A DNA stretch of 64,000 bases from Styela clava. Taxonomy: Eukaryota. The DNA lies in assembly GCF_964204865.1 (NCBI RefSeq), contig NC_135252.1, positions 10,416,001-10,480,000 of the forward strand, written 5' to 3'. The position numbers were made by a program, and so were the translations under genes. Under the pieces are notes generated by a model. It was not told the DNA's origin, made no database searches, and was given only the letters and a program-made list of their open reading frames with translations. Positions 1 to 64,000 of the stretch are shown piece by piece; position 1 is the stretch's first letter; every line of letters starts with the position of its first letter.

Positions 1-1530
1 ACTACAGGAGAACGGTATATACGTTTTCCCCTACTAAAAGCTATTCTTTTCGAATCTGTCCTTTCAATTACCGTAGACGTGAACGTGCGTACATCCATTC
101 CTCGTGTATTATTTATTGCTGAAGCGTTTTCACAGAATGGTTGAGGTGAGACAGTTTTTTGCTTTGATGACGTTTGTTGAAACATGTTGTAATCGTTCTC
201 CGGCCGTATACAGTCATCCACACTTATGTAAGGTGAATAGTTTGCAAATAATGGGTTGTTATACGATTTTAAATTGTCAGAATTATTGTAGTCATGAAAC
301 GAATGGCGATGCTTTGTTTTGCGTCCAATCCTTAACAAACTCTCCAACGACCCAGCTAGTCGCCGGAAAAATGATTTCACGCCTCTACGTTTGGTGCTTC
401 TCGGTATATTTTCTTCGTATTCCAAATATCCCGAATAGCTGTTTATGATTTGACTCCCGGCATCCTCGACTGAATTAGGTTTGACGGGAAAACCCGGTGC
501 AGCGTATTGAACACTGGCTGATCTCTGTCGAAAAACGTCATCATAGGACATTGCTCTACCCCGTGGATGACGATTTTTGTGTGTCGTAGGAAGGATGCCG
601 TTAGCCTTCGAAATGTTACCGTCTTCATTCCCTATCTTTTTTGGTATAGACGCTTCATCATTCGGCCCAGTTATAGGTCCAGTTCTAGGAACAGATTTCA
701 TTGCTACGTGCTTCCGAGATTCTCTTTTTGATCCACTACTGACTGATGATCCAGATCGTTTCAGTCGAGGTTTATTAGAGTCGTCGATTGGTACAGAATT
801 GGCATTGTTCACTTTGTTCAGTTCTATTTCAAACGGAACCATTCCTTCGTCAAATAGGATTTTTGTTGGCCGCGACTCTTGCATGCTTCCCCTGCCAAGT
901 TGATCCCGTTTCCATTTACTCAAACGCTGACCTAAAAATTGCATAAAACATGATTTTGACGATATTTCGAAATACAAATATATATTTGATCAGATTGAGG
1001 TCTAAATTTGGTGATAACTGAATAGCAAATTAGAGAAAAGCTACACAAATCAGCTAGTTATGTTGCAAATGTCGATAAGGTTTCGTTTTCATGTAAAATG
1101 GTTTCATTCTCAAATATTCACGTTATTCGAACAATAAAGCAGTGTTTGTATCGGGATTTCGGGTCAATAGGAATAGATCGTCTTCATCATAATATGTTGT
1201 TTTAACTGTCGGTAGTAAATTATGTTTAACACACACAAATTTCGCCCCTGGAAAGAAATAAGCACCTATCCAATGCAAACCAAGTAATATTATTACGTGA
1301 TCATTGTACAAATTCTGCTTAAGATCGAACTTGTATTTTTATAAAAGCTTTCATTTACATTTATATTAATGAGTATCAAAAGTACCTGCATATGCTTCTT
1401 TTAAAGAGGTATGCTTCCGCACTTGATGTTCGTTAACTCTTGGCCGCCTTGATACAGGTCTTCGCATTATTGCTGGTCTTTGACGCCATGCTTCTGTGGA
1501 ACCATCCAACTGAATACCTATCTCCGACAT
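1..1530 (-). CDS. Unidentified protein, 5' part of a spliced gene (continues beyond the left edge); basic, Ser/Arg-rich, probably disordered N-terminal region
   Basis: Exon 1530-1386 (ATG at 1530, MSEIGIQLDGSTEAWRQRPAIMRR...AYA, phase-1 GT donor) joins in frame via tttttag acceptor to exon 931-1. That exon stays open for all 931 nt to the window edge (GQRLSKWKRDQLGRGSMQESRPTKILFDEG...RGRAMSYDDVFRQRSASVQ...KSFFRRLAGSLESLLR...). It is missing from the ORF track because it has no stop inside the window. No recognisable domain. Confidence 0.8.
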
Positions 1531-1594
1531 TTTGGGTATTATCTACCTTATTAATTAAATGAAATAGGAAAGATCATCATTTCCAACTGAATAA

Positions 1595-1617
1595 ATATAT
1601 ATATATATATATATATA
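1595..1617. repeat. (AT)n microsatellite
   Basis: Direct reading; similar (AT)n tracts lie at ~24234-24257, ~27048-27065 and ~48624-48646. Confidence 0.9.
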
Positions 1618-3039
1618 AGGAATTATACATTCTGTAAATTACAACTACTGTGAGATATGTGTATCGGATACAATATACATTGGTGATTCCCATTAATAAA
1701 CTTAGTGTGTAAAGTGTTCTCATAACAGAAACAAAGTACCGTATAGTAATCAGTAGTTTATTTTCTCGCCATACTGAAAGCACACTTGATATACAAATTG
1801 CAATAAATAATTAAAAAGCATTTCAGGGAGAGGGGAGCCCCTGAAACCAAATTTGGTTATCAAGCAGCGGCACCCATGAGTAAGTCTAACAAGACAATAA
1901 TAACAAAAAGTCGAACTGTACATGTTATTTGGAAAAAACAATAAATACGTCAAGGCATGCCAACCTGGTATGCCCAGTAGTCTTGCGTTTCAACAACAAC
2001 AAAAAACGACTTCGTGCACCAACAATCTAAGTAACCATGACGACAGCTGTATTGAGGCAAAGTCACAATGATAGTATTTAACCCAAATTATTTTAGTTTT
2101 ACACTGTTTTGCAAAATGCAGATCCCAGAGTACTAAACGACTTGCAAGTAATTGATCCTCTGACTTTTTCAACAAAAACAAACTCTGCTGTTCTAAAAGT
2201 TGTATGCTCTCCTAAAGTACTCTCGTTCTTAAATAAATGAATTGCGGTATAAAATTATTGTCGTTCTAAATATTCAATTCGTCCCTTATTCAATTCGTTA
2301 TAGTTATATAAATAAACCTTAGCCACAATGAAAAAAGAGAGTGAATCCCTAAGGTTGTATCTTGAAATTTCAGTCAGTATGGTGGTATGTTGTACACATC
2401 ATAAAATATTCAACGTGACGTGCTTCAGGCTATACAATCAATAGCTTCAATTGTCTCTGCATTGAGCAGATGAATAAGGCTGTAGAAATGAAACACGACC
2501 TGGACACATAGCGCGGGACAAAAGTTTTGATGGAAAACAAAACAAAGAAAATGTATTATGTTTGTTGAAATATGTACGCATTGTTTTGTTTTCATTTTAC
2601 AAAAGTGATGGTATAGTCAAAAGTATAAATGCAATTTGGTCGTGGGAGAAATATTTCAAATTTTGTAGTCTTGACTCATTATGACATTGAATAGAAAGAA
2701 TTCCAAATGATGTTAAAGAGAATTGAAGTCACAGACATGTTAACAATCTCACGTATTTGTGTACTGCAAACAGTGTATTAAATACCACAAATAGTTTTAA
2801 TATCTATCATAGTTGCCGAGGTTTTCATCTTTTTTTTGACGACTAAAATTAATGTGTGGCGTCGTGCCGTATAGTCTGATTTTATCAATAGAACATTCAT
2901 GTCGGCAAAACATCAATAGAATCAATCCCATTCCTTTATTTTATCTTATGACGTCATGATGGCAAGCATGTGTGATAGGATAATGGCGGATCTTAACACA
3001 ATTTATAACTTCAGGCGACTTTTTGGGCGTGTTTTACTA

Positions 3040-3450
3040 GAGAGAGTGAGTTCATTTGTTTAGTCCACCAGAAAACATATACACAACAAAAACATAATTA
3101 ATAAAAAGCGAAACAGTTCTCGGTATAGACTGGGTGGCAACGATACGACCATGCGGTCATCGGAGATTGTTACCATCCAATATTAATATCAATAAACATG
3201 AACCAAAAATGCTTCAGATATATTTTAACATATTTTAGATGTGTCCAAAAACAACATTAAGTTTCCGTGGAAAGAAAGAAAAATTAATAAAATATTTGCA
3301 TATACACAATAGGCAATAACATAAAGGCGTTTAAAGTTAAATAGAATTTCGGACATGTTACACACTTGATCAAGTGTGGTATTGGTCAAATTTTACATGA
3401 ATATGTATTTTTGAGTAAATGGATGCATCAATTGTGTACTACTTGCATTT
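3040..3450 (-). mobile_element. Possible decayed 3' end of a CR1/L2-type non-LTR retroelement
   Basis: The minus strand shows a degenerate RT C-terminus-like stretch (..IPHLIKCVTCPKF..FKRL), then a GC-richer hairpin-prone segment (3121-3180) and an aatgaactcactctct tail. Pattern resemblance only. Confidence 0.25.
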
Positions 3451-4324
3451 GTATACTAATTCAAATTGCAAATTTGTTGGCTTAACTCTTTATTAAGGCT
3501 CGAACTCACATTGCTAAACAAGCTTCATTTACATATACAGTCGGAGGCAAACATAGCCTCAGCCCCAGCTCAATTTTCCTATACCTGATTACACACAAAA
3601 ACATACAAATAAGTACCATATGATCGTCAATCGTTGATGCAATATAACAAACCAGTATCTAATGGCGACAATGAAGTCACAACTCATTTCGTACATGTGA
3701 CTCTGAATGTAACTTGTCAAATTTCTGAAAACTGTGTTCGATATTACGCTCTAAAATATTGAATATGCCTTGTACAGACCACCAGTGCGTATAGCTCTTT
3801 GAACAGCCCATAATGACAGTTAAACGGTCATCTTTGGATATGAATTTATACTATATTCCATATGAGAGCAAATTATTATTGGCTGTAATTTCCGTTTGTC
3901 TAATATGACTCATTTTCATATCAAGTTTATTAGCATTGCACTATCAAAATCAGCGTTGATAATATACTATGTAATGCTGACTTAGGGGTATGTGATTGTG
4001 GCGTTATTGGACATGACGCAATTATAACAGATTTAACAGGCTAGAACAGAAAAATTAGCGGAAATGGGTGCAGGACAGATAAATTAGTATAAAATTCTGG
4101 TGTATTAGTATAAAATATTGTGCGAGTCTAATGTACGTTACGGTATCGAAAAACTTCCCCGTAGCACGAGTTCGAAAAAGAAAATTGATGCACATCCTTG
4201 AGGTGGACCTTCACGCTTGGCAAAATAACATCGGTGTTCCCATGAATACAATATTGGATGAAATATAAGATCTCATAGGATTCATAGGAAATTCGGAAAA
4301 CTAATAGCCTTCTAGTGACGAGAA

Positions 4325-4470
4325 AAATCTTCAACCATTGAATTTCAACGCAATTGACCCAGTAGTTGAGAAAGGTGATTTTTTTACAACAACAACAGCA
4401 AGAATACTAACAACAACAACAAGATAATAATAATAATACAAGATCTATAGGTCCACTTCGTGCCCGAAAA
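4325..4470 (+). mobile_element. Fragment of the Helentron/DINE-1-like repeat family also arrayed at 52131-53996
   Basis: Shares the core atcttcaaccattgaatttcaacgcaattgacccagtagt (cf. catctttaacccctgaaaattttgaagaaattggtccaattat), a (CAA)n tract and the 3' end gatc..gtccacttcgtgcccg (cf. gatcgttatgtccactgacgtgtcca). Confidence 0.45.
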
Positions 4471-6039
4471 GCAGACCTTCAATTGTAATTGCAGAGTGAT
4501 AGCGCCCCTTCCTATAGCGATCCTTCACAATTTAGTCATGCCAGTTATATAATTTGAAGTAAATCGTAAGCTACTTTCAATGCGATTGGTTGTAGCTTAT
4601 TGTCTAGCAGATTTTAATACAGATTGCTTTGTAATTTTATAATACCAATAGAAACTATGTTGCTTTTTGCACCATCGCACTCTATATGATATAATAAACC
4701 ATTAGTATAGAATTGTTTTCTGATATTTTTTAGGGGTTTGACATAAATATACATTTGTTTATTTACATAACGCTTCATCTCTTCATTCGCAATTTTACGC
4801 ATACCGGGGTGGTGATAGAAATATGAAAGCTTATATAACGAGGGAACAAATAAAATTTAAACATTCCCGTTTTCTGTAACTTTTTAGATATATATATTTG
4901 GACAGCCCCGTGGTATGAGTGTTTCTAAACATCGTTTACATATTGCACTTAATATTGCAAGAGTTGTCAGTTATACCAGCTTCATCGTGTGCGATGTCGA
5001 GATGAACATCTGTGATGAAGTGGTCGCCCTATAACACTAACCAGCACTCATCATTAACCCTTTAAGACTAGTGATTAACTTGTTGATATTAGCTGACATA
5101 TGTATGAAAATATCGAGATTGAGAACTTTATTCACACTAGATTTCACGTAATATACACAAGTAGGAAATTTTATTATTGAGTATATATAATAGTAAGCAA
5201 ATGTGCGAATCGCGTGTTCCCTTTAAAAGTCTTGTAATAAACAGTATGGAAGGCCACGTCTCAAACAATCTGTATCTATGTTTAACCCTCAACACCGAAA
5301 GGGTATTTCTATCGTTTTCATGAGCATTAGAGTGACTGTGAATTGCCGGCGTGATTTATGCTGTAGTTTTACAGTATAGCCCTTCACCGCGACTATGATA
5401 TTCGGTTGATCGACCGATTCTGAATTATAGGCAACGATTTATTCAAGTGACTTGTTCAAACAACTAGATCCTGTTTCTTAAAAATACAAATGCTACGTGG
5501 CAACGGCTTGTTATAGTTTTTGTTGCGATTTCATTTTAACAATATTCGAAAACTTCGGGGGTCACAGGTGGTAGGACTAAGATGTATGCTACTTGTACAC
5601 GTAGCCCGTGCTGACCACGCTACGTTGTGTACCTGTGCTGGTTTGTGTAGTTATTATTTAACGTGTGGAGGAATTTAATGCGAATATTATGTCGACAAAT
5701 AGAAGGCGAGAGTATGTAAATAACTGGATTCGGAAGGAATTGCTTACTCGTTACTACCACACGCTCCATTGTCGTTCGTTGACGCGAAACACGGTTTTGT
5801 GTACATTGTATTCCCCATGTCGAATATTACCCGTAGCCATCAAAGTTTGCTGAAAATAATTTAGATTCGACTAGATGCCTATATTCACGTTGTATACGAG
5901 AAAAGTATTTCTATTTTTCTCGTATGGTCCTCCAAATATGCCGGAGTCGTTTTTTTTATGATAAGCTTTCACATCTCCACTCAGGTGGTATTTACTGTGT
6001 ATTTTGCAATTGTTACGTAAGAATATAATATTTTCAAAA

Positions 6040-6166
6040 AGGCAGGAAGCTCACGGTCGTTGATTACCAAATTTAATACACTACGGATAAGGTAGTGGGT
6101 GTGAGGAGTTTGAACGCGAGATTATTTCCAACTTGAACGATTGAGCGTTCTAACCACCAGGCAATC
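6040..6166 (-). mobile_element. Degenerate tRNA-derived SINE head upstream of Musashi
   Basis: The minus strand reads ..cctggtggttagaacgctc..(~30 nt)..gcgttcaaactcc.., i.e. Pol III A-box and B-box-like motifs at tRNA spacing. No complete cloverleaf. Confidence 0.3.
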
Positions 6167-6387
6167 GTACTAACGTACCTTCGACATATGTTTAAAAAAA
6201 ACTAATATTTCACTAACAATTGGCCTAAATGCTTCTTTAAATACTAAGTGACATTGGGTAATATACAATATAAGCGCCTGTTCGTGTGTGGTTGGTGATC
6301 ATTATTTCCTTTATTAGAACTCGATGTTCTATTCCTGTTTTATCACAACAGATTTAGTATCTTTATTAGATTAGCTGATTAGCTTAG

Positions 6388-9300
6388 ATGGATCAAGAAT
6401 CAAATGTAGGAGTGCAAGAACATGGCATTGATGAGACTCCTGATCCTGGGTATGACTATCTTTAAAGTACAACATTCTTACATTATGTTTTACGAAAATT
6501 TATTTGTAATTGTGGTTTCTTTTTTCAGGAAAATGTTCGTTGGTGGATTGAATATTCAAACGACAGCAGGTATGAAATAATCTCTACATTTTTATGCCAA
6601 AATGTGAATACTTACGAAATACGATACTCTTTTTATGTTACCACTAGAGGGACTTAAAGAGTACTTTAGCAAGTTTGGAGAAGTTGCCGACACAATCGTA
6701 ATGAAAGATCCTATAACAACTAGTTCAAGGTTAGTAGAGTTACCTAATTTTTTAGGATATCTTTTAGAAATGATCAGATAAAGACAGAATTATCATAGAA
6801 TTGGTAGTTGTAGATGGTGTTCTTCTCCACCTCGAGATGGCCCCAGAGAGTCGAATTTCTAGAAAACAGCCGTGTACCTTTTAACTCCAAATCTTTCAGC
6901 ATCATAAAATAACTAATTATATTAATAAAAGAAAAAAAATCTGCTATTTGCTATCTTGTGATAGTGCACTTGCGCCTTGAAGTTGATAAACACATAGTCA
7001 CACAAGTAATTATGCACAGATAAATTGCAGACAAGTATTGAATTTTACAGTACCACACATGTTCAGTGATTACTTTCAGAAATACGCTTTAATGCATTTT
7101 GAAGATAAGCGCGTATAGTCCGGATGTTTTATGAGATTACGCGACCCTTCAAAATTTCTGCTTCTCGAAACATGAATCTCCAATCCAATCACCCAGCTGT
7201 AGGCATTTAGGCCATAGACATATTAGCACTGTATTAAACATGCATTTTTCCTAGGTTGTTACTAATTTTGGCAAGTAGCGAATTATTTTGTGTACTCTGG
7301 CGTTACTAATAGTTTCACGCAGGTACGAAATGTTTTTTCGAATGATATCACAAATTTTGACCCACCTGGTGGCCAGAATGACTTTATTGGAAATCCTCGA
7401 GCTTGCAATTATTAATTTTTCCATCAGCCCCTTTAATACCGTCGCTGATAGAATTGGCAAACTTCACAAATATTAACATTTTATAAAATCTTTAAGCAAA
7501 CCTGAAACTTGAACGCCGTTACAAAATCATAGTTTTTAGGTTATTGAAAGTGATCCTTGAAACTTTCAATCAATACATTTTTTAGTACAGTTACGTGAGC
7601 AATATAAAGCGTATGTTCATCATCTCAGATTTGTATGTCGATATGATCTTTTTGGCTCAGATTCGAATAGAACAACAGTTTGGTCCGAACGAGCAATAGC
7701 GCTACGTGATTGATACAATGACATTAATTTTGTTACAGTTATACAACTTGAATTTGTTTTGCATAGTAACATTTCAGCACCACGTCACGGAACAAACATT
7801 ATGAACAATTAAATAAAAATCGCAGCAAAACCTGGTGAGATTTTGCATAAAAATTCATTTCTTGGAAGGGAAACTGTAGTTGTAGTTTAGAAAACTAGAA
7901 CCGAGCAGATAGCAACTGCTTTGGAATTGCATGTTCTAATTTGTGTTTGTAAGTAATTTTACTTTGTTTATCCATCATCATAACTATCTGCTGACAATTA
8001 TCAATGAAGACGTGTTGTTTTTTCGCCGTATCACAGAGGATTCGGTTTCGTCACATTTCAAGACCCAAAAAGTGTTGAAAAAGTCTTGGAGAGCAGTCCA
8101 CACGGCCTTGATCAGAAAACGGTAAGTTTATGGATTCTGCATGTTATGGATAAAATGTAATCGGAGATAATTATAATCGAACTATATCAAAGGGGCTCTT
8201 TACATTAAATATATAAAAAAATATTTTATTGCTTCCATAAAAAAGACAATACAAAAATAAATTTACAATGCAATTTAAGAAAGCATTGTTTTATATATAT
8301 ACAGGTTTGGTTGTGACGAGATTATATTTTATGCCATTTATATCTGTATTTAGATTGATCCAAAGGTCGCAGTTCCAAAAAGAAAGCAATCAAAGGTAAG
8401 CCCGGTCGCGTTTTTCAAGTTTCGAATCGGTCGTCTTCACTTCGTTATCTCATTATCAAAAGTAATTTGGTAACTTAACAAAATACAAAAAAAATATATA
8501 CTTCGGATAAAAATTGCGAGTTTACATACCATGTTAGGAAAATAATGAGTATCCGTTAGGGCTGGGCATTTTCGAATGGCTTGTGATTTCAGAATCGAAT
8601 CGAATATTTTTTTCGAATCGAATCTCGAATACTTGGGATATATAATTGTAAGCGACATTTTATTGTAATTGATCCTCTCAAAAAATGAATTACTAAAGAC
8701 ATAGAATACTTCTCTCAGATATATTACTGAGCGTTCACACACAATATCACTTTTTATTAATAACTCACTACAGAAAATACTCATATGTCAGAATTGCCTT
8801 GAAAAAATATGGGTTCCATGAAAAAAAATTTAGAGAATTCACCGCGATCATTGGCGGAAAGAAAAAAACAAGATGGCGGCGATTCGAAATTTGGCTCTGA
8901 ACCGATTCGAATAACTTACTATTACTATTACTAAAATGCCCAGCCCTGGTATCCGTCCGTTTTGGGACCGATTTGATTATGAGCTCAAGATATAAAGCAC
9001 CGGATTTACAGAAATGGAGCAGGTGGCAACATACAAACGACCATATCTCATGCTCCTTGAATTTCGAGTTTTAATTTCTGCAAATTTTCGCTTAGTGTTT
9101 TCTCTCTCATTTTTTGCAATTACGTGTCTGTGGGTTTAGGTTAGGCGGAGTCCACGTGTATACTCCGTCGAGCAGATACGACTTTTTTATTATTTGAGGT
9201 TATTTCATTGTTTGCTGTTCACTAAAAACTACCAAAAAGTCATTTACCATGAAGTCGCCCCGCCCCGCTCTACCAATACAAAACCGTGCCCGGATTTGCG

Positions 9301-12300
9301 CGCACAAACTGAAAAATGGTATTGGCAAAAGCAACTGTCTGTTTTTCAAAAGTTCTATGTGAATGCTATGAGAAATAGGTCACCAAACAGAAGTACAGTT
9401 ACAGTTAAATAAGTAAATATCTGGTGCATATAAAGTATTGAAACTAGGCGTCCCGTTACAGCCAATTTGTGACTATCGATCAATAGACGGATCGTTTGCG
9501 ATAATATTATAAGCAGATGAATATTACATAATTGGAAGTGCAAAATCGCTTATTACGTTTTTATAAGTATTATTGGTAGTTTTTTAGATTAGGTTTTTTG
9601 TTCAAGCATAAAAATCGATTCGGGGTTCGATTCGCAGAAACGTGGAACAAAAGATTAAATTAAGTTTCGACGCAAGTTTTTACTGTCATACTGCCCTATC
9701 ATCTTTGAATAAATTTGTTCAGGCGGGCGGTGCCTCCAAGTTTAACTATTAAGCCGTTATCTTCACAATAAAATTCAAAATACGGTATTTGCATAGCATG
9801 GTTACATTCATACGGCGTGACTTATTCCTTGAGTTTAAAACTATTCTACAGCTTTCACTAGCATAATTATTTTTAAAACCTAAATCCTGCCAATGTACGC
9901 GTGTCTATCTAATACGTTGATTTAAGCATTAATTACTTGTGTTTGTGAGTTAATTTCGTGCCGCGTTTGATATAACTGCTTGAACCTTCAATTATCGAGT
10001 TAATTTTGGACACGCCAGGTAAATTAGGCGCGTTAGGAAAGTATACGGTTTCCCCAACTTGAACATATTATCACATTTTATTATTAGCGAGGTTAGCTTT
10101 TATAACTGCCGAGCATGATTGCATTATAATTCAAGATATTGGTGAAGTCACTTATTCAATGACGTTTTACTAAAATCGCGATAGACTCGACCGCAGTTTG
10201 CCTTTCATTTCATATCCAGCGAGACCAAACAAAGCAACGATATTACTTTCTTCGTCCATTGAATTTAACTGCTCACGCGTCAGTTGAAAGCTTCGACACA
10301 CAATAGAGATTCCTAGTTCTATTCATGCTAGCACGCCAGCGCTATTGTACACAGTCCACTCCAACGGTACTTCTACCCTATGAAAAGGAGTGTAGTGTGT
10401 AGTTTTAGAGGAATCGAGTGAAAGTTAGGAATATGTGCGCCGGACGGTTAGAATGGCATTCTTGAAGTAAGATATAAGCTAATCGGTACGAATGGAAAGA
10501 ATATAGGTTGAGAAAATCGCGAGTTTTTTCTTAGTCATGAACAGATATAGGTAGAAATTACTCGTTATAGGTTAATTGTAATTTATTGCTTACCTATATT
10601 TCTTTTACATCAATAGATAAAATTTTTAAGACTCATGCTTTCAATTTTAGAAACGTGGATGTCGCGCGTAAAATATTTTATATCTGAATTTCGGTTGATA
10701 TTTCAGCATTGCGAAAGTATATTCCTCTATGCACGTATTATTTGAGATTATGAATGGTAAACTTATAGATAACTATCTACATAGCATGTATTCTATTTTT
10801 CATTCACCACCCCACCTTAATGGTAAATGTTTATAACAATGACGCATGACAGCGAATTTATTACATTCTCCTTATTTTAGGATACATGTTTTTAAACCGT
10901 GTAAATGCTCATTTCGGTAGTTAACATATAAAAAGTAGTGTCAAGAACGTCTATTTGTTATATGGAAATGAAACCACATGGCATGGGCGTGCGAGGGCAT
11001 TTACTTTAGCGAAATAGAATCTGTTGGAGTTATGATAAAACGTTGCTTGCTTAACAAACAAGACGTGTCTATGTGTACAGAATTCCACTCGTAATTCATC
11101 TCAGATTTAGTTTATGCTGCATTATTACTGTGTTTTACTTGTTCAAGGCTAAACAATGTGTAAGAAACACCCATCACCCATCAATGGCCTAAGATTACAG
11201 TGAAATGTCGTAACTTAAAACGGGACCTACCTATTTTACAGGTCATTGTAATATCGTGTCGTACGTAATATAGCATTTAATGGTAGCGTAGAATTGTATT
11301 GTAGTCTTTTATATTGATTCCTATTATTTCGCTTCATTGCTCTCGTTGAAAAGCTCTGCGATTTCGACGGTTTGTCCACAGACCCGTATAACAACATCGA
11401 AAACACGAAACCTAAAGTCTTCGACACGAAATTTGAAGAATGGTATGCACGATTACAATAGATTTATTTTTTGTATTATCAAATGACGTTTCATAGATCT
11501 ACATCACATCAATTGCATGTTGATTGAACCTAATATCATACCTGGTCAAGTGTCTGAATTTAAACTATTCAATAAGAAATAAGGTTTGTGAGTATCAACT
11601 TCGTGATAATGGACGGATTAGGCTATACTGGTTTATGGTAATGATCGTGATCCCCATGTACGCGTGGGCTTTGTGGATCACCAGAATTCACATTACTTAT
11701 TTCGCTTTATCCAAGCATGAAAAAGTTGATAAAACACCACAATTTTCGTACGTTGGTGTGAATGAAACAATAGCTCAAAACGTTATAAATGTAGCGGTAT
11801 AATCGACAACAATTTTAAAATAAAACTCTCGACGCTCGAGATAACAATCCATAATTTAGTGAGCGGATCTAATTATTTAAAATACCTGTAATTATAAATG
11901 GATAATTTGTACAGACTCACACTAACAAGCCATTTCGACGGCAGTTATAGTTTAAATTATGTTTTATGGTTTTATGTTACCAAATGCATAGCAAAAATAT
12001 ATACCGCGACCTCCCTATATTCAAACTTTTTTGACCCAATGTCATCCCTTGTGAGGCACTATTCAAATTTTCAGGTTATCGTTTGGAGAAAATTCATGGA
12101 AGTATATTTTGATATATTCGTATATTTTAGTAGCAAACCCAGGTTGCCCAATTTTGTGTTCCGTTCCATTTGAATAAAACTAAATGTCCGGTTGGGTGAA
12201 AACTTCCGACGTTTAATAAAATATTTCCGTGGGCGGAAACTCAAGGATTTCATGTTATTTTTTCTCCTTTCTTTGTCGTTAAGGTTGATGTACTTTCGGC

Positions 12301-15300
12301 ACACTCCGATATGGATCGGTACTTTCAATAACCCGTAAACGATCGGTAATCTCAAATATAAGAAGTATAACCACGTGTTTGAAACGTTTTAAGGGACATG
12401 AAATTCACGAAATTATATTAGATTTTCCATCGTCTATTGTTAATGAGAAATATCAGAAATTACTCACTTCATCCTTTGTCATACGACTGCTGGTAACATT
12501 TAGCTTCCGTATTGGACTCATCTGATCGATGTTGGTACGCATCCACCTAACACCTAACAGAATTTTGTAATTTACATTTTGATTTTGTAGTTGTCAATCT
12601 GATCGATCGCATGTGTTTTTTCGGTGAATGGTACCTGTCTCGGTAAATTGAAAGAGTTCATCAGTTTTTAGACAACTTTATATAATATTATTATGTTCGC
12701 TAAACTTTATTTATATATTGCTATGGCTGGGATTGATATCAGTCGACCTGCATTTTGCTTTATTTGTTTTGGATTGAGTCTTTGCGATGAAGCAATAAAT
12801 TTAAGTTGACTCCTTTGACTAATTTGAAGATAATTTGTTGAAAGTACGTCACGGTAGCTTGTTTGATTAGATTTCTCATCGAGTTTATGGCCAGCGCTGA
12901 ATTTCCCGTAACGTAGTACACTAGATGAATTAATATTTATAACATACTCGACGATTATCTGGGTGACCCAACATAAATCCGACGTTGCGACGATACCGTC
13001 TTACTTTGATCGCTCTTAGGAAATGACTTGAACAAAACGATTTGGACTATTTACACTTCAACATTTCGAATGTTAAATGCAATTTAAAATTCGGGACTCA
13101 CACATTACACATACCAGAATTACTGTTACAGGGGTATCATCATGAGGTAACGCATTGTGGCTTTACCGACTTAGGTAGTTTCGTTTTAAAGAGTTTGTTG
13201 TTTTGCGTTTATATTGCGTTTCTCGTGTTCGCGAAATTTTTACGATTGTCAAATCTCAATTACTATAATATCAAATACGCGATGTTTTCAAGACGCGGTT
13301 TTAATGCGCGATATTCAGTTAAATTTTCGGCGGGAGTGACCATTGCAAACGATCATTGCTTTTTTATCACGGGCAAATGACATGCGGACGTTTGGTACCA
13401 AACTGTAGTCGGAATTCCCAGGTTTTGTCGCTATAACATGAAACAAATTTGGAATCAAATCAAAATCGGATACGTTACATTTCTATCTAATTCAATTTCC
13501 TCTTTAGTATTCATTAATTTAAACGTCGTATCACATTTCTTTTCTAATTATTCAGATGGTGACCAGGACAAAGAAAATATTCGTCGGTGGTTTGTCCGCA
13601 GACACCGTGGTGGATGATCTGAAGAAGTATTTTTCACAATATGGACAGGTCGGCCTTTTTTGTAAATATATCACCTAATCCAGTTTTGACATCATTTCTG
13701 TGGTTTTTGTGAAATAGTTTAATTAAGTGATAAAAGTAGTATGACAGAAATCAGTACAACCGAAAAATGCCGACCAAGATGTCGGTTTCATTCGATATAG
13801 AATCTCACCGGTTGCTAATGATTGTCAACTTTATTTTTGTTATATATACATATTATTTTAACTACTGTTAAATAAATACGAACATTTTGGCGCCTATCGA
13901 GAAGGCGTGTCGTCATAGAGATGATAGAGAAAGGTGACGAAGATACACTTGAATGATTTACTATTAATATACTCCGGGCCGGTTCATTAATATGTATGGA
14001 TCAATTCTACGGTTTGGTTATGCACAGAACAGCGTAATTGACTTAAAAATAAGTATTTGGGTGTAACGTGCTAGTTAATTCAACGGTTATTGGTATGTGA
14101 TATTGGGGTTGCCAATTTGTAATGGTCATGAATTTCGTTTCTGCCAGACTGTTATGAAGAACAGAAAGAACATCCTGTTGTCAAATTGGTGACCAAATCT
14201 GGCCTTCCCAGTGCAAACTCCCATTAAATCTCCATAGCAAGAAGCCAAAAATGTTTCAGATTCGTATGTGAAAATTGCTTCGCTGATCGAGTCTCACTAA
14301 CACTGATTTCTCTTGTTTTTCAGGTTGAAGACGCAATGCTAATGTTCGATAAAGTCACTCATCGGCATAGAGGTAAATATATATGACAAAAACTTATGCT
14401 GTTTAAAAAAAAATTGTCATCGATTATCAAAATTTCAATTTTGATTTGGGGCTTTCAATTGTGTTTTGTAATACCCGCAATTTTGTTATCCAACCGCATC
14501 ACGGGAACGAGTATTATTATTTGCTCGCCAGTTTAGGTTTTAACCAAATTTTGATGTTTTCTAACAATAACTCCGAGATGAATTCAATGTACCAAACTAC
14601 TGAATTGCCTGTCCATAGACCATATTCAACAAATCGATTTTCAATTATTGAATTTAAATAACGTCCAAACCTGTTACTGCTCAAATAAAAGAGCCTTGTT
14701 TAGGAGTCATGTGTAATCCACAAACGACACATTTTAGTTCCTTCTTGTGCCTAGCTAGGGCCTGAAACCAAAAATTAAACTATTAATTACGATGACATCA
14801 AGGCTGATAAATGTTTGCTGAGGCAAAGATACATAATGCCATTCAAAATTTGGATCTTGTGGCGCAAAGTCCGAATGCTTTTAAATCTCTTCTCAGATAT
14901 AATATTCAAGGATCTCCGGATAATATTCAATCGTATCCTTGATATTGTTTAACACCAAATTGCATGCATATGTTGAGAACAAGGGTCTGTATAGAATAAA
15001 CACTATGAGATGCGCCGACCGATCCCATTCAGTTGACATTGATAGTTTTCAGCTTTGATAATTGAAAATGCAAGAATTGCAATACGTGCGAGTAAGCAGT
15101 TTTTCATTTATAGGCACCGTTTTCTCAACCCTCCCGAAGAATGAATAGGTAAATAATGTGAATTAGTTAGACACAGCATGGAGTATTGCTATACACTCAT
15201 TAGTATCCTGTATTAGTTAAAGAGTGATTTATTATAATTTTAGATAATTTAATTTTGTTGACACCGTCAAGAAAATGGTATACTTTATTCTTAATTTTGC

Positions 15301-18300
15301 AGTTAAACAGTTGGTCATACTCAATTAGTTTATGGTCATCACTCATCAATGACCTGTATGATTTGACTCAACTTTAGCATCGGCCAACCGTATTCCAAAT
15401 GAATACTGTACAACAAAAGGTCATTGTGAGAGTAATTTACATAAAAATTCACCACAAAGTGAATAACTAACTAATTTTTGACTCTGGAAAGTGGATTTTT
15501 ACAAATTTTTGATAGTGTAGAAATTAGTCTTGACGTGGAGGTATATAAAGTAACTAATTATTGCAGTAGAATATTGTTTGCCATAATAATACACCATAGA
15601 GAGTGTAAATGTAATTAGGTCCTGCAAGTTTGCTTTTCATTAGGTAGCCTACACATAGACTTACAAAATTTGCTTAGTTCATAGTTTTGATGTAATTTTC
15701 CACATAGCGGTAGGTGTTGTACCTAAATATAATCATGAAAATATTATAATGCTTGATAACGAAATAAGCTCTGCTTATAAATATAGAGAAGCACTGGAAC
15801 AAAAAATTCATTCATTTAACTTGATTGGAGAATTTTCGTAAGAACGTTTACAAAAAAACATGATTACAATAAATCTGTTTGATATTCCCGAAAAAGAAAA
15901 TGTGTAATGATTTCCAGATTCGAATTTGATAAATATTCGTGGTTTATTACGTGATCCTATAGATTCAGCAAAATTTGGCATCAGAACTAAATTTATTTTG
16001 CGTCACGCAATTTAACGAACCTAACCGACCGACTACCGACTTGTTCAAAATTCCAGGCAGACTGGATGTCGGGTCTTAAATCAAAGAAAATCAACGCCTT
16101 ATGGTGTAACTTTCAAATCAAGTAATTTTGAACAACATTTTCAATGTAACAAACGTGTTAAATCAAGTACCATCTACAAAGAAATACCAGTCTGGCGTGT
16201 AAAAATGTATTGGCGCTCATTTCTGTTAATAATTTGATCTAACAGTATATGTTAAGAGGTAGGTGTGGGACATCTTTTGTGATTTCATATAAGCATAGCA
16301 CGGTATTTTTATTAATTCCACGGTAGAGTTTGCGTCACTCGAATTAAATAAATAGTTACCGAGATAATTGAATCTTGAAGTTTCTACTTTTTTAAAAGTC
16401 ATTTATATTATTCATTCAATAAATACGTGGCAAGTTGTAATACCTTCAATTCACCGTGCACTTACTTAATTTTCAACGGTCGTAAGAATACAAATATAAC
16501 TCTCATTCAAGTCAATAGCTTATTGAGACGTGTTACGACACGCCAGAATATATCGGCACCCTCGTTGAATGCTTTATAAACAAAAGCTGTGACGGAAGGG
16601 CTTTACAACGTGCCCAACGACGGATCTTGTGATTAACATTCATTTCTGATATCGCATAATGAAAAGTTTTGGTGTGTAATTCGTCAAGCGTGTTCCACCG
16701 ATAATCTACCTTTCGGGAAGATGTTGAGACATGGTACATGTGAGATCGAGCCTATTGAACGTATATTCTGAATTTTCTTCCCATTCAAACAAGTTTTTTC
16801 CTACTTATTGTTTGTTGTTCCTGTCTTTGTTTCGATAAGTATTCATTATATTCCGGGACGATATTTTTATTGTGTACGACAATGGATAGTTATATCCGCC
16901 TGGATATCAAACGTATTTTATTCTTTGTTGTTTTATTCAATTCGTTCGTGAACGGGATCATCAACGTATAATGTTAAAACATTGTTAAAGCACCATAGTT
17001 CTACTTTACTTACATTGAAAATAAAAACGCATAGACTCGCCGTTCCAATCCACCTAGTTTGTCTATAGTTGATGAATCTTAGTAAACAATTTTTTACTTA
17101 CCCGAGTCTAAAGATTTTCAGTCTTCATTCCTATGCCATAATGAAAACAAACAGACGACAAAATCAGTTTTTTCCTATTCATTATATTTTTAATCCACGT
17201 TAAAAGTTTGGCGTTCCATTTGAAGTGTGCTTCACATAGTTTAGAAGAGGGTTTTGCGTCCGGGTCTGATGAATAACATTCGATCACATCTTTCATTAAA
17301 TGTTTATATTTTATGCTCTTCTAGTTGTGCCATACATGGGCCTTGTATCATAGATCGTTTCGAATGTAATCATTTTTTCCCATCATTGGCCGAGTATTAT
17401 TTGTAGATAAATGAACAGACACAATACAACAAAAGCAGACTTGATTTTCGTGTCATCTTAAACGGTTAACGAGCTATTTTCGCACACATGTTGACTCAGG
17501 AGTCTCCAACAATACTTGACTAAAGGCTGCTCTGTTAAACTCTCCAAACAGAGTTTTCGACGTTTCGGTTGTTTGTCAAACCTTTTCGAATTACTTTACT
17601 TTTTGTTTCCCACTTTACCTTCCTCACATTTCAGGAAAGTGTTTCAACATCATCGCTCTTGAATCAATTTAAAAGTGATCGAGTGAATTTTCTATTGAAC
17701 AAGTTTCACACAAACTTCATTTATTTTATCCCCCAAAACAGTGACTGCGATTCCGAGCCTTAGACGATTACAACCTCGATTTGAAATTTTTTTGGGATGT
17801 AACAGGATGTTACAATTTAGAATTATTAACACATATATATAATTAAATAAATTAAAATATGCATTATTTGATTTATTATGTTTATACGAATGAATTAAAC
17901 TAATGAGTATAAAGTTTCACATGTATCTGTGAAATCTAACATTTTATATATTAGTGTTGAAATATGAAAGCGAATATAAGCAATTGGGGATAAATGAGAT
18001 GGCATAGCATATTATTGTGGCACTAGGTCAAAACAAATTTCGAGATCAAACGTTTCATTCTAGACTGCAATAAACATAATGGTGTAATGTGTATTCTGTG
18101 CTGACAATCCAACCTCCAAAGAATTTTTTTTTGTTACGTTTAAGCAAATAAATTAAAGACATCTTTCTCATAAAAAACTTTTTTTCCAGGATTTGGTTTC
18201 GTCACATTCGACAATGAAGAATCAGTGGAAAAAGTTTGTGAAATACATTTTCACGAAATCAAAACAAAGATGGTAAGTAAAACTATTCCGACTTTCATCT

Positions 18301-20588
18301 TGCTAAATTTACTTGTTTTCAGCGATCGAAAATTAATCAACACGCAATTTCTAATCCCTTTCTTATCTTATTGGACTAAATTAGAGTGAACAATTTCATA
18401 TTGAGTGATTTTCATAAAGAATATCCAAAACATAAAAACTCATCGGGTTCCAAATTAAAGAAAAAATTATTTTTAGGTGGAATGCAAAAAGGCTCAGCCG
18501 AAAGAAGTTATGATGCCAACAATGACCAGACCATTAAGTAGACCCAGAGCTGCAACCGTGCAATATATTGACCCTACTACAGCTATGTGCCTGGGTGATT
18601 ATATTAAATTAAATGAATTTTTCTAGCCATGAAACACTGACATGTATTCCTTTACTAGGTCTACTTGCTGGGGAAAATCCATCAAAACGATGCTATTTTC
18701 TGCTCTGAAAGAAAACACCACTTCTTTATCGGTTAATAGTAGTTGAGCTCTGGTGTAATATTTTCAGTTTTCGCATGATATCTGGTGTATATTCAAATTT
18801 CTATGATTCTTGTAACAGTTACATTATGTCATTGGAACTTAAGTTATTTTCACTACTACTACTTAGTACCTTCATTTTTGATCATGTCACCCATCACATC
18901 GTCTCGATATTTTAAACATCCAAAGCATAAAATATTGGGCTTCTATTCAATCCTATTGCTTATTTCAGGTTATCAACAATTTTATCCACGAACTGCTCCG
19001 ACAGCTACAATAGCTTATCCTGCTGCATACGCAGCCTATCCTGGAGCTGGTGTTGGTAGGTATTTTTTGAAATCATCAAATATTTTAATAATATATCGAC
19101 AAGACTTTACCAGGTAAAATCATTTAGTAAAAACAACATATTAACTAATTAATATCCTGATAAATTCAGGAGGTCCGACGCTGGCGTACACAGCTGATCC
19201 AAATACCCTGGCCAGGCTAGGAATGGCTCCGATGACGGCCGGAACTTTCGCAGTTGCAGCTGCTGCTCAAGCACAACAGGCACGGATTGAAACACTGGGA
19301 TCGCCACTTGCAACTTCTGGACAAGCTCTACAACAGTTAGTTCACCCAGGAGCTGAACTAAAGAGAGAATTGACAGCTCCAGGTAGATAGCCTGTCTTGC
19401 AATATGAATTCTCAAACTGAGGCTCAGTGAATGCATACTCAAAGCTTGGAATTAATCTACACCCAACGCTCGTTATAGATTTTATTCTTACAAAATATTT
19501 TTTTTTTCAGTTTTTACAACGTACGCGCAATCAACATTGCCTACACCAACACATAACGGCACAGTAAGAGCGGCGGCATTCAATGGTAGCCCCAGTCCAC
19601 TGGATGTTTACTCGCATGTTGCTGCAACGCATGTAGCGGCGCCACACGAGGCCGCTCTTGGTGCGTACATTGGACAAGCTGCATCTCCGCAACCGGGAAG
19701 TGCTGCGTTTCCAGGAGGCATTCCATTGCCATCAGTAAGTTATATTGTGTGTTAAATGTGTCCATTAGAAATCATTTTTAGTACAAGTAGAAGGTATTTT
19801 ATTCGTATATAAACTATAACTTGTATACCTAAACTCTAACTAGCTTAACAATGGAAACTCAAAGAAGCAACATTGCAACGGCATAATATCATAAACATAA
19901 ATAATTGTGGAACAAAAAAAACGCCCATGTTTATATAGCGAATTTGTTAATTTTTTGAAATATTTTGGGTAGGAAATGTAGACCAAATAAAATAGACGAT
20001 TCAGATGACAAACAAAGATGACATGACTTTTGTTGTAATGTGGTCTTCTGAAAACCGTTTATAGTAATCTGCCAAGCGATTCTCCATTTCGTTGCTATAC
20101 AGACCTTTGTCTTTTGTAACATGTTGCTTGTAGCAAAAGTGTTAATCATAACAACCAAGGAGGAAAGCATATTCATGGTCGTTTGTGGTGGATGATTTGT
20201 TTGTGATTTGCAGTGTTTTTGTTTTCTAACAGCAATGTCATATGCTCACTCAACTCAGCTATCAGTAGACTGGAAGTAGAATTATTTCAAGAGTTACTTT
20301 GGTTTTGTTTCCATGTGAGTTTGAATACTTTTTAGATAAAATATTCTCTAACAGATAGTTAACTATTTGATGTTCATTGTATTTATTTCATGATGATAAG
20401 TATCGAACGTATTCAATTAGAGATTCTTTTTTAGAGTTATCATACCCGTATTGCTTCACTCATAATATACCTTAGTATGTATATATAGTATGAATTTTTA
20501 GGATGAATGGCGATACTAAATTTCAATTCATTTCTTCCATTTTCAGGTCGGAATCTTGAATTCGCGTTTACAATCTCGACCTCTTTGA
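6388..20588 (+). CDS. msi: RNA-binding protein Musashi homolog (2 RRMs), 13 coding exons, ~406 aa
   Basis: Exons 6388-6449, 6529-6569, 6648-6729, 8037-8121, 8354-8395, 13556-13648, 14324-14372, 18190-18272, 18477-18594, 18969-19055, 19170-19382, 19511-19734, 20547-20588; all GT-AG and phase-compatible (1221 nt). Translation has the Musashi signatures [100 protein letters not shown], then an Ala/Pro/Tyr-rich tail. The last exon is the least certain. Confidence 0.95.
8557..8948. mobile_element. Non-autonomous hAT (Ac-type) MITE in Musashi intron 5
   Basis: TIRs TAGGGCTGGGCATTTT / AAAATGCCCAGCCCTG; perfect 8-bp TSD gtatccgt (8549-8556, 8949-8956); subterminal tcgaat repeats. Confidence 0.85.
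9257..9576. promoter_or_regulatory. Candidate intronic promoter (GC box plus clustered CCAAT boxes)
   Basis: GCCCCGCCCC at 9257-9266; CCAAT/ATTGG at 9273, 9321, 9462, 9531 and 9572. Confidence 0.3.
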
Positions 20589-22960
20589 ATAGAATAGATT
20601 CAAGTTATGATGTCGCACCAACTTAACAAACTTTACTTTTTTATATTCTATTTACTTCAACTTATTTGTTTGTTTTTTATTATTGTTTCGCCTGGTTATT
20701 TAACATTTACAATTACATTTATTTTTGAGCACCAAAGTCCAAAGGACACCTGCCCACGTAACCTTCTTTTGGCCAGAACTTAAATGAGTTGGTAATATGT
20801 ATACTACGTTCAGAACAAGTTTCCAAATGGTACAACATACCAATTCGATAATATTTTTAAAGAGAACTCTCTCACAAATACTCTTCATCTTCAACTAATG
20901 TTGTATTACGATTGCGTTATTTCACACTACGTATTATGTATGTAAATATTCTGTAGTGGTGGGTGGGTGTAGGTCGGTGAATGCAAAATCTTGAATACCT
21001 GATTAAGCATTGTTTATTTTTTTCGTTGAGTAATATTTCAATTATCCCTATTACTAAAATCAGCAAGTGACTTTTAGCGTCATCATTTCAACGTAATTTA
21101 AACAAAGAATCTGTTCACGACAAACAGTCAAACTTTTTTCTCTCTCACCTTTTCTTGTGCTTTGTCAAATATTTAATTGCAGAGGCACACGGAAAAGTTT
21201 ATTTCTACAAAATATCATAAATGTACACAATCGCGTTGCACAAAATTTTCTTTTAAATATTGTTTTCCTAGTGTATTATCTGCGACAAATTAGATTATAT
21301 TGTAGATGATGTTATGAAACTATGATACCACGTCTCTCGTTACCATCATACACACTGTATATAATTTTCATATACGGCAGGATATACCTAATCTTTTCAC
21401 CTAATAATCATTGGTAGGTTGGGTATAAAATTATATAATTCATCACTGGCATTTTGGGAAGTAGTTATCACGGTTTTTAATGCAATTTATGTAGGTTTTC
21501 CTGAATTTATTCACATCTAGAAACTCAAATCTATATTAAATACAGATATTAGTAAATTAGAATTATAATAAATAGTTTGCGCGACCCACTGTGCCACTTC
21601 AATGTCCCTATTCATACACTCATATTAGTGCCTTGAGACTATATGCTTATATTGATATTGATGTTTCGTAATTTGTTTGCTGTTTATGACGCATGTACAC
21701 ATTGTTTCATTCCCTTGTTTTTCAATTCATACTGATTGAGTGATGTTTTGTCAAAAGCTATTGCAAGATGAAGCAATAATATGTGGTAATTGCCCATCAA
21801 AATGATATTTCGGACTTGATTGTTTCTTGAATTTTTATCTATATGTGTTTTTATTTCACACAAATTATTACGTTCGAGAGTCGACCTATTCCTTTGCCGA
21901 ATCTTACAGTTAGTTATAATCTGATCGTTCTCGTTTAATAAATGTGCGGTGAATAATTTTCTATTGCTATTGCTTTTTTATTTTATTAATATCTGCACAG
22001 TTTGTGAATGGACGATGATTACACTCAATAACATATTTTTCGATGGCAAGTAACATTTGAAAATAATAATTAATACCCTTTAAAGTTTGAACTGCTTTTG
22101 ATATTGTGGAGTTTTTTAAGAATGTTATGTCATTTTTGGTGTTTTAGTTTAGTTTATTATCTTTTTTAACAATATAAGTCAATGATGTAATAATAGAACA
22201 TCCAGAAAGTTTTTGAATACTCCCACGTAGAAAGCTGATTTGTTCCAACCTTATGTTTCTTTAAAAATGTTTGCTACTTTAGATCGTAGATGGAATTAAC
22301 GTTTGGTAGTTAGAAGAGGTGCTAACAATACATTTCTTAATTAATTTCTTCCTACATTAAACTCAGCAGATTTGAAATATCGTGCAATGGTAGAGTTTTT
22401 ATACTGTGCTTAGCATTTGGGGACACATATACTACTTCTACTAATTTTCATTAGACCCCTTTGTTGTGAATATGAACAAACATTTTTCTTAGTTTTGGAG
22501 CTTTTTACTTCAAATTTTGATTTTTTTGATGAAAAAATAGTACTCTAGATTTTCTGCAACATACTTATTTCACTGTACCTGTGGTTGCGCTTTTTTTCCT
22601 TTTTCCAGTTTTGATATGTCAAACAGTGACTATATTCTAAAAGATGATAGTAAATTTCATCATTGAATGTGTAAAGCTTAAGATAATATTAATTTTAAGA
22701 ATGGGAAAAGATTGTGGAACCGTATTGGACTGACTGCATTATTCTTTGTATCACTTTTTGTCTTGTCTTTGTCCGCGCTAAACATTTTGTCAGTTGTTTT
22801 AATTTTCGCAAATAAACAAATCTCGACAAAATTTTCGTTTTTATATGGGACGGAATTTTTTGTTTTGCTTTCAATATTTTTTTTTCGTTGTTTGCTCTTG
22901 TGAATGAACCATTTTGTCGACTGGAACTATTATTTATGAATAAAATTCATATATTAAAAC
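20589..22960 (+). other. Probable long 3' UTR of Musashi with polyadenylation signal AATAAA at 22939-22944
   Basis: T-rich, coding-free stretch after the stop at 20588, ending at AATAAA followed by a GT/T-rich downstream element; an alternative AATAAA lies at ~21937. Confidence 0.5.
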
Positions 22961-23786
22961 TGTTGAAACCTGCGTGAGACTTTGTTTTCATTGCTTCAAT
23001 TGAATCGAAAAAAATACGCTTTTATCAATAAGTTGAGTAGACGAGGCACACATGAACACACTAAGAATAGATTTCTATACATGTAAAGCTCTCAAGGTTT
23101 TATTTACAATGACACAGAAAATTGCATCAGTCTGTCGATTTATATAAAAGTACATTTCTTAGTATGGAGCAACATGATAAGAAGAATTCATGGTAATAAA
23201 AATGATTTTCCAAATCAGGTTTGTCTGTGACATTTTCAAAAACTGAAAATTTGCTGAATGACATCACGTCATCCAACGGAATTCATTAAATGCTTGAACA
23301 TTGGTCAATGAACAACCGTCTTTGAGAGCGACCAGCAAGCAATACACTGAACGAACGTATTGATTCAACAATACCATACATGATTAATTAAAATTGTAAA
23401 GCGAATCTCACAAAAGAACGAAGCGATAGTGAACCTATTAAAATACATTAATCAAAACTTGTGAACTTTTCACCTGGTAACATTCGCGAAATATTTGCTC
23501 AGACATCCGATAAATTCAGTAGACAGGTATATATATATTAAATATGGAATTTTGTTACAACAATATGTATTACGGTTATCCATTTTATTGTTACAACTGT
23601 ATTTGTAAGGCTTTCAATTCTTGAGTTACTTCAACTTTCGCTTTATTTATCACTAACTGCATCTCTGATAATTCTTTTATTTTATATCATGTCGATTTCA
23701 TTTGACAAATTTAATACAAAATGTATATTGGTGTTGAGCAATGCCATATTATTTATATATATATAAATGAAAAGTAAAAACCAGAT

Positions 23787-26700
23787 TCACAATTTCGATT
23801 TATTTGCTTCGTCTCGCATCAAACGTCGAAGTATTTTTCCGCTTGCACTTTTCATAATTTTATCACAAAATTCTATTCCTCCATGTAGATGCTTGTATTT
23901 TGAAAGTTGACCTTCAAACACAATGCAAATTTTGGAAAACTGGAATAGCGTACTTTAACTATGGTTGACCTCTTTAAACTAAAAAAAATCATCAATGAAA
24001 ATGCATTACCAAAATCCCAAAATATTACAGATCGCAGCGATCTATACAGATCGCTGGATTTATAATGGGAGCTGATCAACACAAAATCGAACTAGATGTA
24101 TTTGCTGTTGTGCGTGTTACATTTATATTAACTCCTGCTTCCTAGCGAAATCGATATACCTACTCAAGTGTGCAAATCTTTCAAAGGAATTTTCGACAAC
24201 CTCATAGCGCGTCGTGTGTGGCTATTTTCATTTATATATGTATATATATATATATATTATGCTTTCCTTTATCGCGTAATAATATTATTCAAATTACCTG
24301 CGATATGGTTATGAATCTCCTCTTTTGTTAAACTTGGATCGTTTGGGACAACAAATGCTTTTGCAACTTCTCCTGCTTCTAGATCGGAAACTCCAATTAC
24401 TGCTACATCAGCAATTTTAGGATGGGAAATTAAAACTTCTTCCAGTTCAGCCGGGGCAACCTTGTAATGTTAAATCATAATAAAAAACTGAAAAAAAAAA
24501 GCATTTAAGATACAAAGGTTTGTTATTATTTGACGTACAGTCTTGTTACTGGCATTAGCAGCGTGTTGAATCAAGATTTTTTGTCTGCATTGATCTGCGC
24601 TTGACTATAATCAACTATATTTACTGGCAAGTTGCACGTAACTCGCACAACATATCACTCTAAAAACATTACCTGAAATCCTTTGTATTTTATTAATTCT
24701 TTTAATCGGTCAATAACATAAATCATCTCATTGTTGTCAAAATATCCAATATCACCAGTATGAAGCCATCCTTCTGCATCTATCGTGTTTGCTGTTGCTG
24801 ATGAGTTCTTGAAATAGCCTTTCATTACCTGCAAAAACGATGAAGTAAATGAGAGTTTATGTTTTCTATTATTCAGGTTCATTTATATTATGAACGGAAT
24901 GAAGTTTTGAATATAGACATAGAGAGTGAGTGAGGGATATACCAACTATGGCTATGGATTGGATTCAAAAGAAATACGAGCATATACATAATAATACCTT
25001 TTATTTGACATGCCTTTGAAGTTTCAGAACTCACCCATACCTGTGGACCTTTCACACACAATTCTCCATTCTGATATGGCCCTACTTCCGCGCCAGTTTC
25101 AATGTTGATTATCTACAAATAACAAAAACGAAGTCTTCAAAAACAAATAAAGACCTCAGAGTATTTATTTTTCATTGCAGTATTTTTAATGAAAATGTGC
25201 ACTCTTTTGGTACATATAAATTCTGCCGTACCCAGCGTCACTGACTTTTAATGCAATGGAATAGAGTAACTTTGGTAGATCTGTATGTACCAAAATTTAG
25301 TCAATTGCCGAAATTTATAGTTACCTTAATCTTTGTGTTAGCACAAACACGACCAACGGAGTTATGCGGGGTCATCTGAAAATCAGACGCTACAACAGGA
25401 ACGCACTCTGTCAGTGCCCAACCTAAAAACATCAAGCCCAAAGTTGAAAGGGTTCGATTACTGAAAATTAGTATAAAAAATAATAAAGGAAAATATCATT
25501 AAAATCAATAAGCACTCCACGGCAATTCGTGTTGGTATATTTTCAGCACTTGGAAAGAAAAACAAGAAATTCGTTATTGTACCAATTAATTATAAAAGCC
25601 ATATTAAACAGTAAAGCTGTCGTTTACATGATTCGCCAGTTTTTGTGCCTTTGAAATGAATATTTACCAATTTATAAAGACATCCTAAATGCTCGTTTCT
25701 TCGTTAAAAGGAAAGAATATTTAACGAATGTTAGAACTGATTGATCACCTTGTGCAACTTGGCATTTCAGCTTTGTAGACAAAATTGATGCAACTTCACG
25801 TGGTAGAGGAGCAGCTCCACATTTCAATGATAACAAAGATGAAAGGTCGTACTTTTCCAGCAAAGGGGACTTGGCGAACATCAGAAGCATTGGAGGAACG
25901 CCCGAAAATTGTGTTATCTGCAAAATATTGTTATATAATCAATAAATCTGATATTTAAAATAATACAATCTTGATTTTGTAATACCTTGTATTTTTCAAT
26001 AGATTGGAAACACCTTTCTACATTAAATCTGACATCAAGAACGTGTCGTACGCCCTGGTCCAACGTCGCAAAAGATACCATCAATCCGTAAATATGAAAC
26101 ATGGGAAGAACAGAATATACACTGTCAGGTTTGAATCCCATATTCATTCTAAAATATACAGGCAAGATTGGAGCAAGCAACTGGGTTAAATGTAGCAATG
26201 CATTATGACGTCATTTGTTGCGTTTTACAAGTCTACATTACTTAGAGCTTACTTATGAATTGACAGACACGACACAAAATTATAGTGAGTCAGCATTACA
26301 CCCTTTGGCATTCCGGTTGTTCCACTCGAGTATGGAAGAAACAAGACATCTTCACGTGGATCGATTTGAACATTCCTTGGAAAGGCTGTAATGGAGCAAT
26401 TTCAACGCATAAATTAGATTAAATCTGGATTTTTAAAGTTCTTTGTTATATATACTCAATCCATTCAAGGTCAGTGATCCCAAATTTATTCAATTAACGA
26501 AACAGCAAATATTGTCAAAAGTCTTCGTGAATCTACAAAGTAAGATCGGAAATGATGAATTCGGTAGTTATTTAAATTGGGTAATTTAATTAAAAAATAG
26601 GTTGTTTCTGTTTCTAGTAGATTAAAATTGGATATAAAATTTTTTAAATCCAGATGCACGAGCATGCAACGTTCTTGCCTACTTTGAATCAAATCCATAT

Positions 26701-28195
26701 CTATGTCTATTTCGAACGTTCGATATCGTTGATTTAAAACCAACAACCAATTTCCTGGGGAATCGCACGTTTAATAGTCGCTATTCAACTTAATTAAAAA
26801 ATATTTCATTTGAACTTTTAAATAAAGTTACCGCTTCCATCTTCATCTCTTATAAGATCATCAAAACTCTCAACTCCTGCTATCTTTCCAATAGTGTATA
26901 TTTTCTAGGAAAAAGCGCATCTGATTCTGTTTTATTAGAGGCAAATAAAAAATGACTCGGTGGCTATTGGCTCGATTGAGGCGACCCAATTTAATATGAA
27001 GTACAACATAGAGAAAACTAATTCTAAAACTTTTCTCTGTTCATTAGTATATATATATATATATACATGATTTACACCCTATATATTCTATTCATACCTG
27101 CAAAGAAGAAACAATCTCCGCCACATTTTTCACCTTTTCATAAGATGCAGGAACAGCGAATGCCATCGTTGGCTCAGAATGTTGAAATTGCCTTTTCATT
27201 TCATCTGTAATCAAAAATACCAAACATTTTGGCTAAGTAAAATATTTTTTCGTGTTATTTATTAATATCACAATATCAACTGATAGTAAACTAGGTGCAA
27301 TCTCTTTTTCTAGATCAGAATTAAGTTCGTAAGTCACCTCCAGCACTAATTTAATATGAACCTATAAAAAAACTTCCCAAGATGGATGGATATGTAACAC
27401 TACAAAAGTGCGTGTTGAAGGCGTGTGATATTGCTTGGTTTTTAATTTGTTGAAGTATTCAAATTAACGTTCATAGCGCTTTAGTCTATTGGTAAGAAAT
27501 AAAAATAATTTTACTTTGTGTATACAATGGGTTAGACGTAGTTATTGTTGCTCCACAAGCGGCAACAGCTAACATAACAATGATGTATTCTGGACTGTTT
27601 GAAGCACAAGTCGCTACAATATCACCCTTCTTCAATCCTCGCCTTGATAATGCACTTGCACATTTTATGGTGATATTTGCAACGTCGCCAAATGTTATTT
27701 CCCGCCCCGTTGGAGCATGTATCTGTAAACCACATTAATATATATTACCGTTTTGAAATGCAAATGTTATTAATAAGACCAAACCGTTATTATCAACAAT
27801 ATTTAATTTATGTAATGTTTTCTTATATTCCTAATTGCTGCATTATACCCATACATTAACTCCTAAGTTTATTTGAACACATGAATTTATTTATTAAATG
27901 TAGAAGCGGACTCATTTAATTTCCGTATTCTCCTCAAAATTTCTAAATTGATTTGTAAAAAAGTTGCACGGATCGACTATTTAATTTTAAAAGTCAAATA
28001 TTTAAAAAATATCAGATTATCACACATTAAACAATATTTGAAAATTGTGGTTCGTAGTGTGAGAGCCAAAATTGAATTATGTTTACTCACAATGGCTGTT
28101 CTGTCGCAGCGACGACGATACAACGATTTTAAAATATAATCCGTCAAAGAAACTTCAGGAATCACAATTTCTGGATATCTGCTTACAAGTGGCAT
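23787..28195 (-). CDS. Luciferase/4-coumarate:CoA-ligase-like acyl-CoA synthetase (ANL superfamily), paralog A, peroxisomal (C-terminal SKL), 523 aa
   Basis: 12 exons: 28195-28091, 27722-27515, 27204-27098, 26904-26832, 26385-26253, 26148-25986, 25917-25749, 25422-25325, 25112-25041, 24828-24673, 24460-24298, 23911-23787 (1572 nt, all GT-AG). Motifs: [11 protein letters not shown] (P-loop), [68 protein letters not shown]; ends EANKSKL*. Confidence 0.95.
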
Positions 28196-29143
28196 GATAC
28201 TATTTTTATACTACCTCAGTTACTTTGAGAAAAAATTTTAAACTGTTAGTGGTATGATTTCAAAATATACTGTATTGTGGCATTCGGCACCATATAGCTG
28301 TCAACTTTATGATAAACTTTTTTAATTTACCTGATACTAATGTCAACAATGAATAAATTCTTATTTTGTATTTTGTTTGTAAAAAATCCAGCTACATTAT
28401 TTTTTCAGAAACAATGCAATAGCAGTTGACAAGCTGCAAAATTCATGCTGCGCGGAGATTCTTAAGGATGAATTGCAACAGTTGGCGGAAACACACACAG
28501 TCGTCAACTGGCTTGATCGAAGCTCAGTTAGATAGACCTCACTTAAATAACCGATTGAGCAACTATTAAGTGCAAATTAATAAATTTTCTACATCTTGAA
28601 AATCGATCATCATTAAACACGAAGTGTACATCACATCTTTTTGTTAAATTCGTGTTGTTGTCGGATTTTATCTTGTTGTCATTGCTCTCTCTTTTTAATC
28701 CTAACAGTTGTAATAAGTAGCTAACCTCTCAGCCTTATTGAACTCGATATTTCACGAAAATTGTTGTATTTGGTTCAATAAGAACAAAACATATTCTGTT
28801 CCATACTGCATAACAGCACTGTATTGCTTGAGCGCAGATCTCTTCAACAACGTTGGGGACGCTCAGACCTTACCTTACCGGTACCGTATCAGTCGTACCA
28901 GCGACTTCTTTATTGTGTGATCATCGTTATTTCACTTAGCAGCTGGATTTGAAAAGGAGGTTTACAATATAAGCCTAAATAAAATTGCAACGTCCATATT
29001 TAATTTGTTCTATTGCAATAAAGCTGGCTCGACACTATGACATGACTGCTAGCAAGGCTGTAAGTCTAAACTGAACAAAGTTTTAATGTTTACTGTCAAC
29101 CAGACCGCTTTTAGGGTTGATGCCGTTTGTCGGCATATGTAAG

Positions 29144-29159
29144 ATTAATCATTGACTTA
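29144..29159. promoter_or_regulatory. Conserved upstream element (HNF1-like site) of paralog A
   Basis: ATTAATCATTGACTTA is identical to 37028-37043 upstream of paralog B; the reverse strand GTCAATGATTAAT resembles the HNF1 consensus GTTAATNATTAAC. Confidence 0.4.
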
Positions 29160-30301
29160 ACTTCGGCAGAAATGAATGACTCTTTGTGTGGTATGCAGAT
29201 GCACGGTGCAGTTTCACAATCCCGTTCGAACATTTTCTGAAATTTGCCGTGACAGTGTATTTCCTAAGGCACATGTGCAAAATTAGCAAACACTGGTGCA
29301 CTTAATTCTGGATTTGGCCAGTTGTATTTCTCGCTGTCATTAGGTAAGTTGCGGGCTGCTTAGTGTTTCCATCCCGCCTAAAGTTATAATTAATCTGACC
29401 ACCGGCCTATCCACCACTCATCACATTTTGATCAATTCATTACCAGAACCTTAAAATGCAGTTGGGTGATAAATGGACATTCACTCTAATTCTTATCATT
29501 TACATATATTTAGGTTTGCCATATATATGAAACAAAAACCTGAACTTTCTATTCGGCATTTTGATAATTTGATGAAAGTACAGCTAACGCTAGATGTTAA
29601 ATTGACGCATCAATTGTATAATAATTATGGCATTACTTCTCTTTCACTACTTTAGTGACGTAATTCGCAAATCAGTGGTTAATAGACTGCTTCAGTTAAG
29701 AAAAAACTTGTATTAATTCTGGATAAAAAAATACATATGACTGACATGCAGCATGATCGGGACATCTACGTCCACCGGGTGGGGCGACGGGACAGCTTAT
29801 CAAAATCGAGACAGTCCCAGCCAAACCGGGGCGTATGATAAGCCTATATATATATTGTATGAATACAGAAAGTCAAGTGAGCAATCGTAGGTTGTAATCG
29901 TAATGAAAATTAAAAAAAAAGATTGGAAACACTGATGTAGTAAAACTTTGCACTTGCCTTCTGAATACAACTACAGCCAATAAATATCTATTATAAAATC
30001 ATAAACTTCACCTTCAAGAACAGCTACTTGAGTCTGAGTCAAATTGATATGCTTGAAAGACTTATATATTGCGTTGTAAGATGATACAATATAATGAATC
30101 GGTATAATATAAGAAATAGATTTTAACAGGAATTCTTGTTCACGCTTGATTCGTAATAGGCCTAACTTTTAAAGCCATGTAAGTTTCTGCCGATTATTAC
30201 AAGGATCGTTAACGGAAATAACATCGAAATTGGAAAAATATAAATTATTCATTCTCAAATTAATACTATATATTAATATGCATAGTAGAGTAAGACCTAA
30301 A

Positions 30302-33300
30302 TCATAATTTAGATTTTTTTGCTTCTTCTCGCAAAACGCGACGTAGAATCTTCCCTGTTGCACTTTTCGCAATGTAATCACGAAATTCTATTCCGCCATA
30401 CAGATGTTTATATTTTGAAAGTTGGCCTTTGGAATAAAACAAAATGATTATTCATATGAAGATATGTGAAAAGCATGTATTTTAGTTTAGCAATTTTGTG
30501 AATAAAGCATTACAAGCTCCAATTAGACATTAGTATTGGTCGCTACTGTTTCGATATTGGCTGGCAACAGCGAAGATAATGTTATCCTATAAGCTTTGTT
30601 ACATTGGATCTTACACAATTCATCTTTTCTTTTTGCATGTTTTTACTTTTGTTTATTTCTAACGACCCAAATAAAGTTACACTTATAACTTTGTTCGTCC
30701 AAAACTGTATAGTGTGGAAATATAGACGTACATTGTATTATTGAATATATTGTAGTAAATATTATTCTATCTCTTCACCTGCGATAAACTTGTGGATCTC
30801 GTCCTTTGTTAAACTCGGATCTTTTGGAACAACATATGCTTTTGCAAGTTCTCCTGCTTGGAAATCTGGAATTCCAACAACTGCTGCATCAGCAATTTTA
30901 GGATGAGCAACTAGAACTTCCTCTAATTCAGCTGGGGCCACCTTTTAATGTATAGATAAAACGTGTAAAATAAAAATAAAAATACACACAATCCAATCTA
31001 ATATCACTACACGTAAGTTGCGCCTATTTACTATCAAAGTGAACAAATTACCTGGAATCCTTTATATTTTATCAACTCTTTCAGTCGATCAATAATAAAA
31101 ATCATTTCATTGTCGTCATAATATCCAATATCTCCAGTGTGAAGCCATCCGTCTGAATCGATTGTCCTTGTAGTTGCAGTTGGGTTTTTGAAATAACCTT
31201 TCATTATCTACAATATGTTGTAAGCGCATTAAAAATAATGTCGAAAGAAAAAAAAATGCTTAATTTGGATGTTTTTGAGCATGACTAGTAGAAAAGAAAT
31301 TATTTTTCATACCTGAGGACCTTTAACACACAATTCTCCGTTTTTATATGCTCCTAGTTCCGCACCAGTTTCAATATCAATCACCTGAGGATAGAAACAA
31401 AAAAGGTTCCAACGAAGCTAAAAAGTTGTGGTCCTTGCCTATAGAAATCCCACGAATTATATAGGTCAACTGTTATAAATTTGAATGCTGTGGTTCACGG
31501 ACGGGACTTGGTATTCTCAAATATTTGTGCATTGACTCTGATATTATTGTATTAAAAAAATTCAACACACAAATAATCGAAACGAAAAATAAAATACTGG
31601 GGAAACGTATAATTTGCAAGAAAAAATATCTCTCCTGCTACATCGTAGTAGATTAATTATAAATCGGTGTATTAAGTCACATCAACTTATTTATGCAACA
31701 ACGAGAAAGCTTCTTTACTATGAATCTCCTTAATCCTTTCTAATACACTATTGACCTCCTACAGTTTGACTGTTATAGCGATAAGTAATCATGAGTGATG
31801 AAATATCCACTTGTCTTATAGCTTAACATCCATCTTATTATTGGTGTTATGAAACACGTGCTTTTTATCAGAACGTGCAAACTGAAACGTTGCTGCTTTT
31901 CGACGGCGGTATTCCGATACGAATAGTAATATTTTTTTTGTTCTTTCATACTATTGATTATGCTTACGCTTCTTGATTATCACTTTCGTTTCTTTTGGCT
32001 CTTGGTAATTCTATATTTACTAAAGTATGTTGAAGAAATTTACCTTAATTTTTGTGTTTGCACATACACTGCCAACAGAGTTATATGGGGTTATTTGCAA
32101 ATTCGCCATTGTAATAGGAACACACTCAGTCAATCCCCAGCCTGTCAAGTGTATATATAAGTTTAGTCAAATATCATCAAAGATTAAAATATAGGCCCAC
32201 TGAGACGCAAGTAATATATTTATATTATTTGTTCTTCCATTTGGTATAATATCCTAAGCAAGGGCGGTAAAATATCAGTTTAAATATTTAAATAAATTGT
32301 ATTGTTTGCATCAGCCGTAGTGTTAAAAAATATACATCATTGTGTTGGATATAGCACAGCATAAACAATAAGCGTTACCTTGTGAAACCGGGCAATTTAG
32401 CTTTGAAGCCAATATTGATGCGACTTCTCGGGGTAAAGGCGCAGCCCCGCTTGATATTGTTAACAGAGAAGAAAGATCGTATTTTTCTAACAAAGGAGAT
32501 TTTGCAATTGCAAGTAGCATTGGAGGAACGCTGGAGAATCGTGTCACCTGCAAAAATAATGAGTTTTATTCCTATCCTATAGATACTTTACTTCTATAGA
32601 TGAATATTTGACACATTGCAGAACAAACCGACGTTTAAGCAAACACCGCAGGTGATGAAAAAAGTTACTTTTCACTTATTTAAAAGCTATACCTTATGTT
32701 TAAATTGGTTGGTTGGTTGTTTGCATTGTTGTTGCAGGTCAAAATCGCCAGGGCTTTTGATTTTTTAAATTAAAAGGGAAATTTACCCAAGAACAATATG
32801 TTCCCATATGCACTCTGATCCCCAAGGCTCATCTTTTTACCCCAAATTCTGCATTTAGAAGCAATTTCACCCCACACAAATTTATCACTTGTGTCCATAT
32901 ACATCTGTGAGTTGTTTAATTATTATATCTGTTACTATAATTCTGGCTCACACAAATCAAATTTGTCTCAGTTTGAAAAATGAATTTGAAAATAAATATA
33001 CTTATATCCGTAAATATATCATTATATTATTTAATCCTCTGACCACAAAAAATTAGCATATTATGCCATCGAATTTGGACTAGGAGATTTTATTTTCTTA
33101 CACTAATGAATTACCTTGTATTTCTCAATACACTGGAACCAATTTTCTAGATTGAATCTGACATCGAGAACATGTTTTAATCCTTGATCCAAAGCAACGA
33201 AAGCTACCAACAATCCATAAATATGAAACAATGGGAGAACAGAATATATACTGTCGGAATTAAATCCTGGATTTATCCTAGAACATAAAAAGATTGTGAA

Positions 33301-36300
33301 TATTTTGACAACATGTTAAATGCATTTGTTTTTTATATTTGCTCGTTACTGGCTGAAATTTATTAACGGTAATCAATAGTATGGTAAATTAACACAACAC
33401 ATGAAATCATTACAACCGGATAAAAACGAAGTTAGTTATAAATATACAATGAGAATATGACAAAATTGAAGAAACGTTAGCAAAAAAAACCGTCTTGATA
33501 ACAAAGTTTTGAATTAATCCATCCATTCGATTTAATGATGTAAAAATTTGCCTTGTCGATAAGATTAAATAAAAATACGTGAGTCGTAACGTGCTAATTC
33601 GTAATATGGTTGTATGATTATATCCTTACTTGCACATTGTTATGCATGATATAAAGTTGTGATGAGTCAACATCACACCTTTTGGTAACCCAGTTGTTCC
33701 GCTTGAATATGGAAGAAACAAAATATCTTCACATGGATCTATTTGAACATTCCTTGGAAAAGCTGAAACGAAACAATTCAGAAAAGTAAATAAGAAAGCA
33801 AAGCTAAAATTGCAATAAAGAAGGATATAAATGCTTACTAAATTTTAATAGCTATTTATTCATACCAGTTCAAATTATCTTACATTTATGTCTCACTCAC
33901 GGAAAACTGCAGAAAATTGTACTTACTCTCCTGCATAATATGCCATATTTCAATGTAACTTCTAGACCAGGGGTTCCCAAGCTTTTTTTAGAACGACCCC
34001 AAAGACAACTTTCAAGTGTCCAGTGCGACCCCAGGTCAATATATATATTTTCAATAATGAAACTTCTGAAGCTTCCTTCACTGGACTTTTGAGTTTGGTC
34101 ATGTGGTGATATTAAGTAAAATAAGCTGAAACCAAACAGTGATGTCGCAATAAGCACCTACATTTTCTATAGCATCAGCATAGAGCAATGCCTATGAGCC
34201 TGTTTTACAGTACGCCATGGTACAAGCTGCTAAATTTAACATGATTTATCAAATCTTAGATGTTTTGTACATTCATCCTCCACCATACCTCAGCGACCCC
34301 ACCGACCCCATGACCTGTTTGCGACCCCACCTACTTATCACTCCGACCCAATTTGGGGTCGCGACCCCTGGTTTGGGAACCTCTGTTTTAGACCTTGTAA
34401 GATTTCGACGTATTGCAAACACTTAGTTAACATTAAAGAACACAAGCGAATTTGTGACTTACCACTTCCATTATCATTACTTATGAGATCATCAAAACTC
34501 TCAACTCCGGCAATCTTTCCAATGGTGTAAATTTTCTATACGAAAATACAGTTAATTTTTTTAAGTAAACCGCTTGAATGGAAGCATTTTTATTAAGCAC
34601 TTTTTTATGCACTTTAAAAACATTTGACAATGAGTGGAGATTTTAAAAATTAGATTTTATTCTTTTTGATATTTCATTTATTGTGATGTCAAGATCATCT
34701 TTTGGTGCTCGTGTAGTATGTGAACCAACATGACGGACACCAGAACGTAGTATGTGTATCAGGTTAGCGTTAGGCCATAATTTAAGGTACAAATACTACG
34801 GGAGTCACTGGGATAGTCCCCGAACTCGTAATAAAACCAAAATAGGGAAAATTAGGATAAAATTATGTCCTAACATGGTACACATACTACGTTCGTACGG
34901 TGTCCGCCATCTTGGTGCACATACAACGGGAGCGCTCGCCTTCGTTATTGATGTAATAATATAACCGAGAACCCGAAACGAGTGTGGATTATGTATCACT
35001 GTAGAGTGTAGAGCTTGGTTCTACTGGTCACCATAGTGGGTCAGGTGACTACGCCTAATGGTATGAATCTAGTCTATACCATAACTATGTTCAATTTCTG
35101 TATTGTAATTATTACCTCCAATGACGGTACAACCGCCGCGACATTTTTCACACTTTCATATGCCCCGGGAATAACAAATGCCATTTTTGGCTCAGAATGC
35201 TGAAACTGATGTTTTATTTCATCTGTAAGCAAAAATATTAAAAAAAAAAACATAACAACGAGTGAATTTAGCGGAAGCGCAATATCACTAATGTAGTCTT
35301 AGTTAACAGTGATGAAGGCGCCTACTGGTGCCATTTTTTTCTGAGTTCTAACATTATGAGTTGGTGCTAAGATGTTAGTTATTTGTAAAACTATTGTTAC
35401 TTCAGGTTCATCCTGATTTCATATACAAAATATTTGTCACGGAAAATTTATCAATCTTACGTTCTGTATACATTGGATTGCACGTAGTGATTGTTGCACC
35501 ACACGCAGCGGCAGCTAAAAGAACAATGACGTATTCCGGACTGTTGGAAGCGCATGTTGCTACAATATCACCCTTTTTCAATCCACGTCTAGCTAATGCA
35601 CTTGCACATTTTACAGTCGTATTTGCAATTTCTCCAAAGGTGATTTCACGGGCAGTGGGTGCATCAACCTGTCAAAATATATAAACAAAATTCTTGCACA
35701 TTTTCGATTAATATATTGATCATATCCTAATACTTAGTCAAGTAGATAAAATGATGGAAGCGGTGTTTGTATGTTTAACCAATGCGAAGTAAGGTCTAGA
35801 ATTTCTTCTGTAATCCCATATTTAGAACGTACATTAACCAATAAATAAGACATACGTTTCATACTAATTCCCGTTTTCTTAGTAATCTCCTTTATTTTTC
35901 TATAAATTTCACAATGAATCGTGAGTCGAGTGAAACTTTTTTGAACTTTCGGACTCTCCCTCGAATTGAGTCACCAAACATTTAAAAAAAGATTAGATCA
36001 CCATTTAAACAGAATATTGACATCAATTTTTTACTAGTTTTGGGCATATGTCTTAAACAACAAAATCGAATCGGGGCTGAGCGTCTCTGTTTGAGCCACA
36101 TTTTCTTTGCCCAACGCACTCTGGTATAAATGTGAACACAAATACACAGCATTTCTGTAACCTTATAATATACTGTAAGGTTGAATAAAAGTTATACATA
36201 TATATACTCACGATAGCTATTCTGTTGTAATGTTGATAAAGCGATTTGAAGATGTAATCCGTTAGAGAAACTTGAGGAATCACAACTTCAGGAAATCTGC

Positions 36301-36313
36301 TTATGAGCGGCAT
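30302..36313 (-). CDS. Luciferase/4-coumarate:CoA-ligase-like acyl-CoA synthetase, paralog B, peroxisomal (C-terminal SKL), 522 aa
   Basis: 12 exons: 36313-36212, 35668-35461, 35222-35116, 34535-34463, 33762-33630, 33277-33115, 32547-32379, 32141-32044, 31384-31313, 31207-31052, 30941-30779, 30426-30302. Exon sizes 2-12 are identical to A. Motifs: [65 protein letters not shown]; ends EAKKSKL*. Confidence 0.95.
33968..34385. mobile_element. hAT (Charlie/Buster-type) MITE in intron 4 of paralog B
   Basis: TIRs CAGGGGTTCCCAA / TTGGGAACCTCTG; 8-bp TSD ttctagac / ttttagac; subterminal gcgacccc repeats. Confidence 0.85.
34704..34936. mobile_element. Palindromic MITE with long TIRs (copy 1) in intron 3 of paralog B
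   Basis: ~80-bp imperfect inverted arms (gtagtatgtgaaccaacatgacggacacc.. / ..ggtgtccgccatcttggtgcacatac); a second copy in opposite orientation lies at 41506-41741. Confidence 0.8.
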
Positions 36314-37027
36314 TTTGGTATCAAGACTTCGTTTCTATCGCCTTGAAAATTGAATTAGGAAATTAGCTTGTTGTTTGAACTAATAACAGCTGTTTAAAGC
36401 ACTTGTGTGACACGAAAATGTTCCTTCCGTATGTAATTCTTAAATATTTTTGACTATGTCTGTTATTGACGCATGCTCGAAACTTGAATCTGACTTTGAG
36501 ATATTGTATGTGATCACGAGTAACGTAAAATACGTTACACAAGATGTAATATTCTTCCGATATAATTATGTAAATCTAACTACACTCTCTGCCTTTCAAA
36601 TCTGAATGCGCACTGCAATTTCGTGAACCAGGTATATATAAAGTGAATGTTGATAATGGATGACTTCATTACAATACATACATCACAGATAGAACGTCAA
36701 AATCCCGCTGCTATGAATGGATATCTAGAATAACCATGGCGATGTCTTGAGGTATAATATACGTATAAGTCCGCTCATGAATCCTGTTTAACTCTCAATT
36801 CTGACTCAAAACGTTATAGGTTAAGAGCCAATTGTCCCGCATTGCAAAATGACTGTGCGTGTCATATTAAACTATTGATTAGAACTTATCATGATGCACT
36901 TTACCTACCGACGCAGCTAAACTATAAGGTTCTGGAATGTAAATACAACCTGAAATAACCGCACAGTCGCTACACGGATGGCAGGAGTATGTTCGATAAA
37001 CCGTTAACGGCTTTCATAGGCAAATAA

Positions 37028-37043
37028 ATTAATCATTGACTTA
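37028..37043. promoter_or_regulatory. Conserved upstream element (HNF1-like site) in the divergent B/C intergenic region
   Basis: 16/16 identity to 29144-29159, in the same orientation relative to the paralog's ATG. Confidence 0.4.
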
Positions 37044-38278
37044 TTGGTATGTAAAATGACCAAAGGCCCATCATAAGCTGTATTGATCCCATATCAACTT
37101 CACACATATGCCATGGATGGCCGCCTAGGGCCCTAGAAGCAAGTCATCGCTGAAAGCTTCTTTTTGCACAAACCAATCTCATTAACCTGCATACAAGAAT
37201 ATTCAATCCAGTCAGCAAATGTTGGCTAATTATAGGTATTCGTAGATAAAGTAAATGCAAGTGCATGCCGTTAACGTATGTATCAGAGCACGAAATTATA
37301 ATTTTGAACTGAGTGGGTGTATGATTGTTTATGTATCTTTCAATGTTTCCGTATGACAAGCATGAAATACAATACGCATGAATGGAACGCAGTCGAAGAA
37401 TAAATACTAAATACGCAGTTTTTTCTTGCTGCCATGATCGCGTTTCCTTTCCATTGACGCATCCTGGTAACAGTCTATCTAAAACTACATAAGGTAATAA
37501 AAAGCTTTGGATAATAGAGTGAATGTATATATAATGTCTTCTGCCTTGAGAAGTATGAAAAATCAAAAGTAATAAGGTGTATATAAACTTAAAAGATAGT
37601 AGTTTACACACACAGACAAGAAAATGAATTTTTAGTCGCTTACAAAGATTTCAAAATTGTTAAAATATTGCATACGCAAGAATCAATAATATATTCCAAT
37701 AAAAGTACTTAGGCTCCAAAATAGGCTCCAAAAGTTCATTTTGATTTATTTCATTTTAATGAGCACATATTTCTGCAATGCAAATAGGTAAATCAGAGAC
37801 AAATTTTCGCCTGTTTTGCCATGTAAGTCGGGTCGAGATATATAGCAGCTATGAAGCTAAATACCATTCAAAAATTCCGGCAATGTACATATTTACAATG
37901 AGCTATCAAAGGTTTACCAACAGTTAATGCAGTTTGATACTGATGTCAGATGCAATTCAACAATTCGTTAATAATTTACCCGGCATACACTACTGAATAT
38001 GATCAGTAAAATGAGGAACATCTATATAGAACTGAGAGAACGAGACTTAATATTTGCTACGGCTAGCACCGACCAATGCTAGATTAGGTCCACTGTCAAC
38101 CTGCCATGTTTGTCTAGAGTTTATACGATCTGAGCTACCAGAAGCTTCATTTTGAATTACTAAACTATCTTAATAAAACTGAATATTAAAACTAGCAGTG
38201 TAGCTGGTTTTCTGAAATAATTATAAACAGGAATAGTCTGATTCTATGTGGAAAAGAAAGAAGAGTGTTGAAAGCACG

Positions 38279-41200
38279 ATGCCGATAGAAAGTCGATATT
38301 CCGAAGTCGTAATTCCCGATATTTCTTTTTCTGATTACATTTTCAAATCTTTGCGTCGCTATGGAAATAGAGTCGCAATTGTAAGTAATATTCAGAGATA
38401 TATTTGGATAAGTAGAACTTCAATGCACCTACGAATTCGAGCAAGATTTAAATTGATAGCGTCCAATTTCATTTGCCGTTTCTTGATTGCCGAGATTCGT
38501 CGAAATAGCGAGTTGAGAGTCAATTTTTCTTCACTTAGGTATAGTGCTGACTGCTGACATTGTTCACTTCTAACTATAAGCGGTTCTGAGGTGACAGTGG
38601 TGAATGCTAGCTACTCACACATTCGGATCTACTATAATTATTAACGTCAATTTTCTCTCTTATTCCCATAAAATGTATTAGGCCACCAGTGTGGTATTTC
38701 AAAATAAAGCGTAACAATACTTTTTTGTAGATCGAGGCGGGCACAGGACGAAAACTAACATTTAAAGACATTGAAATCGAAGTGTTGAAGTGTGCAAGTG
38801 CGTTGTATAAGCATGGAGTAAGGAAAGGTGATATGGTGGCAACTTCGGCCTGGAACAGTCCGGAATATATCATCGTAATTTTGGCAGCTGCGGCTTGTGG
38901 CGCCACAATTACCACTTGCAATCCATTTTACACTGAAGGTAAACATGAGTTGAATCCAAAAATAATAAAGTAAAGTTATAGAATTTTTCACGTAAATAGC
39001 TTCGGCTGGCCGGACAGTGGCCCGCGGGCCGTATGTTGCATCCCTCTGCTGTAAAAAAATGATAATAAAGATAAGAGTATTACATATATTCAAATTCGAT
39101 TTTTCCCCAAATCTAATTATCACTAAGTTGTATTTTCAAGTAAGATATAATCAAAATATTCATTTATCAATAAAATATATTTTAATGAAATTAAATCATA
39201 TTTTTAGATGAATTACGACATCAGTTGAGTGATTCTCAGCCTAAACTAGTCTTCACTGTAACAAGTTCGTACCAAAAAGTTAAAAACATTTCCTCGACGA
39301 TATCATCAATTCAGGTAGTGTTCGACCGAATGATGCCATGAAGGTCAGATCTTTCATGGCTAATATAGCGTTGACGAAGTGATTGCTTCCTGATTGTTTT
39401 GCATGTTCGTCGTCATTCAAGGTCAAACACGTTAGCAATTTCAATAACGCTTTTGGCAAGAAATTATGAAACTCAGTCTTCTTTTAAATTGTTGAGTTTT
39501 CCTGAGATATCATCCTTGTTTTGCTTTATCTATGACCATACAACTTACTTTACGAATCCTAAAAGGCTCTTTTCACAATGAAAATTACGTTTAATGAGAA
39601 TATTTTGAACTCTTCCTCTTGCAGAAAATATGCAACTTGGGCAAACTCGATGGGGCAGAAACTTATGAAGATCTTGTCAAGAATGAAGATGGAAAAGGTA
39701 AATTGCTACATTCCTTTGTAACACAATCACAATAATTCAGTTAGTGGTAATCTTCCTTACATCAATCTTATATTTATTCAAATTGTTATTTTTATTCCAA
39801 GCTGAAATATGCAAATGTGACAAATACATTAACATGATTTTTCCTAACTCCGAGTTGATGTTGAAATTTATTTATTTGAAGTCGTTTGAAAACCCAAAAA
39901 GTATATTTTATTGTAACATATCATAAAATAGTAATATCCTATTACAATTAGAGCGCTTTCCTTTTCTAAAGCTAAGATAATAATGAACTACAAACTGACT
40001 CCCATCATGTGAAACCGCAAGCAAAAGATCCAATTTTAAACTTCGACACATACTAAAATATGGATATTTGAAAAAAATTGTAAGGCTTCTTCCAAGTTTC
40101 TGAAACAAAATTACAAAATTATTTTCGAAAGATTCATTAAAATTAAATAATATTTTTTTTTTCAACAGATTTTCCAACTGACATCCAGATCGATCCGCGA
40201 GAAGATATATTGTTTTTGCCATACTCTAGTGGCACAACTGGGTTACCAAAAGGAGTTATGTTGACCCATCGAAATTTCGTTTCCAGCCTTGTCATCTTTA
40301 AGTAAGATATATTTCTTCTATATTTTAAAAACATTTTCACATTATCACAACATTATCCGCTCAACCATATTGCAACAATTCGGGAATAATCGAATCTACA
40401 TCTGTGATGATTTATCAGACCCATTTGTATGAAAATTGATATAAAAGTGAAAGGCTGCACAACTTCATACAAAAAGACAATGTCATACAAAAATTATTAA
40501 TTACTAAAAATAAATGAAGAATATTCATTCATCCACGGTATTCATTCGTTAATCATCTCTATAACAGGGTTAAAACAGGACTTAGTCTGGATTGCATCTA
40601 TACCGTTTTACCAATATTTCACATGACTGGATTGCTGATAACATTTAAAGCCTTAGATCAGGGCCAAAAGCATCTGCTGGACGTTCGATTTGATGTTGAA
40701 AAATTCTTGGCTAATATAGAAAAATACAAGGTAATCTAAAATATATGATGCCTTTATATTATATTTGTGCAGATAACTGTTGATCAGTCAGCATCATATG
40801 TTTTGATAAACAAATATTTGAGTGCCTGATAAAACCATATGTCTTCAACTGAATTTAATTATTTTCTTTTTTAAATTTTGAATGTGCATTTGAAAGGCTA
40901 ATCAAAATGGGTACGGTCTGGCTTCCTCTAATGAACACCAACACTTGTACCATTCGTATACCGACCCTGAATGTGTTTGAATGACTAGATCAGTGGTTCT
41001 CAATCTTTTTTCTTTTGTGGCCCATTTTTGTAGCCCAACAATTATTGTGGCCCATCAACCTTTTATTGTAAGGGGAAAATTACAAGAAAAATCAAGATCT
41101 TTCTGCAAAAATGAACACTCGAAACGTTTATAAATAAACTGGGAATTACCTCTCAGTAGCAGAAAACAGCGTCGTTGATTGCTGCTACAATCTATTGTGA

Positions 41201-44200
41201 CATAAATAAAACTAGCAATTTTTAATAGTTCTGTGGCCCACCTCAAAATATTACTGTGGCCCAGCAATGGGCCATGGCCCACTGGTTGAGAACCAGTGGA
41301 CTAGATTAATTAATTTTATGTTACAGGTAACATCGTTTATGAGCGTTCCTCCTATGCTCATGAAGATAGTGAAATCTTCTCTCATAAGCAAATATGATTT
41401 GTCATCTTTGCGAAACGTTGGTTGTGGTGCTGCTCCATTGCCAATGGACGTGGGCGAATCGGCTAAGAAAAAATTGAACTGCAATCTTAGCCAGGGTAAA
41501 TATATGGTATTTCTGTAGTATGTGAACCAAGATGGCGGACACGGGAATGTAGTATGTGTACCAGGTTAGGGTTAGGACATAATTTTATTCCAATTTTTCT
41601 TATTTTAGTTCTATTGCGAGTTTGGGGAGTAACCAAGAGACTCTCGTACTATTTGTACCTGAAATTATGGCCTAACCCTAACCTGCTACACATACTACAA
41701 TCCGGTGTCCGCCATCTTGGTTCACATACTTCGGGAGTACCAAATATATACCTTCATAAAGCTGATGAAAGCTTTACGAGATCAATAGAATAAGTATATT
41801 TAACAATATCAAAGTGGATGTAATTGTTTTTTGATTATTTATTGTAAATAATGTTTGGTAAAGAATGTGACATTTGCTCTGTAAGTCAATCATCACATGC
41901 AACTAAAAGTATGAGAGTGAGCTCGCACTTGACATAGGTTCTGAACTACGGGTTAATTTATTGTACCTTATGCTGAAGCAGTTGGGACAAAAACTTTCTC
42001 TTTGTTCAGTGTGCAATCACTTTATCTTTTACGTATTGTCATCAAATTATTACTAGTCTCTTTTTTGTTGCTGTTGTTAATTTTGCTAATTTGAAAACGT
42101 TTGCTATACCAAGTTACAATTTAGCTTTGGTTTTCATATATTAGAGGATTGTTTCATTATTTGTTTTCATATTCCGCACACTTTCTTTTTAAATATGAAG
42201 TTGGAATTGTTTGAATGACAACTCAACAAAACGGAGGATTAGCGATAATATATTGAATGCTAATATATATATTCTGAAGTTTCCATTGTGTTTAATATTT
42301 TACTTTCGACTGCAATGAGTATTATGCGCATACCAACTTGATCTTTCATAACAGGTTGGGGTCTGACGGAGGCTGTACCAGTTGTGATGACTCATGCATC
42401 TTATAGCCCGGTGAATTCAGTTGGAATCGTGTGTGCTAACACGCAACTCAAAGTATATTATTTATTGGTTGTTGTTGTTATTTCTTGGATAAATATCACT
42501 TTTATCATTTGTCGATAGATCGATTGTTTTCACATCCTACCTTTAAAATTCATCTACAATTTTATTGTTCTTTTCGATGAACTTTTTTTGGGCTCTTCGA
42601 TGACTTTATCTTCAATTTAGTTTTTCAAATTGCTTCAAGAAGGGCGTATCGTGGTGTGTGTACATTGGAAACAAAAAGTGGTCATGTGACTAATTATATA
42701 AAGTTTTTACCACACTTCACTATAATATTAATAAATAAATGGACTTTCACTACGTGAATGAGGTAATCAATTCTAGGATTAGAACAAATTGATAAATTCA
42801 AATCTTAAATTATTGCCTTTTATCAAAGCTATGTTGCTCTTTCATGAAAAAAATAATTAAATAGCTTTTTTAAAACACTTTGTTGTGTATGTTACGAGAT
42901 GGAATTTTTATTAAATCATATAAAACATCACTTACAGGTAATCGACGTTATTACTGGAAAAGAACTTGGACAAAATGAACATGGGGAACTGTGCGTGAAA
43001 GGGCCTCAGGTATGTCTAAAATCTGAGTCTATTCAGCGGCTATTTGCTCGAAAACTTGCATTAAAATTAGGAATGATGACATACACTTCATCTGTAATAA
43101 TTATGCATTTTTATTTTAACGTTTTCTTTGTACGATGAGTTTAATTCGGATTTAATTCTTTTTTTATTTGATTTTTTTCATTTCAGTATTTTATGGTATT
43201 GACGTTGACGACGTGGACAGTAATTATTGTACTATTAATACCATTGTAAAGTTTAAAAAACATTTTTCTGAGATAATTTTTGGAATTTTCGTATGTTTAC
43301 AAACAATTTGTTTGGCAATTGCAGTTTATTGTTACTGAAACCATTTAAATATCAGTAACATTAGCGCACAAAGTGCCTCATACATAGTTATATTGATCAA
43401 ATTACCAAAATTGTCATTACCTAGAAATAATAACATTGTATTGTTACATCTCAACTTATTAAAACGAATTTTGCAATTTGATTTATATCAATTATCCGTA
43501 CTTATGAGACGACTGTAAGCAAACTATTATATTAACCATTCACATGTCAAAATAGTGACATCTTTACCGACTTTTTGAATACTGACTTTTTGTCTATAAT
43601 AAGCAGGGCCGGATCATGTCTTTTAGAGGCCCTGAGCACTTGAGACTTTAGTGCCCTATAAATAAAAATAAGCAAACATTTTTATCATCCCGACAAATAT
43701 TGAAATTTGGATCGTCTGACCAACTCAGATAATTTTATTAAACACCGATGCACTATTGAAAATTCGTTTAAGAAAATTTCTATGGTAAACCCTCAAATTA
43801 ATTAGGATTGTGTAATTCTACAATTCGACGTTTAGGTCATGAAAGGATATTTCAAGAACCCATCATCAACTGCTGATACAATTGATGCGGATGGATGGCT
43901 TCATACTGGGGATGTCGGGTACTATGATGACAATGAATTGATTTATATTATTGATCGCATTAAAGAACTGATCAAATATAAAGGATTTCAGGTGAAACAT
44001 GTATATTATATATAACAGATAAAATATAATAAATTCAGCTTTCAATTTATAAAAATCGGGCATCTAAAAGCCATTCGTCAACTGAAATTCTTTTACAAAA
44101 AATTTGTTTTCAAACTGACATTGTTGGCAAAAAATGTAAATTTCATTTTGTATACAGGTTGCCCCTGCTGAATTAGAAGCGACACTAGTTGCCCATCCTA

Positions 44201-44739
44201 AAATTTTCGAAGCAGTCGTTATTGGAGTTCCGGACCAAGAGGCAGGAGAACTTGCAAAAGCATTTGTTGTTCCAAAAGATCCGAGTTTAACAAAAGAGGA
44301 GATCCACGAATATGTAGCTGGTGAGAGCCTTTGCGATTCCGCATTTTTGCTCTTTACATTTGTGATTTAAATTTGATTACTATATATTACGGCAACCATG
44401 CTATAGATTGGCAATGATAGTAATTCAGATTTGAAAAGTATCTTTTCGCCAACAATTCTTCACAAAACAATACTAGTATCTATTCTAGAGTAATCGAGTT
44501 TGTAACAAATATCAGACATTTGAGCATTAAATGGGAACTTTTTTTATTCGCAGTTCTTTAACTTTTTTCGTCTATCGTGGACGGTAATAAAAATGATTTT
44601 TTATTTACGTATTTTTAAAGGTAAATTGACAAAGTACAAGCACCTGCATGGTGGCATTGAATTTCGTGACAACATTGAAAAAACTCCCAGTGGGAAACTA
44701 TTGAGACGAAAACTACGTCAGAGCATTGCCAAAAACTGA
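38279..44739 (+). CDS. Luciferase/4-coumarate:CoA-ligase-like acyl-CoA synthetase, paralog C, lacking canonical PTS1, 520 aa
   Basis: 12 exons: 38279-38380, 38731-38938, 39208-39314, 39625-39697, 40169-40301, 40568-40730, 41327-41495, 42355-42452, 42938-43009, 43836-43991, 44158-44320, 44621-44739. Motifs: [65 protein letters not shown]; ends SIAKN* followed by in-frame TTA TAG. An upstream in-frame ATG lies at 38246. Confidence 0.95.
40991..41298. mobile_element. hAT (Charlie-type) MITE in intron 6 of paralog C
   Basis: TIRs CAGTGGTTCTCAA / TTGAGAACCAGTG; perfect TSD gactagat (40983-40990, 41299-41306); gtggccc repeats; a related copy lies at 62803-63116. Confidence 0.88.
41506..41741. mobile_element. 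Palindromic MITE with long TIRs (copy 2) in intron 7 of paralog C
   Basis: Arms gtagtatgtgaaccaagatggcggacac..ggttagggttagg / cctaaccctaacc..gtgtccgccatcttggttcacatac; the internal segment is the reverse complement of the 34704-34936 copy. Confidence 0.82.
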
Positions 44740-47480
44740 TTATAGCAAGCTTCATGGGGTGAAAAGTATTATTTATAAATTCTCAGAAAAAAATGAGGCA
44801 ATCCGTTATATCAAACTGCATTCTTTTATCATGCAATAACTAAATGTAGGGAGAAATACCTTTTAATTAATCCGAAATCCATTTAATCTCTTTATGATTG
44901 AAATCCTTAGCGCATCAGTTTATTATGGTTTGTCGAATGGAATAAATTTATGTCGATCAGTTCGTCAGTTTGAATACAATTCTAAAGCTCATGTAAATTT
45001 GTTAGTAGAAATGCAAAAGAAAAAAAAGAATATGTTTTGGACACAGAGATAAGTATGTTCAAAAATAAAATATAAATTTGATTACAGTATTTAGTAGAAT
45101 AGAGAGGCAACAGACAGCAAAAGTTTAAAAGTAGTGGCTTTGAAAATAAGTTCCCGCGAAATCCTCTTATTTTCTTGTGGGTTAATAAATTTGAATTCAG
45201 TTCGATAATTCTATCCTGCGCCATTTTCTTTTGATTTCTTTCTATATTGAAGTTAGACTATCATTAAATTTCTATGCCACATCACTGGTCGCATTTATAA
45301 TATAAAAGTGATAATGCATAGAATTTCATAAGTTCTCATTTTCATAAAATATGTTTTACAATTTGTTACTTTCCGCCTAATTATGATTATTGTTTGAAAA
45401 AATTTATGAAAATTTAATAATTTTTAAATAAAAATGGCATGATTCACAAAAATCTGATATTTTTAGTAGAGGAAACTTTTGAAGAAATTGAAGATTAGTG
45501 AAGTACTATTTAGTGCACAAGTTGACGTTCATGTAACAATTGTCGTTTTGCGCGGTTTCGTTACTATCATAAAGTAATATTCAGTTCACGAAAAGCGAAA
45601 GAGAATACAGTATAAAGAAGAAATCTTAAAATCCATCATTTTCCCAAAATTTTGACAAAAATTTCTTTTCGAAGATTTTCAGTAGTTAAATATGGAAGTA
45701 TCCCTTAAAAAGGAATTGTTTTTACAGTTTACATTTTTTCGCATGGATAGTCTTGGCCCCACATTTTTTACACAGAGTGTTGCTGTTTGCTAAAAAGCTA
45801 CGATTGGAGTAATTTTATTGAGAAAACCATGGGAAAAATTATTTCGTGATCTTCACAGAAAGTTGTGTCTAAAAATAAACTCAAATCTTTTGAAAACGTA
45901 GATGAGATGTATCTGTTGAATACAGTAAAGAATGTACATGACGTTGTAACAATGACAAGCAGATTATAAACAATTTAGTTGGGTTTTCGATGTGTAACAG
46001 TGATATATATTAAATAGACCACTTGGCATTATTCGATGACGATGTTTCGTTTTATACCTCTGTGAGGTTTTTCTTGACGCATTTGTTAGAGATGATGAAC
46101 CACAATGAGCTATTTGTGTATTATTCTGTTTTCACATGACACGTTTTGTCTGACTTTTACCTTTACTAAATAATAATTTCGCCATTTTGACGAAAACGTT
46201 TGAACTGCGGCAAAATAAACGATCATGGATATGGTTATAATTGAAAGTACATTTGACGCTGAAAATGAATAGCCTATACGGATAATTAATAGTATTAGAG
46301 TCTATATGACGTTAAAAGTTGGCCTTATTGTGTAATTAGTATTTTGACCAATTAAAAGTGGCAATAAACATTTTCGTTTTTTTTCATTTATCCGTCACTT
46401 GTACGAGTTGAAACACTTACAAAATTTTAATGACTTATAATTTCAACCTCAAAACGGTTATTGTTGGGAGATTATTAACAGATTCTTTCTCGTAATAATC
46501 AACAAAGGTTATTTTCGAAATGTCTATAAGAACCAGGCTCTTGAAATGAATTAATATTTCAAAGTACAGACAAAAATTATTACGAGGCTTTAATTAAAAT
46601 TTCTCTCATTTTAGAAATTCAGTGACTCATCTATAATGGGCAATTACAACGCTTTACGGACAATTTAAAACTTCTTTATATCGATTAAGAGATTATAGTT
46701 ATTCACAACGATGTGATGAAATCTATCAACGTTTCTGCAATTTCAAAGAAATTTTAACCAGTACTCTTTGGTACGTCGCAATTTGTGGTACCATTCATGT
46801 GAGCCAATTGTCACAGTTCTGCCGAATTTTAGTTAACTTGCCCATATTTATATCTGAATTATAGACATTTAGTTTTAGAGGTCAATATGGTTGTGTAACA
46901 GGCAGCATAAAATTTGAAGTAGAAAAGTTTATATTCAAATCAAAGATCTGAACAAGTCAAATTCTTTGTGTGAGCCAATTTAATTTTAATTTAATTCAGA
47001 TTAGGAGTAACGACGTAGGAACAATTTTAAGATTAATGCGGATAAATGGCACTTTTGAATAGCATAAGCATCTTTGTTACGTTATAAAAGAAATGAAAAA
47101 TGACTATTTTTTGTCATTTTATAAGTGCTTACGATTGATCATTAATTTTTTATTTACAAACCAAAAGGTAATTTTATACATTGGATTGCATTTTGAAACA
47201 GTGGTATTATAGATAAGCATAGTATACAATAGAATGTTGTAGTGTATCAGCATTATTCATACCTAACTTGGAATAAAACTAATATATATTTTTATATATT
47301 AATATTTTTTTAGTGTTAATAGTGTCTGTTGATTCGAACAAATCGATTTGTCTGAATATATGTTAGATGAGAGTGGGGTAAATGTACTCGCTTTATTGCA
47401 ATAAAGTATTTTTTATTCAATTTCTGCTTAATCTATATCAATTTTTCAAATAATATAGTGGATTTTAATGATGTGATATA

Positions 47481-47805
47481 CAAGTGATATAGCCAATTTT
47501 TTTTATGTTGAATTATATTTTCTCTTCAACATTGTGACACTGTATGTGTACACGACATTAAAAGTGTAGGTTTACGTTCAGTGTGCGATAAAATACGGGG
47601 AAAGCAAAAATTTTGTTTTGCCTTTTTTTATATAAGTCAACAAGCGATATAGCAAAGTCTTTTTGTGTTGAATGATATTTTCTCTTTAACATTGTGACAT
47701 TGTATGTGTAAACGACATTAAAAATATATGTTTACGTTCAGAGCATGTTCACGTTCAGCGTACGCTAAAGTGCGGAGAAAACAAAATTTTTGTTTTGACT
47801 TTTTT
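47481..47805. repeat. Diverged tandem duplication, two ~160-bp units
   Basis: caagtgatatagc..ttctcttcaacattgtgacactgtatgtgtacacgacattaaaa..tttacgttcag..ttttgttttg repeats from 47641 as caagcgatatagc..ttctctttaacattgtgacattgtatgtgtaaacgacattaaaa.. Confidence 0.85.
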
Positions 47806-49765
47806 GGACATAGAGTTTACGTTACACACTTGAACTATTAGAACTCAAGTAGCTATCACTTAGTGACATTAATTAGCCTTCGAAACTGTAGAGGCCCCTT
47901 GTATAAAACAATAAATAACAGCGAGCAAAATACGTTCGATAATATCTTAATTGACAAGTTGTGTAAATAAAAAAGTTTTGTTATAAAGTTCAAAATGGGC
48001 GTAAATTTTAGTTAAAGAATTTATGTTATCTTGTTTTAAATGTATAACTATATAAACAACATTCACATATAAACAAAGATATTTAAAAAAAGGAATAGTA
48101 ATGATAATGGGAATTAACGGTAACATTAACAACAATTCGGTGAGGATTCGTGATTGTTCGTAAAAATGGTAATGGTAAAAATATCAGAAGTACATTAAAA
48201 ACATTTCATAAACGTCAAACAAAATTGTGAGATATAGACAGATTTTGGGTAAATACTTCAAATTTAATGATATAAGCGATGAGTCAATTGATTAAAATAA
48301 TCAGCACCATTGTTTTTATGGATAGAAGTTGACGCTGTGGAAGCTCTATTATATAAGTGTTGAAATGAAGTCAATGGAATGCCTATATCTTTGTGCTATA
48401 TGATGGACACTTGATATCGCTTTGACATGTTTTAAAATGAATAAATACAATTGTTTTCCGGTATTGGTTCAGAATAAAATTTTAAATTTGAATATTAGTC
48501 ATCGAACTGTATATTTTCGAACAATGCACGTTGTCCTCCAATACGAAGCTGTAGTACTTTTTATAATACTCAATTATTTAATGATTACAGACACCTCACT
48601 CAATGTTGGTCTGATCCTGCGACATATATATATATATATATATATATTACACTGATTTAAAATGGATATCTTAAATCGTGCACTTTCCAAATAAATCCAG
48701 TACTTTGCATAGCAACATGTATGGCTTAAATGCCTCAATTGCACGAACTCAAATATCACACAAACTCAAATGCACGGAAACAAAATCTTAAGTTATCGAA
48801 CACAAAAGGCTCACTTGTTCGCACCATATTCGTACTGATCATTTATAAGGGCTTGGAATGAGACCACAACAATATATATTTCGACTTATATCAAAGTGGT
48901 TTGTTGGGAAAATCCTTTAGAATTCTGAATAACTTTTTGAACTTATACAGAAGAGATCATACAGGGCGTCAACACCGCATCCTCCTGCTAATCCCTCAAA
49001 ATCTTTCGGTGTTTATATCAATCAAAGGATTACACCATTTACCGGACTGGCCGTATAGTAATAGTTGCTTTTATATACTGAAATGACATAAAGAACAGCA
49101 GTTGAGGTTTTAAAAACACACCACCTACAGGCTTCCAAGTATCGCGTGAGTACCTGAAATAAGATGACACGTAATTGTTCTGCGTAAGGAAGATATAAAT
49201 GTCAAAAAAAATGGAGAAAAGTTCATCGTGGTATTCAGCGGCAGTTTAAGTAAACCTACTTTTGCATTATGTGTCGTCATTTTGGGTCACATATACATAT
49301 ATATTAAATTTGTTTACTGCTCCAAATAAAATTAACGTTTCAGGACTTCCGATAGTTTGCTATTTGAAATTTTTTTCATAATATATAGGTTAACGTTGTC
49401 GTATCGAGAAACCAGTACATACGCGCTTTAAATGAGAAATTTCAGAATGAAGTTTACAATTTTTGCATGCAAGAAAATTCACAAAAAGTATGACAGGGAA
49501 ATGTCTTTATCGAGAATGACGTGTAGAGGGTCAAGAACAATGTCGACGTAACATGATGTGAGGCAACAATAAACCGCAACAAAGGATCAACTTACGAAAT
49601 ATTTTATAAACGCCCATGGCGGACAGTTCGATGAAACCTTTGTTCCTGATCCTCGTTAAAAATAATTAAAAAATATCAACCTTGCCGAAATATTATACAA
49701 TATAGATAGATTAGCACGGTCAACTAATAATATATGCTTAAGTTTTAGAGTAATCATATAAAAAA

Positions 49766-52700
49766 ATGAGACCTAGCTTTTATATACGATTACTAGTAAT
49801 TGGAATATTTATCAGCTTATTGTGTTGTGTGCAACAGGGATACACGTTGCGAATACGTGATAAGAGGTTAGAAGGTAAGTCAAAATGCGATCACAATATA
49901 CGTTTTAGTCAGATAATGACAGCGTGTGAATATTTTTTATTGTATGTTTTTTTTTTACTTTTGCGCCTTTTGCGCAGTAAAATATATATACCGTTATCTT
50001 GAAATATTTTCTTCATTTTATTATGTAGTAATTATTATTATTTCAGTCTTCTCAATTTTATCAATGTTCAGATTTAGAATTGAGAGTTACGGGAGGTTCC
50101 AATGTAAAAAGAGGAGAGTATCCATGGCAGGCGTTGATCCTAATCAAAAAGAAAAATCAAGCCACTGGTACATTGACTTTATGTGGCGGTACATTGATTA
50201 GCACAAAATGGGTTATAACTGCAGCACATTGCGTTGAGTGAGTACATAACATATACGTTCTTCTACTGCTGTACGCCATCTTATTATGCGAATCACGCGG
50301 CATCATATTTTAAGTGTATACCGCAGTGGCTCCGAAATTTTTTAAAATCGTTACCCCCAAACTAAATTGCAGAAAGCTCAATTAACGCTTTTACAAAATT
50401 TCGATTTTAAACGATAATACTATATTCGGTTTCGCCTCCCAATCCAATTTTAAGATGCTGAACTTGTGATTGCTTAGCATTTTAGCCTGGCTACATTGTG
50501 ATGTAACACTGCTCATTGACTAGATGTGTACATTACACGTCCGACTATTTCCCAGGCTGTCGAAAAGAACGGGTTTTACAAAAGGAATTACTGAGACAGT
50601 GATCGTCTGAACTACCTCCTGATCAATAGGAATCAGTTTGGGAGCCATTGGTGTATACATTAGCAATGATTAAATATTATATATACTAATATACAATAAA
50701 TTATGTCCGACTGATTTGAGAAGGAGGGTATTAAACACCCTCGCCAATCCATAAACGGTTTCTGAAAAAAAATGATAGTGAACTTGATGAAGACTATTTT
50801 GTCGAACTTTTGTCCTACAACCTCAATAAGTTCCACATGTTAACAAGCAAGTAATTTGCTTATTCAGCAACATCAAGCCCGACCGCTAAACAGTTCGAAT
50901 TTTCCTCATAATTTCTGCAAAGAGTTATTACGCGGGCCCGTAGGTATTCACAGGGGTCCGCTTTTTCAAATATAAATCACATTTATTGCAAGCAAAGACT
51001 TCTGTTGACATAACATGAGTGTATATATTTAATTTGATTATAGTCCAATATATGCATGAACTTAGATAATGTCAGAAGCTAAAATCGAACATTTGTGATT
51101 CGTGAATCATCCTTCCTACACCTTTCCCTAGCACTTAGCACGATACACCAAACGTCAGATAAATTCTAAGTTGTAATGTGTTAGTTACACATTGTTTATT
51201 TTTAACTTTAATCCGTTCTAATGGATTATTGTGTGGTAGAATTTTTTATCTTAGGAAGTTACTTTGCAATTTTCAATTTAGAAATTACGCCAAAATGAGA
51301 ATATATTTTGGAGTATGGAATGTTACAAATCGTGTGGAAGTTGGAAGAAAATTATCAAGTGCAAAGAATGTAATTCCGCATCCTTGTTATGACGGTAAGT
51401 GGTCAATATATTACTTACTCTCATTGAGCTAATGTCGTCGGGAAAATAAAAAACTGAGGCGTCCCGTCAGCTGTGATCTGACTGTTAAATGACCAATACC
51501 TCACGTACGACAGTCGCCCCGATAGTACATTGCCCTATCGTTATTTGGGACGCATGATAAATTGTTTTCGCTTGCACACTCACTGTTTAACTGTCACTCA
51601 AAAATTTCTTGACTGTACTGATTCTGACCCCATACGTCACAAAACCAGCACGAGCGCCACTACGTCTGGTTACTCATGTCTAGTTTAAGTTAGTATTTGT
51701 CCACTTGCGATGAAATAATTTTATTCTACTATGTCGCTTTGATCTTTAATGACAGATCTGGATCGGAGTACCTCCGATAACTCGCGACCGCTTGAAACTT
51801 TAAACTGTTACGTTTTGATCTGCGTACAATTGAGTCTTCAGATTATCTACGTTTAGTCGCCTATTGTGCTGTCATCTTTGTTACAGCACATTAGGCTAAT
51901 TTTCTTCGAAAATTTGCGATATTAATTGCGATGGATTGTTGATCAATTATACTATGCGTAACGTTACCTTCGAATTGGCTGTACTGCGCATGTCTTGAAA
52001 ATACCAAATTTAGCATAACCTTTTACTCATTAAACGCATGGCGTCTGATATATCTGTATTTCAAACCCCAGCTACAGTCAGCAAAGTAACCTGCGATACA
52101 CCCACCCCATTACAAACAATTTATAAGCACATGAGAGCTATGCCCAAATATATGGACACGTTACCGATTCCAAGAAAAGCACCAACATTAAAAGACATCA
52201 GTTATAACAGTGAGTGCAAGCCCCGCTTTTACGAGACAGTTACGAGTTAGTTCAGTGTCACCGCGCTGTGTTACGGTACCGGAACTACCCTATCTTTAGA
52301 AGTTCCTGTCTTGTGACAGCGTGAATTGAAGTTGCAAGATGGTCCGACTCGCAACTGTAGTAACACCAACGATCCGAGTCACTGCTGTAATATAACACGA
52401 TATTCGGCGCTATTCGCCATTCCCCATTAACAAATCTTAGCAAAGCAAGGATTTCGTTACGAACCACCGACGTTCGATGACACGTGATCAAAATAATATA
52501 AAGAAGAGTGCCAGTATAAAAACAATGTGCAACTGCAGACGTCATTGCAAACAAAAACTAATCACAGTTATAACTAACAGTTATATTTGAAATAAACAAA
52601 AGTAATAACTTTCAAAAAAAAATTCCATCTTTAACCCCTGAAAATTTTGAAGAAATTGGTCCAATTATCAAAGAAAAAAGCGGTTTTGTAAGATTTCCAC

Positions 52701-55700
52701 TAGGTATCCTATTCTGTGTCAAAAAACAAGAACAACAAGGGAGCTATGCTCAAATATATGGACACGTTTACCGATTCCAAAGCAAGCCCCAACATTAAAA
52801 GACATCAGTTATAACAGTTCTATTAATTTCAAGAGTCTTGCTGCACACTTACACAAATATATTTCTGTAACGTTCTTCGTGTCTTGCTGCACACTTACAC
52901 AAATATATTTCTGTAACGTAACGTGTAGACTTCTTCAGACAAGCATTTTACAACTATCAACGATAGTTGATTTGGTTGTACAACGATAGTTGTAAAATGC
53001 TTGTCTGAAGAAGTCTGACCTCGGTCAGACGAAACGTTACAAAAATATATTTGTGTAAGTGTGCAGCAAGACTCTTGAATTGAATAGTTATTTTCAATCT
53101 TGCTAGAGCATCTTTGCGTTATACGCATACGGATTCATCTGCGCAAAGGCATAGAGCAAGGAAAGGTAGTTAGTTCCACGTAACTTCAACTCTTAGTTAA
53201 GTTATAACAGTGATTGCGAGCCCCGCTTTCACGAGGCAGTTACGGGTTGGAACGAAAGAATATGAAGAGGAGTGCCAGCGTATGTGTCCGCAGAACGTTC
53301 GGTGACATCATAACAAACAAAAACTAACCCCACAGAGCTAACAGAAATAAATAAAATAAGTTCTAGAGAAAAATTAATATAAACTTAAAAATAAATAAAA
53401 AATTTTTAATAAAAAATAAACCAATGAAGATTTTGACGAAATTGGTCTAGTAATCAAGCGGAAAAGCGATTTTTAAGATTTCCACTAGGTGTCCTATTCT
53501 ATATCAAAGAACAACATAACAACAAAACAATCGTTATGTCCACTACATGTCCAACAAAAACAACATAATAACCTAAAAGATCAATGCTCAAATATATGGA
53601 CACGTCCATCAGAGCGAAACAGTCCTTACCTTTGACGCTACCGGTACCTACGGCGCTGCTCGTCATAGCAGAGCAAGAATTTCGTTACACACCACCGACG
53701 TTCGATGTGCACGTGATCAAGGGAACAAAAAGAAGAGTGCCAGCATAAAAATAAATCCGTTACGTGTCAAAAAAACAAATCCCACAGTGCTATCAGGAAT
53801 ACTTGAAACAAATAAAAGTAATAGCTTTCTGAAAAAAAAGTTCATCATTAACCACTGAAAATTTTGAGTAAATTGGTCCAGTAATCAAAGGGAAAGGCGA
53901 CTTTTCCACTAGGTGTCCAAAAATAATACAAAACGATCGTTATGTCCACTGACGTGTCCAAAATCCATCGTTATGTCCACTAACGTGTTCAATAATGATC
54001 GCAATGAGCATGATAGAATATTATTACTGACGTCACAAAGGGAAATCATTCATCTGTCAACTAACATTCTAAGGTCACCGATGGCATTTGTTGATAATAA
54101 TCTTTAGCAGAGGAAAACAAAATGGCGATCTAGTTCACAGTCGACATGTTGCAAAAAGGTTATTTTACTTTCAAATTACTATATCATGCCAAAGACTTCT
54201 TGCGTTTAATGACAATGACGGCGGTTTGTTTAGTGAGGTTATAGGCGAAAAGTATTAATAGCTAATCTAAAAATTCTGACAGACACAATTCTTTTCATCG
54301 CAGTAATTACTAGTATATATAAGTACTAGTATATCTTCAACCACCAAAATCCTCTCTTGCGTCTGCTGACAGTTTTATATCCAAGTCCATTGCAGAGCTG
54401 ATAATGTATATATGGGGTTGTAGTTTCCAGACAAGTAGTAGATTATCGATTATCACGAGCGCTGTTTCCTTCGGTTTTACCTAATGTTTCTTGACACAAA
54501 CACTTTCAGTGTCACAAAACACTAATACCTTGCCATAACTATACAATTATCGGTAATAACCCGTAATACGAGATTAAAAATTAAATTTAAATTGCAAAGT
54601 CATTGAGCCAAAAACTAGAGTTAGAAGCGTGGGTTATCCGGTTCTGATCTTGCACAACAGACCACAACACATGTGATTACGGTTCCTGTGGTCGAAGTAA
54701 TAACTTTGGGTTCTCGCAGGCTTTAGTATTTTAGATTGTCAGAGTCAAAGATTATGGATGATTTGTTAAAAATAGTGTTTTAGGAGAATTTGGCATTTCG
54801 TCGCGATACTTTGTGGCAAGGGATTTTGATAATATGTATTTTGAACGGTTATTTTCAGTCGGATGAGAGAAGGCTGAAATCAAAACAATTATTATTTGTT
54901 GAAACAAAAGTTAGGTATAACCAGGCAGAAAATAATGACTGTTTTTGGGGCGATAAATAAAAATCATAGTTTGTTGAATAGAGACAACAATGCTCAAATC
55001 TATGGACACGTAGATTGAATGAATACGCCAGTGATTCTCAAACTTCTTTGTATTGTGACGCCCTTCAAAATATGCTCAAGTTGCGACTCCCTAACAAAAA
55101 TACTTGATACCTTTCTTTGAAAGATCTTTTTCGAAAACATTGTTTTTAAACGATCGTACAAAACTTGGGGGATGGGTGGGTGTACTCTTTTTACAAATGG
55201 TATTGAATCTTGTGGGTGAATTCTGAAAAAGTTGCAAGCATTTACTTTATTCGAAGAAATTCAAAAACTACTTGAGAATCTTCTTTTTATAATTTACTCT
55301 ACAGTATAATTTTTTACGCAACACAAAACAGGTACAATTTTGCAAAAGGAGAAGAGTTTTGCGACGCCATAGCAAAATTGTAACGACGTCGCGACGCACA
55401 CTTTGAGAACCACGGGAATACGCCAATAACACTATTTTCAACGGCGTTCCCCCAGACGACCAACAAATAATATTTGTTCGTTTCCTATTCGGATAAATAT
55501 CCGGAAAATCTTGGGAACGGAGAAGTGTGCGGTATTGCAGTGAAAATTTATATGGTTCACAAACTTGCCATTTGTTTTTACTTGCTATAAAAATAAACGA
55601 AATATGCCGCGCTTTGGTCAAGGAATACCTACCTGAAATGAAATATCTGACAAAATTCTATTTGGTGGCAGTATGAGCCGGAATTGCTTATATGTCATTG

Positions 55701-58700
55701 TTTTTTTACTCGTTGTCATATTCGTACTTTTCAATCTCTATTTTATTGCATTGGTCTGCCTAAATTGTTTAAACTTTGACAAACGAGGCTGACGAACATG
55801 ACTTGCCAGATGCACATCGGTACCGTAATGGGGAAGGCGTAGCAACGAGATCGCCGTTGACCAGCACGGATTGACATTCGTGGCAGAAGCGGTTGTGCTT
55901 ATTGATAAAATAAGTGTTCTCTTGAATTATAATAAAAAAAGCAAAAAATTGGGTGAAATATATGGTTCTATCTATGGTCTGTTGCGTATCTAAACGTAAA
56001 ATGGCGCCCAAGGTAAAGTTAAAAATGCGCTCCCATGATCATGGGTTACCAATTTTTATCAACAGCTTTTGTTGAAATGAGATACTTCTACGTTAAATTA
56101 TAAGTAAAATACAGGTTTAAATTGTTTATAATATAAAATTATTTTATTGAAACATTTTACTGAAGCTTGGCACCGAGCCATGGCTGTCATACCCGTACGC
56201 CACTGTTAGATTGTCATAGTTTATAATTTTCAAAAGGCATATTTTCAACTTTATATACGGGAGAATAAGAGCGATTCAAAATTTTGGGCTTGAATTGGCT
56301 TTCATTCCTACTGATTTATACTCAGAATTCGGAAGGCTTTCTATCCTCGTAAACCAACCCCTGATCGCGGCGTGCGGATGGTAGACCTGTAATCGTTTTA
56401 CTAACTTTTTATTGTATACATTTCTGTTATTAACTAAACTTTTCCATCTTTAGCTATATTAAAAAGCGATCGCTTTTAAATTTCGCATAGTAGAGGGTGG
56501 AAGTTATTACTTTTTCAATATTTGACGTCCATTTGTTCAACCTGAATCTCGCTGTTTATTTATAACTAAGTTCATAAATAGTAAGTGCTTCATGAGCAGC
56601 GTATTTTTATGGTGTCGATGTTGCTTGTTTATTTACATAACTGCCCTGTTGTCCTGCGATACTGTCCGTGCGCCCAACTTCATTATATATATAAGTTTAT
56701 AAAAATTCCCCAATTTTTGGTATTGACGGTGACACTGGATTCGTCACCATGTTGTTTATTTTGATACAAAGTTAAGATGAATTTCAACATTGCCGCAACA
56801 ACCAAAGTATTTACATCAATTTGGTGTAAGTCAAAAATTGTTCGATAAACGTTGTCATTCCCGAGGTAATCCGAGGCAAGTTCATCATTATAGATACAAG
56901 CGTAATTGCTCCAAATGTTTGTATTTTTTGTCATATAAAGAAAAACGTTGATGCTAGAGTGTAAGTGAAAAACATATAATATCTCCTGCTTTGTTAGACA
57001 TGCTAATATAGCTTTAACCGTCGTTTTTTGTCAGACTTTTCTCTAAATAACATTTTTACTTTGTACCAATACCTTTGTATCAATCCCATTCTAAATATCA
57101 TCATATTTTGCTTAGGATCTCGGGAAGCAGCATTCTCTGGCTCCAACTTGGCTCTTATAGAATTGAATAAACCCATTTTCAGCAGAAAATCAATTTGCCT
57201 GGATTACGATTGGTCTCGTGACTGGGCAGATTTGTCGTTGGGTAGATCTTTAGGAGGCTGTATTGCTACTGGATATGGTGTCACAGGTATGCCAGAAAAT
57301 TAAATGAATTTTTAATATTTGCTCTTGAACTCGTTTTATAACCAAGTAGACTCGTGCGGAGGGAAAGTCATGGCACGTAAGTGGCGACTGGAGCGCAAGA
57401 AGTTTATTAAGGGTTTGCTGAAACTATCGGAACTATTTATTGGGACGATACTCAAAACAGTTCGGTGACAGATAGTAAAGAAATGAAAATTTTTAATATC
57501 CCCATTTTGTATTTATGCATTTGTAGATATCAGTGAATAGCAACTAAACACTAGGCATTAGAGTATGCCAGCAATTTTTTTTTTTTATGAACCAACGATT
57601 TCTAAGAAAAAGCTGTTGATATATTTATTTTAATTCTGTTAGCGACGGGAAAAGACGCAGAAATATTACAGAAAGTTGCATTTTCTACTGTGTCAATGAA
57701 AACGTGTGCAAGTTATGGAGGAATGTCAAGAAATAGTGAAATATTGTGCGCTTCTGATGATAAAGTTACTGGAAGAGACACTTGCAAAGTAAGTTAGAAT
57801 ATGGAAATAATGAATGAAATTTACTGGTAAACACCATAGAATTTACGTGACGACAACTGAAGCTTTTCTATGTTAGGTTAAGTAATGCCATTTCTATAGA
57901 AAAATATAATCGCTAATCGCATTTCGTCAAAATTTTACGTGAGATGCCACGTAATCACTTTGACATGAAGACATTGTGGGCTGAACTTGACCGGATTTTG
58001 ACAAAAACGTGATGTTGAGTTTATTTTGATATTTCTTCATCCTATTTATTGTCGCGTGTCTCAGTTTTCTGTTTATAATATGAAGAAATACTTGACACTC
58101 ATTCATTTTTCAATGTAATTTGCATCAGAAAACTGCCCAGTTAAATATGTGCCAATGATACACGTATTATCGAATATGTATTATCTACTATTCAAGTTTA
58201 ATCAATGTAAACGACATATACTAAATAATTACCGTAATTCGTCATGTTTGCTGTGTATATCTTTAACCTCTTTGTTTGTAGTCCGCATATTTCATCAATG
58301 ACAATTTTTTGGAATTGTTTATGCTATCACAGATCACCAAAAGAGCCCGATTACGAAAACAAAATCGCTATTCTTGTTTATTGATAAATATCGTTGATCA
58401 CAATGATGTGGCTGAAGTGCCATGCTGACACCACTCAAACTTTTATACTACAAGACAAATGATTGTTTTTCTCATCAATCCCAATTTGTTTTTTTCCTAA
58501 TCTTCTTTTAGAGGAAAGAATATTCTATTTATCAAGAATTTTATTCAATACTACAATTCGATATGCGCTCTATATTGATTGCAACAAACTTATGGTCATT
58601 TTTCATAATAAATAAATAAAACAGTAATTTATATATTAGTCAAAAACTGAAAACGGGATATTGTCACTCATAATCAAATTATGTAAGACTATTGTTGCCC

Positions 58701-61144
58701 AATTTGAGCTTTTTCTGAACTGTTGTCAACTAGTCTATTAATTCGGACTCTATCGGATGGACGCTGAAACACTTTGATTCTCTGTTTGTGATATACGTTC
58801 AAATCTTTCTGGCAGAGTTTTAACGTCGTATTGATAACATTTCAAACATGAAAAACGATATACCATAGCAGATAACTGGTTTTGGATTTGACATCGTAAA
58901 TACCATATCTAGCATGAGTTAGGCTACTTGAACTGATGGATGCAATCAAGAAGAAAAAATTCGTTTGTCATCGAATTAGAGGCGCATTTTCACGTAATTC
59001 GCTATTATGACAGCACATGACTGCGTCATAATGCACATTGAGTTTAAATCCGGTTACTATCAATTCGCCACATTTCTCACGATGGCGTGACGATGTGACA
59101 ATGGCAATCATTAGCTGAATCTTTATATACAAAACCGAAGAAAAGCAATTCAACTAATTATACTATTTCCGGCTTAGTGATTTGGTATATGAATCAAGCA
59201 TTAAATATATTTCCCATATATTATGAATATCCTATTTTACATTTACCGCAACCAAAAAATGTTTAAATTTCGAAACAATTACATTTACCGAAGTAGGTCG
59301 GGAAACCGCTTCTGAATAATTATGAATTGAAAATTGAAGGAGTTTTATTGTTCTCGTCTCAACAGTTGAATAATTTGATTTTAAATTACTGCACCGATTA
59401 CACAGCGGTGGCACGATGGAGAAGGCTCGAATGTTAAACGAAAAGTAGGAAACAATCGCAACGAAGAAGACCAACATCTGTCAGAAATAACAATTGATCA
59501 AGATATACCGCCAAATATATAGAGTTATACTCAGTTTGTCACGCTACATCCTAAAGTCACTGGTTTCATCAGACACGATATAAACATAGTAATTCATATA
59601 TGGAATAAGTCGGCGTTGAACTTTAACATAAAGGATAGAGATCAGAAAAAAAATCATATATGTGACGAAAAGGACCTAAATGTTAAACTAACATAAATAT
59701 ATAGCACTGAAAGTATATATCACAAAATTGAAAAAAAAAAATAATTGGCTGGTTTACGAAAAATCAAATGTATACTAAAAAACGTGTCTGGCTTGGCTAT
59801 TAACGTATTGGCATAATATGTATAACATATCGACTTCTCTTAATTTCGTATAAACCAACACACATAATATTTAATACATCTTTTAAAACTGATACTAAAA
59901 ATTAATACAATACTATTCATTTATGGTTGATGTAAAATTCAATAGAGCTACACCTTTTGTATTTCAAATAATCCTTGTTTTGTGTTTATGAATCGTTTCT
60001 GTAACATATAGTTATATATACTCTATAATCAGAAGGAGATATCACGTAATCGCACGCACAAAGTTGTAATTAAGTGATTACAACAAAAATTCAAATCATG
60101 ATATTTGTCATGTTCCATTTTTAATGACTTACCGATCTTTGTGCTGAATATACCACCAAACGTTTACAAAATATGCGAAACATAACCGGACAACGGACAA
60201 TACGCGCCCGTGTTTCTTCATCTCTTATAAAAAAAAAAACTGCTGTTCAAAAACCGGTTATACCGATTTGTGTAATTTTGAAAATGCAGAAAGCTATATT
60301 TATCCGCCGCGCATCAACAATATTCCATTTTATTTCTAGTAAATTTGATGTATGAATTTTGCGTATATCATAAATTGCATATATCGTAAAAATGAATGCT
60401 TTTCAAGAAGATTAAATAGATCCGGGCAATTTGAGAACCGACGCACATGCCATATATGAAAATTTCACGTTTACATCTTTGTTGTTTACTATATATTATC
60501 AATTGTTGAAATTTATGATTTAAAGGGTGATAGTTCTGAAATTTGATATTTATATCATAAATACTTTAACATTCAGGGTGACATGGGTGGTCCACTAGCT
60601 TGTCCTACGTCACGATCTGGATGTAACGGATATTACTTAGCTGCGGTAACATTAGCCGGATCTTCAAAATGCGGAGAAGAAGGAAAACCCGGAATTTATG
60701 CAGCCCTAGCTCCAAACTTGAAATGGATAAGATCAGGTATATGAAGAATGCGACATTTGTTGGAATTTTTCATTGATGTTTGTCATATTAGTATGAAGTT
60801 GTTGTCTATAATCTCTAAGTATTGCAATTGGGGAGAAACTGATTTACGCAAGATTTTATAACAATACAAATAAATACAATAATAAATGAAGAATACCTGC
60901 TCAGTTTTTAAACATCAACTTTACTCTAGTGACAGTTTTATGATAACCCGATACTAATATTTTCATTTTTGTTTCAGTGATGAGCCAAAGAATTCGACGA
61001 AATACCCAGCCAAAAACGCAGGCTTACAATTGCGTCAAGCACATTTTGAAGCATAACAACAGTCATTTAGGATCATCATCATCTATTGTGACGAGTGTTC
61101 CAGAATATCTCGTTTTGAGAGATCTCAACGTCAATGGTATTTGA
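49766..61144 (+). CDS. Secreted trypsin-like (S1A) serine protease homolog, catalytically inactive, 7 exons, ~343 aa
   Basis: Exons 49766-49874, 50072-50237, 51282-51394, 57116-57286, 57643-57788, 60577-60736, 60978-61144 (1032 nt, in frame). Signal peptide; activation site ELR|VTGGS; GEYPWQA, LCGGTLISTKWVITAAHC, SNLALIEL, ICL, CIATGYG, DTCKGDMGGPLAC, PGIYA, WIRS; AATAAA at 61190. Confidence 0.9.
50324..50650. mobile_element. hAT-type MITE in intron 2 of the protease homolog
   Basis: TIRs CAGTGGCTCCGAAA / TTTGGGAGCCATTG; gtgtatac on both flanks (the left copy is offset by 2 nt). Confidence 0.65.
52819..53199. mobile_element. Penelope-like retroelement remnant (inverted terminal-repeat fragments) inserted in array unit 2
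   Basis: 381-bp insert flanked by the 12-bp direct repeat agttataacagt (52807-52818, 53200-53211); the uninterrupted site is present in unit 1 (52200-52211); 52820-53087 is a long inverted repeat containing a hammerhead motif. Confidence 0.65.
52997..53046 (+). ncRNA. Minimal type I hammerhead ribozyme motif (Penelope-type)
   Basis: Stem I 5' strand (augc)uugu; CUGAAGA 53005-53011 plus A; perfect 7-bp stem II GUCUGAC-cucg-GUCAGAC; GAAA 53031-53034; palindromic ACGU stem III; U; stem I 3' strand acaa(aaau). Confidence 0.65.
55029..55415. mobile_element. hAT (Charlie-type) MITE in intron 3 of the protease homolog
   Basis: TIRs CAGTGATTCTCAAA / TTTGAGAACCACGG; perfect TSD gaatacgc (55021-55028, 55416-55423). 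Confidence 0.85.
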
Positions 61145-62802
61145 ATAATGAGACACAATTGTCATATTCTACTGTCATTTCGTATTAAAAATAAACAATG
61201 CTTAATCCGAACTTCGTTTTGTCAACCACAAGGATTGAGCTTCATCGGTGAATTCAGTGAAAACTGACACTTTGACAAAAATGACAAATTTAGTCATTGC
61301 TTTTAAAAGATCTTCAACGATCAACAATCAATCATAGAAGTTCCTTCGCTCCAGTTTCAATGATATGACAAAATCGTAAACATTTCTCAAATAATACGCT
61401 GCTCAGTTTGACCAAATTGTCGATTTATGTTCTATTTTGGATGGTTTAACCATGCAGCCGTTTGTTATTTTACGATTGATAAAATCGAAACATAAAAAAC
61501 GTTAAAAAATAACTGACAATTTTTATTGCATCGAACAATTTCATCTATTAATGAATATCGTATATATTTGAAAAAGTGTTTGCTACATCAAAAAGGAAAA
61601 TATTTTGGACGTAAATTTTCATTGACGTTCCATAAGAAATACAAACGAATTTTCTATAGTGTAGGCTACCTTTTTTGAAAAAATGTCTGTTTATATTAGA
61701 ATTGATGTACATTCTTCTATTACGGAAAGGCATATTTTCCACTAAATCTCAAAGAGATTGAGAGATTTTTATCAAGCTAACTTACCGAATTCAAAAAAAT
61801 AAAAGTATGAATAGCCATGTTTAACAATTCGGAGTTTTTGTGTAAAAATGGAAGAATTATATCTGACATTGTGTAAGTTACTGATACAAATCGTGAATAT
61901 CATTCATTTATTGGAGAATCATTTGTAAAATTAATTTGAAAGTTATAGAATACATTCCTGCGCACATTGTTTTCGCAATAAATTGTAAATGCATATTTTA
62001 TGCTGTTAATGATTTGTTAAACAGGCACAAGTGTAAAAACAGATAATATGAAATGACTCAGTATAATGGAATGAAGTATATAAACAAAAGTAAGGAGACA
62101 AAAACTAGTATATATATCGTAATGTTCCATCTTAAATGTTCGAGGCAAAAGTTTGAGTAAATTAAGATTTTATTTGGAAAAGGGCTAATAATTGTGACGA
62201 GGATTGTGAGTCAACACAGCCTCAGTTGTAAAAAATTATCTCTTATACAGATATATATTTAATAAAAAAATAATGTACAGATTGTTCAAGTGATTTTATT
62301 CCACTCTCATTTAACAATCTTAAATCAAATGTCAACTGAAATATGTAAATAGAAAACTTTATTTTGAAGAGTCAAATCATGAGAGAAATCAAGAATCAAT
62401 AATGTTGACATCTTATTAGAAGTGTAAAGCCAACGAGGCGGTTCAATCATATCCACGACGAGATCAGGATCTTATATGAAATTGGGCATATATGTTTCAT
62501 TCTTTAAATATCCACCACCTAAGTGTGTGCCCATGACTTCCTATATATAGTTTATATTCCTAAACTAAAAAAATCACACACAAGTCGTAAGCAGACAAAT
62601 TAAATTAATGCAAGGAATTTAAGTAACGTTAATCGTTTTTTACAGTGTTTGATGTCTTCTCCTAAATATCTACAATAAGATGAGCTACTGAATTAAATTT
62701 AGCAAAATGATATTTGTTCAATTTCATTGCTTCTCCGATAAGAAGTAATATTTCTCTCCAGCTCCAGTTTCAGTTTGTCTAGACCAGAGTCTCTAGCTAG
62801 AC

Positions 62803-63116
62803 CACCGGTTCTCAACCAGTGGGTCATGGCTCACTGCTGGCCACAGAAACATTTTCAAGTCGGCCACAAACCTATTGAAAATTGGAAGAGTCATTGATAA
62901 AGTTTGTGTGGTTGTAGTTAAATTTTGCTTGCAGTAGCAAGAAATGCTACTGCTGGTTTTGTTGCAGAGTGGTCATTTTCATTCAAATTATAAAAGTGAA
63001 AGTGTCTATATTGCGGGTAGAATTATTTGTTTTTCTTGTAGTTTTACTCTGGCATGAAAATGAAATTTTTGTGCAATAGAAATAGGCCACCGCGGAAAAA
63101 AGATTGAAAACCACTG
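62803..63116. mobile_element. hAT MITE, same family as 40991-41298, inverted orientation
   Basis: Begins CACCGGTTCTCAACCAGTGGGTCATGGCTCACTGCTGG (reverse complement of the 41298 end), ends TTGAAAACCACTG; near-TSD agctagac / gtctagac. Confidence 0.8.
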
Positions 63117-64000
63117 GTCTAGACTCCGGAGTTCTCTGGTCCCTTATATTTTGTCTCATGATTGCCCACTAACGACTACTAAAGTTCCATTAATTGCAAC
63201 GCCAAATTGTATAAGTTGGATGCGTTATAGATTTTCCAGTCCATTTCGGTTAGCTTTAAATGTCAGGATTTTATTTTGCTCGCTGCTACCGTCGAACTTG
63301 AATAACAAAAGAATTTCGTTGAATATAATGTTGATTGTAGTCCGCGCCATTGTTTGTTGGAAAATGCGAGGTAAATAAATATTTTCTTTTCTGTGTTGAC
63401 ATCGATTCATATTAGGGAGGGAGAAGAATTTCGTTTTGTTTGTATTGAGCTTCTTTATTTACTCAATGACAATAGCAGATGATGGATAGCGAATACATTC
63501 CAAAACTTAAAATTCCTAAATAACCATTGGTTTCTCATTTACCACAAATGAAAGGGATTATGAATATATATAAATATTTGTTTTTTGTGATTCTGCTCTT
63601 TGATCATTTCGGCCGGGGCGTCGAATTTAAGCACTTATTGTATATTACAATTATTATGATCAAGAACGAATAAAATAGTCAGAACGAAAAAAAACTTAGC
63701 ATTTGATAGATTGCGTAGACGAAAATTTCGTCTTGTACTAGCTACTGGCAGAAGGCGTTGGCGCTCTCAGTTTAATTTGTAAACAAAAACCAAATACCGT
63801 TGACGATTCAACGATGTGATGTAATTTATGTGAATAAATGTATCCAGTATTAATTTGAGGCTATAAATTCATAAATTGTGTTTGAAGAGAATATTTACAG
63901 CCAGTAACAACACAATGTATATATATATATTTGTAATCTAGTTGATATTTGCACAATGTAAATCTGCGTTTCGTGGACGTTGAATTTAGATAACGGCATA

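Follow-up and report, generated by a model that had tools for sequence, protein, structure and literature searches.

A TGA stop codon within the C-terminal import tripeptide of one of three neighboring luciferase/4CL-like acyl-CoA synthetase paralogs of Styela clava probably records a loss of peroxisomal targeting

Paralog C, a luciferase/4CL-like acyl-CoA synthetase gene of Styela clava, ended at a TGA codon located exactly where its neighbors A and B had the Lys codon of the import tripeptide SKL (PTS1), and a Leu codon and a second stop followed in register with theirs. Paralog C probably lost its PTS1 through a nonsense change that occurred long after the paralogs split, and would now be the cytosolic neighbor of two peroxisomal enzymes. 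Judged from its terminal residues, the C protein (ending in SIAKN) is most likely cytosolic.

The window, that is the whole stretch of 64,000 nucleotides analyzed, was searched by tblastn with the Ciona protein P0042 and the S. clava protein P0161. Paralog A (23787..28195, minus strand) was recovered as 12 exon-sized matches, and paralog B (30302..36313, minus strand) also as exon-sized matches. Paralog C (38279..44745, plus strand) had about 12 coding exons, and its reading frame was open in each exon-sized match. Paralogs B and C were placed head to head, with about 1.97 kb between their starts. Exon 10 of C (VMKGYF...KYKGFQ; 43834..43991, plus strand) was delimited by its tblastn match, with ends approximate within 3 nt; the spliced contig of X5 joined a piece at 43834-43988 to 44155, a common CAG resulting in a 3-nt ambiguity of the cut. 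The penultimate exon 11 (44158..44320, plus strand), which encoded the AMP-binding_C domain, corresponded to a contig piece at 44155-44319 and was followed by GT at 44321-44322. The last exon (44621..44745, plus strand; 125 nt up to TAG) was preceded by AG at 44619-44620 and was included in the X5 contig piece at 44620-45138, in which the actual exon extended beyond 44745 into the 3' UTR. Beyond TAG, the 3' UTR (44746..45365, plus strand) reached at least 45138 and probably about 45365 (X5 contigs 44620-45138 and 45110-45365), and contained the hexamers AATAAA at 44941, 45064 and 45184, and ATTAAA at 45263. The X5 spliced contig (1,041 nt) joined exons 10, 11 and 12 with about 390 nt of UTR; C was transcribed and spliced.

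Paralog C is a member of the ANL superfamily, a luciferase/4CL-like acyl-CoA synthetase whose gene is intact and expressed. Exon 2 matched the Pfam domain AMP-binding (PF00501, E 4.2e-12), exon 11 matched AMP-binding_C (PF13193, E 1.3e-12), and exon 10 matched PDB chains of luciferases and 4CL (5e-22 to 1e-16). All ANL core motifs were present in C in the exon-by-exon tblastn against P0042 (SSGTTGxPKG, GWGLTE, TGD, YKGxQVxPxELE and the C-terminal GK); the intact motifs comprised 30 protein letters not shown here plus PSGKLLRR. The sequence IEKTPSGK replaced in C the IPKSASGK of its relatives.

The last exons of A (23911-23787, minus strand) and B (30426-30302, minus strand) were 125 nt long and encoded PTS1 ends, N-K-S-K-L-TGA in A (AAT AAA TCG AAA TTG TGA) and K-K-S-K-L-TGA in B (AAA AAA TCT AAA TTA TGA), and codon alignment bore out the length and the K-S-K-L-TGA end that the first-pass annotation had given for both. 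The end of the last exon of B was also the end of the database protein P0161. The tail codons of C were GCC AAA AAC TGA TTA TAG (A-K-N-stop-L-stop). In the codon alignment, AAC (Asn; 44734..44736, plus strand) occupied the Ser (-3) slot of SKL, and TGA, the working stop of C (44737..44739, plus strand), occupied the Lys (-2) slot. These were followed by a relic Leu codon, TTA (44740-44742), and a relic stop, TAG (44743-44745), in register with A and B (44740..44745 together, plus strand). The distance from GK(I/L)LRR to the final stop was 11 codons in A, B and C alike, and this common spacing placed the TGA of C precisely at the Lys of SKL. The first-pass placement of TAG at exactly nt 125 of C, with TGA in the K slot, was codon-exact. 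The SKL-type tripeptide at the translated end that characterizes the PACS type was present in A and B (S-K-L), and C ended in A-K-N.

Stop-Leu-stop occurred at 60 of the 7,949 stop triplets on both strands of the whole window (0.75%), and TGA followed by a Leu codon and a stop occurred, with the same scope, at 15 of 2,685 (0.56%). Since stop-Leu-stop was rare in the window, TTA and TAG are most readily understood as remnants of a tail of the SKL type. A second stop-Leu-stop among the 29 paralog tails of this genome was found in L010 (TAA TTG TAA), out of register with SKL.

Relatives from other tunicates (Ciona, Phallusia and Clavelina) ended in KSKL (P0042, P0159 and P0160) or KAKL (P0157), and because of these SKL- and AKL-like tails the PTS1 is taken as ancestral. 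Paralog C would thus derive from an SKL-tailed peroxisomal ancestor in which the basic -2 codon became TGA and the -3 residue became Asn. The old Leu codon TTA and the old stop TAG would now be the six bases that open the 3' UTR, still undecayed, which would be explained if the nonsense change came long after C separated from A and B. Third-base identity of the last exon of C was 0.39 to A and 0.37 to B, and the 60 nt past the stops were 23-25% identical between paralogs, as for random sequence. With neutral sites near saturation and post-stop bases random, the relic would survive only if the duplication had preceded the nonsense change by a wide margin. Conversion of the middle codon of the PTS1 to a stop, with a move of the enzyme to the cytosol, as had been suggested in the first-pass annotation, agreed with all the evidence; the ancestral codon may have been CGA or AGA, as suggested with it, or AAA by way of a TAA intermediate. 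Two peroxisomal enzymes (A and B) and one non-peroxisomal enzyme (C) at the locus would amount to subfunctionalization by location. When the tails of the 29 paralogs were scored by eye against the PTS1 pattern list of Stiebler et al., a PTS1 match was present in 3 of 29 (A, B and L006, which ended in SHL) and absent in 26 of 29. Absence of a PTS1 was therefore the rule among the luciferase/4CL-like paralogs of this genome, and a loss in C would be an ordinary event in the family.

An old loss of the PTS1 combined with a chance look-alike, in which the tail was remodeled at an early date and an AT-rich 3' UTR supplied the Leu codon and TAG by coincidence, is unlikely, although it stands ahead of the other alternatives. 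Most residues in the tail of C differed from their counterparts in A and B (QSIAKN vs. EEAKKS and DEANKS), and the near saturation of third bases in its last exon and the presence of stop-Leu-stop in L010 also agree with an old loss. Protein P0162 shares the derived IEKTPSGK with C and is also devoid of a PTS1, which could reflect an old shared loss. Against this, just 0.56-0.75% of stops were followed by a Leu codon and a stop, and the relic stop of C coincided with nucleotide 125, where the last exons of A and B end.

For comparison of the stop, P0162 (Logan-derived) was the sole related protein found from another species; it had sense codons at that position and ended in AAM, which is not a PTS1. 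Its assignment as the C orthologue from IEKTPSGK was withdrawn, since overall identities and quartet counts favored no single placement, with 3, 3 and 1 informative sites for the three quartet groupings. A HMMER search of the whole library with exon 11 of C resulted in 2,859 matches at E ≤ 0.001, the nearest being P0018 (72% identity over the matched stretch), and none of them lay nearer to C than to its two neighbors. With P0042 as the query, P0161 (S. clava, identical to B) and P0162 were retrieved, and neither an annotated protein of C itself nor a protein from a congener was among the best 120 of 8,000 scored. A metagenome scan with exon 11 resulted in at least 595 pattern matches, at least 315 confirmed relatives and at least 80 loci kept; the best match among those listed had 65% identity over the full exon 11 and 73% over a 37-residue part, and none of these loci entered the comparison. 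Owing to the length limits applied, exon-sized protein searches contributed nothing: the reading frame over the last exon retrieved no candidate, and the open frame over exon 11 retrieved two distant fragments.

UGA is the leakiest stop codon and is followed in C by a pyrimidine, so some readthrough product of C must exist. A one-codon switch, as proposed in the first-pass annotation, would go beyond this: UGA would be decoded by tRNA-Arg in some ribosomes to give an end in AKNRL, a weak PTS1 recognized by Pex5, and the mainly cytosolic enzyme would be accompanied by a small peroxisomal pool, with the Leu codon and the second stop under selection. This is improbable, and somewhat more so than an old loss. 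A Leu codon and a stop in register would seldom arise by chance and agree with a switch, as does the identity of the working stop, since Arg is among the residues inserted at UGA in the sections available of PMC5133446. Readthrough-made PTS1 isoforms are established for LDHB, MDH1 and fungi in the literature as available, and in some mammals AGT naturally ends in NRL (PMC12960970, available in part). Conversely, the context in C was UGA UUA UAG C, and the UGA CUA (G) context typical of readthrough genes was absent; changes at +4 to +6 reduced readthrough in LDHB and in U. maydis according to the published portions available. Incorporation at the stop was far below 0.1% for most genes (PMC5133446, same sections), and Trp as well as Arg was inserted at the UGA of MDH1, so that only part of the product would have a basic -2 residue. 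Stable RNA structure downstream of the stop of C was absent (z = 0.09), and P0162, with its sense codons, also argues against a switch.

The predicted readthrough end was N-(R/W/C)-L. The PTS1 patterns listed by Stiebler et al., in the form available, include NKL, which the first-pass annotation had named; NRL is missing from that list despite being a natural AGT tail. With its UGA UUA U context, its lack of downstream structure and an off-list NRL, the dual-localization switch received no positive support and is doubtful at best; it is correspondingly improbable that the stop at -2 works as a minimal recoding device, contributing the basic residue to an N-R-L PTS1. If the switch were true, it would be the shortest possible functional readthrough extension, and one base change (TGA to CGA or AGA) could return the whole pool to peroxisomes. 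A stop codon could then encode part of a targeting signal, and searches for hidden PTS1 would widen to one-residue extensions. The loss of the PTS1 remains the preferred reading, and meaningful readthrough of C is probably absent.

It is very unlikely that TGA stems from an error of sequencing or assembly, or that the sequenced animal carries a private null-like allele at a site where the species usually has a sense codon. X9 did not extend as far as the stop, and because the raw DNA reads of X10 had zero depth at the last exon of C, a segregating sense allele may have escaped notice. Against this, record 13 of the contigs of X6, from a different study and sample, spanned 44715-44860 with TGA TTA TAG unaltered from the assembly. 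All differences of this contig were 44747 A>G, 44849 G>A and an insertion of TAATT after 44750, and X6 thus carried TGA on a second haplotype. Record 4 of X5, from a third study (44620-45138), shared the variants of X6, and its eight listed differences (of 10) were all 3' of TAG, with no listed change at the stop region; the listed coding differences of X5, at 43889 and 43922, were both synonymous third-base changes. A haplotig check found a single copy of the stretch in the assembly. An assembly error at TGA, which the first-pass annotation had named as a refutation, was ruled out by its presence on the independent haplotype of X6.

A reading of UGA as selenocysteine, the penultimate residue of an end in AKN-U-L, has a parallel in the C-terminus of thioredoxin reductase, where UGA also stands one codon ahead of a second stop, but it is effectively refuted: neither a SECIS element nor any credible Rfam match was present at 44600-47600 on either strand (E ≤ 10; one chance hit), the residue at UGA aligns with the Lys of SKL, and no selenoprotein is known in the luciferase/4CL-like enzyme family.

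In fireflies, tandem clusters contain PTS1-bearing and PTS1-less members of the luciferase family, read as peroxisomal and non-peroxisomal, respectively (Fallon et al., 2018, PMC6191289, as far as the available text goes). The beetle PACS/ACS clusters described there and the present locus have in common the family of luciferase-like acyl-CoA synthetases and tandem paralogs with or without a C-terminal PTS1. They differ in that the present case is in a tunicate and the probable loss is legible at the codon level, with a stop inside the tripeptide and the old Leu and stop codons behind it, a layout absent from the available text on the beetles. C most likely represents the known PACS/ACS pattern, with no new mechanism.

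LDHBx, MDH1x and fungal glycolytic enzymes (PMC4359377, PMC5133446 and PMC4207609, each available in part) resemble C as metabolic enzymes that have peroxisomal relatives and in which a UGA stop is followed by in-frame PTS1-like information. In those enzymes the context is UGA CUA (G), and the extension comprises several residues, includes the whole tripeptide and is conserved across species; in C, the context is UGA UUA U, the extension has one residue, and the stop itself would supply the basic residue. Yeast IDP2/IDP3 (Yanagida et al., 2015, PMC4526572, in the portion available) also have a cryptic signal right behind the stop of the cytosolic paralog, and there too a trace of the enzyme could reach the other location through errors of translation. 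However, in yeast the cryptic PTS1 in the 3' UTR precedes a gain and is reached by +1 frameshifting, whereas C has an apparent remnant of a loss that could be reached by readthrough only. No earlier case of a stop inside a PTS1 tripeptide was found in the literature search, in which sources were available in part; short extensions may be present among the candidates listed in Stiebler 2014 and Schueren 2014.

Paralog C is a useful teaching example, and a warning to annotation pipelines that infer location from paralogs. As most likely read, it is a codon-level snapshot of a duplicated peroxisomal enzyme turning cytosolic through one nonsense change in its import tripeptide.

The window carried three paralogs from the luciferase/4-coumarate-CoA-ligase-like family of acyl-CoA synthetases. 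A (~23787-28195) and B (~30302-36313) were on the minus strand, and C (38279-44745), oriented head to head with B, was on the plus strand. Pfam AMP-binding and AMP-binding_C were matched by single exons of C, its exon 10 (43834-43991) matched luciferase, 4CL and CG6178 chains of solved structures (E 5e-22 to 1e-16), and every exon-sized match of C to Ciona protein P0042 was open and kept the family motifs. Visual comparison found the last exon of B identical to the C-terminal end of P0161 (522 aa; "4-coumarate--CoA ligase 1-like", Styela clava). About 1.97 kb (36313-38279) separated the first coding exons of B and C, and this interval may hold a shared bidirectional promoter.

Counted to the final stop, the last exons of A, B and C had 125 nt each (44621-44745 in C). 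They ended AAT AAA TCG AAA TTG TGA in A, AAA AAA TCT AAA TTA TGA in B and GCC AAA AAC TGA TTA TAG in C, where TGA (44737-44739) occupied the Lys slot of SKL, the C-terminal peroxisome import tripeptide (PTS1), TTA that of Leu and TAG that of the stop. The first-pass annotation had described this tail exactly. Its second alternative, PTS1 loss by a nonsense change inside the tripeptide, with a relic Leu codon and stop and a cytosolic enzyme, is the most likely reading and probably the right one, given the exact register, the relics and the reality of the stop.

Exon 11 had at least 33 matches in the genome, and the last exon was readable at 29 of the 30 loci retrieved. Compared by eye with the printed PTS1 patterns of Stiebler et al., three of the 29 tails fitted (SKL in A and B, SHL at locus L006) and 26, including C, did not. 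Proteins of other tunicates mostly ended in PTS1 (KSKL in Ciona P0042 and Clavelina P0159 and P0160, KAKL in Phallusia P0157), and Clavelina P0158 ended NRN; since these relatives were mostly PTS1-tailed and most tails in this genome were not, PTS1 is the ancestral state and was lost many times. In fireflies, as far as the available text of PMC6191289 describes them, luciferase-like acyl-CoA synthetases form tandem clusters of PACS genes with PTS1 and ACS genes without it. Large tandem expansions of PTS1-less members were observed on C17 (12.58-12.80 Mb; L016, L017 and L018, with identical last-exon peptides and flanks), C9 (3.89-4.00 Mb) and C1 (10.70-10.75 Mb). Locus L021 had an in-frame TAA within its penultimate exon match and may be a pseudogene.

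The 521-aa protein P0162, predicted from a Logan transcript contig, is not encoded in this genome, where its best exon identities were 59-80%. It shared with C the derived IEKTPSGK (44680-44703 in the last exon of C, just before the conserved C-terminal Lys; IPKSASGK in other tunicate relatives). The identities of P0162 to A, B and C were 65.1, 68.5 and 61.9% overall, and 72.3, 74.8 and 76.1% over reference positions 351-522. Quartet-informative sites numbered 3 for C with P0162, 3 for A and B with C and 1 for A and B with P0162 with other tunicates as outgroup, and 3, 6 and 8, respectively, with the S. clava paralog P0163. The tail of P0162, equal in length to that of C, ended TKAAM; each of the three slots held a sense codon, and PTS1 was absent. 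Its sequence shows only inconstant PTS1 retention in the subfamily, and this related protein of another species gave no support for conservation of TGA-TTA-TAG.

The third codon base of the last exon of C was shared with A at 0.39 and with B at 0.37 of codons (10/25 and 9/25 among identical residues), and the 60 nt behind the stops were 23-25% identical, which places neutral sites near saturation. An unselected Leu codon and stop dating from the duplication would thus have decayed, and the nonsense change would be much younger than the split, or both codons under selection, or the match fortuitous. An old PTS1 loss followed by a chance look-alike is unlikely: of the 7,949 stop triplets on both strands of the window, 60 (0.75%) were directly followed by a Leu codon and a stop, as were 15 (0.56%) of the 2,685 TGA triplets, and chance explains poorly so rare an arrangement that also falls at nucleotide 125. 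The tail of locus L010 (G000:C6:12924395-12927556), SHSLE-TAA-TTG-TAA, was a second stop-Leu-stop in the family, out of register with SKL. If AAA was ancestral, as in A and B, TGA takes two steps, with AGA or TAA as the intermediate. In the penultimate exon (44158-44322 against 24296-24460 and 30777-30941), the fraction of codons with a common third base was 0.65-0.67 between C and its two paralogs, little below the 0.71 between A and B; compared with the 0.37-0.39 of the last exon, this mosaic suggests paralog gene conversion ending short of the last exon.

A one-codon readthrough switch, the other alternative of the first-pass annotation, is improbable. In animals and fungi, high readthrough goes with the context UGA CUA (G) and is reduced when positions +4 to +6 are altered (PMC4207609, PMC4359377, PMC12233894, in the text available); the corresponding bases in C are UGA UUA U. 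Most genes show incorporation at their stop far below 0.1%, and the residues that the accessible part of PMC5133446 reports at UGA include Trp and Arg, both found in MDH1, and not Lys, so N-R-L would be only part of a small readthrough fraction. The printed list of Stiebler et al. gives [SATPCVNG]KL but only [ASTPCE]RL; of the NKL-type tripeptides proposed as PTS1 variants, the list thus covers NKL but not the readthrough product NRL. In favour of the switch, NRL is the natural AGT tail in some mammals (PMC12960970, available text), and weak function is possible. The 124 nt from UGA onward folded no better than shuffles (z = 0.09).

An artefact or rare allele at TGA is very improbable. Four sequencing runs were compared over 39800-45700; X5 and X6 reached the stop, coverage of X9 ended at 44617, and X10, raw Hi-C reads, had zero depth at the site. 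A 1,041-nt X5 contig held 43834-43988, 44155-44319 and 44620-45138 contiguously; two introns were absent, cut at GT-AG sites, and the run thus contains spliced C RNA, with a 3' UTR of at least ~390 nt. A second X5 contig joined 40568-40728 to 41325-41497. An X6 contig (44715-44860), from a different study and sample, differed only at 44747 (A>G), 44849 (G>A) and by TAATT inserted after 44750, which confirms TGA TTA TAG on a second haplotype and counters the assembly error considered earlier; the stretch is single-copy in the assembly. X5 carried the same three differences, of which 44747 A>G and TAATT form a haplotype marker right behind the relic stop (44747-44750). All eight differences listed, of ten in the last X5 piece, lay 3' of TAG, and the coding differences listed (43889, 43922) were synonymous. 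The nonsense change cannot be younger than the common ancestor of haplotypes that differ at ~2% of UTR positions (10 differences over 519 nt). A further X5 contig (40270-44242, depth 25.8) connected 40270 with 43878 and 43994 with 44242, in conflict with the exon model; it is probably the transcript of another paralog that passed the 85% threshold through conserved motifs, or else an aberrant isoform. Directly behind the exon 7 donor of C lay a fold-back element (41495-41752) with inverted 91-nt arms (41495-41585, 41662-41752; 89% complementary, 76 nt between), in very high copy in every run compared (summed depths of thousands to hundred thousands, many strand-switch joints).

Selenocysteine at the UGA is practically dismissed, since a search of 44600-47600 at E<=10 gave neither a SECIS nor a credible match to any other RNA family.

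Under the preferred reading, a nonsense change within the tripeptide, which occurred long after the paralogs split, would have removed PTS1 and left the C enzyme in the cytosol, and the old Leu codon and stop would survive behind TGA as relics. PTS1 loss in C is an ordinary kind of event for this enzyme family, unusually clear here.
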